Positions 1 through 64,000 of a stretch of DNA of 64,000 bases are shown piece by piece. Numbering within the stretch: the stretch's first letter is position 1; each line of letters opens with the position of its first letter. Source of the stretch: Eledone cirrhosa. Its lineage: Eukaryota. The position numbers and the translations under genes are program-made. The stretch lies in assembly GCA_964016885.1 (NCBI GenBank), contig OZ024740.1:379130001-379194000 (forward strand), in the 5' to 3' direction. The notes below the pieces were generated by a model. It made no database searches. It was not told the DNA's origin and was given only the letters and a program-made list of their open reading frames with translations.

Positions 1-799
1 CGCCAACAGACCTAATCGTGGAAAAACTGCATGCCTGGACAATATGTAAAGAAAATAAACCGAATACTCTGATGGCTGGATAATCTTTAAGATTTTCCTC
101 GATGAAGCAGGAAAAATGCAGGTTTTCATCTAGGGCACCAAGAAAATAAATTTTTTTTATGTGCATAATATGCCTTGAAATTTCGGGAAAATCGGCTAGA
201 CGTAACGCCTAAAGAAATCTCTAAAAAGCTGAAAAAACGCAGTTTTTCACCTAATACGGACAGATGTCACCACTTATGTCAGAGGGAAGTCTGCAATGCT
301 TGAGCAAGGCATGATGTGCAATCGGACCGCATGTGGAGCCTTCTCGAAGGAGTCCACCGCACCTTAGTAAGTAAACGCAACTGGACAAACGTTTACCAAA
401 CTGTGGGTATAATTTAACAAATTTAAAGAGGAATGGTGCAATAAAATGGGCCGCCGAGGCGTGTGCGCGTTCACTGACACCCCAGCAAGGATGGGTAACC
501 ATCAACAATTTCAAGTGGCGGCCCTAAAAAGGGCCATGTGAGCGTTCACTTGTAGCCCTTAATAGTGACTTTGACTGCGTTCTCTGACATTTGAAGGAGG
601 GTGTTACGGTTGCTTCCACTGGTAGCCTTTAGAATGAATCAGAGTGCGTTCGCGGTCCGTTTAACAGCCATACATTGACGCGCCGAGTGCGAAGCGGAAA
701 GTCCATCTCTGAAGGTAGTCACCTGAAGCCGAGGGAAAATGTATTTCAGGTAATAGGCCGTATGAATGGCAACCAGATTGCCTTAAGAAATGTTGATAA

Positions 800-1197
800 C
801 GAACCTACCTCGTTCTTGTGAAAATGCAAGAATACTCTCCCAGCTGCCAACTCTAGAGCACCCAATGAACAACGATCCGCTTAACGACCTTACATTGCTG
901 CACCAATTGTCAAGGGGCAGGTTCTTAGCTGAAGAGTTCACCTTAACCCGTAGAAAAAACGCATTTCAGTTAGTAGCCCGTACGAATTGGTTTAAGAAAG
1001 GGCAATAATGAACCTACCTTGTCGTTGTTGCATTTATAACACCTCGTTGTAAACAATGTTCGTTGTTTTCCCTCGTCGTGCAAATGCAAAAAGCCTCTCC
1101 TGCTGCCAACGCTAGTGCACCCAGCGTACAATTGTCCGTGCGAGAAACAGGGCTCTAGTAACTTTTGTTCTCGTAAAGGCACGTAAGTAAGCAACAC
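800..1197 (-). pseudogene. Helitron Rep/Hel PIF1-type helicase C-terminal remnant (two degenerate copies of the terminal motif)
   Basis: ORF 970-1197(-) reads LLEPCFSHGQLYAGCTSVGS, matching the Helitron helicase motif PxFSHGQLYVAxSRV. A second copy, GSLFIGCSRVGS, reads on the minus strand at ~843-878. Confidence 0.7.
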
Positions 1198-1739
1198 TGT
1201 GAAAACTGAAGCTATTATAGCGATGTTTTACTTTACCGTCTTTAATTTTTAATGTTGTGTGAAATTTATAACCTGCAAACCTGATTTTTGAATCGCAGCA
1301 GGATCGACTTTATTTCACTCGCTACACTAAAAGTTGGATTTTCTTTGCTCACGGTATGAAGAAGAGACTGACTAATACATAGTTACTGGCTTTCATTTTT
1401 AGTGTTGTGTGAAATATATAACCACCTTAGCTAAGCTTAGTATTGCCACAACCACGGCTGGCAAAGAAGTAAGGGTCTGGTGGTACGTAAGTAAGCAACA
1501 GTGTGGCTTAAAACGTGAAGAAGAAGTTGTGTGCACTTAGCAACTGTTTGGGGAATGAGTGTGAGATTTGTCTTGAGCAAGGTTGGCAATATAACCGGAC
1601 AATTAGACATACAGACAGATATTATAAGGGCGCGTTCTGGACGCAGATGGAATTGTGGGAAGTGACGTAATGGGGACAGCCAGACATGCAGACAAATATT
1701 ATAAGGGAACGACGTTATATGTATGTATCTATCTAAAGA

Positions 1740-2470
1740 GAGAAAGTCTAAGAATTATAGAGAGAGATCGCTAAATCGCCTAAAGCGTTCCCTAGGGCAT
1801 TGAAAATTTGAAAATGTTTTTGCTCAGAACATTCCCTGAAACATAAGTATTACATGTTTAAAGTTTGAAAACATTCGGTTGGGTGCTTCTCGAGTTTTAG
1901 GGATTCAAACTCACACACACACACAGACAGACATTCTCAGTTTTATATATATAGACTAGCAGAAAACCACCCGGTGGGCGGTTTTCTGCTAGCAAATCTA
2001 GTGTATATACTGATATTGTTGAGATTTGGATGAGAAATGTTTTCGGCACCACATGTTCACCGTCTCTCGGTGTGTCTTTTATGCATGTATAAATATATAT
2101 GTTATCTATACGGTGAAATCTTTGAAATAAATATATGTTAAAACGAAAAAGGAGAAAAAGAGATTAGTGACGGAAATATAAACGTTATGATACATAAACG
2201 TTATGATATAACGATGGAAATATATAAACGTTTACGATAAAACGATGGAAATAGAAATGTTTATATATAATGATAAGCCGAAACAGTCGTAAGCCGAAAC
2301 ACTCGTAAGTCGAAACACTCGTAAAGCGAAACGTATAAATAAAGATTAATGTAATGAATTTGAAAAGCATAGAGATTTGAAACCGTGTCTATTTGTTTCC
2401 TTGGCATTTTTTACAGACGGACAGACAGACAAACAAACAGAGAAATGCCCATTATATATTATAAATAGAC
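1740..2470 (+). mobile_element. Non-autonomous Helitron/Helentron-like (Lep1/DINE-1-like) units
   Basis: Recurring (ACAG)n-spacer-TTATATATATAGA ends at ~1925-1955 and ~2414-2470, with similar ends at ~2695-2725 and ~3460-3498. Hairpin CTAGCAGAAAACC...GGTTTTCTGCTAG at 1956-1992. Adjacent to the helicase remnant. Confidence 0.45.
2275..2331 (+). repeat. 16-bp minisatellite AAGYCGAAACASTCGT x3.5
   Basis: aagccgaaacagtcgt aagccgaaacactcgt aagtcgaaacactcgt aaagcgaaac. Confidence 0.85.
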
Positions 2471-2732
2471 TTGGCATGGTGTCAAGTCAGAACCGCCTCG
2501 AACTGGTTACTTCTGGCTTGTGCAAGGTGTCTCTATAGCAACCAGAGATTCCCTCGGCCTCAGTGACCAAAGTCAGTGGAGAGGGGAAGGTAATGTTTCT
2601 ATAGCGACAGTGTTTCTCTTGGTAGTACCAAAGTGGAGAAAGGACGGGGAAGGTAATATTTCTGTAGCACCTACATTTGAGTTTTAGGGAAGGACAGACA
2701 GACAGACAAACAGAGAAATGCCCATATATGTC

Positions 2733-2811
<79 letters not shown>

Positions 2812-3029
2812 CACACACAGAAATGTATATATATTTCTGTGTGTATATATATATATTTCTGTGTGTGTATATATATATATATTACACACACAGAAATGTA
2901 TATATATTTCTTAGAACAAAATTATTATTAATGTTTTGCTGTTCATAACAATTTGAATTGAAAAATTACTTTTGAAATTATTAGTTATTTTACTAATGCT
3001 TAGATATGTGAAAATGAAGCAATGTTTCT

Positions 3030-3222
3030 AATAATTGTTTCTACTTTTGGCACAAGGCCAGCAAATAACGCAGTACATTACTGGTACTTTATTTTATCGG
3101 CCCCGTGAGGATGAAAGGCAAAGTTAACCTCGGCAGTATTTGAACTCAGACCGTAAAGAGACGTAACTCCATGCTATGAAGCATGGTGTCCGACTCTCTA
3201 CAGATTCTGCCAATCCACCGCC
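3030..3222 (-). mobile_element. tRNA-derived SINE (octopus OK/Meta-domain-like family)
   Basis: Minus strand has A-box TGGCAGAATC, B-box GAGTTCAAAT, central ACTTTGCCTTTCATCCT...GATAAAATAAAGTACCAGT and tail GTAGAAACAATTATT. More than 10 copies in the window. Confidence 0.85.
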
Positions 3223-3661
3223 CTAATGTCTGTACGTAATGAGGGAGTGAGAGGGGAGAGAAAGAAAGGCAGAGGTGAAGTGACGAAGTGACTCTCTCCT
3301 CCTCCATCTCCCCATTCGTCACAGCAATAGAGGGGAGGAATGTTAGTGCGTTACAAAGAGAAAGAGTGAGAGTGAGAGAAACAGACAGACTAAAAGAGAG
3401 GGATAGCTGGAGAGAGAGAGAGAGATAGCAACCACGCGCGCACGTGTTTCCACTGTCGGACAGACAGACAGAGAAATTGCTGATTATATATTATAAGGAG
3501 TTTATTGTTATTTATTAATGTTAAAGTTATATGATTTTTATGTAAAATCCCCGCCGTCACGTCTTGTAATGTCCCATTTTTGTACGCCCCTGTCTCAAAT
3601 AAAGAAAGATATCTATCTATGTATCTATCTTCATCCCCCCTCTCTCTCTCTCTTACGCTAT

Positions 3662-3743
<82 letters not shown>

Positions 3744-3933
3744 ATATGTGCGTGTACATGAAAATGCTTAATTTGATGTCCGATTGCGTGGTTAACTCAC
3801 CGGGGGTGAGGGGGGTCTCTGTTCCATGTTGGAACATATTAGAATACCCATGGTGGTTCTTAAAAATTGAAACTACTGTCAGGACCACGAAGAAAATTAG
3901 GTAACATTTTTTCTTGTTTACTTTTACCACTTA

Positions 3934-4012
<79 letters not shown>

Positions 4013-4158
4013 ATACTTTGGGAGGGTCATGTTGCCAATAAGAAACACACGCACCAGTTGCTTTCACTTCAATTTATTATAATACATTTATAAATTTAGG
4101 AATTTATAAATTTCCGGTTGGTTGGTTGGTTCCACAACCAGATAGTTGTTTATATATT

Positions 4159-4201
4159 GTCAAAGTTCTTTCGTCACACATTCTGTGACCTCTTCAGTGA
4201 C
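4159..4201 (-). ncRNA. Minimal hammerhead ribozyme motif in a Penelope-type terminal repeat relic (~4008-4460)
   Basis: Minus strand reads GTCA CTGAAGA G GTCACA gaatg TGTGAC GAAA GAAC TT TGAC, with stem I GTCA/TGAC and a 6-bp stem II. Flank is homologous to 62830-63250 and 32220-32455. Confidence 0.6.
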
Positions 4202-4550
4202 TGAGGATTCTTTTCTTTGTTGTTGTGCCTCCCCTTTGTTCTGTCCTACTCCATTTTGTTTCTATTATTACCAAAAATAAAGATACCACTGAAAGATTCC
4301 TGTTTTGAGAATTCGGTGGATACCATGTGGACTGCTACAGTGGAATTGAGAGCCATTCTAGAAGAATCAGTTCAGATGTGCTTTGAACACTTGGAGGATC
4401 GATGGGCTAAGTTTATGGAGGCATGATGGGTATAATTAGAAGGGCATTACGAATTGAACTCCATCGAGTATATAATATGTACACACACACATATATATAT
4501 ATCCATATGTATGTATGTATATATAAATATATACACACACACACACAGAG

Positions 4551-4595
<45 letters not shown>

Positions 4596-4719
4596 TATAT
4601 ATACAGTATATTTGGCAATATACTGTATGCTTAATTAAAAACATTTTGAAGACCTTGCGCTATTGTTTTAAAGTAGTGACTATGTCACTTACTTCTTTTT
4701 TTCAACAAACAAAGGGAGA

Positions 4720-4767
4720 TAAGCTGACAGATCTCTGTTTCATACTGTTGGTAATCATCAGAGCTTA
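4720..4767 (-). ncRNA. Type I hammerhead ribozyme, canonical core
   Basis: Minus strand reads TAAGCT CTGATGA TTAC caaca GTAT GAAA CAGA ga TCTG TC AGCTTA: 6-bp stem I, CUGAUGA/GAAA core, stem III ACAGA/TCTGT, GUC cleavage triplet. Confidence 0.8.
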
Positions 4768-5063
4768 GCACTCACCTTTGTCTGTTGAAAATTATAAATG
4801 TTGAATTCTTATAGAATTCGAGTAATAATCAGGAACTGATTATACAGAGCGATTGCCGGTTCAACAAAAATTGAAAATTAGGATTGGTGTTCTGAAATAC
4901 CGATGTATACATGAATGTATATATAGTATATAATCTAAATTCCAAGAGCACCAATTCTAATATTCAATTTTTGCTGGACCGGCAATCGCTCTGTATAATC
5001 AGTTCCTAATTATTACTGGAATTCTATAAGAATTTATAATTTTCAACAGACAAAGGCGAGTGC

Positions 5064-5111
5064 TAAGCTCTGACGTTTACCAACAGTATGAACCAGAGAT
5101 CTGTCAGCTTA
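5064..5111 (+). ncRNA. Hammerhead copy with core substitutions (probably inactive)
   Basis: TAAGCT CTGACGT TTAC caaca GTAT GAAC CAGAGATCTG TC AGCTTA; A9>U and A15.1>C relative to the 4720-4767 copy. Confidence 0.65.
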
Positions 5112-5305
5112 TCTCCCTTTGTTTGTTGAAAAAAGAAGTAAGTGACATAGTCACTACTTTAAAACAATAGCGCAAGGTCTTCAAAATGCTTTTAATTAAG
5201 CATACAGTGTATTGCCAAATATACTATATATACATTCATGTATACATCGTTATTTCAGAGCACCAATTCTAATTTATATATATATATATATATATAACGG
5301 TTGCT

Positions 5306-5423
<118 letters not shown>

Positions 5424-5517
5424 CGGTTGCTCAATATATATATATATATATACATAACGGTTGCTCAATATTTATGGTACGTCAAAATTATTTATAAAAC
5501 TGTTTATATATTGTATT

Positions 5518-5573
5518 TTATCTGAAGAAGGCATGCCATATTTTTAATATGGTATCCCCGAAATATGTATAAT
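5518..5573 (+). ncRNA. Hammerhead-like motif (imperfect stem I/III)
   Basis: CTGAAGA A GG cATGCCATATT ttt AATATGGTAT cCC C GAAA TATG T ATAA, in a (TA)n-flanked element ~5457-5710. Confidence 0.5.
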
Positions 5574-5806
5574 GAAATAAATATGGTTTTATAAATATAG
5601 TTTCCATTTGTTTAATATCGTATATCTACTCCAAAACTTGTCGAGTGCTTTATATCAGTTATAAAATATTTACTTGTTGTAACCCAACAATTTTAATTAG
5701 AACTTTTGCATATATATATATATATATATATATTTATTAAAATAACAGATTAAAGTTTAAGCAAAGAATCGCTGCTTTGGATTTTAGTCTTCAATTTTAT
5801 TATTAT

Positions 5807-5883
<77 letters not shown>

Positions 5884-5893
5884 TATATAAAAT

Positions 5894-6020
<127 letters not shown>

Positions 6021-6242
6021 CGTAACTGTCTTTATCCCATTGCAGAAACTAATTAGTTGGAGTGAAAATTTAAGTAAGTAAGTAAAAAATTAAAAAAAAT
6101 TTTTTTTTTAAAATATTTTCTTATTTTATATTATTGTTCTGCATTCTCCTGCATTGAACCACCTAGGTACTATGACATAACCTGTGTATTTGCTAGCATG
6201 GGCGTGCATCTGTGCGCTTATGTTAGTTGATATATTAAATTA

Positions 6243-6391
<149 letters not shown>

Positions 6392-6447
6392 GTGAGGGTT
6401 TTTTTTTTTTTTTCACAAAATGAAAAATAACCGAGGTGTCCTACACT

Positions 6448-6744
6448 ATATATATAAAGAAAAAGAGATGAAATCGAAAATGCAACTGGAGTCTTATTTT
6501 TTTTTTAAATATATATATTTATTTGGTTCCTTTACCGGTTTCGCATTTCTTCTGCTTTTCAAAAGGTGAGTTGAGATGGAGGGTCTGTGGTTTTTCTCAC
6601 ATCGTGAGAAAAACCACAGACCCTCCATCTCAACTCACCTTTTGAAAAGCAGAAGAAATGCGAAACCGGTAAAGGAACCAAATAAATATATATATTTAAA
6701 AAAAAAATAAGACTCCAGTTGCATTTTCGATTTCATCTCTTTTT

Positions 6745-6756
<12 letters not shown>
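6448..6756. mobile_element. Perfect palindromic fold-back element in (TA)n
   Basis: Arms mirror around 6602 (...TTTTTCTCAC atc GTGAGAAAAA...). A single-arm paralog lies at ~62617-62752. Confidence 0.85.
6638..6675 (+). ncRNA. Minimal hammerhead with compensatory U3-A8 core (mirror copy at 6529-6566, minus)
   Basis: CCTT TTGAAAA GCA gaagaaa TGC GAAA CCGG TA AAGG: stem I CCTT/AAGG, palindromic stem III ACCGGT, GUA triplet. Confidence 0.7.
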
Positions 6757-6812
<56 letters not shown>

Positions 6813-6865
6813 GTATATATATATATTATACATGTATATATATGTATAAATATATATATATATAC

Positions 6866-6943
<78 letters not shown>

Positions 6944-7190
6944 GTATATACATATATATATGTATGTATAAGGATCTATCGACTTTCGTCAGATCGGACC
7001 GAGGATACAATGTTTCCGTTGGTCTTTCCAGTTGCTAGTACTATCTATCTGTCGCAACTGCAGGTAGAAGCTGCAAATATACATGTATTATTAAAAAAAA
7101 AAAACATTCAACATTTCTACGTTGCTATTTTTACACAGACACGCGCATTCTAACTCACAGATGCACACGCATACGTACTTATTATATGTT

Positions 7191-7295
<105 letters not shown>

Positions 7296-7396
7296 ATAAT
7301 AATTAATTTGAAGACTAAAATCCAAAGAGGGCTCGATAAGGATAAATATATATATCAAATATATAAGAACCGTAGATCAAATATTTATTAAATCTG

Positions 7397-7476
<80 letters not shown>

Positions 7477-7589
7477 CGAAGGAATTGTGGTAAGGAACCA
7501 GATGGACCATAACGCACCAAAGTACTCAATACTTAGGGTAGTAGAGTGGGTTATACTTGTTCCTATATATATATATATATACATATATA

Positions 7590-8425
7590 TATGTAAATAT
7601 GAAAATAAACGTGCTGCGGGGTTGCTAATGGGTTACATATGAATAATGTTAGTCCTTCATCAGTGATCTTCCAACCATCATTGGTATTTCATCGCTTTAA
7701 AGACCATATACCTCCGGTTGGTGCGAGCAACGGCTAAAAAAAGTCGTTGGGACACCAATGATGGTTGGAAGATCACTGATGAAGGACTAACTTTATTCAT
7801 ATGTAACCCATTAGCAACCACGCAGCACGTTTATTCTCATATTTACACATATTTTTTCCCCGCTGTTACCCATCTATTTCGTTCTTACTGCTTCCTCTTT
7901 CTCTGTATCTTTACCCTCTCTAGCAGTCACTCTCTCTGTTAGCCTCTTCCTCACCCTTCACCCACTCATTCTCTGTTACTACCTCTCCTCCTCCTTCTTC
8001 CCGTTTGACCTGTGCGTAATTCTTTTCTTTCGCACCCTTGGTCTGGCAGGTCGCTTTTTTCTCTCTTTCGTCTACGATTTCACAGAACTTACGTTCACCG
8101 AAATCACAGACTAGATCCCTTCTTCCTCCCGTTAGACCTGTACGGAATTCCTTCCTTGCTCACATTCCAACCAGGTTTGATTGTCTTTATTCTCTCTCGT
8201 TCACGATTTCACCGAATTTAAATTCATAGAAATTTGGGACTTGACCCCTTCTTCCTCACTTTTCGTTGCTTCACCATTTTTGTTTGTTTACACTCGTGTC
8301 CCCTTTATTTACGTGTCCCAACGACTTTTTTTTAGCCGTTGCTCGCACCAACCGGAGGTATATGGTCTTTAAAGCGATGAAATACCAATGATGGTTGGAA
8401 GATCACTGATGAAGGACTAACTTTA

Positions 8426-8432
<7 letters not shown>
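7590..8432. mobile_element. Penelope-type inverted plus direct terminal-repeat element in (TA)n
   Basis: 7596-7685 is inverted to 7754-7845, and 7640-7755 is inverted to 8314-8430. The direct repeat ACCAATGATGGTTGGAAGATCACTGATGAAGGACTAAC occurs at 7754 and 8384 (630-nt unit) and contains a CTGATGAAG half core. Confidence 0.7.
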
Positions 8433-8460
<28 letters not shown>

Positions 8461-8463
<3 letters not shown>

Positions 8464-8865
8464 TAAAAAGGAAAAGAAAATGGTGACAAATTTTTCCCAG
8501 TGAAAAATAATTTAATTAGGAATAAGTATAAATTAGTAATAAGTATTAATTTGTATTCAGTTTTAGTTTTAAATTTTTACCGGTTGCGCATTTCTTATGC
8601 TTTTCAAAAATAATTTTGAGATAGAGTGTTCGTGATTTTTGCTCTGATCTGCAAAAATTAGAGCAAAAATCTCCAGATTAGAGCAAAAATCACGAGCACT
8701 CTATCTCAAAATTATTTTTGAAAAGCATAAGAAATGCGCAACCGGTAAAAATTTAAAACTAAAACTGAATACTAACTAATACTTATTACTAATTTATACT
8801 TATTCCTAATTAAACTATTTTTCACTGGGAAAAATTTGTCAGCATTTTCTTTTCCTTTTTACTAA
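8461..8865. mobile_element. Fold-back element, divergent relative of the 6448-6756 family
   Basis: Arms ~8461-8650 and ~8675-8865. Hammerhead-like TTT TTGAAAA GCAT aagaa ATGC GCAA CCGG TA AAA at 8715-8750 and its mirror. Confidence 0.8.
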
Positions 8866-10239
8866 TATATCACAACTCTGTGTCACACCTCTATTTTTTA
8901 ATGTGTCACACCTCTATTTTTTAAAAATATATATATATATATAAATATATATATATGTATATAAACATATATAAATATATATATATGCATATATAATATA
9001 TACGTATGTGTGTGCATCTGTGAGTTTGTATGCGCGTGTCTGTGTAAAAATAGCAACGTAGAAATGTTGAATGTTTTTTTTTTTAATAATACATGTATAT
9101 TTTATTTTTTAATTACATTTAATAGGATTTGTTATTGACAATAAAATTCCAGATCATTTTTGGAAAGAAGAAAAAGTTATTCTAAAAATATATTAGTCTA
9201 CATGTTTCGAAACTTTCAGTTTATAGAATTCGTATATCTTAAGATATTACAAACTTAGTTTTTTTTAGTCAAGAAAAAAAATTCTAATTTAATAATACCG
9301 ATGTCTAAAATTAAATCTGATTTTCAATTACTATATATTTTGAGAGAAATACTGTAAGCTATATTCCTGTTAGGATGTCGGAAGAAAAATTACCTCACTA
9401 TTTGTACTGGCCCACTGGGCTCTAAATTCAAATCCCACCGAGGTCAACTTTACCTTTTTTCCTTTCGAGGCCAATAAATAAAGTACCATATTAAGTTCGT
9501 TTCTTCGCTTTTTTATCAGTTTCTTTCGTTCCCTCCCACCTTTTCTTAAAGAAATCGGCTATATTCAGAAATTGAGAAGGATATGCTTCTCCAGGTTTAA
9601 ATGCTCAAGATACGCCGTGTGTCAATACAGAGCACCCATGACTCCATCAGGTGTTATAAACACTTTACTTTACAGTTATACAGTTATATACTGGTGCTTA
9701 AACTTAACATATAATATTAAATCAACCAATATTCTTTATATCTACAGAAAACTAATGAGTGCTTAGTATATACTCGATATTTCAGAAAAAGAAAACAACA
9801 ACAGAATAATACGAATTAAGGTAAAAATAATAAATTAATAACCAATAATATGAATATAAAATACATCGCCGTGTGATCAAGACGACTTCTTCGAAAGCAC
9901 AAGATTCGATCATGCTGCATGGCACGCCGGGGAAGTATCACCTTCTGTAGCATTGGTTTGAGCAATATCTTGCTAGAAGGATTTAGTAGAGAGATGCTGT
10001 GCGAAAGCCCGTTGTATATATGATATGTATATAAAACACAAAGACAGGATGGAGTAGACGTTTAAGACCAGGAAAAGAGAAGGCACGAAACATATAGTCA
10101 TTGAGGAGGTCAGAATTGTGTGACGAATGAAGAACGATAAAGATAAAGACGAAGGAAAATTATATGGTGCATGGGTTTCTTTCTATTGGTAAAATTGGCA
10201 ACAAGACCACCCCACAAATATAACAATATTTTTGTCAAC

Positions 10240-10324
10240 GTGCCTTAATGAAGGGCCAGTTTAAAAGTACCTTCTCCAGTATGCAGCGGTGGAGATGACT
10301 GGACCCCGAAACCATTGGTAGCAC
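10240..10324 (+). ncRNA. Degenerate hammerhead motif
   Basis: GTGC cttaatga A GGG CCAGT...ACTGG a CCC C GAAA CCA t TGG TA GCAC. Stems I, II and III pair, but the 5' core is degraded. Confidence 0.5.
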
Positions 10325-10421
10325 ACACATGTTAAGTGTATAAAACTTTATTTACTCTAAATAAGCTCTATTCCAACAGATCAAGCACTGTTTTCCTTCA
10401 TCTTTCATCTACGGATTTCTA

Positions 10422-10470
<49 letters not shown>

Positions 10471-10974
10471 GCGTGTGTGCGTGTGTGCGTGTGAGAGAGA
10501 GAGAGTGAGTGCGTGTGTGTATGCATGTGTAGATATACATCTATGCATGAAATATATGTGAGTATTTCGGCGCAATGTTGTGAATTGTGTCTCATACTAT
10601 CAATATGATAGCTAAGCGTTTCTATAGATCGTTAAAATAATGACGTGACTGAAATATTCAGAGGGGTCAATATTTTCTAAAATCCTGCATGGCCACAGAC
10701 CATTTACTGAAACCAGAAAGAAGAATAAATAAAACTAAAACGATAGTTGTTCAACCGTATAGTTATATGTATCCACCTGAAGTAGTAGTTTAATGTAAAA
10801 AGTTTGTTAGCACAAAAAGTGTCTAAGGCTATATACACTTCGTCAAGCGCTGTAGATCATATGTATACAAATAACATAATCATGATCAACATATAATCAA
10901 ACAAAACAGAGTTTATAAAAATATTATATAAAATATTATGCATAGAAGTTATAAACAAAACAGATACATACATA

Positions 10975-11385
10975 CATGGTGGCTGCCAACTCGTTTTCGA
11001 GTACGGCCACTACTTTATATCCATGTAGGAGAACTCCTACCGATGCGCTGAACGAGTGTGACTTTTTAGTCCAGCCAGCGACTTGAAAAGTCTGGTACAA
11101 ACAGTACACTTGTGACAATTACTGACACATAGTGCTGGGCCCATGGTACCATGTGGCGACAAGTGCAGAGAGATCTCTAGATATAAAGCAATGCCTGTGC
11201 TGTGAAGCTTTTATAGTGAGCAAAGGCACTGCACAAAGCCAGTCCCACTCTCTTAACCAAGATGATATTTACCAAAAAGAAGAACAAGTCAACATCATTG
11301 GATACCATCAGAGTTGCAGGTGTTATATGAGAGTTTTCCTTCTCCTAGAATTCTGCCTTGACAAAGGCTAAGGGGTCATCTCCCC
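10975..11385 (-). mobile_element. Non-autonomous bipartite RTE-derived element
   Basis: Highly similar reverse complement of 25417-25822. RTE-like 3' stem-loop GTGGCCGTACTCGAAAACGAGTTGGCAGCCAC followed by (ATGT)n. Confidence 0.7.
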
Positions 11386-11514
11386 ATACATACATACACT
11401 CATACATACATACATGCATTCATACATACATATATACACACACATGCATACATACATGCATATATACATACACACAGACACATATCCATCCATCCATACA
11501 TACATACATTTTGT

Positions 11515-11815
11515 ATGTTGGTCTTCCGTCAGTTTAGACGACGAGATATCCAGTTCTTTGAACAGCAGTACAATCTGCTGCTGTAGGTAACGTGCAAGTA
11601 GCTGAGCATTCCATAGGCACTTAATATAGTTCTCTGGATATTCAGGATGACGCAGTAGGTAGCAAGGCAGGCCTTTTTCATTTACGGGTTTAATTCGTTT
11701 GTTTCCATCTGAGTGGACTGAAGCTACAGAAAATGAATTGTCTGGCTGAAGGACATAATGGGCTTCCGGATATTGAATACATGACCATACAATCGTGAAC
11801 CGAGCAACCTGAAAA
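11515..11815 (-). mobile_element. Degenerate CORE-type SINE (octopus OR1/OR2-like)
   Basis: GAGTGGACTGAAGC...AAATGAATTGTCTGGCTGAAGGACA..AATG...TTGAA resembles the CORE-SINE TGTCTTGCTCAAGGACACAA motif. Related copy at 43245-43557. Confidence 0.55.
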
Positions 11816-11940
11816 TTGAGCTACATGTATTATTTACATACGTATAAGCACACATACATACATACATACATACATACATACATACATACATACATACATA
11901 CATACATACATACATACATACATACATGCATACATACATA

Positions 11941-14900
11941 GATTCTCGACGTGAGCGTGGACACTATTCATAAAATTTTAACATGAATACTGTCTCCAAC
12001 AGTAATGCCACAACTACCAGACTAGTTAAATAACTGGTTATTTTTCTGATGATATACAATTAAGATACCTTTTATTATAAATAGTAAAGATATCCGGATT
12101 TGCTACAAACAACATGACTGGACACGATAATATAAAACAACAAAGATAAAGGTAAAGAGAATCTCTTTAGTTGTAGTTATAGAAGGAATTGAAACTGCAA
12201 ATCACATTTTTGTCTGAGTTACGAATTCAATAACGATATATCTAATTGTTGTAAAATGGAAAAAAAGCCCTCAGTTAGCTATATGAACAGAATGAAGCTA
12301 CACTGGAACGAACTTCACCCAGAGCTAAATTATTTCACAACCGAACAATTACGCCAACAAACAGCGATTGTCGAACGTAAAAATAAGCTAAACATTATTC
12401 AAAATAATAATAAATATATTTTTCCATAAATGGGAAAAATCTACAAATAACAACATCATATGTGCATTCTATAAATCAGACATGCAATCAACATGTATCT
12501 CAGCAGGTTGTCCTGCAATTAAGTTTCCTCTAAGCAGTCAGACCACCAAAATCAAACAGCAACAATACACAATCAGTCTCTTGGAACAGCTCTACCGGCA
12601 ACAGACTTTGTCTTCCCTGCTATATCTCTCAGTCATGTTAGACATTAACAACAAAATACCGTCCATGATAATTACTCTACCATTAGCTGGGAAAGTGGAA
12701 AATAAAAACAGTTAAAATGTATCATTAGTGAAAAGAGATTAATTTATGTAAAAACCTTACTCTCGAAAGAGACATAATTGCCAATATTAAACAAGAAGCC
12801 AAAGAAAGAAATACTGCATAAATTAACGTTTGTCTTTATTCCATAGCAACCGCTGTAAAACATTATTTTGGTGATACTAGAAAATGCCAATGTATACAAA
12901 AAATGCCAATGTATATTTCAAAAATAGAAAAAAGTTCGCTGACCTAAGAAACATTATCAGCCATGTGACAACGCTTATTACATGTAAAAATAAACTACAC
13001 TCCTCACCAACAAATGGTGAAAATTAAAATAGAAGTGAGGTTCGGAGATAGTAAAAGCAGGACTATTCGATACGAGTAGATTATCCCCATACAGCGCGAA
13101 ACTCCAGCTTCAGAAGAGCGTGATTGAAAGGAAAAGGATTAATAAAAGTTTCAACCGAAACCAAATATCAGTCTATAGGGATATGAGGGGTGAATCAATA
13201 AATTCCCTTGAAGCTCCGTTCCAGAAACACATAGATTCCTTCTGGAAAAAAAGTATGGGGTAAGGAAAAGAATTTCAACAAAGATGTAGTGTGGTTGAAA
13301 GAGATCCGAACGAACCATTGCACCTGCATTACACCAAAAACATGCTGCATCAATGATGATTCCCTTAAAAGTTTGATACGAAAATTTCATGATGAGATAA
13401 CACCAGGAAGAGACTTAATTGCTGGCTACTGGTATAAAAAAAATGACTTTATATCACATGTATCTTATCAACTTCTATCAACAAGCACTCAAGGGAAATA
13501 CGACTACACCAAGCTGGTTGATATTAGTAGAAACTAGATTTGACCCCCAAAACAAAGAAGCCTGCTTGGCAAAGAGCTACCAACCTATTGCATGCCAGAG
13601 CCTCATATATGAAGTGTATACACCCTGTCTGAACATATTCATCAAGGTTCAGTGTGAGATCATGGATGAGGAAGCAGCTGGAAAGAAAGGGGTTTTGGGT
13701 GTGCGGAGCCGCTCCTAATTAACAAGACCGTGATGTCAGAGGTGTGGTGACATCACGGTCTGATTACAGTCTGACTGGATTACAGGAAAGCATTCGATTC
13801 TGTTCCCTACCCTTGGTTGCTAGAGGCCCTTCGAATTGCTAATGCTCCAGATACCACAATCAGAGCTATGACGAACCTAAATTTTTCCTGGGCCACTATC
13901 CTGAAGTTAAATACAGAAAATAAAATATCGCAGGGTATATTTCATGGAGACAGTCTCTCTGTGATGCTATTTACACTGTCAGTAAACTCCTTGTCCTTTA
14001 TGCTGAGGGAATATGAAGGATATGTAATTTGTTCACAGGAGATCAGAGAAACAAACTTAACACATAATTTCTTTGTGTATGACTTGAAAGCTTATGCTAA
14101 AATTATAAATAGTATGAAGAAAACCCTTGACCTGGTTACGACGTTCTCGAAAGATATAAGAATGGAGTCTGGCTAGGATAAATGTTTCTATATAATTGTA
14201 AATCGAGGAAAGAAATACAAACCAATCCAGTAACAGCTTTATCAAGGCCCTGACTCGTTTACCGGTATTTGACGAGAACTGTTACAGATCCTTAGAAATA
14301 TCTGAAAATATATCCCATGATGGGATTTGTAACAAGGAATGAGTAAACATGGAATATAATATCCGAATAAGAAAAAATGTGATCTTCGGAACTCTCTACA
14401 CACAATAAATCAGTGGCCCTCAATGTGTTTGTTGTACCTGTCCTGACATCAACATTTATGTTACTTGATTGAACGCTAGATTAGATCCGAGGTATTGATG
14501 TTAAAACCCGAGAAGTTGTAACCGGCAACGGAAATTTCCACATCAACTCAACTGTGACATAGGTCGTCTCTATTTAAAACGTAAACAGGAAGGCAGAGCC
14601 TTAGTGTCAATCCAAACAATATTTGATTGTCGCATTATATCCTTCCGAAAAAAGCTACGATCCACCGAACATAGATGCCTATCTATTGAACAGGTCTGTC
14701 TACACGAGACAGATAACATCATGAGAAATAGTCCCTGCAAAATAGCCAAAAACTCACACCCAGGAAAATTGCACAACACCACAAAGAATCCATGAACGAA
14801 AAGCTGCAGCATACTTATCAAAGAAACATCATGCATGGTTATGCTGCCAGAAAGCTTCAAATTGAGAGTAATATAGATAAGGAAATCTTGGACCAAATAT

Positions 14901-15585
14901 TATCTCTCACTTTGAAGGATATACTTTTGCAATCAAAGAACAGGAAATAAGGAAATACCTGAAACACAAAAGAGATAGGGATGCAGGCAAACACCTAGAA
15001 GTGATAACAGATGCAGACTCTGGAATACATATTGAGGATGTCACCCGTATCATACGTAGCAGTCCAAATATGTCATCCAGATTCTATCTACCTATGATGC
15101 ATGATGTAGTGGGCAAACACGATAAAATGTAATACGTAAAAAGGCTAGTACTGAGCTAATTGAGACACTCCACCCTTACTATACCTTTAGATTTGTGCCT
15201 GTGATCATTGGGGTGATTGGATATGTTGCTAACTGCCTCCGTTCAAATCTTTAGAATCTGGGATTCAAAGAACCAGAAAGAGCAAGGCTACTTAGGAAGT
15301 TGCAAGTACAGTACATTAATGGAGCCGTAATATTATGCCAAATATTTCGGGAATTCAGCATGTAATTACTGCATATACAGATGTATTGATACAGAAATAT
15401 ATAACTCAAAACATACAGATCCACTCATGAATATCATCCATACCTACACACCTACACAAAACTCCATATAGACTCAAATATTATTTACCTAGTTGATGTC
15501 TAAATTCCAATGAAGTTTTGTTTCTGTGTTAGACACCAACTCTCTATTGGTGGGAATTTATAAAATAATAAAACCAAAAGAACAT
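11941..15585 (+). mobile_element. R4/Dong-like non-LTR retrotransposon (RT plus restriction-like endonuclease clade), disrupted
   Basis: Fragments HWNELHPELNYFTTEQLRQQ, SYQPIACQSLIYEVYT, AAGKKG, LDYRKAFDSVP, QGIFHGDSLS, HNFFVYDLK, RLYLKRKQEGRAL, AIKEQEI, CRL, MHDVVG. Many stops and frameshifts. Bounded by (CATA)n at both ends. Confidence 0.8.
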
Positions 15586-15614
15586 GCATTCATGCATACA
15601 CACATACATACATA

Positions 15615-16505
15615 AGGATTGCAGCGCCATCACAGACGATTGCCGTCTCTTATTGATTCTTCGTTATCATTCCACCTGTGTCCACGACTTTGTAGATGAC
15701 TTTGTAGACCAGCTGTAGATCTGCATGGTTTACGACACAGGTGACAGAAGAGAGTCGTGCATTCCACAGGTTCGGTGGGGTCACTCTGTGGGACATAATC
15801 TTTATGTACCAGAATGTGTTTTTTTAGTACGGAACTAGTTCTACACACTTTGTTGCATATCACGCACGTTGTTTCACCAGGTCTTTGTTGAGTGGTGTTG
15901 CAGGTGGTTATCCTTTCATGTGACTTCAGGGGATTAACATAACCAGCCTTTGAGAGTACACACTGACAAAAATTGCATGTCCAACTACTGATGATTTCAT
16001 CAAGACGGTGAGCACAGTCCATCCGGAGCTGACGCTTCACTTGTTTATGTTCTAGACGACATTCCTCAAAAGTTTTGCAACTGCCCTTTATGCGCTTTCT
16101 CCACTCAGCCCTCTTTAGAGCCATCTCCTCACAGTTATGTATATCAAATGCCAGCTCTTTGAGTTTGTTCTTGATTTGTTCTTGCACCTCATTTTCGGTT
16201 TGTGTTGAGGGCTTTTTCCAAGATAGAGCTCATCGTAAAACAGTTGATTCGAGATCCTGCTTCCTTTCATGCGGAAGATATGTCCTGGCCAACGCATTTC
16301 AGAAGATGTTACTTGGGACTCAATGTTTGGACATTCTGCTTTGATAAGGACATGGATGTCAGAAGTTCTGTCTTGCCATTTGATGTTGAATAAGCGCCTT
16401 AAACATTTCTGCAGAAAACGCTCAAGCAATTTGGTGTGTTTGCGGAATAGCGTCCAGGTGTCGGCGGAGTATAAAAGAACAGATAGAACACATGATCTAT
16501 ACACA
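15615..16505 (-). mobile_element. RTE-clade LINE 3' fragment with three C2H2-like fingers
   Basis: VYRSCVLSVLLYSADTWT, LERFLQKCLRR, RWPGHIFRM, then CNFC..K..H, CVICNKVC...LKKH..VH, CHLCRKPCRSTAGLQSH. Flanked by (CATA)n. Confidence 0.85.
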
Positions 16506-16702
16506 CACACCTACATACATACATACATACATACATACATACATAAATACATATACTTGGGAGCTTGAACGCCTACATATATATGAGTTACGTCTGGACA
16601 TTTACAGGTCAACTTAATTTTAAACTTCCCCTTTTCTAACCTATTTTTCCATCCCACACACATATATACATATACATACATATCATCAAGGTTTAGCAAA
16701 TA

Positions 16703-16788
<86 letters not shown>

Positions 16789-16829
16789 AATATATGTATT
16801 TACACACACACTTATATATAAATAATGTG

Positions 16830-16885
<56 letters not shown>

Positions 16886-19800
16886 GGACACGTTATATAC
16901 ATACTTATGTGTTTTTGTCTGTATATTCTCATGACTAAATGTCACCACCCTCTACGCAAACATTTCTAGATAAAACAACGACAATTCAAAATAGGACACA
17001 CCCATTTTATTCATGTAACTGGAATAATAACAATGTCATGAGATAGAGACATAAAATAGAACGTAGTCTAAGATTCTCAAGAGAAACTTGACAGCGTGGA
17101 TGGCAGTGAACATTGTTCCAACGAAAGTGGACTTGAAGTATTGCATTGCATCAGTGTATGAAAGCATATATATTAAACATATCAATGTATTTTAATCATA
17201 TTGATATGTTTTAATTATTATGGTTCATAATACTGACATCATTCCTATATACCCATAGTCATCATTGAACACCTCCCATTCTCTTAGTTTTACCTCATCG
17301 TCCCTTCTTTAACATGTTTATAAATTGACCTGTTAACTCAATTCTTCCCAATCTTCTGCAATTCATCCTCTCCCTCTCCTCAAATGTTCATATTAGCTTG
17401 CGTTTATGTTGATTGTCTTTCCAATTTGTCCGCTGATCGTCTCACTTCCTGTTTCTTATTCTTCGCTATTTTGTCATATCTTGCTCTCGCCTTTCCCATT
17501 CTATTTATTCATTATTATCAGAAAATTCTTTATATATATTCATGGTGAATGCTGATGTCTGAAACGTTAGTTTATTCCTGTTTCTCAAAACAAACGAATT
17601 CCAGTTTCCCGACACAGGGCATCACAAGTTTCATCGGATATTACTATTTAGTTTAATTTATAAATTCCATATTTCGAATCCGTACTTAATTCGTAATGTC
17701 CACTTGCTATTGTTCGTTAGTGAATTCTTTTTATAATTTGCCGATTCCTGATTCTAAAATTTGCAGCGTCTTGGACATTCTGCCCAAAATTCGGGAATAG
17801 ATATCAACATTATGTTATGTTATAGTTTCAGTCACATTTAAATAGAATTGAAGCATAAACATATATTTTAAGTGAATAAGTATTTTTTCATATACTCTAG
17901 TAACTATGTGCAAGGCTGTTTGATTCTTATATAATTAAAATAAAATTACATTATTAATGCATGACTTTAGATGTGACTTAACATAACTCAAGCTGTTAAA
18001 TTGATACGTGGAAGTCGCATTTAACCTACGTGAAATTTTGATTACAAACAAGTGAGGTTAATCATTTTAGAGAAATAAATAAGCATTTGGTAAATATATA
18101 TTTAAATACTTACAATTTACTATGCTACTTGTAAGCTGCTTGCAATTTTATATTAGACTACAAGTTCTATGAAAGTGATATCACACATGTCGACTAAACA
18201 TTTCTAGGATTCTGATAGCTTTTAGAGTCTTAGAATGAAGTGAATTCCAGGATTATGCTCATTTTTTAATTATGGTAATTTAAGGTTTAATGGAGATTTT
18301 ACTGTTATTTCTAGCTGGTCGAATAACATCATAAAGGCTACATTAGTGGTTCGATTATATTTATTTACATCTAAGCAATATATATGGTCAGGTTAAGATC
18401 CTGCCCAGCGCTGCTGAAGTAGGTACGTTCGTACAAATGTGGTACTATTTGCCCTTAATTTGACTTTTCTGTACGTTTGGTACAACGCCCGGATTATTTG
18501 GTACTTGTTTTGCGAATTTGGCTTAATTAGCATTCTAAAATGAACATTTAATGATTTACCCTTCATCAACTATAACGACTTTTACATCGTAAAGCTATTC
18601 ATTAAATGCATTTGCCCGTCATATCTCACTTGACATCAATACTCTTCTGTTTATTATTTCAAATTGGTAGCCAACCATCTTCTGTATTATCCTGGTAGCC
18701 AATAATAAAGCACTATTCGCTCGCACTCGATTAGTGGACGTTTTACTTGAATAGATTCCGCTGGCAAGGAGGGTAAGCGGAACCCCAGTAGCACAAAAAA
18801 ACAACAATAATTGTTAAAAGGAGCCTATGGTCCTCCACACCAACTATGGGTTAAATAGCCCCACCAACCAGCAATTGGCCAAGATTGGCGAGTACGGCAG
18901 GTAGAAGACACTCCAACACATTTGAGAAGATCCTGGATTGGATTGGAAACATTTCAGTTTCTCAATCATTATATATGTCACACACACACAGAATCACTCT
19001 CTAGATATAAATAACACATAAAAGGATTTCACAGTCTCTTATGCTCTTTCATAGAAAGCCAAATATATAAAATTTCTAAACTTTATAATGAAGACCGAAA
19101 CCCGGCCCACATTAATAGCTAACTTCCTATAAATCTCAAGTATGATTCACATTACCATATCTAAGGAATAGTGCTATTGCTCTTCATGCTAACAATTTAG
19201 GTCGAATCCAAAGCGAGATACTTGTCTAATTCATAAAGATTCAATCACCTTTAGAGTCCAACCATCATCTTTCAAGTGACGTCACTGACTAACTGACTGT
19301 AAAAATCCTTCACCACCTAATGCAGCTTTCAGTCGTGTGATTAGCATAGTTCTAGTCATCGATGAGATTTGAATCTCATCTCAGAAGGTGAAGTGCCTGA
19401 ATATATACAGCAAAGCAACACGCCCGTCAATTAAAACAATTCCACCAATCCCCCACCATGGACTGATACGTTATTTTACCGACCGCTCCGGGATCTGAAA
19501 TCAGAGTATATTGAGCCGGGACAAATACCAAACCATTCTACCAATTTACCCACAAGCAAATAATCACATTGTTTTGTATCGCAGCCGTTTCTATTACAAC
19601 TATTTTGTCCACTTAACAATCTATCAGTATACTTTCTCTATCCTTGTCTACTCGTCCACTCGTCTTTCATACTCTTGTCCGGTTTACTATGATCTACTTC
19701 CTATACGCTGAACTATTCTTCAGGACCCGAATTTCAATCCTTTGGAATTCACGTTTTATTTCTTTTCTGTAAATACCAACCTAAAGATATTAAAGCTAAA

Positions 19801-20359
19801 CATCAACTGCCTTAATCTTACCATGCTGAGAATGACTTAATGTTCAAGTTCTCTTCTGACACATGAAAGGAATATAAAATAAAATATTTTTGTTGGAAAA
19901 GATTTTTGCTCAATTATATTTAGCGATTGTCAAAGGGGAGAGAGGGAGTGAAGAGACAGAACGTGGTGGAGAACTGGATCGGTTATATTCGACTTTTATG
20001 TTCGCACTTAAACCTGGATAGTTTTTTCCTTTCATCATTGCGCTGTCGACAAAATTAGTGCCAGTGATATACTGATTTCGCTTTGATTGATGAGAACATT
20101 CTCCTGGTTAACTTGGCGTTTAGTCAACATAGAAACTAATATTGCGCATGAGCCAAATAAAGGATGTTCTGCGTAACTGCTTGACCAGCCAGAAATAACT
20201 GAAAAGAAACATACATATGCAATAATGACATCATGAACGCATTGAATCATAAGTCAACCCGATTAGAGCTGACGGAGAACTATGGACAGAAACAACAACA
20301 ATAACTACAAGGAAAACAACAACAATAACTACATCAAAAACAACAACCAAGAAGATCGC

Positions 20360-20655
20360 AAACTGTCGAAGAATCGGCCATACTAAGATAGATTTGTTTT
20401 CAAACCTGTTGAAATGGATACTTCCAGAGTTCTACTCAGACCTACTACCTACTCACAAATATCGGTGCAGAATTGGCCACCGCAGGAGTGAGCCCCGCGA
20501 GTTGGAATGGCTATTCCAACGCGTCTCCCTCACCATCCTCCAAGGTAATACTTTCTCCATTATGTCTGCTGGGACCACGATGTGGCCAGTCCCTGCAGTC
20601 CTGCACGCCAAAGTACACTCCCTCACACCGACCAAACCTGTATCATTGCAGTAGT
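20360..20655 (+). mobile_element. CRE-like non-LTR retrotransposon 3' fragment (restriction-like endonuclease end)
   Basis: FVFKPVEMDT...SEPRELEWLFQRVSLTILQGNTFSI resembles the CRE C-terminal FxPxxxET...RE..WL.QR.S..IQRGNA..I pattern. Confidence 0.6.
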
Positions 20656-21390
20656 GATGTTTGCACACATTTAGGGGATTTAAGGCAACTGACATAATAG
20701 TTACATGTTCGACAAAAAGAGACCAATGGAACTATATTTTTTTCTCTGTAAAATCAACACTACTTACCCCTCTATATTTTGTCTGTAATTTCTTTTTTTT
20801 TCTCTTTTGTTGATTTAGATTTTTTGTAATTTACAGAAAACCAACATCCCTTACATTTTTAACGGCAAGTTTGTGATTTGGAGAATCGGCTGTTAATTCT
20901 TGTTTTAATATATTGTAGAAAAGTCGTTAATTTGCAGAATACAGTCCGTATATATTCTACGTTAAAATCTAATTAACAATCATTAATATAGAGAGTTCGA
21001 TTCACTTGACATACACAAACATTAATCTATTCATATATATTCATATATCAACATTATAAATAAATATAAGAGCTGTGCATTGTATAAATCTGGAAGGCGG
21101 CAGACACAATGCGTTCATTTAAATCATCTTTGTTCAAACGTCCGGAATTTAGTATTGTGGTGGATACAAACCACGATAACCTCCCCAACTAGCCATTGTA
21201 CTCTCATATTTTGCAGTCAGGTCAGAATGGAAGTTGATATATTCACAAAAGTGAAAATAGCTAAAAAAAATATGAAGTAATTCATAATTATACTTATCAT
21301 ACATTCAGTGACACAAACGTTTTTCACAAGACAAAATATTTGTATACATTTGTATACGGTTGTTGGTCCAAGATAGACTACTTTGTTTAT

Positions 21391-21862
21391 CTATATTACT
21401 CTCAATCTGGAGCTTCCTGGCAACATATACATGCATGATTGTTTGCTGGCATGGGTCGATAGTTTTTTACCAAGTGGGTGTATTTGTTCTTGGAGACCAG
21501 TACTGTTTGTGCTAATGTCAAACAGGCTGGTATATGTGTATCTCCCTTGAGAACTTTTTGATAGAGATAGATAAGATACAGCCGATAGAATATTTTTTTT
21601 TTTTGTACCAGTAGTCGTCAATCCAGTCTCTTTCTGATGTTTTCCTATCACAGTTTCAAGGGTATCCTCATTTATTTCGTATGTTTTTGTTGTAGTGTAG
21701 GAGCAATAGTTCTTTTGGATTTCTTTTAGCCACACTGCATCTTGGTTGAAATTCTTTTTCTCTCCCCATATTTTTCTCCAGAAGGAATTTTTTTTTTTTC
21801 AGAGATGGGGCCTCAGTGACATTTATTACTTTGCCCTTCATATCTCTATAGACTGATCTATG
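21391..21862 (-). mobile_element. R4/Dong-like internal fragment
   Basis: WLKEIQKNYCSYTTTKTYEINEDTLETVI is homologous to WLKEIRTNHCTCITPKTCCINDDSLKSLI at 13289. Starts at a (CATA)n tract. Confidence 0.75.
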
Positions 21863-21869
21863 TATGTAT

Positions 21870-22216
21870 GTAAGGGCGGAAGAACTCATGAGAGTCAACG
21901 GCCATCCAAAAGTGTGGAAATATGTATATACACATGTACCGCGCATTTAAACCACTGGGAGTGAAGGACCCCTAGTCTTTGTCGGGGCATTCTTCTAGAG
22001 AAGACAACTCAGGAAACTGGAATAACTCCGATATAAATCCTGCGGCTCAGTAGTTACTGATGATGTTGATCTTTTCTTCTTTTCGGGTTATAGCTACTGT
22101 CGCTCAGAAAGTGGGATTGGCTCAGTGCACAGTCTTTCCTCAATTTAAAAAATATCTTCACGCACAGGAATTGCACGATAGAATTAATTAATAATTATTA
22201 ATAATGGTATAACATC
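21870..22216 (+). mobile_element. Non-autonomous RTE-derived element (second subfamily)
   Basis: Reverse complement of 36262-36630. Shares GAGTCAACGGCCATCC and GACCCCTAG..TTTGTC with 25390-25445. Followed by (ATGT)n. Confidence 0.65.
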
Positions 22217-22277
22217 ATGTATGTATGTATGCATGTATGTATGTATGTATGTATGTATGTATGTATGTATGTATGTA

Positions 22278-24963
22278 TGTATGTATGTATGTATGTATGA
22301 ATCCGTACCTGAGGACTGGAGAGATGCAGTAATGCTGGTCTTGTACAAGGGAAAGGGTAACAGAAATGATTGTGGGAACTACAGAGGTATATCATTGCTT
22401 TCTGTCGTAGGGAAAGTTTTATGTAGGGTGCTTCTGGACCGTCTGCTGACGCACATTGCAGATTGTGTTCTTCGTGAAAGTCAATCTGGTTTTCGGTGCT
22501 TCTTGAAAGTCAATCTAGTTTTCGTGCTGGACACAGCACTACTGATATGATCTTCTCAGCTAGACAGCTCCAGCGGAAGTGCATGGAACAAGGTTTGGAT
22601 CTGTATCAGGTTTTTGTCGATCTGACAAAAGCTTTCGATACTGTTAACAGAAATGCATTATGGAAGGTTCTCCAGAAACTTGGTTGCTCTGATAAGTTCC
22701 TTGCTTTGGTTAGGTCTTTCCATGACGACATGAAGGCTTGGGTTATCGAACTTCAGGCAGCATACGAGGTGTGTCAGAAAAGTTCCTGGACTGATGTCAC
22801 AAAAGATTTATTTCAAACCCAAACTTCACACTAAGAGTTTTCTCCTTCAAAGTAATCCCCATGGAGTCTAATGCACTTTTCCATCCTTTTCTGCCACGCT
22901 TGCATGCACTCCTGGAAGAATTCTTCCGGGATCCTCCGCAGTTCCGTCGTCACGGCCTTTTTGATGGCGCCCACGTATTCAAAACGGGTCCCCTCCGGGT
23001 CGTACTCGAAGATCCATGACTCATCACTGGTGATGACTGTCCCTAGCAAGTCTGGTTCGGTTTCAAGACGCTCGAGGATGTCCTGGCACACTTGCATGCG
23101 TCAACCCTTCTAGTAATCGTTCAGCAGTTTTGGCACCATCTTCGCGCAGTTTCCGCATATCCAAATCTTCAGTGAGAATCTTCTAGACGCTGTCCCGATT
23201 CATGCCCAGCTCATTTGCCATCAGTCGAACATTCAGCCGATGATCGCTACGCACCATCTGCCTGACGCGCTCAACATTGACCTCAATCCTGGTTGTTGAG
23301 GGCCTTCCGCCCCTGTGGTCATCTTCCACGACCTCGCGTCCTTCTTTAAACCTCTTGCACCACTCTAAGACACGTGAGCGTGACATCGTCTCATCTCCAT
23401 ACACTTGCTGCAGAAATCCCAGTGCTTCTGACGGAGTTTTCAAGTTTGTTCTTTGCTCTGTGCTCATTGCCTGACGACCTAAAACAGAGGACATGTATAT
23501 AAAATTATGAAGAAAAAAGTTTGATTGCTGCAGAGAGAGCTAAGATTACAGTTACATACTCCAGGGGGATTACTTTGAAGGAGAAAACTCTTATTGTGAA
23601 GTTTGGGTTTGAAATGAATCTTTTGTGACATCAGTCCTGGAACTTTTCTGACACACCTCGTATTTAACATCAGGCGCTTTTCTGCAAAAACAAAAGTATT
23701 TACATCAATCATAAGAGACCTCTTGATTGCAATCTTGTAGCGCACAGAGAGAGTGATATGAAGCAAATTTTGAATGCATTTTCTGATGCTTGCACTGCCC
23801 TAGGATTGACTGTCAGTCTCAAGAAAACCGTCGTCATGTACCAACCTGCCCCTGGTAGGCAGTACAGTGAACCAAATATCTATGTGTATGGTAAACGACT
23901 TGGAGTGGTTGATCAGTTTGTCTACCTGGGAAGCACTGTCAATCGATACAGCAACCTTGATAATGAAATCCCACTCAGGATTAGAAAAGCAAGTGATGCT
24001 TTCGGAAAGCTAGAAAGGTGACTCTGGGGTCGGCGAGACATATGCAAGAAGACAAAGGTAAAGGTGTACAAGGCATGTGTGCTCTCTCCTCTTCTTTATG
24101 TCTGCGAAACCTGGGTCACATGTCGACACCACCTTAAGCAATTGGAGCGTTTCCATCAGATGTGTCTTAGACGGATCCATGGCGTTCACTGGAGGGACCA
24201 CATCAGTGATGTCGAGGTTTTGGAAAGCTCTCTGTGTGACAGTATAGAAGCTCTTGTGCTTAAGCAAAGACTCCGTTAGAGTGGTCACCTTGCCAGGATG
24301 AAGGATTCTAGAATACCAAAACAACTCTTGTATGGATAGTTAGTTAAAGGAAAACGACCGCCACATAAACCAAAAAAGAGGTATAAGGATTCCTTCAAAG
24401 CCTCTTTGAAAGACGCTAACATCTCTGCTGATACATGGGAAAATGTTGCTGCTGATCGTAATAAATGGAGAAAAACTGTATATGAGGGGAAAGTTCCCTT
24501 TGAGGCATCTCGAATCGCATACGAGAAAGTAAAGCGAGATGTGAGGAAAGGCATTACTGTTGCATTTCCAGGCGGCGAAGGTCCTCCTATGGCGCTGACA
24601 TGCAGCATCTGTGCGAGACTCTGCCTAAGCAAAGCTGGACTCGAAAGTCATCTTCGCAGTCATAAAGTGAGACCAGTGGTTGACTACTAGGCTGCTGTTG
24701 GAGATGCTACTCATCATGCTTGCCAAGCATGTGGTAGAGAATGTAAATCAGCAGGAGGGCTCAAACGACATGCAAAAGTACATGAACTCCAACCACAGCC
24801 GGCTATTCCCAGTGAATGTTTTGGTTGCCAAATCTGTGCAAGACATTTTAGATCATTGGCTGGCCTAAAAAGCCACATTCGATCGCAGCGCTGTTAGTTG
24901 CTATCGTGTGTGTGTGTGCGTGTGTAGATATGTTTATGTGTGTGTGTGTGTGCATATATATAT

Positions 24964-25039
<76 letters not shown>

Positions 25040-25064
25040 ATTGTTGTTGTCGTTATTATTATTG

Positions 25065-25099
<35 letters not shown>

Positions 25100-25150
25100 G
25101 TTATTTTTTTCGTGCAATGGCCATACTCGATAACGAGGGGGCAGCCATCA
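22278..25150 (+). mobile_element. 5'-truncated RTE-clade LINE, interrupted by a mariner
   Basis: VPEDWRDA..LYKGKG.R.DCGNYRGISLLS, ESQSGFR, TDMIFSARQLQ.KC, FVDLTKAFDTV, GLTVSLKKT, FVYLGS, GHLARM..RIPK, three C2H2 fingers (24598-24885), 3' stem-loop at 25119-25148 and (ATGT)n tail. Confidence 0.9.
22765..23660 (-). mobile_element. Internally deleted mariner/Tc1 transposon with ~100-bp TIRs and TA target duplication
   Basis: TA-CGAGGTGTGTCAGAAAAGTTCC... and ...GGAACTTTTCTGACACACCTCG-TA. Transposase fragments YGDETMSRSRV.EW.KRFKEGRE, GRPST, ITSDESWIFEYDPE, KCIRLHGDYFEG. Confidence 0.92.
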
Positions 25151-25216
25151 TGTATGTATGTATGTATGTATGTATGTATGTATGTATGTATGTATGTATG
25201 TATGTATGTATGTATG

Positions 25217-25822
25217 TTAGGTCACCAGTTGGTGCTACTGGTAACATGTATCCCAGTACAACCTGTCTCATGGTCGGGTCGTTGGCGACTAAACTGGCAA
25301 CCCCACCAAGGTTTCTTTGTGAGGAGGGTAACTTTGGACATCCTGCAGGACTAAAAACAAAATCTGTCAAAGGGAAAAGGAGCTCTTAAGAGTCAACGGC
25401 CATCCAAAATCACCGGGAGAGATGACCCCTTAGCCTTTGTCAAGGCAGAATTCTAGGAAAAGGAAAACTCTGATATAACACCTGCAACCCTGATGGTATC
25501 CAATGATGTTGACTTGTTCTTCTTTTTGGTAAATATCATCTTGGTTAAGAGAGTGGGACTGGCTTTGTGCAGTGCCTTTCCTCACTATAATAGCTTCACG
25601 GCACAGGCATTGCTTTATATCTGGAGACCTCTCTGCACTTGTCATCACATGGTACCATGGGCCCAGCACTGTGTCAGTAATTGTCACAAGTGTAGTGTTT
25701 GTACCAGAGTTTTCAAGTCTCTGGCTGGACTAAAAAGTTACACTTGTTCAGCGCATCGATAGGGGTTCTCCTACATGCATATAAAGTAGTGGCCGTACTC
25801 GAAAACGAGTTCGTAGCCACTA
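25217..25822 (+). mobile_element. Non-autonomous bipartite RTE-derived element, apparently full length
   Basis: Lies between (ATGT)n tracts. Contains a residual finger CSVCTRVFKSLAGLKSY and an RTE-type 3' stem-loop at 25788-25820. Paralog at 10975-11385. Confidence 0.7.
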
Positions 25823-25881
25823 TACTATGTATGTATGTATGTATGTATGTATGCATGTATGTATGTATGTATGTATGTGTA

Positions 25882-25945
<64 letters not shown>

Positions 25946-26032
25946 GAGACTCAGTACAGAGATGTTAGGTACATTTAGCATGAAAAGTGATGATAAAGAA
26001 ATCGCATATTTGTTCACACACACACGCACACG

Positions 26033-26083
<51 letters not shown>

Positions 26084-26205
26084 TTATATATACATTTATA
26101 AACATACATTTCTTAGTCTATCTGTCTCTTAGACACATAGATACTGTGTATGTAGAGAGTAGGTAGAGTAAGCAACTAGGCAACATTTATAATTGCTGCC
26201 CATAA

Positions 26206-26264
<59 letters not shown>

Positions 26265-26807
26265 ATCAAACAATTTGTACAGTCTTGTAGTTTTCTCTTC
26301 CGTATGTAAAATGCCATATTCTTAGAATAATAATCCATATGTTATAGAGAATATAGCTTAGAAACGTGAAACTGATATTTCCATTTTCATATTTTTTGCA
26401 CGCTTCATCAAATAATGTATCAATAAATACCATCAAAACAGGAAAAATATCGTCGCATGTTAGATATTCTAAAAAAGTATATATGTTCTTTCTTCTAACA
26501 GTAATAGTTTCTTTGTCAATACTAAGAATAATAAAGAACAATTGAAATATCATTATATTAGAATAACGAGGCATGCTTTCGTTGCACACACGATGTAAAA
26601 TATACATTTACACGCACACATACATATATATCAAGTCACATGTACGTATATATGAATAAATGTAATATATGTTTATGCATACAATTAACATTTTTTCCCT
26701 AATATATATTTCTGTTCATTATGTGGTATATTCTAGTCTTTTCGAGAATAACATTAATTTTAATGGCACTAAAGAACATATGGAAGCATATATAAAATTC
26801 TATTAAT

Positions 26808-27075
26808 AATAATTGTTTCTACATTTGGCACAAGGCATCAATTATCCAGTGTATTACTGGTACTTTATTTATCGACCCCCGTGATGATGAAAGGCAAAGT
26901 TAACCTCGGTGAATTTGAACTCAAACCATAACTCTATGATACAAAGCATGGCATCCAACCCTCTACCGATACTGCAATCCACCGCTCATTCTATTAATAA
27001 TAATTGTTTCTGCTCGGCGGGATTTGAACTCAGACCGTAAAGGGACGTAACTATGCTGGAAAGCATGGTGTTCGT
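26808..27075 (-). mobile_element. tRNA-derived SINE, 1.5 tandem copies
   Basis: Same family as 3030-3222; duplicated TTCTATTAATAATAATTGTTTCT. Confidence 0.8.
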
Positions 27076-29249
27076 GAGCCGTTTACAATTATCAGTAGTA
27101 TTTGTCGTTAGGATTACTAACGGTTTTCCTTCCGAATGTGCAGAATTTAATGAGCTAGCCATAGCAAATACACAACTGAACTAGACCAATAATGTAAGAG
27201 GTTTTAACAATGGACAAAATACCCATTTTACCATTGATGAAGTATTAACCCCAAACTCATTTTTTATCCCTTAGTCGAGAGGGGAACAGTACCCATGATT
27301 CTATTTAGAAGCTTCTAAAACAGGTGGGAAGAATGTGGGTGGGTTGGGAGTAAGGTATTTTCAAATCGGGTAACTGACCCGAATGCCTGCGAGAGAGAGA
27401 GTAAACTCCGTTAAAAGCACCGAAGCGTTAGATGGTGGTATACTACGCATGAACTCCGCCGCAGGATTTGAACTCAAAATGAAGAGAGCCCCACCAAAAA
27501 TACCACAAGGTACCCTATTCAACTCTCCAACGACTCCCTCAGTCTAGCCTAGACTGTTACTTTACTTATCGACCCCAGAAGTATGATAGGTAAATTAAAA
27601 TGCAAGACGCGGGGAACCGAAATTTATAACGCAAGACCAACCTTACGATTTATGAGATGTTTGGATGATTTGAAATTTAAAACGATGGAATCTAAAAACA
27701 GAATCGAGTAAAATACTCTTAGAGGACAGAAGAAAATGGCCAGCATCCCCTTCAGAGAATCAAACTCCATATATTTTATATTCCAGACGTTTTTCTAAGC
27801 TATTATTATGTATAGCGATTCGGGTTTGGATTCCAACGCGTCAAACAACAAAACATTTCGCCTTTAAAGCTTTTGACAAATAACAATTTATCTAATTTTT
27901 TTATTAATTCTAGGGAGGAATAGGCATGGGCTTATTAGCTTCCATTTTCTCGCCTGAAACGACAACTAAATCAATAAGCATTAAAACAAGCATTTATTGT
28001 ATTGATACGAATATGTCCATATAGAAGTCAAGTGTGAGGATAACTTCCTTGAGTTGTGAAGGATCTGAAACTGGTCGTAGTTGCTGCAATTCATTTTCTC
28101 AGCCTTTAAAACAGAAATGATACCCTTACTTCTTAAAACACATCATATGAAATAAATATTTTTCTGAAATGTAGCATATGTAATAGATGAACAGATGGTC
28201 TAAGATTTCTTCGTCTCTCTCTCACACACACACTCGCTCTCTCTCTCTTCATCTCACACATACACTCGCTCTCTCTTTTCTCCTCCCTCTATCTATCTAT
28301 CTTTTTCCCTCACTAGGGTTTCGACTACTTTTCATAAACAAACCTGCGTTATTGCAGCTTGCATTAAGTTGACATACTGTCACACACACACACACACATA
28401 AACATGCACACAAAGGCGCATACATACATATACACAGATACATAAACACAGATACATACATACATACACATTCTTGCATACATGTATATTCTAATTTAAT
28501 TTATATTTTCTCTTTATTTGTCATTTATTTGTTTATTTTGACATTTTTCTTCCCTTTCACAGCATCAGTCTTGTCGCAATGTGTCATACTGTTTCGACCA
28601 GACAATTGCATTAACAGCATGTCTCTAAGGAATGTTCAGCTTATTATACGTTAATTTCATTAATAGTGACGCGCATGGTTGGACAATTGAATTGTCATCG
28701 TCGAGACTGACGGAGTGTCTACCGCAGTCACATTATAATACTTTATCTATTAATGTGAGAAGGATTTATTATAAAGCACTACCACCTGAGATTAGAATTA
28801 GGAAAATGTGGATATGTGCCAAGTTTATATTAAAAGGCGTTGTCGGAGACGATTGTTTAAATATATATTTTCTCAGTTATATGTATATATCTATACATAT
28901 ACGTACATATATATGTACACACACAGGTACACACACAAATATATATATATATATATATATTCATTAGTTAAGCAAAACAAGACCACACATTTCACAAGGA
29001 AGATATTATTAAAAGATTGTCAACATATTTTAGTTTGATGTAAGGAATGTAGAGAATAATAATAATAATATTAATAATAATTGTTTCTACGTTAGGCACA
29101 AGGCCAGCAAATACCCAGTGCATTACTGGTACTTTATTTTATCGACCCCGTAAGGATGAAAGGCAAAGTTAACCTTGGCGTGTCCGTTTACAATTGTTTC
29201 GCTACTCCATATAATATTTCTGGATCAGATGAGTATATATCATAATTGA

Positions 29250-31112
29250 TCCACCAACTCGGACATAACCAATAATGAGATTAACATCATACTTATGGCT
29301 AGGCAGACTATCATTGAATTCAACGGAGCACTCTGGACTAGAAAAGATAGAACAGACAACTTTGACATTACGATGGGCTCAAGTGACTCCGCGCAAATCA
29401 CCGATTTAGTTGGGATTTACCTATTACGTAACATCAGAGCCGAAATCCAACCCTTGCAAGGCGGAATATACAGGGACGAAGTCCTATTTGCAGTCCACAA
29501 TTGCACTAATCGGGGAATAGATTTGCTAAAGAAACAATTACATAGATTCTTTAAAAATAACTGTTTCTACTTTAGGCACAAGGCCAGCAATTATCCAGTG
29601 CATTACTGGTACTTTATTTTATCGACCCCGTAAGGATGAAAGGCAAAGTCAACCTCGGCGGGATTTGAACACAGATCGTAAAGGGACGTAACTATGCTGG
29701 AAAGCATGGCGTCCGACCCTCTACCGATACTGCCAATCCACCGTCTTTAAAAATAACGGTCTGTCTATCACCATCGAGCCGAACCATAAAGTAGTAAACT
29801 TCCTAGACGTCACCCTGGATCTCAACAATAACCTATATTACCCTTACCACAAACCAGGTGAAATACTCACATATATTAGCCCACACTCTAACCACCCACC
29901 GGCAGTCATCAGAGCAGTAATCAAATCTATCTCCTATAGGATCTCAATGCTATCAGCAAATGAGGAGATATTTATAAACCACGCACAATATTATAATAAG
30001 GCTCTCTCTGAATCTGGTTATGAACAATCAATTTATTACATACCTAAATGCCATAACACAGCAATTCACCATAATAAACTTAACACTAGAACTAGAAATA
30101 CCTTAGCATATAGCCAGATTCGCCGGAATTTTAGCAGTAACAGCACCTATACAGGGAACTTTAATGGTGGCAGCGGCCTGCTCCCCACTCCAAGTAGCAA
30201 ACTAAAAATCAACCCTAGAATAGGAATGAGAAATGGGATGACAAATAACAAATCCCCAGGTAATAATAACCCTGAGAAGGCCCCTACCAACTCCACTAGA
30301 ACCCCTAGAAGGAATAGACCTAGAAATATCACGTGGCTTAACCCCCCATTCTATCTAATCTAGCCACTAATATCCCCAAACGCTTCTTCTCTATCCTATC
30401 TAACCCCCCCCCCAACCATAGATATTACAAACTCTTTAATAAAAATAACATTAAAATATCATTCTCCACAACACCTAACCTAGCTAGCCACATCGCGTTC
30501 AGTAACCATCATAAGCTAAGACAGTATAACTCCCACACCGCGGTACCACCATCCCTATCAAATACACCACGCTACTACACCAATAATTACTCTAGTAGCA
30601 CACCTTCCCCATGTAATCCTTCTAGCACGGACCTACCGCTTAGGTTAAACAACCCTACTCTCACTAACCGCAGAAGCAACTGCAACTGCCGTTACCCCAA
30701 TGCATGCCCATTAAATGGACACTGCCTGACACCCAACATAGTCTATAGGTGCACGGTTAAGACTGCTTCGAATACCAGCTCTTATATCGGGTCTACCTCT
30801 AACCCTTTTAAGGTACGCTATAACGCGCACTCTTTTTCCTTCCGAGACTCTAGCAACAGATGTTCGACATCGCTAGCTAGGCTCATTAAAAACCTTAAAT
30901 TAAACAACGTTCAACACTCACTAAAATGGGATATCGTGGCTAGGGCCCAACCGTTCAATGGACGAAGAAAATCTTGTGATCTCTGTATTACGGAAGCATA
31001 TTACATAACTCTATCACGACCTCTACCGATTAACGATAGAACGGAGGTAACTATTAGCTGTCAACATCGAAGGGCTAATTCCTTCACCAATAGAATTTTT
31101 GACCCAACTTAG
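29250..31112 (+). pseudogene. Penelope-like RT C-terminal half plus GIY-YIG endonuclease (SINE insertion and one frameshift ~30355)
   Basis: MGSSDSAQITDLVGIY, IYRDE, NFLDVTLDL, YHKP, SNHPP, ITWLNPPF, then CNCRYPNACPLNGHCLTPNIVY...YIGSTSNPFKVRYNAH.FSF...KWDI...CDLCITE...INDRTE...CQH; stop TAG at 31110-31112. Confidence 0.9.
29556..29743 (-). mobile_element. tRNA-derived SINE with 14-bp TSD inserted in Penelope RT
   Basis: TSD TCTTTAAAAATAAC at 29548-29561 and 29744-29757. Confidence 0.9.
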
Positions 31113-31462
31113 TCATGTAGCCCCATTTTTACTTGTAGCTAATAAGTTAAATTGCTATGAACAACTCGATAATTATTAGTTACCTCCCCTACATTGTCTC
31201 TCAATTAAAAAAATTTAAAAATTAGCACTTAACTATAAACACCCACAATTTCTAATCTCTCGAGGAGTTACTTCCCCTGAAACCACCCTCTAATTAGTAA
31301 GGTAAATATGCCCTTTGGCAGCCATCTTGTTACCCATAGGCAGATCTCACACAATGCAGCCTCGACAGACGAATACTGCTTGATTATGGCTGACAACTGA
31401 TGCAACCAAGACACCATAGTAAAAACCAATATATGGAACATTATATTATGTAACATTCTCTC

Positions 31463-31636
31463 ATCGGTAGAGAGTCGGACGCCATGCTTTCCAGCATAGT
31501 TACGTCCCTTTACGATCTGAGTTCAAATCCCGCCGAGGTTGACTTTGCCTTTCATCCTTACGGGGTCGATAAAATAAAGTACCAGTAATGCACTGGGTAA
31601 TTGCTGGCCTTGTGCCTAAAGTAGAAACAATTATTT
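31463..31636 (+). mobile_element. tRNA-derived SINE
   Basis: B-box GAGTTCAAATCC and the same body as the other copies. Confidence 0.85.
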
Positions 31637-31655
31637 TAATTTATATTCCTTTGAA

Positions 31656-31775
31656 GTTCCGATGAGCCACTCTGTCTTTTAAATATGTTAATTATTTTCA
31701 ACTGAACCAGATCAATTATGATATATAGTCATCTGATCTAGAAATATTATATGGAGTAGCGAAACAATTGTAAAC
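31656..31775 (+). ncRNA. Penelope pLTR hammerhead (U4>C, long stem II loop)
   Basis: GTT CCGATGA GCCACTC...GAGTAGC GAAA CAATTG TA AAC. The 3' half is also present inverted at ~29183-29208. Confidence 0.65.
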
Positions 31776-32063
31776 GGACATTATTATTATTAATATTATT
31801 ATTATTATTCTCTACATTCCTTACATCAAACTAAAATATGTTGGCAATCTTTTAATAATGTCTTCCTTGTGAAATAGTGGTCTTGTTTTGCTTAAGTAAT
31901 GAATAACTTCTGCATGAACCCAGCCACCTAGCTGCTTTCTACTGCATATTGCACATTGAGCACATGCCTTTACGCTTTGGCTTCTAACTAATTCACCAAT
32001 CTCTCCCCTCCTATCTCCTCTCCTATCTCCATCTCTCTCTCTTTAAGATTGGTTACTCTTGAA

Positions 32064-32176
<113 letters not shown>

Positions 32177-32196
32177 TATTTGCGAGTTTTTTTTAA

Positions 32197-32600
32197 ATAT
32201 GAAATCGTGTGTTGAAGCAAATATTGTTATATTTTGGGAGGATCATATTGTTATAATATTGCCAGAAATAATAATAAAACACAATCACTGTTTGGTTTGG
32301 ATTGGTTTTCGCTTCTGTATAATTTATATCCCTATAGTTAATTTAGCTGGCAATCAATGTTTATTATTGATTGACCAACGGTTAAAAATATATATATAAA
32401 TATAGATATATAGTCTATGAAAGTTCTTTCATAACACACCTGTGGCATCATTAGTGGTACTATTATGTTTCATCCCTTTGTCTATTCTATTTTTCATTTA
32501 TTTATTTTTGTCTCTGTTTGCGCATGCGTTTGTGTGTTTTTTTTTTCTGTTTGTTGTGTGTTTGTGTTTAAGTCTGTGTGTGTTTCTATTCTATCTTTCC
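32197..32600 (-). mobile_element. Penelope 3' pLTR relic, paralog of 62805-63400
   Basis: Colinear with 62805-63400 minus the SINE. Degraded hammerhead CTAATGA T GCCACA..TGTTAT GAAA GAAC at ~32415-32455(-). Confidence 0.65.
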
Positions 32601-33063
32601 TCACTGGTGTGCGTTTGCTCACAGTGGCGTCAATGCCTGCGCCACGCATGTGCAATCCAAACATTTGGACCAGTTGAAGAAGAACACATCGTTTGTTTTG
32701 TTTCGCATCGTCTTATCTGAAAAGAGGGTTTAAACCCTGAAATATGTTGAAATATACTGGGCGAGGAAAATATTACTTTCTATTGTTTTATTTGTCATAC
32801 TTTGCCCTTTATATATTTCTACCGCATTGTATCAGCGATCTGAAATATTTTCACACGTGAGGCATGTTTCGCAATCGATCAGTTCTAGGTACGATGGATC
32901 ATGATCTAGCCTAACTCTGGAATCTGTAGCTCCTCAGACACATGGATCTTCTTATATATAAATGCTTCTGCGTTTCGTTTGGAGTTTTTATCCGATAAAT
33001 CGTATAAATGCATATATAACAGTGTATAATACACACAAAAGATTTTCTTTTAAATTCACTAGG

Positions 33064-33113
<50 letters not shown>

Positions 33114-33514
33114 GCATGTATATACATCTACATACATGCACTTTTGTGGAAAGAAATATATTAGCCTCGCTCCGTTTGTTTTGGAGATATCTGTAGATCG
33201 TTATACTAATTGTCAATTATAACACTCTCCAACAGTTATTTCTTTCCTAAAAACTGAACTCGTTATCACATTTCTCAAACAACAATTTTATTATTTATAC
33301 TTTCGATTTCTTTTTTGAATCGTGACGATCTGTATATGATTATAACAAAGATATCATCCAAAATGACAACACACTGCATTTTCTTTGCGCCTCAAACAAT
33401 TTATACATTAGTAAAATTCTAAACTGAAATTAAATCTTTTTACCATGTTGGTAACTGTGCACACACATTCACGCATACATAATGTCACAGGCAGACATTT
33501 AGATAAACGCATCT

Positions 33515-33574
<60 letters not shown>

Positions 33575-34722
33575 GCTTCACGTATATATATGTGCAGTCA
33601 CAAGTATATAACTTTATGTTAATGTTTTCGAATGGACTTATTAGATATATGGAACTTGAAGCTCAGTATGTATGTATGTATGTATGTATGTATGTATGTA
33701 TGTATGTATGTATGTATGTATGTATGTATGTATGTATGTATGTGTGTATGTATGAATGTATGTGTATATGCATGTATGGATGGATGGATGGGTGTGTCGT
33801 ATGTGTACGGATGTGTGCATATATACATGAATATGTATGTATAGGTGAGTGTATTTGAATAGGCATTAATGAGACATTCTAACTTTCATAGTTTACTCAA
33901 GGTTATTATCTACGCACGCTATGGCTTCCATCAATTAACCGTAATAAAAGTTTCTTACATAAGTACTAAATAAGAACAATTAATTGCATTGACTTGTAAT
34001 ATTGGATGAAAGTTAATTTCATCCCACCGGGCGTTGAATTGCGTACGACGTGGATTAAAACTAAGTATTTTAATTCAATTAATCAAGCACTCCGTTGAAG
34101 TTAACTCTAAAAGTTTAAAACCATCTACTGAACTTTGGTTTAACCTTAACTCTTTTCACACTTCCTGCTAACATAAAATCTGTATCTCCAATACCTTTCT
34201 TTAAGATCCCATTGTATATGCATCGGGCATCTGTGCGCTCAATGTTACATAGGAAAGTTACATTCTCTATTTCATCGTCTTTGTTAAAAGAGGTGGAAGC
34301 TTCAATATAGTATCAACTTTCTTTAACAGACAACACCCTCAACTGGACGACAATATCAATATATCTAGCTATTTTTACAGATATGTCTTTTCGCCGTTCC
34401 TCAAGATATATCTGTTGTGCTAACAACTCTTTGAACCACCCAAACCACCAGAAGATAAGTGGTTCACTCATACCATCCTTCAAAGTAACGCCAACAACAT
34501 CTCTGACACAGTTAGAAGCCACATTCCTAAACCACTAAAAGAATGACCAGAGTGACCAGAGAATTTGTTGAACTTTGAACTCGGTACACCGGTACATATA
34601 GTGACGGATCACATTGCGATGAGAAGTTGTTTTAGAAGACAGGTCTCACTTTAAACCATAATATGTAACCCTGCTCAATCCGGCGGTCAGTTATGTGTCC
34701 CAGATTCATACTTATGTAAAAA

Positions 34723-34732
<10 letters not shown>

Positions 34733-34792
<60 letters not shown>
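34733..34792. repeat. (TAG)n microsatellite
   Basis: More than 20 TAG units from ~34724. Confidence 0.95.
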
Positions 34793-36261
34793 TCTTTTTG
34801 TCATAGAAACCAGGCACTCTTCCTTACCTAAAGAAAGTTATGGGGTGATCTTTACGATAGATTCGGTTGAGAGTCGGGTCCATTCTACACGTGATAACAG
34901 ATGTCCGGCGTGTCTCCACGAGTCAGTAATGCTCGCATATTAATGTGTGAAGAAAAATTTCTCGCCTTGCGCAGATCGCCAACAACCTAACTAACAGTAT
35001 TGTCGTACTTGTACAGTTTATCTCAAACTTACAGCGCTCCAGTCACCATCGCACAACCCAGGGCAAATTTGTCAGAATCCCTGATTAGAAGGTCGTTCAA
35101 ATTGCCCTCGTCAACGCCCAGACTTGTTCCCAGACTGTGGTTCTTCATATGCTCCAAAGTCATCTATATTATCTTAGAATGGACGCTTCATTAACTGCAT
35201 TACTGAGTACGGAGACTACAGATTTGCATTTCAAGATACCAAGTGCAAGACCACCGATCTATTCGAGTAGGAGATCCTCGACATCTCTACTGCTAAAACA
35301 GCGAATGTGCATCCCTGGTTTGTTATCTGCAAATGACTCACTCTCTTTCTATCGAATTTACTTTCATTCATGTATTTTACTGTAACCATAATGTTTAGCA
35401 CGTATATTAATGTTACAATTGCTTCTCCTTTTCTACTCCGACTGGACCTTGGATACTTTTAAGTAACACAAACCCCTCACCCAACTGACTAACATCCGCT
35501 GAAAATATAAACACATAGTTTGAAAATATAAACGTCAGTCTGATCTACTAAACTAAAAAAATATATATGTTTGAAGATTGCTGCAATATTTGATAAGCTT
35601 AAATAGAAATAATCCGTTATTTAACGTGGTGAATGAAGAAAGAAAGCGACTATTTAATACTACGTATGCATGCGCTCATTGTAATATTGAAATGACATCA
35701 TAAAATTATGTCAACAAAAGCAACAAAAACACAACACGCCTTAAATGATGCAAGCTGAAGGAACGCATTGTTCTTCCGGTTCTCTTAAAATGTTTTCTCT
35801 AATACTTTACTACTTTCCTAGAACTGAATAAACATTATACATACATGCATCCATCCATTCAACTATACATACACACAAAATGTAATTACACATCAGTCGG
35901 TTTCGACGAAGATTATTCCAGTTTTTCAATCAACAGAAATACATGCTTATTGAATTAGTGTGTAAGTTAGCAAGTGTTCCGTAGACACAGGTTTCCTTAT
36001 TGTAATCCCCAGGCAGAACAAGCATGACATATTCAATGGCAAGCCTGGCTTTTTGAATTACAAATGCAATCAATCCGGTTGTCCTTAACACAGTTTCCGT
36101 ATCCTCAATGTCACTGATAACCTAGGGTCGATCGAAGGCTATGGTAACAATCCCCTACACACTGTACCACGAAGTGATCAAACCGTAGAGCTTATAGAAG
36201 CCAACTTCTTAAACACTCTGCTTTAACCCACCTACCTGTATACATACCTACATACATACAT

Positions 36262-36630
36262 GATGGCTGACCCCTCGTTATCGAGTACGGCCATTGCACG
36301 ATATAACATTATTATAATTATCAATTAAGCTATCATGCAATGCCTATCCGTGATGATCTTTTTGAAAGTGAGGAAAGATTGTGCACTGAGCCAATCCCAC
36401 TCTCTGAGCGACAGTAACCCAAAAGAAGAAAAGATCAACATTATCGGTAACTACTGAACCGCAGGTTTTATATCCGAGTTATCCCAGTTTCCCGAGTTGC
36501 CTTCTCCTAGAAGAATGCCCTGACAAAGGCTAGGGGTCCTTCACTCCCAGTGGTTTAACCGCGCGGTACAGGTGTACATATTTACATACTTTCGGATGGC
36601 CGTTGACTCTTATGAGTTCTTCCGCCCTTT
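36262..36630 (-). mobile_element. Non-autonomous RTE-derived element
   Basis: The 3' end GGCCGTACTCGATAACGAGGGGTCAGCCATC(ATGT)n is near-identical to the RTE 3' end at 25119-25150. Paralog of 21870-22216. Confidence 0.7.
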
Positions 36631-36664
36631 GTCAGGTTTTGTGTGATCCGACATACATACATAC

Positions 36665-36695
<31 letters not shown>

Positions 36696-36711
36696 CATAC
36701 ATACGTATATA

Positions 36712-37628
36712 CACAATATGGTTGAATGTTCCAGTCAAAACCCAATGAAATGTAAGTATAACAGATCAGATATCGTGATATGGGATAAAGAAATGAAGGC
36801 ATGCGCAGTAGTGGAAGTCAGCTACCCAGCAGATATAATGTTAAAGATGAGTGAGAAGGAGAACATTTATGTTGAACTAATCAGCAGCCAGCAGATAATC
36901 CACACTGATTATACCTTTAGATTTGTACCTGTAGTCATTGGGGCTCTGGCATACGCCACTAACTGCCTCAATACAAAATTGAGAAGCTGGGCTTCACAGA
37001 ACCAGAAAGAGCATGGATAGTTTCGAAGTTCAAGTACAGACCATTAATGGAACTGCAAAAAATATGTAAAAAACGATGTGAAGGGCATATGGATACATAA
37101 TATGATGAGTAATGGTGGAATGTTCCAGTTGTAATTGCAATAAAGTACAAACACAACAGACCAGGCGTAGTGATATAGGACAGGGAAAAGAGGACATGCA
37201 CAATAGTGGAAGTCAGCTGTCCAGCAGATATTAATATAATTGTTTCTACGTTTGGCACAAGGCCAGCAATTATCCCAGTGCATTACTGGTACTTTATTTT
37301 ATCGACCCCGTAAGGATGAAAGGCAAAGTTAACCTCTGCGGGATTTGAACTCAGACCGATAAGGTACGTAACTCTATGCTGCAAAGCATGGCGTTCGACT
37401 CCCTACCGATACTGCCAATCCACCCCCAGATATTAATATAATGCTAAAGAATAGCAAAAAGGATAACACACACACACGCCCCCCCCCCCCCCACACACAC
37501 ATGCATACGTAATTTACATAGTTGATATTGTCTAAATTCCAATGAAAGAGTCTTGTTTCTACGTTAGAAACTGGCTGTCTCTCGATTGGGGAAAATTTAT
37601 AAAATAATAAAACCAGAGGAACATACAT
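36712..37628 (+). mobile_element. R4/Dong-like 3' end (restriction-like endonuclease, partly duplicated) with SINE insertion
   Basis: YNRSDIVIWDKEMKACAVVEVSYPAD...YTFRFVPVVIGAL. The 3' UTR AATTTATAAAATAATAAAACCA is shared with ~15555-15576. SINE at 37236-37426 with TSD CAGATATTAATATAAT. Confidence 0.8.
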
Positions 37629-38453
37629 ATATATATATTCTTGCTGAAACAACATTCCATATCTTCTCTAAGAAAGACTGTTATGAGGAAAAATATAGAA
37701 AATAGTTGTCTTGTTGAATACGTACATACGTTTCAACAAAAGAATATTGGGAGAATATTCTTGTCAATATAACATATCGGATATATTTGTTTGAGACAAT
37801 AAAGAAAACTTATGTATTCTTACAGACCCGTTCCTTCCCTGATGACTTCCAATCTTCCAATATCTTTAGAAATAAGGATATTTTAGGGAAACTGTATCGA
37901 AACCTACATTTAATTGTACACTTATTTACGCTAGTAAATCTCACGTGGCCAACTCGAAAAGCTGGACTTTTCAGGCAACGGATGTGACAAGCACTTTGCC
38001 AATATACATAGTAAGTGAAACAATAACAATATGCAAAACGTTGTTGTTATCAAAATTCCAGTGATGGAACTTTGTTTCTTAGGTAGAAACCAGCTCCTTC
38101 TTTATAAGACGAATTCAAATTTAAAAAGACAGATATCATACACAAAATCAGACAGGCATACATTTTGGCAGTTTATCTGACAGATATAGCATTACTACTC
38201 TGATTTACCTAATCCAATATCAGATAAATGTATATGCTGTGCACATAATCATGCAGATTCATACATATATATATATATATATGTATATCTTTCAATTCCT
38301 CCTTGCTATCGTTCTTTCTAGCACTCACTTCTTTTCTATATCAATATATAAATTAGATTGTTCGGAAACACTTCAATGTACAAGGGAATATGTACACGTA
38401 TTATTATTATTGGGATAACAAATTATCGTTTGACCATGTTATTCTTCACTCTT

Positions 38454-38516
<63 letters not shown>

Positions 38517-38586
38517 GTAGGTCCCGGGTTGAGTCGGGGATAACCACAGTAAGTAAGGTACTCAATACATGGCAGAGTAAAATTTT

Positions 38587-38715
38587 TTTATTTTATAGAA
38601 GGAGCTTCTACAGGACTAGTACTGTTTCATTCAGATGAAATCTTCAGGAAGCTCCTGAAGATTTCATCTGAATGAAACAGTACTAGTCCTGTAGAAGCTC
38701 CTTCTATAAAATAAA
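38587..38715. mobile_element. Fold-back element with hammerhead-like core, in (TA)n
   Basis: Palindrome centred at 38651 (TCTTCAGGA agc TCCTGAAGA). CTGAAGA T TTCA tc TGAA T GAAAC AGTACT AGTC; stem I is not evident. Confidence 0.7.
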
Positions 38716-38902
38716 ATATATATATATATATATATATTTTTATATTTTTTTCTTATATTTATTTGCGTGTGTGAATATGTAGAGGAGTGCATTCATGTAT
38801 GTGTATGTATGTACGTTGTATGTTTGTGTGATTGTATGTATGTGTATGCTTGTACACACACATGTGTGTGCGTGTATGTGTGTATGTGTGTATATATATG
38901 TA

Positions 38903-38940
<38 letters not shown>

Positions 38941-38957
38941 TATATATATATGTGTGT

Positions 38958-39001
<44 letters not shown>

Positions 39002-39460
39002 GTGTGTGTGTGTGTGTGTATGTATGAATGTATGTATGTGTATATGTGTGTATATATGTGTATGTGTGTGTAGGTGTACGTTTTATATATATATATGTGT
39101 ATATGTATATATGTGTATGCGTACATTTATATATATGTATATATGTATGTGTGTGTAAGTATGCTTTTGTGTTTTTTTGTGTGTGTGTTTGCATGTGTAG
39201 TTTTATTTTATTTTTCCTTTCCTTCTCCCTTTTCTAGCCTCACTTTCATATAGATTGCATTTTTGTTTTTAGAATCCAAATTCAATAAACAAACCAGGAT
39301 TTTTCATTCTGAGGATTGAAAGGAAAACCTTTTGCTTTTAAGAAACCACTGGTAAATGGAATAATTGCCTTATGTTGTTTATTACATAATAATAATAATT
39401 AAGCTCTGTTGCCTACATAGAGCACTCTTTTTTCCTGGACTTTTCCGATGGAATTACTTC

Positions 39461-39502
<42 letters not shown>

Positions 39503-40043
39503 GGGGAGAGAGAGAGAGAGAGAGAGAGAGATGTATGTACGTATGTATTTATGTATGTATTCATGTATGGTGGCATTATATAAAAGCTACGGCAATGCGA
39601 ACAGCTGGACCTCAATCCCCTGCGGGTCAATCGAACCACTCTATAGCGGCAGAGGGAAATCCAAACGACCAGAATGGTGTGAACAGGCAGAATCGATGAG
39701 GCGTCGGATAAAGTTATTTATTCCGGCTCTTTACCTGCTGAATTCAAATCCAGCTGAGGTCAGCTTTGCTTTTCATCCTTCAGAGTCTATAAAGTGCAGT
39801 GCCAGTCTACTGCTGGTGTTGGTAGTGGAGGGGGGTGGGGGTGATTTCATCGACTTTCACCTTTCACAACATCGGATGCGTTGTGTCTAGTAACTCTTTT
39901 ACCTATAGACCGCCAAAGATTCGAATCAAAATGGCAGAGAAGGGCCCAATCAAAAGAGGATATCTGATGCACACACATAATATATAAATATTTATGCATA
40001 TGTGTGTGTATGTATATTTATATATATATACACATGCGCACGT

Positions 40044-40172
<129 letters not shown>

Positions 40173-40243
40173 GAATAACTGTAGGTTCACCCGAGTGAGC
40201 ACTCGATGTTTAGGTTCACTTCAGGTTCACTACCATTACAAGA

Positions 40244-40328
40244 GGTCTGACGAGCCGCGGATTACAGAGTCGGGTTAGATCGATACAGATCGAACCTTGA
40301 GCTTATCAGTGGCGAAACGCGCGACACC
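40244..40328 (+). ncRNA. Type I hammerhead motif (U16.1>A)
   Basis: GGT CTGACGA GCCGC...GTGGC GAAA CGCGCG AC ACC, in a (TA)n-flanked element 40169-40382. Confidence 0.6.
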
Positions 40329-40377
40329 AATCAATAAACGCAATGAAGGAGTAACCGATTGTCCTTGTTATTTTATT

Positions 40378-40444
<67 letters not shown>

Positions 40445-40449
<5 letters not shown>

Positions 40450-40710
40450 AACAAGTATGACCCCGACGACAGAGCTCAAGCCGTTTCGACGGCTAATTCT
40501 GGACTGAATAAGAATGTTTAGCCTGGTAAAGAAATAGCCATTTAAATAGCTATTAGGCTAAACATTCTTATTTAGTCCAGAATTAGCCGTCGAAACGGCT
40601 TGTGCTCTGCCGTCGGAGTCATACTTGTTCCTATTACCCACTCTACTACACTAAGTATTGAGTACTTTGGTGCGTTATGATCCATCTGGTTCCTTACCAC
40701 ATTTCCTTCG

Positions 40711-40712
<2 letters not shown>
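40445..40712. mobile_element. Fold-back element in (TA)n; truncated paralog at 7475-7563
   Basis: 40445-40523 is inverted to ~40555-40634 and contains GTCGAAACGGCTTG. 40633-40712 is the reverse complement of 7475-7552. Confidence 0.75.
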
Positions 40713-40764
<52 letters not shown>

Positions 40765-42439
40765 CCTTCGGGATATCTTCTTTGGTATAAGAGTTCTGGG
40801 TGGCCTAAAAGTTAGGGGATAGGCGTTACCAAATATCTGGATAAAGTAAAGGATAGAACTCTAATATAATTCAATAAAGCGGACTAACTTATGTTCATAG
40901 AATTGTGACACAGTTAACTTATAAGAGTCAACCGTTCTTGGAAAGGGGTGCCCAAAGGCCTAACTTTTAGGCTACCTAATTACTTCATCTTCCTTCTAGA
41001 ACTCTAATATGATAGAAGATATTCCAGAAGTTAATCCAACATAATATGGCGAACGGATTAATAGGCGTATCTCCATACGCTAATGAAACGCGCATATTCG
41101 TGTTATGTAATTGTTGTAGTGATTTAATCTAATTGTACATTAAACTGGTCTTACAGACTGAGTACTCTGACAACTCTGAATATCTTTACCTAGTTTCTAT
41201 TACAACACACACACAATATGTAATGCTTGATTGTGTATTTGAGGTCTATCTATATGTCTGCGTACATTCAAGTATATGTAAACAGAATACTTTTGAAGGT
41301 AACTTTACTCAGGCTGTAGAAAGAGAAACGTCAGTTGTACGGAATTTCCTTTTATTTTATCATACTTAACAAAATATAGAGATAACAGGAAGTTTTATAT
41401 ATAGAATTCTTAAAATAGCAACTCAGAATAATACCGACGCCCTAAATCATATACATATATCTGATTACCTATTTTTCAAATTGATGTATTCTGGAAGGGT
41501 CATGTTTTCAAAAGAAACACGTACTGTGATTAGGATTCACTTCAGGTTTATTATTAATCTGATAATTAATCCCCTAGTCATTTGTTTAGTCAACTAATTA
41601 CTTTATTGTTTAAGTCCTTCCGTCACAACCCGTGATCTTATCGATGACTCTTTCCCTCCTGGTCACCTCTTCGTCTCCGCTTACATCATTTGCTCCGTCT
41701 TTTATATGATATGTTTCAACTCGCCATTTCATATCAATTATCTTGCAAAACATATACAAAAACTAAGTTTCCCAGAAGCAAAATCTTTAATGTCAGTCTC
41801 GGGCTATTGTTGCTGAATAATTTAGTTAAGCATCTTAAATTACGAAATGGGAAAAAATTCTGCTGGTGATATGATACAGGAATGAATCTTATAATTTATC
41901 ATAAATTAGCCAACTGGAATGATCTTAGTTACGACTTTAATTAACTACCGAGGAATATGATAAACCTCACTATTTTAAACTGATTGTACATGTCTACTAT
42001 ATAAAACTCTTTCCAGTAATACAAATAGATGATTTATAATTAACGACCACTATAGCTGATTACTCATTCCCTTGACAAGCAAATTAATATGGAAGCGCTT
42101 CCGGAAACAATAATGTTACTCGATGAAATATTTTTGATTAATAGCAACATCTAAAATATCAGAGAAGCTTTGAATTTCATAGAAAGCTTTATTTAAACCT
42201 CTGCCTTGTGAGATGGCGGTCTGAATTTGTTTAGTTAAATCTCTACTATAATCATCCCATATTCCAAACCTTTTAATGGTGAAAACAATGTTTGCTATTC
42301 ATAAATAAGGAAAGACTGTCATTCATTGATTAAGTAAAACACTAAACAAAAAATACGCATGAAGTAAAATCAGTAAATTCTCCACCTAAAGACTATATAG
42401 TTTAAAGTAAACGATCACACACACACACACACACAGTCA

Positions 42440-42478
<39 letters not shown>

Positions 42479-43244
42479 ATACACACACACACACACTCAT
42501 GTAAACTCATATGCCTACACACATATAAACCTGGCAGCTGCTATGCAAGGGAGTATTCTCTGCTTTTGTATACATAAGTGACCATTTCTTAGTTACAAAA
42601 TAAAAATTTCAAACAAATAATCCCACAGAATTATCAGTCGCTTAAACTTTATTATCCTTTTACTTCCTACACATTCCCTATTAATTACATTTTTTTCCTC
42701 AGACATACTTCTCTTCTTTCCAAAGACAGATGGACCGCTTGTTTTTCGTATAATTAGGCGTTTACTAACTTATTTATTTTTCCTTTAAATAGCAAAATTA
42801 TAAACAGCCTGGATACATTTTATAAACCAAGTTCAGAAGATAAAGAACACTAGCAAGCTATTGGAATTGACATAGAATTAGAAATTAAAAGAAAACATGA
42901 GATTGGAATTGCTTGATTTTAGATAAGGCCTGTAAATAGAAATTGACAAAATTCATCTCTTCCTCAGTCCCCCCCCCCTCTATCTCCCCTTAGTTAGAGA
43001 GGTATGGGCAGCGCCCAATACTATTTTTAGAGGACCCCAGAGACTGGTGAGAGGAAGTGAGGAAGTCACCCTCAAACAGGAAATCTAGCTCGAATGATTG
43101 CAACAGAGAGAACTACACTAAAGTCACCTCAGAGGGCAGACAGCGATCTTAAGCAAGGTGACGATTTATGTCTGCCACCCAAGATAGTGATAAACGTGTG
43201 CCCAAAATATTATTAACTTATTAAAATATTGATGTTAGTGTTAG

Positions 43245-43557
43245 GAAAGAAAAGTAAAGACCCTCTTTGGTCACGAATGATTATGGGATTTGGACCTAGA
43301 AAGTTCTCCTCCGAGGCAGAAGTTGCCCATGCTACCGGTTTCTCTTATCCACGCCACCAATGTTGTTAGGGGAAAGACAAAGGCTGATACAGCTTGACAG
43401 CACTGACGTCGCAATTCATTTCTACAGCTGAATGATCTGGAGCAACGTGAAATAAAAAATTCTTACTCAAGAACACAACGCATCACCCGGTCTGGGAATC
43501 GACTGACAACCCCATGATTGCAAGCCCAAGGCTCTAACTACTAAGACATGCTTCTTC
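43245..43557 (-). mobile_element. CORE-type SINE (octopus OR2-like)
   Basis: GGAGCAACGTGAAATAAA..TCTTACTCAAGAACACAACG...GGGAATCGA...CTCTAACTACTAAGACATG, i.e. a tRNA head on the minus strand. Confidence 0.65.
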
Positions 43558-45812
43558 ACATTTCAAGATTAATGTAATCTATTTATTAGTAGTTCTATTG
43601 TGTTGCATAGGCAAGAGACGGTTCTATTGAACAAACAAATATAACCGCCGCTATGACACATACTGTTAGTAGTTTACTCTGATTCAATCATATAATGTGT
43701 CTTCAATATAATTATTTAAAGAGGAGCAAAAGGATATTTAACAAAATAAGCAAATGCTTCAAAGTAGTTGCTTGATTTGCTAGAAATAACAGCCATATCC
43801 CCTTCTGATCATATATGTTTTAAAACGACAAGTACACTGTAAATAATGTAGTTCTTCGTATATAAAATAGACAGAGTACTCAGAGCTGGAATACCTTTGA
43901 TTGTACATTTACACAATTATAGTTGACCTGGAGTTAAACAACAACAAAGGTTTGAAGATTTAGGTCTTTTTTCGCTGCTCCAAGCTCAAACGTTGCTAAT
44001 GCACACGTCACTTTTTTCTGGTAAACCATGTAACAGGTTTGATTCCATATTCCATACGCTTATATTATTTCTTAATCCCTCCGAAGTTAACTTTGCCTTT
44101 CATCCTTACGGGGTCGATAAAATAAAGTACCAGTAATACACTGGTTAATTGCTGGCCTTGTGCCAAAAGTAGAAACAATTATTTCTTTTAAAATATTTGG
44201 AATTGTACCAATACAAAATAAAAATCAATATATAATAATTAATTGATTCATTAATCTTTCCACACTTTCTCCCTGCCTTGTCATAAAGAGTAACATTAAT
44301 TGCCGTTACTAATATTGACATAGAGTTAGCAAATAACATATACTGATGAAGTTGCAGTGATTAACTTTTGTTCCGCCCTGGCACTAAACCATAGCTATTT
44401 ATTAGGTTATCTTGGAAACTTTTCCAAACACCCTTCAAAATAGAGATGTTTATGTGCTTTCTAGGGCGATTTTAAAGAGAAACAAGCGGATGGTACGATC
44501 TCAGAAATGATAAACTATTTTAATTGCTCATCAACTTCCAGTTTATTCATTGCTGAATTCATAACTTGCTATATTATTCGCATTCTAGCGAATCAAATAA
44601 CAGTATTTCTGTCAAGAACACAATACTGTATTTGAGAACTCGATACGTAACAGTATTTAAGTTATATTGAAGAGTAGCGAACATATTAGAAACATTATAA
44701 TTGTTTTTAATGCTACCTACTAATTTCAATTGCTATACCCCAGCCTTATTCTCTTGCTCTCTCTCTCTCTAACTCCCTGCCCTCTCTCTATTAGTCTTCC
44801 TATTTTCATCTCTATTTTTTTATAACCATCATCTTCGTCTTCCTCGTCTCCACCGTCACCTCCTCTCTCTCACATGTTCTATACTTAGCTGTTTTTTTTT
44901 TCTTACTCATTGAACAGAAACATATATTTACTTCCTGTTTTTGATAATCCGGGCAATCTATCCATAATGAAATGCATTCCAGTTATATATTATATATATC
45001 AAAGATTACATTGTCCTCTGTGTACTTGGCCTTTTAAGAAGGGTGTGATTTAAAGGAATATGGTGAGTATAACTCACTCATGATCCCATTATTAGACGGC
45101 ATGGTGTGTAATTTGAGGAAGATCTAGCTGCTATTTCTAGCAGGTCCAACAACTATGAAAAATCTCCCTCATAATTTTATATGTGTGAGAGCTTCAGCCG
45201 AATTGCCCATAATTCGTTTTCCTTCACGGGAATCTATGTTCAAAATAGAGATTTCATGCTAAGTCTACAATGTCTCCACGAACAAAAACTCGAAAACAGC
45301 AGCTAGTGGGATCATGTCAATATTGTCTCCTTCAGGGATATAAAAACTTTATTATTACACATAAAAAACAATAAATATCTTCGCTTCCCACTTTAAACAT
45401 AAACACTGAGCAGCTAGAAACCCCAATATTGTTACAACTTCACTTAGAATCTCCTCCACGTTATCTGCTACCCAGACATTTAAAAATGTTTCATCTCACC
45501 TACTCTCGTAACCCATAGTATACTCAGCCACACGCCAATCATTAACTAATGCAAGTAGTCCTTTCTCCATAGAATATTTGCTTGGCCCATGCCTGAAGTA
45601 TTTGCACCACACCTGTCTTTAATTAGACCTGTTACTTATATTTCTACGAACAATTCCATGTACAAAGGTTCTACTGGAGTTTGGTATCAACAAACATTCA
45701 CTATCTATCAAGTGCGGCAATCACTCTCTATGGGATATAAGGTACCAGATGAATTAGCCCACAGGATAAATGTATCCATAGAAGAATTAGGATAGATAGC
45801 CATATAGATATA

Positions 45813-48069
45813 TTTCTTTATTTGCCACAAGGGCGCACAAGAAAAGGGGACAATACAAAGACACATGCCGGGGATTTTACATATAGTCGTGTAAAAAAAA
45901 TATGAAACAAACAAACAATTATAACAATCGAAATCCCCATTAAGGGGGAGACGCCACAAATGGGTTGTTTAATACTCCGTCGATAGAACAACCCTCAACT
46001 CCAGGAGCGTGTTGTGCAAGTGCTCCCTTCTTCCTTTTGCTCTCTTCTTTAAGCTACAGGCTTATAAACAGAGAAGGCCCAATCACTCGGGCCATTTTCG
46101 CTTCATTCACCCACCTTTCAGTAAATTTACTGGGGTGCAGTGCCTCTCTCTCCACTCTGATTCTTCTTCTAAAGTGATACTTAAAGAAGGGAATCAATTG
46201 TTGTCCGGAGAGAAAGGCATCTGTCCTCAGTCCTCTCAATCTCGTCCACCATATAACCTCTTTCACCATAGCCACTGTACAGAAGAAAACCGCCTCTCTT
46301 TCGTTTTTGAAAGAGGCTGGCGGTTTGATCCTTACTATGGACTCGGTAGTCAACTGGATTTGTCCCATACGCGACAGCAGTTTTTCTGCATCGTTCCACA
46401 GGTCGCTTACGCCCGGGGGCAGTGTAAAATTGCGTGCAAGACGGTTTCAATGTCCTGCTCGCATCTTGAACACGTCCTCTTGGAAGGATCCCCGCCGGGG
46501 CGTCCGTGCCTGTAGATCTTATTTCGAACGGATAGAGCTCCTCGGTAGCACTGCCAGGCCAGGGACCTCTGGAAGTTGTCCATAGGTCCCGGGCGGAAAG
46601 TCCTACCGAACAGACTGGTGAGCTCGTCGTCTTCGACGCCTAGAGTACTAACCCTCTATAGAATGTGGAAGTGGAGTCTCCACTGATTGCTGTGCCCGCT
46701 TGACAGAGGACTGTGAGCGCCTGGGCGCATTCAATGTGCCAGGCGCCCATCTTCTTCGGTCTTCGCTTGACCCAGGACTGCAGCTCCGTCAGCGAGACAA
46801 GTTGTGGGAAGGCCTGTCTCACAAACGGTGCCCACACCGGTTGGTCGGTGAGAAAGGCCTGAAGATGCCGTAGCCTCAGCGTATGTTTGCGCATCATTAG
46901 CCACGGAATGCCAAGCCTTCAGTTGGAAGGGTGTTGACAGCAGACGGATCTCCTCACCAGTGGCGCCTGCTTCTTCCACAGGAACTGGAAGAGCATGCGT
47001 TCCATCTTGGTGAGGTATTCACGGGGACAAGGCACAACGGTCAAGCGGTAGTAGATGATGGACGCTATGAAATTGCTCGCCACCTCCGCTCGACCTTTCA
47101 AAGACAGTTTGCACTCTGCCCACTTCTGGGTGAGCGCAAATACCTTGGCCATGACCTCGTTCCAGTTTTTCTCCACCTGGAGGTTTGGACTGAACCAGAC
47201 CCCGAGCAATTTCACGGGTCCTTCCGGCCAGCGTCCGACGACGCTGTCGGACGTCATCGGTTTGCTTCTCCACGTTCCGAGTTGCAAACCGACAGACTTC
47301 TCCGGGTTCCGTTTTGCTCCTGTGAACCTTTCGTATTCCTGTAGTAGGTTGCCGATTACCTCGATTTCCGAGGTTTTCGACACCATTACAGTCACGTCGT
47401 CGACATAAGCCGACGCCGCTTTTCGCAGTCCCGGTTCTAAAGGGATGCCCTGCAAAAGCTCCAACTTCCGCAGTAGTGGCTCTAGAGTCAATACGTACAG
47501 AAGGGATCAATACGTACAGAAGGGAGGAGAGGGGGCATCCCTGTCGAATGGAACGCGTGATTGCGAACGGCTCTGATAGGTAGCCGTTCACTTTGCCTTC
47601 GAGCAGATGCTTGTGTGCATCGCCTTGATCCAGCCTCTGAAAACGGGACCGAAACCGGCCGCCTTGAGAACCGCTTCCAAGTATCGATTGTCGACCCTAT
47701 CGGATGCCTTAGACTGATCTAAATTGATCAGAGCCCCACCAAAGCCGGGTTTACACCCCACCCTCTCTATGATGTATCACATGAGGTGGAGGTTGTCGTG
47801 TATGGACCTGGTCGGGATTGCACATGTTTGCGCTTTCCCTACCAGGTTTTCGATGACAAGTGCCAGCCTTGTTGCTAGCACCTTGGTCAAAATCTTTAAC
47901 TCTGTGTTTAGCAGAGTTATGGGCCTGAAATTGTTTATTTCGTCCCCCTTGTTCTCGTCTTTCCTGATCAGCGTTACTACGCCCTCGCCTGCAGAACTGG
48001 GAATTGTCCCGTTCTGCTGCTAATTGCAGTAGACGGCTTCGAGGACGCCAGAGACAAGTCGGGCATGCC
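45813..48069 (-). mobile_element. Tx1/L1-clade LINE copy A (5'-truncated in RT)
   Basis: RPITLLN, RQGCPLS, AYVDD, VKLLGVWF, GLAFR (frameshifted GGLG), EVIWWTRL. The 3' end AATAAAGAAA is followed by TCTA-like repeats. Confidence 0.9.
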
Positions 48070-48070
48070 T

Positions 48071-48120
<50 letters not shown>
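48071..48120. repeat. (GATA)n tract between Tx1 copies A and B
   Basis: About 12 ATAG units. Confidence 0.95.
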
Positions 48121-48355
48121 TTCTTTATTAGCCACAGGGGCACACAAGAAGGGGACAATTACAAAGGGGGAAGTTTACATACAATAAAAACGTGTAAAAT
48201 GTTATCACAAATGGAATTTAAAAAGTTAGTCGATTTTCCCCAATAGAGGGAGACAGTTTATATGGGTAACACATACCCCCGAAAAAAAATGTGCAACCCT
48301 CATCTCCAGGAGTACGAAGAGTTTGTACTCCTTTCCTCTCCTCCTTTTCCTCAAC

Positions 48356-51300
48356 CTACAGGCTGATATAGAGAGAAGGCCCATTCACTCGGGCCATTCT
48401 CGCCACTTTCACCCACCTTTCATAAAACTTGCTGGGGTACAGCACCTCTCTCTCCATCCTGATTCTTCTTCCAAAGTGGTATTTGAAAAAAAGAATCAGT
48501 TGTTGGCCGGAGAGAAAGGTGTCTGACCTCAGCCCTTTCAACCTTGTCCACCATACAACCTCTTTCGCCATAGCTATCACACAAAGGAAAACCGCCTCTC
48601 CTTCGTTTTTGAAGGAGGGTGGCGGTTTGATCATGACAATGGAATCGGTGGTCAACTGGATTGGTCCCACCCGCGACAATAGTCGTTCTACATAGCCCCA
48701 CAGGTCAGTGACGCCCGGGCAGTGTATGAATGCGTGCGCGACGGTTTCTTCGTCTCGCACGCACCTCGGACAGATCTTTTTTACAGGGTCCCTGCCCGGG
48801 CGCCCATGTCTGTAGAGCTTGTCTCGAACTGGTAGAGCTGCTCGGTAGCACTGCCAGGCCAGGGACTTTTGGAAGTTGTCCATCGGTCCCGGGCGGAAGG
48901 TCCTACCGAACAGACTGGCCAGTTCATCTTCCTCTACGCCTAGAGTTTCACCGAGCGCGTCGTCGCACTTGCTGCGGACCAACCCTCTATAGAATGACGA
49001 AGTGGAGTCTCCACTGATCGCCGGGTCCGCCTACCAGAAGGCTGTGAGCGCCTGAGCACATTCGATGTGCCAGTCGCCCATTTTCCTCGGTCTTTGCTTG
49101 ACCCAGGACTGCAGCTCGGTCAGCGAGGGAAGGCTCGCCTCACGAACGGGGCCCACACCGGTTGTCCGGTGAGGAATACGTAGAGATCCCGCAGCCTGAG
49201 CGCGTGTTTGCGCATCGTCAACCACGGCATCCCCAGCCCTCCGTTAGAAGGGTGTTGGCAGCAGATGGATCTTCTCACAAAAGGAGCCCGCCTCTTCCAA
49301 AGGAATCGGAACAGCGCGCGCTCCATTTTGGCGAGCGTTTTGGCTGGACAAGGCACGATGGTCAAGCGGTAGTAGATGGCGGACGCTATAAAAGTGTTCG
49401 CCACCTCCGCTCGACCTTTCAAGGATAGTTTGCACTCGGCCCACTTCTGGGTGAGTGCAAACACCTTGGCCGTCACTTCGTTCCAGTTCTTCTCCACTTG
49501 GAGGTCCGGACCAAACCAGACCCCGAGCAGCTTTACCGGTCCTTCCGTCCAGCGTCCGACGATGCCATCGGAAGGCATCGGTTTGCCTCTCCACGATCCG
49601 AGTTGCAAACCGATGGACTTGTCCCGGTTCAGCTTCGCTCCTGTGAGACTTTCGTATTCCTTCAGTAAGGTGCCGACTTCCTCGATTTGCGAGGCGCTCG
49701 ACACCATTACTGTCACGTCGTCGGCGTAGGCCGACGCCGCTTTCCGCAGTCCCGGTTCCAGAGGGATACCCTGCAATAGCTCCAGCTTCCGCAGTAGTGG
49801 CTCGAGAGTCAGTACGTACAGAAGGGAGGAGAGAGGGCATCCCTGTCGAATGGATCGCATAATATGGAACGGCTCCGAGAGGTAGCCGTTCGCCTTGACC
49901 CTTGAGCAGATGTTGCTGTTGTGCATTGCAGCAATCCAGCCCCTGAACACGGGTCAGAAGCCTGCCGCCTCGAGCACCGCATCCAGGTAACGATGGTCAA
50001 CCCTATCGAAAGCCTTAGACTGATCCAAGTTGATCAGGGCCCCACCGAAGCCGGGTTTACACCCTACCCTCTCTATTATGTATCGCATGAGGTGGAGGTT
50101 GTTGTGTATGGACCTGGTCGGGATTGCGCATATCTGCGCTTCTCCCACCAGGTTCTCGACAACAAGCGCCAGCCTCTTTGCCAACACCTTGGCCAAAATC
50201 TGTAACTCTGTGTTTAGCAGAGTTATGGGCCGGAAGTTGCCTATGTCATCCCCCTTATTCTCGTCCTTCCTGATTAGTGTGACCACGCCCCCGGTTACGG
50301 AACTGGGAATTCTCCCGTTCTGTTGCCAGTTGCAGTAGACCGCTTCCAGGAGACCGAAGAATAAGTCCGGCATTGCTACGTAAAATTCGTAGGGTAGACC
50401 GTCGAGACCTGGAGATTTGCGTTTGCCGCATTGGCTCAGCGCGTCCCCTATCTCAGTGGCTGAAATCGGCTTTTCGCAGAACTTTGCCTCGCTGTCCGAG
50501 AGTCGCGGTAGGCCGTTGAGGTATGGACCGAAATCAATAGCCTCTCCCCCCCCCCCCCGAACAGCCGAGCAAAGTGTCGCTGAAAAGCCGCACACATCTG
50601 CTTCGGCTCACGTATCACGCGTCCGTTTTGGTCCTTCAAAGACCGAATCGTGGACTTGTTGCCACTTTTTGTGTCCGTCACACGGGCCCAGCTAACAGCT
50701 TTGGCTCCCTCGTTTCCCAGAGCACGTATTTTGCTTCTGACAACGCAGCCCTCGTGCTTTGCGTCGAAGAACTGGTCAAAGGCCGTTCTTGTTGCTAGCA
50801 CGCTGGCTACGTTGCCACTTCTAATTGCCTCTTCTACTTTATCTACCAGTTCCTTCTCGGTTCTATTTCTATCTAACGCTAATTATTTACTAAAAACTAT
50901 CGAGTCTAATCTAACTGCCCTCTTGAGAGAATACCACCATCTGTTGCTGAAAATGGCCCCTGTCAAGTGCTGTTTAACTAAAGTGCTAATCCGTCTACTG
51001 TAGGCTTTGCATGTCGGTAACGAGAAGTTCAGCTTCCAGTAGCCGGGTCCTTGTCTATGGGTTCTATCAAGGTTGGCCATGCAGGTCACTAGTTTGTGAT
51101 CTGAATAGGCAACCATGAACATTTGTGGACAGCTTAACATGTCCCTATCCTTATTTCTAACTAGAACCCTATCTAGGTACGATCTAGATGTTCCGCTACG
51201 ATTACTCCACGTCCACAGTGGCGCAGTCGGAAAATCTAGTCGATATCTATCGGCCAGGTCAAATCGGTCGATTAACTGTTTGAGGCTGTTACACCCCCCT

Positions 51301-51775
51301 TTATCGGGACATGCTCCCACATAGTCCCAACGTGTATCTAGGATTCCATTCCAGTCCCCCACTAAAAGCAAGGAGCGGGACGTTCCCAGAAAAGTCTCTA
51401 GACGTTTGAAGAAGTCTGGCCGCGGTGTCCCGGATGGGGCATATGCGGCCACCAGCCTGAAGGCTCCACCGTCACTACCGTCAACGTCTAGGACCACCAG
51501 TCGACCCTCCGGGTCCAGATGTACCGTCTGTGTTACGAAGCCCAGGTGTTTCCGCAGCAAAACGGCAACTCAGCCCCCACCCCCGGATTGACAGAGAGAT
51601 GCGTAGATCTCAAAGTCATCGAAGATGGGGGCCAGCTGTCGCTCGCCGTGGATCCTGGACTCGCAAATGGCTACCACATCCATACTGTGCGACCTGAGGT
51701 GTTTAAGAGTTTGCCCTGTTTCCAGGGCATCCCCAGGCCGCGTACGTTCACACATCCAACTCTTATATTGGCCAT
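48356..51775 (-). pseudogene. Tx1-like ORF2: APE endonuclease, reverse transcriptase, C-terminal zinc motif
   Basis: MANIRVGCVNVRGL, LLVGDWN, SYLDRV, YSDH, YWKLN, KSPGLDGLPYEFY, FRPITLLN, LDQSKAFDRV, RQGCPLS, AYADD, GGLG, CPRC...ETVAHAFIHC. Several stops and frameshifts. Confidence 0.92.
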
Positions 51776-51811
51776 GTTGGTGCTGAAAAGTTAAAGGAGG
51801 AAAAGAGATCA

Positions 51812-53728
51812 CTCACCCTTCGTCTCCTGGGGACCAGGCTGCACGATTTCCATGGGGGTGTTGGAGGGGTTGTCTGGATGGGTGGTGGTTTCCGGCGGGG
51901 TGGGGACGGAGATGTTTGGTGGGGTGGGGTCTGGTGGGATGGGGGTGTCTGGGGTGGGGAGACATTTGAGAAGGACGCGGTTGAGTGGTTTCACGCAGGA
52001 ATTCCCCACATCCTTCTCAAATGTTTCTTTTAGGGACCTATAAGTTTGTATAGGGACCCTAATCAGTTTTAGGTTCAGTTTTTTGCTTTTTTTAATAGAG
52101 TGGGCAAAAGTTTTCCCTTCGGTTTTCACCGAAGGGTCGTTCGTGATGGTCTCCATTAGTGTTTTGTTTTCAGTGTTTATGTAAGTGTAAGTGTAATTTT
52201 CTTGTGTTGTGTTTGTTTTTGTCTGTAGTTCTTGTGTGTGCTTTCGTTTTGTTGTAGGTATTTTGTTTTCAGGAGGTGGGGGTTTTGTTTGTGATGTTTT
52301 TGTTGTTTGTGTTGGTGGTTGTATGTTTGTGGTAGTGTTTGCTGTTTTTTTTGCTTTTGTGATGTCTTTTCTTTCTTTTCGAGCGATGGGGTTCTCCCCC
52401 GTCTTCACTGGGTGATGGCGAGATAGCCTCATCTGTTGTATCGTCTGTGTGATTGGGGGGGGGGGGAGTATGTCTTGGGGAGCTGTTGTGCCTGTATGTG
52501 ATTATGCAGTGGTTTTAGGTGGAGTGGGGTTGGGTGGGACTGTTTGTTGTGGTTATTTTTGTGTGTTGGTGTTGTTGATGTTGTGGTGGTGTTGGCGATT
52601 GTGTTGTTTTGATGGGTGTCGGCAGAAGAGCCTTTTTTTGGTTCATTAATTTAGGACAGAAAGCCCTCAGGTGACCCCTGCTAAAGCAATGGTAACATGA
52701 AGGCCGCCTACCCTCAACCGAAAAGTTTATGTAGGTGAGTCCGTCCAGGAGTACACGCTGTGGGATCATAGCTATTCGCTCTGGGCTCATTTGCACCAGA
52801 ACTTCAATGCTAGTCCCATTGAATACATCTCTGGGGGACTTGCCTACTGATAGTATTCTGTCCTCATCAAAATTGATGAAGCCGCACAGTATCCACCATA
52901 TGTTCACCTTTGGTGTGACACTCGTGATTCTGATCTTTTGTGTCCTTTTTCCCATGTATGTAGGGAAAAAGGTGTACAGGTTGGATACAATTAGCGACAC
53001 AGAGTAATTTTGGGCCGTCAATTGATCCTTCATGAGTACCGAAATACTCCCAAAAAGTTTGCTTCTTTGAATGAATGCAATATCATTCATTGAACTTTTG
53101 AAAACCAGATCAATTTCTTTCTGTGACAATTGGACTGGTTTTCGAGTAGAATTGGAAACTGTCCTAAAAACTATCGTTTTGAGAGCAGTTTCCTTGCGAA
53201 TTTCTACCGGAGAATTGATGCTGAAAGCACCATTTTTTTCGAAACTGACATATCTCCTAGCGTCCTTTAAAAGTTGTTCAGCATTTGTTATGTCGAGATA
53301 TATCAATTCTTCCTTTTTTTTAACTTTCTCTGCAAAGGAGATTTTTGGTTTCTTTGTGGAATCCGTATTGGTGGTGTTGTCATTATTGTTGTTATTGTTG
53401 TTGTTATTCTTGTTGTCACCGATGTTGGTATTATCCGTATTTTCCTTGGTGTTGTTGTTGTCTTTGATGCTGGTGTTATTGGTGTTGTCTTTATTTTTTC
53501 TTTGTTGTTGTTATCAATGTTGCTTTTATCATCATTATTGGTGTTGCTGTTATTTTTGTTGTCATTGAATTGTTTGGTGTCATTTGTGTTGTTTGAATAT
53601 GAATTCGTTTTTACATTTTCATTTCGTCTTTCCATCTCTATAGTATCTAGTGAAGAAGACGTTGTTGACTGCGAGCTTTGTAGTCTTACCGCCTCTCCAC
53701 CACCATTATCGTTGGACGCAGCGTTCAT
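51812..53728 (-). pseudogene. Tx1-like ORF1 (gag-like, zinc knuckle), frameshifted
   Basis: Asn/Thr-rich N-terminus, a globular region, CYHCFSRGHLRAFC knuckle and Thr/Pro/Lys-rich tail (ORFs 53303-53728, 52515-53306, 51809-52432). Confidence 0.8.
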
Positions 53729-53945
53729 AACGTAATCAAAATTTTACAATATTTTTTCCAAGATTCAATGGACAAAAACTTTCAAATGGATATTCCGCCC
53801 CTGTAGGGGCGAACATGAGTTGACCCACCACCTGAATGTTCAGACGGGGGGTCAAGTTACACAATGATATAAAATTTAACTAAAAACTCACGTTTTTTTT
53901 TTTACATAAATTAACGGAAACTTCTCCGCGAAGTTACACACGTCT

Positions 53946-53997
<52 letters not shown>
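53946..53997. repeat. (GATA)n tract between Tx1 copies B and C
   Basis: About 13 GATA units. Confidence 0.95.
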
Positions 53998-53998
<1 letters not shown>

Positions 53999-53999
53999 C

Positions 54000-56900
54000 T
54001 TTCTATTTGTTTGGGCATAAAAGATTGGGACAAATACAAGGGGGGGGTTACATACATTTAAAGGACGTGTAAAAAAAATAACAAATCAAATTCAACAATC
54101 GAAGTCATCAATAGGGAGGGGGCGTTGACGTGGGTCGCACACCACCCCGAAAACAATGTGCAAACCTCCTCCTCAGGAGCACAAAGAGCGGGTGCTCCAT
54201 TCCTCTCCTCCTTCTCCTCCTCTCTCACCTACAGGCTGATATAGAAAGAAGGCCCATTCACTCGGGCCATTCTCGCCGCTTTCACCCACCTTTCATAAAA
54301 CTTGCTGGGGTAGAGCACCTCTCTCTCCATTCTGATCCTTCTTCTAAAATGGTATTTGAAAAAAAGGACCAGTTGTTGGCCGGAGAGAAAGGTGTCTGAC
54401 TTCAGCCCTTTCAACCTCGCCACCATACAACCTCTTTCGCGATAGCTATCACACAGAGGAAAACCGCCTCTCATTCGTTTTTGAAGGGGGGGGGGGGGGT
54501 GATCGTTACAATGTACTCGGTGGTCAACCGGATTGGTCCCACCCGCGACAGTAGTCGTTCCACATAGCCCCACAGGTCAGCAACACCCGGGCAGTGTACG
54601 AATGCGTGCGAGACGGTTTCCTCGGGACAGATCTTTTTCACGGGGTCCCTAACCGGGCGCCCGTGTCTGTAGAGCTTGTTCCGCCGTAAGCGCCTGGGCA
54701 CATTCAATGTGCCAGTCGCCCACTTTTTTCGATCTTTCTTTGCTTGACCCAGGATTGCAGCTTAGTGAGTGAGACGAGTCTCGGAAAGGCTCGTCTCACA
54801 AAAGAGGCCCACACCGGTTGACCGGTGAGGAATACTTGAAGGTGCCGTAGCCTTAATGCGTGTCTACACATCGTCAGCCACGGCACCCCCAGCCCCCCGT
54901 TCGAAGGGTGTTGACAGCAGATGGATCTTGTAGAGGTTGTCGTGTATGGACTTGGACGGGATTGCGCATGTCTGCGCTTCTCCCACCAGGTTCCCGACGA
55001 CAAGCGCCAACGTCTTCGCTAACGCCTTTGCCAAAATCTTTAACTCTGTATTTAGCAGAGTTATGGGCCTAAAGTTATCTATGTCATCCCCCTTGTTCTC
55101 GTCCTTCCTCATTAGCGTGACTACGCCCTTGGTCACAGAACTGGGAATTCTCCCGTTCTGTTGCCAGTTGCAGTAGACCGCTTCCAGGAGACCGGAGAAC
55201 AAGTCCGGCAGGGCTACGTAAAATTCGTAGGGTAGACCGTCGAGACCTGGAGATTTGCGTTTGCCGCATTGGCTCGGCGCGTCCTCTATCTCAGCGGCTG
55301 AAATCGGCTTTTTGCAGGACTTTGCCTCCTCGTCCGAGAGCCACGGCAGACGGTCGAGTTATAGACCGAAATCCATGGACTCACCCAGCCCGCCGTCCCT
55401 CCCAAACAGTCGTGCAAAGCGCTGCTGAATGGCCGCGCACATCCTCTCAAGTTCAAGGATCACACGTCGATCCTGGTCCTTCAAAGCCCGAATCGTGGAC
55501 TTGTTTCCACTTTTTGCCTGTCACTCGGGCCCAGCTAGCAGCTTTGGCTCCCTCGTTACCCAGAGCACGTATTTTACTCCTAACAACGCAGCCCTCGTGC
55601 TTCGCGTCAAAGTACTGGTCTAGGGCGGTTCTCGACTCCAGCACGCCGGCCACGTTGCCCCTCCTAATCGCCTCTTCTACTCTATCTATCAATTCCCTTT
55701 CAGTTCTATTCCTATCAAATACTAATTCCTGACTAAAACCTATCGATTCTATTCTAATTGCTCTCTTGAGAGAGGCCCACCACCTGCTGTTGACAATTGC
55801 CCCCGTCAACTGCTGCTTAACTAAAGTGCTAATCCGCTTACTGTAAGCTTTGTTTGTCGCTAAGGACAAGTTTAGCTTCCAGTAACCGGGTCCTTGTCTA
55901 TGGGTTCTATCAAAGCTCTACGCCGGTCTCTAACTTGTGATCCGAATAGTCAACCATGAACATTCGTGGACAGCTTAATATGTCCCTATCCTTATTTTAA
56001 ACTAGGAACCTATCTAGGTACGACCTAGATGTTCCGCTGAGATTAGTCCACGTCCACAGTGGCACAGTCGGAAATCTAGTCGATATCTATCGGCCAGGTC
56101 AAATCGGCCGATTAACTGTTTGAGACTGTTACACTCCCCTTTATCAGGACATACTCCCACATGTTCTCAACGTGCATCTAGGATTCAATTCCAGTCCCCC
56201 ACTAAAAGCAAGCAGCGGGACGTTCCCAGAAAAGTCTCTAGACGTTTGAAGAAGTCTTGCCCCGGTGTCCCGAATGGGGCATATGCGGCCACCAGCCTGA
56301 AGGCTCCACCTTCACTACCGTCAACGTCTAGGACCACCAGTCGACCCTCCGGGTCCAGATGTATCGTCTGTATTACGAGGTCCAGGTGTTTCCGCAGCAA
56401 AACGGCAACCCCGCCCCCACCTCCCGGCTGACAGAGAGATGCGTAGATCTCAAAGTCGTCGAAGATGGGGGCCAGCTGTCGCTCGCTGTGGATCCTGGCT
56501 CGCAAAGGACTACTACATCCATACTGTGCAACCTGAGGTCGTTTAAGAATTTGCCCTGTTTCCAGGGCATCTCCAGGCCGCGTACATTCACACATCCAAT
56601 TCTTATATTGGCCATGTTGTTGCTGAAAAATTAAAAGAAGAAGAAAAGAAATCACTCACCTCTTCGTCACCTGGCGACCAGGCTGCACAATGTGCATGGG
56701 GGTGTTGGAGGGGTTGTTTGGTAGGGTGGTGGTTCCTGGCGGGGTGGGGACAGAGATGTTTGGTGGGGAGGGGGTGTCTGGGTGGGGGTAGGGAAACGTT
56801 TCAAGAGGACGCGGTTCGTTTGGAGTGTTGTCATTGTTTTGTTTTCGGGAGGGGGGATTTTTGTTTGTCATGTTTGTGTTGTTTGTGTTGGTGGTTGTGT

Positions 56901-57086
56901 GTTTGTTGCCTTTTTGTTCGTGTTATGTCTTTTTTTCTTGGGGGGGGGGGGGGGGGGGGTTCTCCCTCATCATCATTCAGTGATGACGAGGGGGCTTCGT
57001 CCGTTGTGGTGTCTGTTTGATTGGGGAGGGGTACGTTTTGGGGATCTGTTATGCTTGTGGGTGATTTTGGAGTTGTTTTAGGTGGG
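54000..57086 (-). mobile_element. Tx1/L1-clade LINE copy C (5'-truncated in ORF1, internally deleted RT)
   Basis: MANIRIGCVNVRGL at 56615, APE and RT N-terminal motifs. A junction at ~54929 joins IHDNL to RSICCQHPSNGGLG. Followed by GATAGATAGATAG at 57087-57100. Confidence 0.9.
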
Positions 57087-58399
57087 GGATAGATAGATAG
57101 GTGGAGAGAGAAAGAGAGAGTGCGTGTGAGAGATCTTGAATACGACACATGGTTTAATGGTACTTTACAGTGTAGTTATGTCCTATCTGGAGGTATCTCA
57201 CTTTACTTTATCAATAAGAAATAACCCGGATGTATTAACATTTTGATTAGACTGATCTGTACCAACAGTTAAATTTCCCTTTACGTTTGCAGATTAAGTG
57301 CTGTACATTGGAGAATGAGTCTCATATTTGTGAATAACTAAATAACTAAATGAAATTAGATGAATCGAAATAGCCATGAAGATGTTACATTTCCTAAGGG
57401 AGTAAAGTTGCTGATTACTTCTGCTGTTTAACAATAGAATCCAGATGAATAATCGATCAAAATAATTATAGAAATGGTATTTATGGATAATCTGAGAAAT
57501 CATTGGGAATTAATTGAATTCTATATGATTTTGAAGAATTTAATGAATATGGAAATCAAAATAGGATGATTACGATGGATCTTGGGCAAGTAGCCAATAA
57601 GATTTGAAATGGTCTTTAAGCAGAACCCTGAAATAAATATGTAAATTATAATTATAATGTAAAGGGGGATTTCGCATAGTTCTAGTCAAGATTGCAATTC
57701 AATACTGGATTTTCCCAAGAGATATTTGATATGACAAATATTACGTTTGGTTAAAATTTGACAATTTTAGAACACCCAAAATAAGCTTATTTTGACTATG
57801 TGCGTATTTGATTATATATGTGCGTGGGGACAAATGTGTCTGTATCAGACCTGTCAACTCTCCCAATCCACTTTCGGGTGGGTGAGGGATGTCTTCTCTT
57901 GTGAAAATGGGTATAGCTTTCATTATGTAAAATCTCCCCATTTTGCCTCATTTCTCCCCGTTTTGGGGCACTTTTTTTTCATGGTACTTTTCCTTTGGGT
58001 GTTTAGAGGTTGCCAGGTCTGCTGTATATTATGCCGCTGTGTGTCACATTTCAAGTAAACGTGAATCAGTTATGTGAGAAAGATATGTGAAATACCTGAT
58101 TCGACCATGAATGAGCTATGTGGAATAGTCGAACATCGAATCGACTCTGCTTCGTAAAGACACTTTTTTGTAAGAAATACATGTAAACATTCATTACTTT
58201 TATGCTGGTGCTTTTTTATGTGTATGTATGGATCCATAGCACTTACTGGAATTGTAGGAGTGCTGTGGTGGCATTCTAAACTTGACGGAGCCCATAACTT
58301 TCCAGTTCAAAACAGCCGATTTCTTTCTTTATGAGAAGAGCGAGACAGGGTAGGGAGGAAATGAAAAAGTGATATATAGGATGAATCGAACCAAGTATT

Positions 58400-58540
58400 G
58401 GACTAGTACCTTTTTCTATCGACCGCGAAAGGATGTAAGCCAAAGTTGACTTCGGCGGGATTTGAACTCAGGGTGCAGAGAGCCAGAAAGAATACAGCAA
58501 AGCATTTTATCCGATGTTTTAACGATTCTGCCAAGTCATC
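58400..58540 (-). mobile_element. tRNA-derived SINE (divergent subfamily)
   Basis: TGGCAGAATCGTT A-box, GAGTTCAAATCC B-box, CTTTGGCTTACATCCTTT core. Confidence 0.75.
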
Positions 58541-58656
58541 GCATACATGCTTGTATGTTTGTCTAAACATGCATATATAGGTACGTACACACATACACAC
58601 ACGCACACATCAGACACACACATAAACAGCATATATATATATATATATATATGCAA

Positions 58657-59134
58657 CATGAACAACAACAACAATAATAATAACAATAACAATAATATAA
58701 ACAACAACTCAAAGAAAACATTCGCAGGAACTGTTGCTAAAGTCACCCAAATGTTCAAATTGGATATTTTGAACAAAGATATCTGTTTGACACAAGCGAC
58801 CGAACTTGTCAAATTTGACAAACCTAGGGCCGACATAGCTGGCCCCAAAATTCTTACATATAACAGTATTTCGTTACAAACCAAACGGCTAGATTCAGTA
58901 CCTTCTCATGAACTTGAAACAGCGCTGAAAATCATAGAGGCGGATATCCAGTACATTACTAGGACCAGGCGATTTGGTACTGTTTCGGTATTCTTCAAGA
59001 GTGATGGTCTGACCGTGAAACATTCTGTGTTCCTCTGCTGGACAGACAAAGTTATACTCTATTCGACGTACCTGGAAAGAAGGACCGTAAATGTGAGAAT
59101 TGTGGGAATCCCGCTAGTGCTGGGTGTCAGGTGA
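58657..59134 (+). pseudogene. Divergent Tx1-like ORF1 fragment
   Basis: DIQYITRTRRFGTVSVFF and LYSTYLERRTVNVRIVGI align with DIAFIQRSKLFGSISVLM and FFPTYMGKRTQKIRITSV of copy B ORF1. Asn-rich start and KTFA motif. Confidence 0.6.
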
Positions 59135-59754
59135 AGAGGACAAAAAGAGAAAGCTGCGACTCCACGGGGAGTTACGAGTCCATACATATATACACGACGG
59201 TCGGCTGTAAAATTCATAAGTTGAGCAAGATTCTTTCATGGAATGACCAAATGGGGTTTAGTTTTCAACATAATCCCTGGATAATTAATGCTTGCAATAT
59301 TTCACAGCTCTAGCGTCCCTCATTCATAGTCTGCCTCGACCCTCGTATACCAGTGAATAAACATGCTGTGAAATACATGTATTCGTTCACCTGTAATGTT
59401 TGTCATCATATATTCACATATGCATGGCTAACGTGTAGTAGCTAGATTACGGTGTGTAGCATATTTTTTCAATTTAGTAAGTGCTCTTATAAGAAAAAGG
59501 CGCATGTGTTCTCAATATATTTTTCCACGTTTCACAAGGAAGAGTAAATATTGGCTGTCAGGTAGACTAATTGCCGGTGGGAATTAAAGGAGAAAAAATC
59601 TTTTATTTTGAGTTGTAATATCAACTATATCAAAGTATGTGCTTTCGGCGGACTTGCTTTCTACATCCTACTTAGTATAACCTTAGTAGTAGTTTGTTTT
59701 CTGTTGTATAGACAAATATCTTCTTTCACACACTTATATATATGTGTGTGTATG

Positions 59755-60842
59755 TAAGGTCTGTCGAAAATATATCCGATCTTATTTTTTCCCCGTGGGA
59801 TGTAATAGCGTTAGGAAGACAAAAGTGTCGAAAGTGGGACCGCATATATGCATGCGCGTTTGTTTGGCCAGCTTGCTGGATTCGTCAGTTACTGTTTGGC
59901 AGCAAGTATGTGAAGCATTGTTTTACTTGTCACATATTTACTTCGCCCGATACTGCCAATAAGGATCCTGATTTCCTCAATACCGTGATAACTAGCAATA
60001 AGACTTGAGTGTACGGGTACGACTAAAGCTCATTCATCACAATACATACATCCAACATCACCAAGGACCCGAAAATCACGTCGGATGCGGAGCATGATCA
60101 ATGCGATGTTCACTGATTTCATCAAGCATTGTGCATCACGAATACGCATCAGAAACAAAAGAATACTATTAGGAGTTCATGCGACGTGATTCATTTCGGC
60201 GCAAGAAACGGTATCTATGTGTGCCGCAAAAACAAACAACTGCATCATGACAACACTAACTCTCATTTGTTGCAGCTAAGATTTCTTGGTAAACAAAGGC
60301 ATTTCGCTCCTCATTCGCCAGACATGGCTCTTTCTGCTTCTTCTCACAAATAATTGTTTCTACTTTTGGTACATGGCCAGCAATTATCCTAGCGCATTAC
60401 TGGTACTTCATTTTATCGACCTCGTAAGGATGAAAGGCAAAGTTAACCTCGACGGGATTTGAACTCAGACCGTAAAGGGACGTAACTATGCTGGAAAGCA
60501 TGGCGTCCAACCCTCTACCGATACTGCCAATTCATCGTGTGTGTGTGTGAGTGCGTGCGTATGTGTGTGTGTAAATATATATATATATATGCATATACTT
60601 ACACACACACACTTACACACATACACACAGCGGGATTTGAACTCAAACCGTAAAGAGCCGTAACTATGCTGCAAAGCACGTTGTTCGACGCTCTACTAAT
60701 ACTGCCAATCTACTCACAAATAATGGCTCCCGCTCTGAGAGTCGAGAGACCATCATGCAGGCTGCAGCGACGGAATTGGGAACCATTCCGGAAGAACCAT
60801 TCCAGCTTGAACAGTGGGAAAATCGCTTGGGTCTGTGTGTGT

Positions 60843-60879
<37 letters not shown>

Positions 60880-60960
60880 TGTCTGCGTGTGTGTGGAGGA
60901 GTGCACCAAATACGTAATACATACCAAACACAAGGTCGGGTACATTTTCGACATACCTCA
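59755..60960 (+). mobile_element. Old mariner relic with nested SINEs
   Basis: TIRs AGGTCTGTCGAAAATATATCCGATCTT / AAGGTCGGGTACATTTTCGACATACCT. Fragments DPDFLNTVIT, VYGYD, LHHDN, PHSPDMA. SINEs at 60348-60712 with TSD CTCACAAATAAT. Confidence 0.8.
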
Positions 60961-61342
60961 TGTGTGTGTGTGTGTGTGTATACACATATATATATATGTA
61001 CACATGCACTCGTACATAACACTCTTTCTCTCTCTCTCTCTTTCGCTTTCCCTGCCACCCCCCTCTCTCTTTGTATATGTATACGTGCGATTAAATGTTG
61101 GATTAATATCAAACGTTCTGTTTTCTTTTCTTAAGGTGTGTTATAGGCATGTCAGCATGTCAGATCTCATTATTCACAAATCTGTTGATTACGGCCAGCT
61201 TTTGTTGATTCAAGCATCATATGAAACGAAATGTACAAACCTTACAGTTTTAGTTTGTCGGGGGGCTCCCCACAAACATTTAATATTCATATATGTACAT
61301 ACATATAAACATAGATACATACATTATATATATATATATAAA

Positions 61343-61397
<55 letters not shown>

Positions 61398-61544
61398 TTT
61401 GCAACGGGTCACTTTGTCGGAGATTTCTTCATAGAAGCCTTTATTCTTATAGCTTGGTCTAATCGATTTTTTATATGGTTAATTATGCTAATTGGGAGAG
61501 GAAATGGTATATATTTTATCTGGTGATTCTATAGACATGTTTTA

Positions 61545-61578
<34 letters not shown>

Positions 61579-61730
61579 GGAAAAAATGAAATTTTATTTC
61601 TCACTCTTAGTACGGCTGATACCTAAATATAAGTATTTATACGTACATACATATATGTATACAGACGTACAGTAGTATGTATATACATACATACATACAC
61701 ACATATATATATATATACGTATGGGTTTAC

Positions 61731-61816
61731 CGAACGTTTATTATAATGCTCGGTTTGTTTGTAAACAAACAACCCGAATCATTAGCCGTACAGTGTTCGG
61801 CAACCATCGTTGCCAT
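61731..61816 (-). other. Possible first coding exon of a host gene (unverified)
   Basis: CAAAATGG start context, open frame MATMVAEHCTANDSGCLFTNKPSIIINV, donor CG/GTAAAC, and upstream CCAAT and TGACGTA motifs in non-repetitive sequence. Confidence 0.2.
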
Positions 61817-62170
61817 TTTGTTTGACACTGACAAAGGAACGACGAACTAGTTTCTAGCTTATTAGCTGTCGTCAGCATCGTATACCTTCTTGTCAGTTGA
61901 TTGAACGTTTTAAAGTATATACTTTCCTTAATATGGTAAAACATTGCTCCGGCAAATGCGGGTTCATGTCCCATGTACGTCAATAATCATCCTTTTTTCC
62001 AATCAGAGGGTTTTTTTTAATCCCAACTAACAGACTAATTCTATTTAGTCAAATACGGCGTAAGCACATGTTACTACCTAATTTTCAATTTCGCTAGCTG
62101 TTTATAAATAAAGCCTGCTTATAAGAAAAGGAAAGCCTACTATAAGAAAAGGAAAGTTAGGATTCTATAC

Positions 62171-62233
<63 letters not shown>

Positions 62234-62286
62234 GTATATAGAGAGAGTGTGAGGGTGTATTTATATACAACAGTACACACATGTGA

Positions 62287-62317
<31 letters not shown>

Positions 62318-62643
62318 TATAAACAGCATGACTTGGCAAGCTATTTAGAACACTGGTTTAACCGCTTTACTTCCCTCCGAAGAAGAGATATTATCTCGAA
62401 AATTAAGGACATTTAAATAAATCTAAGGTAAAAGACTAATTGTCAACAATATCTTTTGCATTTGCATTCTTTATTCTATGTCCATACCTGCATTGTTTTG
62501 GCTTTATTATACATATACAAACGTTTATACCTCATTACACAATGCTTCAAGTGAACTATAACCTCCCCCATATGTATATATATAAATATATAAATATATA
62601 TATATATTTATATATAAACCACAGACCCGCCATCTCAACTCTA

Positions 62644-62679
62644 CTTTTGAAAAGCAGAAGAACTGCGAAACCGGTAAAG
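62644..62679 (+). ncRNA. U3-A8 variant hammerhead, single-arm copy of the 6448 family (element ~62617-62752)
   Basis: CTT TTGAAAA GCAG aagaa CTGC GAAA CCGG TA AAG; stem II is 4 bp. Confidence 0.7.
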
Positions 62680-62748
62680 GAACTAAATAAATATATATAT
62701 TTTAAAAAAAATAAGACTCCAGTTGCATTTTCGATTTCATCTTTTTTT

Positions 62749-62801
<53 letters not shown>

Positions 62802-62804
62802 TTT

Positions 62805-64000
62805 TATATGAAATCGTGTGTCGAAACAAATATTGTTATACTTGGGGAGGGTCATGTTGTTGTAATAATTGTTTCTACTTTTGGCACAAGACCAGCAAAT
62901 ACCCAGTGTATTACTAGTACTTTATTTTATCGACCCCGTAAGGATGAAAGGCAAAGTTAACCTCGGCGGGATTTGAACTCAAAATGTAAAGGGACGTAAC
63001 TATGCTAGAAAGCATGGTGTCCAACCCTCTACCGATACTGCCAATTGTAATAATATTGCCAGAATTAATAACAGAACACACTCACTGTTTGGTTGGTTTT
63101 CGCTTCTGTATATTTTACATCAGTTAATTTATTCGGTCCTCAATGTTTACCATTGACTGACCAACGGTCAAAAATACAGATATAATATAGACACAAACAC
63201 ATAAATATAGTCTAACAAAGTTCTTTCGTTGCACATCTGCAGCATCGTCAGTGGTGCTATTATGTTTCCTCCTGTTGTATTGTATGTCTACGCCATCTTT
63301 ATTTAATCTGTTTATTTATTTATTTTTGTCTTCTTCTCTGCGCATGCGTTTGCGTGTGTGTATAGTGTTTGATGTGTGTTCGCGTTTGGGTGACTGTGTT
63401 TTGGTTATTGCATTCTATTTTAGTTTACTAGTGTGTGTTTATATGTGTTTGTTGTTATTGTGCTTGTGTATATATTTATTTATTTATATTTCTCTTAGGT
63501 CAGTATTGTTTGTTTGGGTGTTGTTGTTATTCCATTCATTTTTTCTGTTTAGTTTTGGCCTTCTAAGTTCTATTTCACTGGCCTCTCTGATTTGCCTATC
63601 TGCTGGGTCATTTCTATGTTTCGATATTATTTTAATTTCTATGTTGTCTATGTTTCCGTCATGTTGTTGTCTGGCGTGTTCGTATCGTAGTGAACCGTTT
63701 TTTCTTCCTTTTAGTTCCCCCCATGCTACGAGCTGTCTCGCCTATGTATGTTGTTGTCATGTTTCTGCAAGTACCCTCTGTACATCTTATGCTATAGACT
63801 ACGTTTCTAGTTTTACAGTTTATCGGGGGGTTTACTTTACATATAATACATTTCCTATTAGTACAGTGGGTTTTCTTAAAAGGGTATTTTTGCTGATCAG
63901 GGATTTTATGGTGGTTCCTGGCTTTTCTACCACCTTAATCTTTAAGTAGGTCTTTCTCAGGGCCTTTCTACACTGGTTAGCTAATTTCCCTCCAGGGGTA
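62805..64000 (-). mobile_element. Second Penelope-like element, 3' end (GIY-YIG endonuclease plus pLTR); continues beyond the window
   Basis: Minus strand ~64000-63525 reads TPGGKLA..KIKVVEKPGTTI, C..CIIC, NVVYSIRC...YIGETARS, EHARQQH, DRQIREA, KLNRKNEW. Hammerhead CTGACGA T GCTGCA gatg TGCAAC GAAA at 63214-63254. SINE at 62865-63045 with TSD TTGTAATAAT. Confidence 0.85.

Follow-up and report, generated by a model that had tools for sequence, protein, structure and literature searches.

The window analysed here, a stretch of 64,000 nucleotides of Eledone cirrhosa DNA, contains at positions 4591–5273 two inverted copies of a short monomer with a hammerhead ribozyme motif, which raises the question of what machinery placed them there and from what kind of RNA they were copied. 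A preliminary description of the locus regarded the arms as different circular permutations of one monomer and explained them by reverse transcription from a circular or multimeric RNA, as in retrozymes. The answer at which we arrive, with a probability of about 0.8, is that the structure is an insertion of a high-copy, non-coding hammerhead repeat, likely mobilised by the protein of a Penelope-like element (PLE) at an (AT)n target.

The insertion is flanked by (AT)n microsatellites at 4565–4590 and 5275–5422, the left and right halves of the likely target. The left arm (4591–4931, minus strand, ~1.07 units) has its 3' end, in the RNA sense, at a fixed site that we call A (...TTCAT, with (AT)n next and without a tail), and is 5'-truncated at 4931. 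The right arm (4945–5273, plus strand, ~1.05 units) is 5'-truncated at 4945 and has its 3' end at a second fixed site, B (...CCAATTCTAAT before (AT)n); the 34-nt tail between sites A and B (5240–5273, plus strand) is terminal on this arm only. A 13-nt junction (4932–4944), matching neither arm, separates the two 5' ends. The RNA sense is fixed by the hammerhead, which is encoded on the minus strand in the left arm and on the plus strand in the right one. The repeats first described at the arm boundaries are as reported, with AGAGCACCAATTCTAAT bounding the right arm at 4945 and 5257 (period 312) and ATGAATRTATATAYAGTATAT making the left arm terminally redundant at 4591 and 4911 (period 320), and a self-match of the region bears out that both arms are inverted and exceed unit length, the family unit being 319 nt. 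The identity of the two arms is 89.5% in the whole-region self-match and 95% over shared columns, and the right arm lacks 7 nt near 5033. An assembly artefact could be imagined at a locus that is surrounded by long (AT)n runs and for which no read-derived contigs span the entire stretch, but such an origin, like that of a chance palindrome, can for practical purposes be dismissed: the arms differ by substitutions and by the 7-nt indel, as the preliminary description had argued, and the same architecture, with differing junctions, recurs at 106 of 168 sampled loci. Chance is further contradicted by the terminal 21-mer of the unit, which has 3,203 exact matches in the genome, compared with none for the reversed control.

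The unit belongs to a family of thousands of copies in the 3.0-Gb genome. Four DNA similarity searches yielded 2,253, 1,622, 2,720 and 2,845 first-look candidates, of which the best 40 were scored in each case; the pooled set of 168 loci and 299 arms comprises 30, 23, 29 and 27 loci from these searches and 59 loci taken by position on contig 1, after removal of loci fetched twice, two segmental duplicates and one member of a pair that is duplicated within L057. Two subfamilies, 87.5% alike, have units of 319 and 314 nt, and a third is distinguished by a U3-A8 hammerhead core. Among the matches to the terminal 21-mer, 775 go directly into ATAT and 1,387 read on into a next unit. Arm lengths range from below one unit up to 17 units, the majority of copies having arms of 0.3–2 units; head-to-tail arrays comprise ~17 units of the U3-A8 subfamily (L262, 1957–7457) and ~7.3 units (L171, 2971–5299). 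A fixed LTR-body-LTR layout is absent from the mapped loci, the longest stop-free frame in the doubled unit is 41 codons in the sense and 57 in the antisense direction, and the unit is highly self-paired (circular fold z = -6.7 and -5.3). Judged by its sequence, the family would be a new animal non-LTR retrozyme and a non-autonomous PLE, since it agrees with retrozymes in every feature tested, and it may already be catalogued in repeat libraries (Repbase/Dfam). A few copies depart from the common pattern: at L264 (G000:C1:56078500-56078846) the terminal 21-mer occurs three times at 163-nt spacing, suggesting a shortened tandem unit, an arm in L023 is joined near 2073 to a second hammerhead-like sequence, and arms in L004 (near 2053) and L017 (near 1863) are joined to a sequence common to the two.

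The 3' ends of the arms fall mainly at two sites. Site A (...TTCAT) is the end point of 126 of the 299 arms and site B (...CTAAT) that of 121, which leaves 52 with other ends, and in the positional sample 95 of 112 arms end at A or B. The distance between the two sites is 34 nt, and shrinks to 26 nt when all AT microhomology is assigned to the element; the exact base of site A is ambiguous because AT homology to the target extends there over up to ~8 nt. Six alternating A/T bases directly follow 74 of the 126 A ends and 92 of the 121 B ends. The 5' ends, by comparison, are scattered, and they do not accumulate at the ribozyme cut (14 of 299 observed and 10.3 expected, p = 0.15), so that run-off at this point was rejected as their source. 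Back-to-back pairs number 106, of which 63 combine A with B, four are A+A, two are B+B and 37 have an unclassified end; no tail-to-tail pair occurs among them. Hence A is paired with B in 63 of the 69 classifiable inverted insertions. The proportion is 16 of 19 in the sets whose query was not end-anchored (one duplicated pair being counted twice) and 31 of 31 in the positional sample, which was anchored on a 21-mer containing B and includes one duplicate; the query for the first 30 loci likewise ended at site B. A further 22 loci outside the pool contributed five A+B pairs, one B+B pair and four pairs with an unclassified end. The junctions of the 106 pairs show an overlap of 1–8 nt in 48 cases, are blunt in six, contain 1–15 extra nucleotides in 33 and are of other kinds in 19.

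These counts change the meaning of the two permutations on which the preliminary description relied. Since the left arm terminates at A and its partner at B, the permutations amount to two fixed starts combined with chance truncation; the 3' ends lie at the two sites in 247 of 299 arms and only the inner 5' ends vary, so random permutation of the ends is rejected and the difference in permutation does not by itself indicate a circle. What survives of the retrozyme-type explanation is that arms of more than unit length need a circular or multimeric template. The fixed ends that had been named as an argument against this explanation are found on the 3' side, the 5' ends being scattered. Taken together, the difference in permutation and the inversion are the known tail and inverted-arm structure of PLEs.

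PLE copies include partial tandems, an inverted 5'-truncated copy and a 30–40-bp tail that is often single-ended, at (TA)n targets (Craig et al., PMC8557442), and a tail of 31 bp has been described together with a proposal that head-to-head structures arise by self-priming (Arkhipova et al., PMC3846280). In vitro, a PLE protein, predicted to be a dimer, cuts and extends both strands of AT-rich DNA, and two internal start sites of reverse transcription bound a tail of 30–40 bp (Frangieh et al., PMC11167929). In the window, 6380–6757 and 8455–8925 are solo inverted pairs of pLTRs with the same layout as the retrozyme insertion; as their sequences correspond to terminal repeats found on coding PLEs of Neptune type in the genome, the insertion machinery is present. 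The one-A-one-B rule suggests that a different start site is used on each target strand. Beside the observed ends, their pairing, the arm lengths and the (AT)n flanks, to which the sharing of alleles within insertions and the covariation of the ribozyme are added below, the explanation likely involves a PLE enzyme, priming from both strands and an RNA template. The PLE protein would cut both strands of the (AT)n target, and each cut end would serve to copy one arm, reverse transcription starting from one end at site A of the RNA and from the other at site B, 26–34 nt further 3'. Each cDNA would be of variable length, in many cases continuing across the ribozyme site and beyond one unit, before the two were joined back to back via their 5' ends.

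An inverted arm could also form if the first cDNA folded back and primed itself, or through an inversion at the DNA level, without a second priming event on RNA. Self-priming is the very mechanism proposed for head-to-head PLE structures (PMC3846280), alleles are common to both arms, and by length one arm could be a copy of the other in 38 of the 63 A+B pairs. In the remaining 25, including 4591–5273, neither arm fits within the other, which refutes fold-back for these insertions, and the 5' ends lie within 15 nt of each other in only six of the 63. We therefore consider this route quite improbable as a general explanation and retain priming from both strands.

A related process is known from LINE-1. 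In twin priming, both target strands prime and an inverted 5' segment results; the second site varies and the two segments derive from different parts of the RNA. In the Eledone retrozyme, unlike in this process, both start sites are fixed and the sequences of the arms overlap.

The hammerhead of the left arm (4720–4767, minus strand) is of type I with an intact core, and its predicted cut falls after GUC, between 4726 and 4725. Read from 4767 to 4720, it has stem I (UAAGCU/AGCUUA), CUGAUGA, GAAA and the GUC site, and a near-palindromic loop on stem III. The name of textbook hammerhead given to it earlier is apt as far as the GUC site, the 6-bp stem I and the core are concerned, but slightly too generous, because pair 10.1-11.1 is U-U and stem II has 3 bp; the same U-U is frequent in the family (76 of 147 units). 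The hammerhead region folds with z = -6.2 and lies within a long stem (4696–4791, minus strand) that shows compensatory changes between subfamilies. A search of Rfam gave no hammerhead match, only hairpin-type matches, mostly to miRNA models, below their cut-offs. The core is intact in 108 of 147 units, and the core pattern has 1,200 exact matches in the genome and none in the control. In an alignment of 45 sequences, chosen by hand from the two subfamilies and from variants, 96.1% of cells are paired, as opposed to 39–49% in slid controls; two-sided changes occur in 9 of 29 pairs and the covariation score exceeds that of all 500 shuffles, although the count of pairs with two-sided changes does not stand above shuffling (319 of 500) and the changes between subfamilies represent few independent events. 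By locus, the core pair is C3-G8 at 84, U3-A8 at 37 and mixed at five, a swap known from Schistosoma PLE hammerheads (PMC4209133).

The hammerhead of the right arm (5064–5111, plus strand) has the lesions originally reported, A9>U in CUGACGU and A15.1>C in GAAC, and was likely inactivated after insertion. In the first subfamily, core positions differ from the majority at 2.8%, compared with 3.5% for other monomorphic positions, so that the lesions look like neutral decay, and the idea of an intact and a mutated copy forming a functional arrangement was rejected. The ribozyme is conserved in source copies, as the pairing in the alignment shows, and individual genomic copies appear to decay neutrally. 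Stem III is palindromic or near-palindromic in the common variants, which suggests cleavage that depends on dimers. Of nine Xenopus retrozyme dimers, eight failed to cleave in vitro (Li et al., bioRxiv 10.64898/2026.07.22.740005), and ribozyme mutants left insertion by a PLE in vitro unaffected, cleavage thus not being required (PMC11167929).

As to the template, a cleaved linear monomer cannot have served, because 141 of the 299 arms are longer than one unit and 18 are longer than two, and the ribozyme cut site is passed two or more times in 52. This leaves a circle or a linear multimer, and the distribution of alleles bears on the choice. At 29 polymorphic sites, agreement is 92.4% between the arms of an insertion (1,210 comparisons) and 92.0% between successive units (1,305 comparisons), compared with 62.1% between loci, and none of 1,000 permutations reaches the level within insertions; in the positional sample the corresponding values are 96.3%, 93.9% and 83.1%. 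Rare alleles are shared in 17–18% of cases within insertions and in 1.5% between loci, although for the comparison of arms 21 of the 49 shared pairs come from one locus, and the insertion at 4591–5273 shares none. The second subfamily shows weak sharing (80% as compared with 74%, on four sites), with rare alleles shared within arms in 0 of 52 cases. Among 324 sites from 31 loci at which three copies overlap, the deviating one is the upstream unit at 104, the one-third expected if the units were identical, a result that fits a circle and equally a young, homogeneous array. The sharing within insertions favours a circle without proving it, because genomic arrays exist; gene conversion could likewise produce it, as could the activity of a single source at any one time.

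The main competitor, which we regard as possible though somewhat less likely, keeps the PLE-type mechanism and replaces the circle by a linear multimer that comes from transcription of a young, homogeneous tandem array and stays uncleaved, the hammerhead only trimming ends. Arrays of 7.3 and 17 units exist and are able to supply long arms, an anole PLE used mainly unprocessed RNA in vitro (PMC11167929), and the three-copy comparison cannot tell a circle from a fresh array. Long arrays are rare, however, with only six of 299 arms crossing the cut site at least three times, and their units are now 82–97% alike. Moreover, 63 haplotypes are found among 75 loci (a number partly inflated by decay), yet insertions are internally uniform, and this uniformity is easiest to obtain by passage through a single unit and re-multimerisation in each generation. 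Weighing these patterns, we lean slightly towards a circular monomer, which would arise by hammerhead cleavage and ligation, over a fresh linear multimer. The complete scheme, in which a circle of ~319 nt would be read by a PLE RT dimer from both cut ends of the (AT)n target, starting at A and B and rolling past unit length, is put forward tentatively, at a little below even odds.

If the unit were just the terminal repeat (pLTR) of a coding PLE, its copies would be truncated tail-end insertions, and the preliminary description had named such a pLTR as an argument against its own reading. The ends and the inversion are indeed as in pLTRs, solo inverted pLTR pairs adjoin the locus, opposite-strand pairs of hammerheads 100–700 bp apart have previously been linked to truncated PLEs (PMC4209133), and sampling of the top 40 could overlook a low-copy parent. 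A homologous pLTR, which would mark an autonomous partner, was sought in 104 PLE loci without success; these loci, a small fraction of the more than 10,000 GIY-YIG candidates, consist of 30 of 150 scored GIY-YIG loci, 20 regions, 25 loci of the PLE family of the window and 29 loci of the L293 family. Successive units are joined head to tail, in as many as 17 repetitions, so that the unit is self-closing; its sense frame of at most 41 codons includes no RT or GIY-YIG frame, nor does an ORF with both adjoin it in the copies sampled. When 340 upstream stretches were compared, PLE coding sequence in the same direction directly abutted the unit only in L293, joined inside the ORF, and the 29 other copies of that PLE family have an unrelated pLTR. 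The 26 atypical continuations among 95 examined for the 21-mer are all AT-rich ends or read-through into a subfamily. We thus judge the pLTR explanation unlikely and treat the unit as a non-coding passenger. In L293 (180–1282), an RT fragment of a Neptune-type PLE directly meets the retrozyme's last 70 nt; the join shows 2 nt of microhomology, and AT runs border the fused segment on both outer sides. This chimera may record a template switch to Neptune-type RNA, and is the single hint at a partner. Elsewhere, at L062, a copy of the second subfamily sits within the AT tail of a PLE.

Animal retrozymes were defined, their circles demonstrated and PLEs named as candidate helpers by Cervera and de la Pena (2020, PMC7229834), and an origin of retrozymes from PLEs has been argued from homology and co-occurrence (Li, Clavereau and Pollet 2026, bioRxiv 10.64898/2026.07.22.740005). 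The Eledone family resembles the metazoan non-LTR retrozymes in having a non-coding unit within 150–450 nt, a type I hammerhead, low GC, high self-pairing, monomer-to-multimer copies and coexistence with PLEs. It differs in that its copies are mostly arms of 0.3–2 units rather than arrays, and in lacking a homologous pLTR in the PLE loci sampled; the published link to PLEs is one of co-occurrence and pLTR homology, whereas here it is the footprint of insertion. In the consulted text of PMC7229834 the word 'inverted' is absent, and in that of Li et al. (2026) 'tail' is absent and 'inverted' appears once, in a reference; our partial search of the literature found no report of a PLE tail and inversion footprint, or of a one-A-one-B count, on a retrozyme. 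With endonuclease-positive PLEs (Penelope/Poseidon, Neptune, Naiad; PMC8557442, PMC3846280, PMC11167929) the family has in common partial tandems, 5' truncation, an inverted arm, a one-ended tail of 30–40 bp, an AT-rich or (TA)n target and a hammerhead upstream of the start sites; unlike them, its unit has no RT or GIY-YIG frame and is self-closing, and its hammerhead, with a 6-bp stem I and a 3–4-bp stem II, is nearer to the canonical than to the minimal PLE form. Non-autonomous PLEs of Chlamys, such as MRC1 (PMC8557442), are likewise non-coding passengers with multicopy head-to-tail insertions; as described there, they have no canonical hammerhead and generally have 3' sequence in common with an autonomous family, which was not found for the Eledone family in the loci sampled.

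The element is thus ordinary in kind, and the copy at 4591–5273 is a decayed passenger. Its interest lies in two questions that, as far as the literature consulted goes, are open, namely what enzyme mobilises animal retrozymes, and whether circular templates are among those that PLEs copy, the circle model being a proposal. In the Eledone family, a non-coding, self-closing unit bears the tail and inversion footprint of PLEs, and as a short substrate of natural origin it lends itself to the in vitro PLE assay that already exists. If a circle is indeed read by a PLE RT dimer, the thousands of genomic copies would hold the first direct footprint of PLE enzymes on a retrozyme, and of a circle serving as PLE template.

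Other repeats in the window belong to several families. The Neptune-type pLTR pair at 6380–6757 is 88–99% identical to L121, L129, L130 and L136 and has a ~60-nt tail on one arm only; in its PLE family the hammerhead is a variant whose core is U3-A8 and whose stem III is palindromic. The solo inverted terminal-repeat pair at 8455–8925 represents another Neptune-type family (matching L087, L089 and L127). At 7587–8435 there is a further inverted-repeat family with its two ends ~46 nt apart, in which the motif CTGATGAAGGACTA resembles the start of the hammerhead in the L303–L331 PLE family, with GAAA not following. A broken PLE at 29192–31790 comprises an RT remnant with a weak GIY-YIG match, an inverted terminal repeat and SINE-like inserts, and is of very high copy, with 177,279 first-look candidates. 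Finally, degraded LINE-like copies with endonuclease- and RT-like frames, assigned to family by eye, occupy the minus strand at 46000–57000.
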